From NCBI GenBank assembly GCA_004022145.1, contig RCNU01000065.1: DNA of 7,447 bases; one strand, 5' to 3'. Both the position numbers and the translations under genes were made by a program. Shown one piece after another: positions 1 through 7,447 of this stretch; the first letter of the stretch is position 1, and each line of letters opens with the position of its first letter. Below the pieces are notes generated by a model that did no database searches, was not told the origin of the DNA, and was given only the letters and a program-made list of their open reading frames with translations. The DNA comes from Paecilomyces variotii (Eukaryota).

Positions 1-350
1 AATAATTTATTATTAATACTCTGGGTTAATAGAGTTAATTCCTTTAAAATAAATACTAAGAAAAGAATAATAGTTATTTTTATTTATTAGTAGAGTAATA
101 AGCTTATTAAAATAGAATAATAGCGCTTCTTTAAGCTAAAGGCTTTTAAAGAGTATATTTACTAAAAACTTAGAATTTAAATTGCTTACTCTATATAATC
201 TTTTATTATCTTATACTACTTAATTTAATAGGACTAAGTTTAATAGTATATAAAGATATAATATAATGCTTTTTATTTTTTATAAATTATAGGGGAATTA
301 ATAGTTAACTAAAAATTTAATTATATAAGTAGATAATAAATGCTTATTAA

Positions 351-398
351 GTATTAAATTCTAACTTAGGTTAATTTTAAAATCCTTAATTTAAATAG
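351..398 (+). other. Intron-like segment (48 nt) containing palindrome 360-375
   Basis: AA|GTATTA start, AATAG end, typical fungal intron length. Branch site degenerate. Confidence 0.5.
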
Positions 399-1620
399 TT
401 CTTTTACTTTACTAATATAGTCTTAGGCTTTATAATAACTAAGGCTAGCAGGGCTAATTAAGGGCTTATTATTAACTATTATTATAATTTATTAGATTAT
501 AACTTATAAATATTATTTTTTTTTATTATTACAGATTATAAGTCTAGGTACTTATAATCTTTAATTAATACTTAGTTTTTTAATAAGTATTCTTTACTAT
601 AATTAAAAAATATTAATACTATAATTAAGGCAGATATATAATACCTAATATTTTTATTCTCTCTCTTTAACTAAGACTATATAGCTGTATAGAGAAATAT
701 TAGCGCAAATAAAGATATAACCTATCCCACTTAATAAGATTTAACTTAAGTTAGATCTAAAGTTTTTAACTAAACTAATATATAATAAAGATAAGTAAAT
801 AAAATTAAATAAATATATAATACTATCTATAAAGCAGTTATTAAAGTATATTACCTTCTAAATATATTTTAAGTAAATATATCCTCTAGCCGCATTAACT
901 GCTCTTAAAGATTTTAAATAGCTTAATACTCTTTATAAGATATTTTTTAAGGCTAGAGGTCTATATAAAAAAAGTAAAATTATAGAATTTCTTAATAATA
1001 CCGCAGTTATAATTAAGAAGAAGAGATATTTATTTAATAATCTAAAACTTATATATAAGATATTATTTAATCTAACCTAAGTTAGAATTAAATATATATT
1101 TATATTTTTATATATAGCTTAAGAAACTATCTGCAGTATTATAGGACTAAATTCTTAATAATTATAATAAAAAAAGTATTAAGATTAAATAAACTTATTT
1201 TAAATGCTTTTTATGCTATAATTAAATATATATTATACTTATATTATATAACTCTATAAGACTTATATTTATAAAGATTATAAAACTCTTTAATAATAAG
1301 GCAATAATAATAAGTTAATTATAATCTAACTTAAGTTAAATTATTATTAATTAACTCTATTATAAGAAGATAAATTATAGGCATATATAAATTTTAATAA
1401 AATTACCGCCTATATATAATTTAGAGATAATAGCTAAATTAAGAAAATTAGAGTCTTAAATAATAATTGCAGCTGCAATCTCCTTAAAAATCTAAATAAT
1501 ATTATTAATGCTATATAGCAATACTAATAGATTAAAGAATATTTAATTAAGATATTATATAATAAATAGGCAGAAAAACATATAGTAAATTTAAAGTTAA
1601 AAGACTTTATATAGACTAAA

Positions 1621-1667
1621 GTAAGTAGACTATAATCTAACTTAAGTTAATTACTAATATATTTAAG
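1621..1667 (+). other. Intron-like segment (47 nt) containing palindrome 1636-1651
   Basis: Canonical GTAAGT donor, TACTAAT branch-like site at 1652-1658, AAG acceptor. Confidence 0.65.
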
Positions 1668-1980
1668 CAAAGTAAGATAAATATATCTATATTTTATAAG
1701 ATACTATATTAATATTGCTAAAATATAAGTAGAAGCTTAATCTAGATAATATTAATAAGTTCCTTAAAATATATATACTTAATTTAATTAATAATATTAA
1801 GAAGTAGAAAAAGATATATAAGAAAATTAAATTATAAAAACATAAATTACTTTTTTTATATCTTAATAAGCAGTATAATCTAGTTAAGCTATAAAAGAAA
1901 GAAATTAAGAACTAATTAAATATATTTAAGAAGGTATTATTAAATCTTTTTAGCCTTAAAAAGAGAAGACTAAATAATAA

Positions 1981-2025
1981 GTATATATTCTAACTTAAGT
2001 TAGATTTTATAGTTATTAATCTTAG
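1981..2025 (+). other. Intron-like segment (45 nt) containing palindrome 1989-2004
   Basis: GTATAT (RIP product of GTATGT) ... TATTAAT ... CTTAG. Confidence 0.5.
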
Positions 2026-2102
2026 AAATATCTCTAAAAATTAGCCTATAAATATAATAGAGCAAAGTATAGCAGGTATAATAAAGTAAAATATAATAAA
2101 TA

Positions 2103-2183
2103 AAATAAAATAGAGTATAATAATAGATAAAATAAAATAGAGTATAATAGTAAGCGAAATAAAATAAAATATAATAAATTAAA
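2103..2183. repeat. 27-bp tandem repeat, 3 degenerate units (plus a partial unit from ~2083)
   Basis: AAATAAAATAGAGTATAATA at 2103 and 2130; AAATAAAATAAAATATAATA (G>A variant) at 2157. Exact period 27. Confidence 0.7.
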
Positions 2184-3364
2184 GTATTATTATTAACTTA
2201 CTCTAAGAGGCTAAGATTATAGTTTATTAATTTATCTTAGCTTAAGAATATAAAAAAATTATAACTAATATAAGAGAGCCTATAAAAGATTTATTTAAGC
2301 TATTTTCTCTTTTTTTTAATAAAAAAAAAGCTAAAAAGAAAATTAAATAAGGATTAAAAAATATATCTACCTTTAATAAGAGAGAAAAAAAAATAAAAAG
2401 TCTTAAGAATAAGATTACTTTTAGAAATAAGATAGCTTCTCTATTATTATAAATATTAAATATTCTAAATAAATTCTAACTTAAGTTAGATTTAGATAAT
2501 ATTTATTAGTATATAAGTTCTCTTCCTTAGTCTTATAAGCTCTAATATATTTTAAAATTTTAATAATAACTTCTCTTATTATAAGATAACTTTCTTCTCT
2601 TAATAATATAAAACCTTTATTTCTTATTATTATTTTAAGAGATAATAATTAAAAGATAGAAATAATAGAATAGCCGGGCTCTTATATAAATATAAAATAT
2701 TATATTATTTATCTTAAAACTTTTAAATATATATAAAAAGAATTCTAACTTAAGTTAAAATGCTATAGATATTATATTATTGTTAATACTATTATCTTCT
2801 AGTTTTTTTTTCTTACTTTATTCTAATATAGATATATTAAGATTACTAGGTCCTTTATTATAGTTTCAGAATTATATTATTTATATTCTTATAGAGACTT
2901 ATAAGACTCCTTTATCTTTAAATATTAATATCTAGGATATAAATTTTAATTATAATCTTATTAAATAATATAAGCCCTAATCTAAAGCTAATATTCTTAA
3001 CTTAACTAAACTTAAGATAATAAGATATAGTTAAAGAAAAGTTATTATCTATTTAGCTCTTCTAAAATAGATTTAGATTTTTAAATTTTAATAAAATAAA
3101 ATAAAGTTTATAAAATAGTAATCTAAGTTTTAATAAGTAAAAATAAAAACTTAATTATATATATAATAATATTATTAAGAAATTATAGATAATATTTCTA
3201 GCATCTTATATATATAATATTTATATTACTCTATATTTCTTTAATATCTTTATAAAAGAAGAAATAGCACTAGCTTAATAGCTACCTATATAAAAAGGGC
3301 TATATACTAATTTAGAGATAAGACTTAGAAAAATAATAATATTTAAAATATATTAATTATAAAG

Positions 3365-3413
3365 GTAAGAACTAGGTAATTAATATAGATTTTATTACTA
3401 ATATTTTCTTTAG
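3365..3413 (+). other. Spliceosomal intron 1 of transposase relic (49 nt, phase 0)
   Basis: AAG|GTAAGA donor, TACTAAT branch-like site at 3396-3402, TTTAG| acceptor. Removing it joins the BED-domain frame to the catalytic-domain frame, which are otherwise different frames. Confidence 0.8.
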
Positions 3414-4149
3414 AAAACTTTTAATCTAATATATATACTAGATATATTATATAATCAGATCCTATATTTTATTATAGAATATTACTAATTATTTTAAATA
3501 GTTAAATATATTTAGTTCTACTGTATATTATATATAGCTGCTAGTAATTTATATCTAGAGTTATTTAACTAATATTAGATTTAAGCACGCCTTTTTAAAT
3601 TTAAGGAGATTAATTATATTAAAATACTATTATATTTATTAGAGTAAGAAAAGATTTTTTTAGCATTAGATTATTAGACTAATTAAAGTTAATATTCTTT
3701 TCTTACTATAACTAGGTATTTTATTAATATAAAATAAGTATATAGAGAAGTACTCTTAGCCTTTAATCTTATTTATAAATTATATATTAGGAAAAACTTA
3801 GCTAAAATACTATTAAAAAATCTTTATTAATATAATCTATAATATTAGATTCTTACTATTATTATAAATAATATAAGTAATAATATTACCTTAATAGCGG
3901 AGCTAGATAAAAGCCTAAGAGATAAGCTTAAAATAGATTTATTATTAGAAGATTTCTAAGATATAATATTAATTAATTTATTTTAAATTGTTATTATATT
4001 CTATATTTAGTATATATTTTATAATTTATAGTTAATGCTTTACTAGGTAAACTTTATATTAATATTTTTATTAATAATAGTATTAGTTAGGATATAAAAA
4101 AGATAGAGGCCTATTATATCTTTAGAATATTCTAATATTATTAGAAAAG

Positions 4150-4200
4150 GTATTCTCTATTTAACTTAAGTTAGATTAATATTAATAGATTTCTATATAG
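4150..4200 (+). other. Spliceosomal intron 2 of transposase relic (51 nt, phase 0), contains palindrome 4160-4175
   Basis: AAG|GTATTC ... TATTAAT ... TATAG|G. Splicing gives contiguous LLEK|VHKIIRFINASPQR, the usual helix before the hAT SPxR motif. Confidence 0.75.
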
Positions 4201-4969
4201 GTTTATAAGATTATTAGATTTATTAATATAAGCCCTTAGTATTAAGAATATTTCCTAATATTATAATAATTAAGTATTAATTAGCTAAAATTATTACTTC
4301 TTAATTATTAGACACAATAGAATTTAATATATTTTATATTTATATATACCCTTAAACTATATGTAGTAATTAGACGATTTATTATATTATAGGCTAATAA
4401 AGATATTTATTTTCTGATATTATCCCCTATTAAATAGTATTAGGTTAAATATCTTATTAAGTTAATTTAGCTATTCTATAATCTTATTCTTACTATATTA
4501 AAGATAAATAGTCTATTAATTTATAAGGTTTTTAAAATCTATAATACTATCTTTAATTATCTTAATAACTATATAGAGCGTTTAAAATTAAAAAGAGCTA
4601 TATAGAAGATATAACTCTAAAATACTTTATTTAAAGCTTATAATAAGTTATAAACTTATTATGCTAAAATATATAAATCTTAAGGATTTATATATATAAT
4701 TATAATAATCCTTTACCCTAGTATAAAACTTAAATATTTTAAAACTTAAGTCTAGTAAGATATAATAAAAAACTAATATAATATTTATAAAAAGATTTTT
4801 TATAAGATATTTTAATACTATAATAATTAAAATCTAAATATTAAGGTATAATTAAGAACCTATTTATTAGTCTTAATCTTAGATTATATGCTTATATAAT
4901 CTAAATATTATTATCTCCCTTTAAGTACTACTAGTATTTATTAAGAAATTTAAACTTATTTTACTAAAG

Positions 4970-5032
4970 GTAATATTCTATTTAATATTATACTTAAATT
5001 ATATAATATTATTTTAACTTAAGTTAGATTAG
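4970..5032 (+). other. Spliceosomal intron 3 of transposase relic (63 nt, phase 1), contains palindrome 5013-5028
   Basis: AAAG|GTAATA ... TTAG|G. Splicing joins EIQTYF.E-G to ..DILDYWR, restoring the short E..Y...W spacing at the start of the hAT dimerisation domain. Confidence 0.75.
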
Positions 5033-5706
5033 GTTTATTAAAATTAAATAATATTCTTAATTATTAGAGAATTAATAAATACTAATTCCTAATTTTTATA
5101 ATAATAGCCTGAGATTTTTTTATAATCTTATTAAGTAATATTAGTATAGAATAATTATTTAATAGTGCCTAAAATATCTGCTATTATTAATATAGCTAAT
5201 TACTTTCTAATATAATCTATATTTTAATACTTCTTATATATACTAAAAATTTCACTATTTAGCAAGAGTTTAAGGCAATAATTAATAATATAGATATAAT
5301 ATCTAATAATTAATAATTTAAAAGAGGAGAGATTAAATTACTAAATCTAATTAGTAATAATAAGGATATAGATAATATATTAGAAAGAGAGATAAATATA
5401 AATAATAAAGATTATTAAATAAAGCAGTTTAGGGGTTAAGGTCTTTTAAATATTTAAATAGATTAACCTATTACTAAGTCTATTTATAATAAAGGAGAAT
5501 AATTAGATAAATTGCCTATACCTAGAGTTTCTATTATAGTAAGGAGAATTAGTATAAAGAATGTAATTAGTTAAGAGGTTATATACTTTTACTTAAAGTC
5601 TTTAAAAAGTCTATAAATAAAGTAGGAGAAGAGAAAGGATAGTAAAGAGATATCTTTTAGTTATTTAGAATAAAATAATTAGCTTTTCCTTTCTATTATT
5701 ATTTAG

Positions 5707-7447
5707 TATCAGTTCAGTATTAGATTATTATTAGTTTACTATATTAGTTTATAGCTAGAGCTTCTCCTCTAGCTTTACTCTAAGCTTTAAAGCCAAATAC
5801 CCTTTTTTTCTTTCTTAATACCTACTCACTTAAAGACTCTATATTAAGTCTTAATATATCTTCCTATAATAAATTAAAGCTAAATATAAGGGGTATTAAA
5901 ATATTAAATAAAAATAAAAAAGAAAGGAGAATTAGAAACTAAGATTAAAGCTAAAGCTGAGGAAAGAAATAAAAAATAGTAAAAAAATAAGTAAAATAGC
6001 TAAAAAAGATTACTACTATAAATAAAAAGAGATAAATATATCTCTTAAATTAGCAGAAATAGTAAATATAATATAAAATAAAAATATATATTAATAATAA
6101 GAGAAAGGAAAGACTATTAAATATAAAAAAGAGCTTAATAAATATAAAAGGGAAATAAAAATTTAAAAGGAATAAGAAATTATTAAATAAGAACTATTTA
6201 TTAAAAAGTAGAAGAATTTCTTATTATTATCTTTATTATTATTCCTTTAAAAAAATATAGAGAAAAGCACTAATCTTTTTAGTATTAGTTAAAATAAAAA
6301 GACTCTTAGCTTCTTAATATTACTAAATCTAAAGGTATAAATAGCTTAGGCATTTAAAAATATAGGACTATTAATAATATAGCTAATCTAGGTTATATTA
6401 GCTCTATAAATACTAATACTTAAAAATCCTAGGGTATTATATTTTAAAGGAGATAATATTATTTATTACCTAAGGCTTTTTAAAAAATTATATAAGGTAA
6501 ATTAATTCCTAAAAAAGGAAAAAACTAAATAGTTTATAGACTATTATAGCCTATTAGTATTATTATAAATAAATACTTAATCTAAATATAAAGAGAAAAA
6601 CTACCTAAAACTAGCAGAAATAATTAAATAAGAATATACTTACTATAATAAATACTAAAAGAAATATAATATTTAATAACTAAAAAGATTTAAAAATATA
6701 AAATATAATAGCTTTAAGAACCTAAAAAAATATAATTAAAAATATTAAGCTATATTAGAAGCGCTAATAACTTTAAATAAGTTAAGCTAATACTTATAGA
6801 GAATTTAATATTTTTAAAGACTTTTAAAAAAGCTTAAGTAATAAATAATTTAAGAGTTAAATATAGACTATTATATTCTATCTACTATTAAATATACTAA
6901 TTTTTATAAGGAAGTAATAAATAAAGTAAGAATAATTAAAACCTTTTATTATCTTAATAATAATAAACTAGAGAAAGATTAAGATATAATAGCTTTAATA
7001 AAAGAAAAGATAATTAAAGAAAATAATATATAATTTCTTATTAAATTTAATAAAACTTACCTAAATAAAAATAAGAATAAGATTAAATAATAGAGTATTA
7101 AAGTAAAGTTAACAGAGTAATTATAAATTAATTAATTAATAAAAAAGTTTAAGAAGTTAAAACTATATAATATATAGTATATAGGGAGGCCTAATAATAG
7201 TATACCTAATACTAGTATAAATATATAAGCTAAGATATCTTTAGAATTTAACCTAATTAGAAAATCTAAAATATTTCTAAACTTATATAACTTCTATTAA
7301 GCTTCTAATTATATCTAATCTTACTGCCTAGATTTAAAAAGCCTTTTAAATTAGAAGCTTATCTATTAGAGAGAAGACTATAAACTTTACTTTAGGCTAG
7401 AAAGATAGAATAAGAAGTTATTTATCTTATATAGGGAAATATATTAT
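5707..7447 (+). mobile_element. Probable 5' part (LTR/leader + gag) of an LTR retrotransposon
   Basis: Inferred from the gag relic. TATCAG at 5707 could be a RIP-altered TGTCAG LTR start, but no second LTR, PBS or TSD is visible, so the left boundary is speculative. Confidence 0.4.
6379..7447 (+). pseudogene. gag: Ty3/gypsy-type LTR retrotransposon gag relic (RIP-inactivated, runs off window end)
   Basis: De-RIP reading PYFEGDNITHYLRLFEELC...EEKAKRFVDYC...Y..L...IKQEY...D.YQ from 6437 resembles fungal gypsy Gag N-termini. CCHC knuckle C-x2-C-x4-H-x4-C (CNFCQAxDHIRSYC-PDL) at 7286-7327, last Cys TGC intact. Possible start ATA (<ATG) at 6379. Frameshifts present. Confidence 0.72.

What the first reader, a model, noticed from the sequence alone, without database searches (positions are those of the whole stretch)
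351..5032. A conserved 16-bp palindrome sits inside intron after intron of a hAT element
Seen: ten copies of TCTAACTTAAGTTAGA (360, 740, 1071, 1325, 1636, 1989, 2475, 2744, 4160, 5013) with otherwise unrelated flanks. Within the ~2.7 kb transposase gene, the only two copies fall in introns 4150-4200 and 4970-5032, which are defined independently by protein continuity; no full copy is in an exon. Upstream, three copies are in GT..AG segments of 45-48 nt and three more in 57-63 nt segments needing one G>A reversion at the donor. The intron context of copies 2475 and 2744 is unresolved. Established: hAT transposases (Ac, Hermes) bind multiple short repeats, but these are normally subterminal; fungal introner-like elements are normally similar along their whole length. 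Inference: introns serve as coding-neutral slots for a dyad-symmetric site spread along the element. It could be a binding array for a dimeric element-encoded protein (synapsis or autoregulation), an RNA hairpin coordinating splicing, or the footprint of an intron-generating insertion process. I do not recognise this as a described arrangement, but I cannot search the literature.
Basis: partly seen in the sequence, partly recalled or inferred. Interest (0 to 1): 0.82.

Follow-up and report, generated by a model that had tools for sequence, protein, structure and literature searches.

The report
Shared palindrome in transposon introns
A dead, mutation-riddled fungal jumping gene carries the same 16-letter mirror-image DNA word ten times, apparently only inside its short introns, which suggests an undescribed control signal whose function has not been tested.

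Summary
TCTAACTTAAGTTAGA occurs 10 times at the stated coordinates: 2 exact, 6 with 1 mismatch, 1 with 2, 1 with 3. Shuffles give 0.73 on average. The window is heavily RIP-mutated fungal DNA holding a hAT transposase and an upstream co-oriented multi-exon gene. Protein evidence places three copies in introns: 4160 and 5013 by continuity with spliced homologues, 1071 by the ORF of another copy. ORFs called on other copies of the same element (P0001, P0154) run out of an exon and stop at the TAA inside the palindrome, so the motif is native, not made by RIP. It has a stop in all six frames, so it can sit only in non-coding DNA. New here: dyad symmetry extends about 12-16 nt beyond the core. There are no target-site duplications. 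Two relatives with an intron at the same sites keep only CTAAC. One likely hAT intron (3365-3413) lacks the motif. Best reading (0.4): an element-specific intronic cis-element read as RNA. Rivals are a DNA binding array or a symmetrical, introner-like intron family. The closest known case is the symmetrical sister introns of Xylariales. Function is untested.

The parts
360..375 (.). palindrome copy 1 (3 mismatches), 9 nt after a GTATTA donor-like site at 351
   Evidence: intron status inferred
740..755 (.). palindrome copy 2 (1 mismatch, C2>T)
   Evidence: ATAAGA donor-like site 6 nt upstream; intron status inferred
1071..1086 (.). palindrome copy 3 (1 mismatch); the ORF of another copy (P0154) ends at its TAA (1078-1080)
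1325..1340 (.). palindrome copy 4 (1 mismatch, G15>A)
   Evidence: ATAAGT 15 nt upstream
1636..1651 (.). palindrome copy 5 (2 mismatches); intact GTAAGT donor at 1621
1989..2004 (.). palindrome copy 6 (exact)
   Evidence: ATAAGT 12 nt upstream; hairpin -3.8 kcal/mol
2475..2490 (.). palindrome copy 7 (exact); intron context unresolved
2744..2759 (.). palindrome copy 8 (1 mismatch); intron context unresolved
4160..4175 (.). palindrome copy 9 (1 mismatch), in the hAT intron 4150-4200
5013..5028 (.). palindrome copy 10 (1 mismatch), in the hAT intron 4970-5032; P0001 ends at its TAA (5020-5022)
820..1059 (+). exon of the upstream gene of unknown family, frame 1
   Evidence: P0154 (86 aa, 81% identity, E 3.3e-30); 85 of 86 residues share a possible pre-RIP codon with the window, ungapped
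1060..1111 (+). intron of the upstream gene; the donor GTATTA is mutated to ATATTA in the window
   Evidence: P0154 has V (GTN) where the window has ATA at 1060-1062; the acceptor is inferred
351..2025 (+). span holding further putative short introns of the upstream gene (351-398, about 734-790, 1310-1366, 1621-1667, 1977-2025)
   Evidence: donor-like motifs, frame logic and 3-base periodicity; inferred, no RNA data
3365..3413 (+). candidate hAT intron WITHOUT the palindrome (AAG|GTAAGA ... TACTAAT ... TTTCTTTAG); it would join a BED-like frame-2 exon to the frame-3 catalytic exon
   Evidence: direct reading; donor listed; weak BED-like alignment, E 0.2; inferred
3414..3962 (+). hAT transposase exon, frame 3 (catalytic N-terminal part)
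   Evidence: local blastp to P0010, P0020, P0090, P0102, P0151, E 5e-7 to 7e-15
3963..4149 (+). hAT coding stretch with two frame changes (f3 to f2 to f1). Its length matches homologues, so the changes are indels, not introns
   Evidence: coordinates; motifs read by eye; inferred
4150..4200 (+). hAT intron (51 nt)
   Evidence: LLEK + VYKIIRFINISPQ matches P0151 TLEK-VRRITRYINASPQ without a gap (read by eye); GT..AG ends
4201..4969 (+). hAT exon, frame 1
   Evidence: phmmer hit P0001, E 7.6e-69; 227 of 228 P0001 residues reachable by undoing C>T/G>A only
4970..5032 (+). hAT intron (63 nt)
   Evidence: it is an insertion relative to 4 of 4 spliced full-length homologues (P0009, P0010, P0020, P0151); P0001 and P0002 read through it
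5033..5440 (+). hAT C-terminal exon with the dimerisation region; the end point is approximate
   Evidence: Dimer_Tnp_hAT 13.5 bits, E 0.064, below the cut-off of 21.4; P0013 57% identity; blastp extends to 5385-5442

Best explanation
The ten palindromes are one conserved cis-element of a two-gene hAT-family DNA transposon, now inactivated by RIP. The element holds an upstream gene of unknown family and the transposase, both on the + strand. The motif sits in their short spliceosomal introns, the only transcribed places that can hold it, because it has a stop codon in all six frames. I think it most likely acts on the pre-mRNA. UCUAAC matches the fungal branch-site consensus (recalled) and pairs with GUUAGA. 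The result is either a local hairpin, lengthened by copy-specific complementary arms, or a 16-bp duplex between any two introns that carry the same self-complementary word. Either structure would hide or mimic a branch site close to the 5' splice site, making splicing of both genes conditional. Retained introns would give truncated products. Shown: presence, non-chance number, native (pre-RIP) state, intron location for 3 copies, extended dyad symmetry, absence in two read-through relatives (P0002, P0003). Inferred: intron location of 5 more copies, action at RNA level, and the regulatory outcome.
For: Number and placement: 10 copies against 0.73 expected, and none in about 2.8 kb of equally RIP-mutated flank. 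Native state: P0001 and P0154 come from other copies of the same element. 227 of 228 and 85 of 86 of their residues are explained by RIP-type changes alone, ungapped. Both run out of an exon and stop at the palindrome's TAA (...IILT*...FNLT*). Intron location: the 63-nt segment is absent from 4 of 4 spliced homologues; the 51-nt segment likewise, by eye; the chance that both hAT copies fall in those two introns is about 0.002. There are stops in all six frames. Strand: donor-like motifs occur only on the + strand. Structure: the core hairpin folds at -3.8 kcal/mol, and three introns extend the stem (-7.5 to -9.4, z -1.6 to -2.8). Flank complementarity is 86 of 160 against 56.6 (sd 6.3) at random centres. 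TTAA-centred controls give 5.6 of 16 against 8.6 (P 8e-5). Arms swapped between copies give 68.3 (sd 4.7; P 3e-4). Symmetry stops beyond about 16 nt. The core CTAAC lies only 10-19 nt from the donor in 7 of the 8 copies with a donor assigned. From my recall of minimal lariat sizes, that is too close to serve as the working branch site, so it is more likely a decoy or structural element.
Against: The loop (TTAA) is as conserved as the stem. A simple hairpin does not need that, and it fits a DNA dyad site equally well. The covariation is modest. The tool's own test, which counts G-U pairs, gives 66.4% paired against 61.9% (19 of 500 shuffles reach it) and a covariation score reached by 16 of 500. 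The purine/pyrimidine version gives P 0.03. Part of the arm complementarity comes from an A-rich 5' side and a T-rich 3' side, which I would expect of introns in general (recalled). RIP-damaged copies do not fold well. A likely hAT intron (3365-3413) lacks the motif, so it is not needed for splicing as such. The two hAT introns have weak arms (6 and 9 of 16).
Confidence: 0.4

Rival explanations
1. It is a DNA-level array. The 16-bp dyad is the binding site of a dimeric protein: the transposase BED domain, the upstream gene's product or a host factor. The sites are parked in introns because they cannot be coded through. They would serve synapsis, autoregulation, enhancer activity or chromatin marking.
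For: It is a perfect dyad including the centre. Sequence, not just pairing, is conserved in all ten copies, loop included. The motif has stops in all six frames. The copies are confined to the element's gene region. The element encodes a second protein of unknown function.
Against: Half-sites never occur alone. The copies are spread over 4.7 kb at 254-1416 bp spacing, not clustered as the subterminal hAT sites I recall from Ac and Hermes; the element's ends were not located. Symmetry extending 12-16 nt beyond the core with copy-specific arms is not expected of a protein site.
Confidence: 0.25
2. It is a family of internally symmetrical introns of common descent (introner-like, as in Xylariales). 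One hairpin intron multiplied within the element lineage, and the palindrome is simply its best-kept part, with no regulatory role.
For: Each copy is an imperfect palindrome of about 45 nt round a perfect core. The consensus arms are themselves partly symmetrical. Similarity between copies' arms is slightly above background (0.38-0.46 against about 0.35). The upstream gene is intron-dense, with about one palindrome per 300 nt. Precedent: symmetrical sister introns with a central 10-nt palindrome (PMC8469720; PMC12403724; passages read).
Against: Only 16-18 nt are shared in register, whereas described families are similar along their whole length. The intron-2 position is shared by about 30 relatives and the intron-1 position by P0003, so these introns predate the motif; P0002 and P0003 show CTAAC but not the palindrome. 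Neutral decay would erode the core as fast as the arms, so selection or homogenisation is still needed. No copy in any host gene could be examined.
Confidence: 0.2
3. It is a tiny mobile insertion (a MITE-like pair of back-to-back terminal repeats, or a transposon footprint) that landed repeatedly in the element.
For: Identical short units lie in different contexts. The central TTAA and the dyad form recall terminal repeat pairs (my recollection).
Against: No direct repeats flank the unit in any of 12 tests (unit = core +0, +1 or +2 bases; k = 2, 3, 4, 8; smallest P 0.09). Copies avoid exons in a gene that is intact in other copies. The same sites are occupied in independent copies (P0001, P0154). 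In 131 viral and metagenome loci with the exact word, 129 have a single site, and the only two with two sites are bacterial.
Confidence: 0.03
4. It is chance, a composition effect, or a by-product of RIP in AT-rich DNA.
For: The window is 16-18% GC with a strong RIP signature, and the motif is AT-rich.
Against: 0 of 200 shuffles reach 10 copies. There are none in the flanking RIP-mutated DNA. The lightly mutated or unmutated copy P0001 already encodes ...LT-stop at the site. 7 of the 11 differences from the consensus are C>T or G>A, so RIP degrades the motif rather than making it.
Confidence: 0.01

Closest known systems
Internally symmetrical 'sister' introns and stwintrons of Hypoxylaceae/Xylariaceae (Fekete et al. 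2021, PMC8469720; 2025 follow-up, PMC12403724; passages read)
   Same: Both are short fungal U2-type introns built as imperfect inverted repeats meeting at a perfect central palindrome (there 5'-TTTCTAGAAA, 10 nt). Both are predicted to form hairpins or intron-intron duplexes. Neither shows target-site duplications.
   Different: There the copies are similar along their whole 93-207 nt, sit in unrelated host genes at new positions, and the palindrome carries no splice signal. Here only 16-18 nt are shared, and the arms are copy-specific and short (12-16 nt). All known copies lie in one transposon. At least one intron position (intron 2) is old. The core contains the branch-site consensus.
Introner-like elements and introners (Dothideomycetes ILEs: PMC3609843 and PMC4457414, abstracts seen in the listing; transposon-type introners of Huff 2016 and Gozashti 2022, as summarised in PMC12403724)
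   Same: Both are multi-copy introns with predicted secondary structure. A dyad that reads the same on both strands would suit orientation-independent splicing.
   Different: Here there is no whole-length similarity, no TIR+TSD signature and no evidence of copies in host genes.
hAT subterminal transposase-binding repeats (Ac, Hermes; recalled, not read)
   Same: Both are multiple copies of a short word within a hAT element.
   Different: As I recall them, those are 5-6 bp monomers clustered near the ends. Here there is a 16-bp dyad, never as half-sites, spread through the gene region in introns.
Regulated intron retention in transposase genes (P element third intron; alternative splicing of the fungal hAT element restless; recalled, not read)
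   Same: In both, a transposon limits or shapes its own protein output through splicing.
   Different: I know of no shared palindromic intron motif in those systems. Regulation here is only inferred.

Membership tests
hAT superfamily transposon | C-terminal hAT dimerisation domain (Pfam PF05699) | tested here: inconclusive
   Read-through of window 5032-5286 scores 13.5 bits, E 0.064, below the cut-off of 21.4, as expected after RIP. Of 11 homologues scanned, 8 pass the cut-off. P0013 (57% identical to the window) scores 39.8 bits.
hAT superfamily transposon | homology to the transposase catalytic core | tested here: met
   phmmer gives 185 proteins at E<=1e-3, 27 at <=1e-10 and 2 at <=1e-30. 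Local blastp to 9 full-length relatives covers 3447-3962 (frame 3) and 4144-5442 (frame 1).
hAT superfamily transposon | terminal inverted repeats and 8-bp target-site duplication | not testable with these tools
   The ends were not located. No other DNA copy could be fetched.
RIP-mutated repeat | CpA/TpG depletion and TpA excess | tested here: met
   CpA observed/expected 0.16, TpG 0.12, TpA/ApT 1.33, (CpA+TpG)/(ApC+GpT) 0.20. P0001 differs from the window by C>T/G>A-type changes at all but 1 of 228 codons.
Spliceosomal intron (for each palindrome-bearing segment) | absent from spliced homologous proteins, with GT..AG ends | tested here: met
   Met for 4970-5032 (4 of 4 spliced homologues) and, by eye, for 4150-4200. 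The donor only is supported for 1060-1111. The other 7 copies are inferred or unresolved. No RNA evidence exists for any.
Introner-like elements / introners | many copies similar along their whole length, in unrelated genes | tested here: not met
   Only 16-18 nt are conserved in register. All copies lie in one element. The host genome is not held, so host genes could not be examined.
Introner-like elements / introners | TIR plus target-site duplication (DNA-transposon type) | tested here: not met
   There is no excess of flanking direct repeats in 12 tests.
Internally symmetrical sister introns (Xylariales) | inverted-repeat arms meeting at a central perfect palindrome | tested here: met
   86 of 160 arm positions are complementary, against 56.6 at random centres and 68.3 with swapped arms. 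The tool's test is weaker: 19 of 500 shuffles reach the observed pairing. The arms are only about 12-16 nt.
Internally symmetrical sister introns (Xylariales) | high global sequence similarity among copies, at novel positions in host genes | tested here: not met
   The intron-2 position is shared with about 30 relatives.
hAT subterminal binding-site array | short monomeric motifs clustered near the element ends | tested here: not met
   Half-sites occur only inside the dyad (7 of 7 CTAAC, 6 of 7 GTTAG). Copies span 360-5028.
Known RNA families (Rfam 15) | match to a covariance model | tested here: not met
   0 matches at E<=1 over the whole window; 0 tRNAs.

The most novel reading that the evidence does not exclude
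The palindrome is the working core of an orientation-independent, self-pairing intron system carried by a DNA transposon. This perfectly self-complementary 16-mer offers a branch-site sequence on either strand. It would let introns of one transcript, or excised intron RNAs, pair with one another, producing double-stranded or circular RNAs. Those products could seed new introns or small RNAs, which would link transposon spread to intron gain.
Probability: 0.12. Interest if true: 0.85.

Novelty: new variant of a known kind. Interest (0 to 1): 0.62.

Why it matters
Where new introns come from, and how transposons tune their own expression, are open questions. This transposon has at least three, and probably eight or more, introns in two genes sharing one exact self-complementary word containing a branch-site sequence. 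Intact copies exist in public assemblies (P0001), so the idea can be tested directly by RNA-seq, minigenes and binding assays. If the motif controls splicing, it is a compact module for co-regulating several introns. If it marks a multiplying intron family, it ties the symmetrical introns of Xylariales to a mobile element. If it is a DNA site, it shows binding sites placed in introns because they cannot be coded through.

Tried and rejected
1. Alternative genetic code (ciliate table 6): all frames open only because TGA is rare. The RIP signature explains the stops.

2. Pfam on whole six-frame read-throughs gave 0 hits. Pfam on 16 upstream or hAT pieces and 60 right-flank pieces gave only sub-threshold noise.

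3. Own genome: not held.

So there is no RNA or paralogue evidence.

5. Exact palindrome elsewhere. Viral contigs: 11 loci, one site each. Of the 131 loci held, 129 have one site and 2 have two. The largest recurrent group (19 sites in 18 loci picked by my pattern) is an intergenic stretch after a bacterial response-regulator gene, judged from one locus, L117, and is unrelated. No copy of this element was found.

A3 found none in genome contigs or viral contigs.

7. Upstream protein identity: frame-1 exon 1654-1992 gave no hit. This is weak evidence, since only 6 five-residue words are shared even between the window and P0001. The 'longer' search for exon 757-1068 gave none. The Atlas on P0154 gave no usable hit.

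8. Purine/pyrimidine codon periodicity was too weak to assign frames. Stop density and 3-base periodicity give only soft support for the upstream gene model.

9. A gene on the minus strand: there are no donor-like motifs there, and its open frames look compositional.

10. Target-site duplications: none.

11. Literature. Motif strings gave 0 papers for the 16-mer and the 14-mer, and one unrelated paper for the 12-mer. Keyword searches found no description of this arrangement. Supplements were not seen.

Full report
**What the window is.** The 7447-bp window has 14-23% GC and a strong RIP signature: CpA observed/expected 0.16, TpG 0.12, TpA/ApT 1.33, (CpA+TpG)/(ApC+GpT) 0.20. Under the standard code only four ORFs of 60 aa or more exist. 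Under a ciliate code every frame opens simply because TGA is rare. I therefore read TAA/TAG as Q and TGA as W purely as a device to search with RIP-broken frames.

**The observation.** Dinucleotide-preserving shuffles give a mean of 0.73 and a maximum of 5; 0 of 200 reach 10. Copies 1989 and 2475 are exact. Six copies have one mismatch, 1636 has two and 360 has three. Seven of the 11 differences are C>T or G>A at positions 2 and 15, so RIP erodes the motif rather than creating it. No copy lies in 1-350 or 5033-7447, which have the same composition. All 7 CTAAC on the + strand and 6 of 7 GTTAG lie inside the motif. In fixed register, conservation ends sharply at 16-18 bp.

**The transposase.** A frame-1 read-through of 2761-5286, searched by phmmer against 1.84 billion representatives, gave 185 hits at E<=1e-3, 27 at <=1e-10 and 2 at <=1e-30. 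Of 11 hits scanned, 8 carry Pfam Dimer_Tnp_hAT above its cut-off. The window's own C-terminal piece reaches only 13.5 bits. Named cluster members include HAT-dimerisation proteins of Aspergillus terreus and Penicillium antarcticum. Local blastp with nine full-length relatives places homology in frame 3 at 3447-3962 and in frame 1 at 4144-5442.

**An intact copy exists.** The top hit, P0001 (228 aa, unnamed assembly), is the pre-RIP state of this element. Placed without gaps on window codons 4336-5019, 227 of its 228 residues are reachable by undoing only C>T/G>A.

**The two introns in the transposase.**
- The window's 21 read-through residues for 4970-5032 are an insertion relative to 4 of 4 spliced full-length homologues (P0009, P0010, P0020, P0151). 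The unspliced ORF calls P0001 and P0002 read through them.
- For 4150-4200, joining ...LLEK to VYKIIRFINISPQ reproduces P0151's ...TLEK-VRRITRYINASPQ without a gap (by eye).
- Both segments have GT..AG ends and both hold a palindrome. The chance that two random 16-mers in 3447-5300 both fall in these two segments is about 0.002.
- P0001 ends ...EG-NVPSNIISKSHSIILT and then a stop. It leaves the exon, reads 16 intron codons and stops at the TAA inside the palindrome (L-T-stop = yTA ACT TAA). So at least the first 9-10 nt of the motif are native.

**The upstream gene.** The frame-1 read-through of 757-1068 found P0154 (86 aa, 81% identity, E 3.3e-30). Of its 86 residues, 85 share a possible pre-RIP codon with the window, ungapped from 820, so it is another, independently mutated copy. 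It ends ...AYKVLFNLT-stop, again at the palindrome's TAA (1078-1080). It has V where the window has ATA at 1060-1062, which shows a donor AAG|GTATTA that the window lost by a G>A change.

**Other upstream introns are inferred.**
- Donor-like [GA]TAAG[TA] lies 6-16 nt upstream of five copies and 35 nt upstream of a sixth, on the + strand, and never on the - strand (6 of 10 within 6-45 nt, against a null mean of 2.25, P about 0.013). GTATTA lies 9 nt before copy 360.
- Following splice phases from exon 820-1059 gives frames 1, 2, 2, 1, 2. This agrees with the low-stop frames in most exons and with the position-1 G excess in 1668-1976, but that exon has the highest stop density in its predicted frame.
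- Three-base periodicity is significant only at about 1680-2280.
- The intron context of copies 2475 and 2744 remains unresolved.
- The protein has no recognisable family.

**Properties of the motif.**
- It has a stop in all three forward frames (TAG, TAA, TAA) and, being a palindrome, in all six. In a functional gene it can persist only in introns or UTRs whatever it does.
- It contains CTAAC, the fungal branch-site consensus (recalled).
- In 7 of the 8 copies with a donor assigned, the motif begins only 7-16 nt into the intron. Several of those introns have a second branch-like word nearer the acceptor, for example TACTAAT in 1621-1667. So the core CTAAC is probably not the working branch site there (inference from my recall of minimal lariat sizes). 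Only in 4970-5032 is it placed as a normal branch site, 15 nt before the acceptor.
- The perfect core folds as a 6-bp hairpin with a UUAA loop at -3.8 kcal/mol. Three introns extend the stem (-7.5 to -9.4 kcal/mol; z -1.6 to -2.8). RIP-damaged copies fold no better than shuffles.

**New finding: extended dyad symmetry.**
- Over the 16 nt on each side, 86 of 160 positions are complementary. Random centres give 56.6 (sd 6.3; 0 of 5000 reach 86).
- 240 TTAA-centred control sites give 5.6 of 16 against 8.6 (Mann-Whitney P 8e-5). The excess is gone beyond about 16 nt.
- Pairing each left arm with another copy's right arm gives 68.3 (sd 4.7; P 3e-4). So part of the symmetry is copy-specific, meaning the arms differ between copies yet match within a copy.
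- The signal is weaker in other tests. The purine/pyrimidine version gives 98 against 87.6 (P 0.03). The pair-counting tool, which accepts G-U, gives 66.4% against 61.9% paired (19 of 500 shuffles) and covariation 0.249 against 0.188 (16 of 500).
- Cross-copy complementarity (0.43) is itself above background (0.35). I attribute this to the A-rich 5' side and T-rich 3' side that I would expect of introns in general (recalled).
- So each unit is an imperfect palindrome of about 45 nt round a perfect 16-nt core, but the covariation evidence is moderate, not decisive.

**Evidence on origin.**
- There is no excess of flanking direct repeats in 12 tests, which argues against insertion of a small DNA transposon.
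- About 30 relatives in the hit set are unspliced ORF calls that read into an intron at the same place, after ...Y-L-x-x-G. My pattern picked 34 rows, a few of which are probably other sites. So intron 2 is old.
- P0002 reads through 21 codons there with ...FLTSFNLFLG, and P0003 reads through intron 1 with ...NLTR.... Both show L-T (compatible with CTAACT) but no TAA, so these relatives keep a branch site without the palindrome.
- Only P0028 (...ANNLS-stop, which fits the AAC TTA AGT TAG frame) and perhaps P0008 (...QSNSS-stop) could carry something similar. This cannot be proven from protein alone.
- The motif is therefore lineage-specific and was acquired by, or maintained in, at least some pre-existing introns.

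**An intron without the motif.** The segment 3365-3413 (AAG|GTAAGA ... TACTAAT ... TTTCTTTAG, 49 nt) would join a frame-2 exon to the frame-3 catalytic exon. That frame-2 exon has a pattern Y-x2-Y-x22-Y-x5-Y. RIP turns both Cys and His codons into Tyr, so the pattern could derive from a BED finger. The alignment to P0020 is weak (E 0.2). If this intron is real (my estimate 0.65), one of three transposase introns lacks the palindrome, so the motif is not needed for splicing as such.

**Frame changes.** Between 3962 and 4150 the reading frame changes twice, although the length matches homologues. I take these changes to be indels in a dead copy, not introns.

**Elsewhere.** The exact word occurs once per locus in 11 viral contigs. 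The main recurrent group lies after a bacterial response-regulator gene, judged from one locus, L117. No other DNA copy of the element, and no fungal multi-copy context, was found. The genome is not held. Searches for DNA of hAT relatives found nothing. Rfam and tRNA scans are empty.

**Literature.** Searching the motif strings found nothing relevant. Keyword searches turned up the closest precedent, the internally symmetrical sister introns and stwintrons of Hypoxylaceae and Xylariaceae. These have 45-55-nt inverted arms meeting at a perfect 10-nt palindrome, no target-site duplications, and predicted hairpins or intron-intron duplexes (PMC8469720 and PMC12403724, passages read). Those copies are similar along their whole length and sit in unrelated host genes, which is not what is seen here. 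A hAT element with a passenger gene upstream in the same orientation has a precedent in rust hAT7 elements (PMC12730594, abstract and passages read). Supplements were not available.

**Verdict.** The motif is native, is shared by independent copies, lies in introns for 3 of 3 copies testable by protein evidence, and is the perfect core of a longer imperfect dyad.
- My preferred mechanism (0.4) is an RNA-level element. A hairpin or an intron-intron duplex would hold a branch-site-like UCUAAC near the 5' splice site, making splicing of both element genes conditional, with all-frame stops ending any retained intron.
- A DNA-level dimer-binding array (0.25) is favoured by the strict conservation of the loop.
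- A symmetrical intron family of common descent (0.2) is favoured by the overall palindromic build.
- All three remain open because no RNA or binding data could be obtained.

Noticed in passing
window 3365-3413: This looks like a canonical short intron (AAG|GTAAGA ... TACTAAT ... TTTCTTTAG, 49 nt) without the palindrome. It would link a BED-finger-like frame-2 stretch (about 3215-3300, Y-x2-Y-x22-Y-x5-Y, where Tyr may be RIP-mutated Cys or His) to the frame-3 catalytic exon.
   Followed up: partly
window 3962-4150: The hAT reading frame shifts twice (frame 3 to 2 to 1) although the length matches homologues. These are likely indels, so this copy is broken beyond its RIP changes.
   Followed up: partly
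window 2077-2187: There is a degenerate tandem repeat (periods 15 and 27, multiples of three) inside a putative exon of the upstream gene. It contributes to the strong 3-base periodicity at 1920-2280.
   Followed up: no
window 5450-7447: This A-rich, RIP-type DNA has no palindrome and no recognisable protein in 60 read-through pieces. There is a small GC rise at 5501-6000 (0.23) and patches of 3-base periodicity at 5221-5580, 6181-6540 and 6841-7080. It may hold the element's 3' end plus another degraded repeat.
   Followed up: partly
P0013, P0154, P0003 (proteins): Other copies or relatives of the element in public assemblies are themselves partly RIP-mutated at different sites. The family was therefore hit by RIP several times independently, while P0001 looks almost untouched.
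   Followed up: partly
L016, L020, L031, L042, L063, L066, L079, L086, L096, L103, L105, L113, L115-L118, L120, L125 (metagenome loci): The same 16-mer sits at the centre of a conserved stretch that recurs in these metagenome loci. In the one locus examined (L117) it lies just after a LuxR-type response-regulator gene. This is unrelated to the fungal element but may be an operator or terminator.
   Followed up: partly
L015, L027, L033, L053, L059, L093 (metagenome loci): In another recurrent context the palindrome is extended to 22 bp by a CTC/GAG pair on either side. Its origin is unknown.
   Followed up: no
palindrome positions 2/15 versus 6/11, all ten copies: The outer C/G pair is mutated in 7 of 20 instances and the inner C/G pair in 0 of 20, although both C's are followed by T. 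This may reflect RIP context preference or chance.
   Followed up: no
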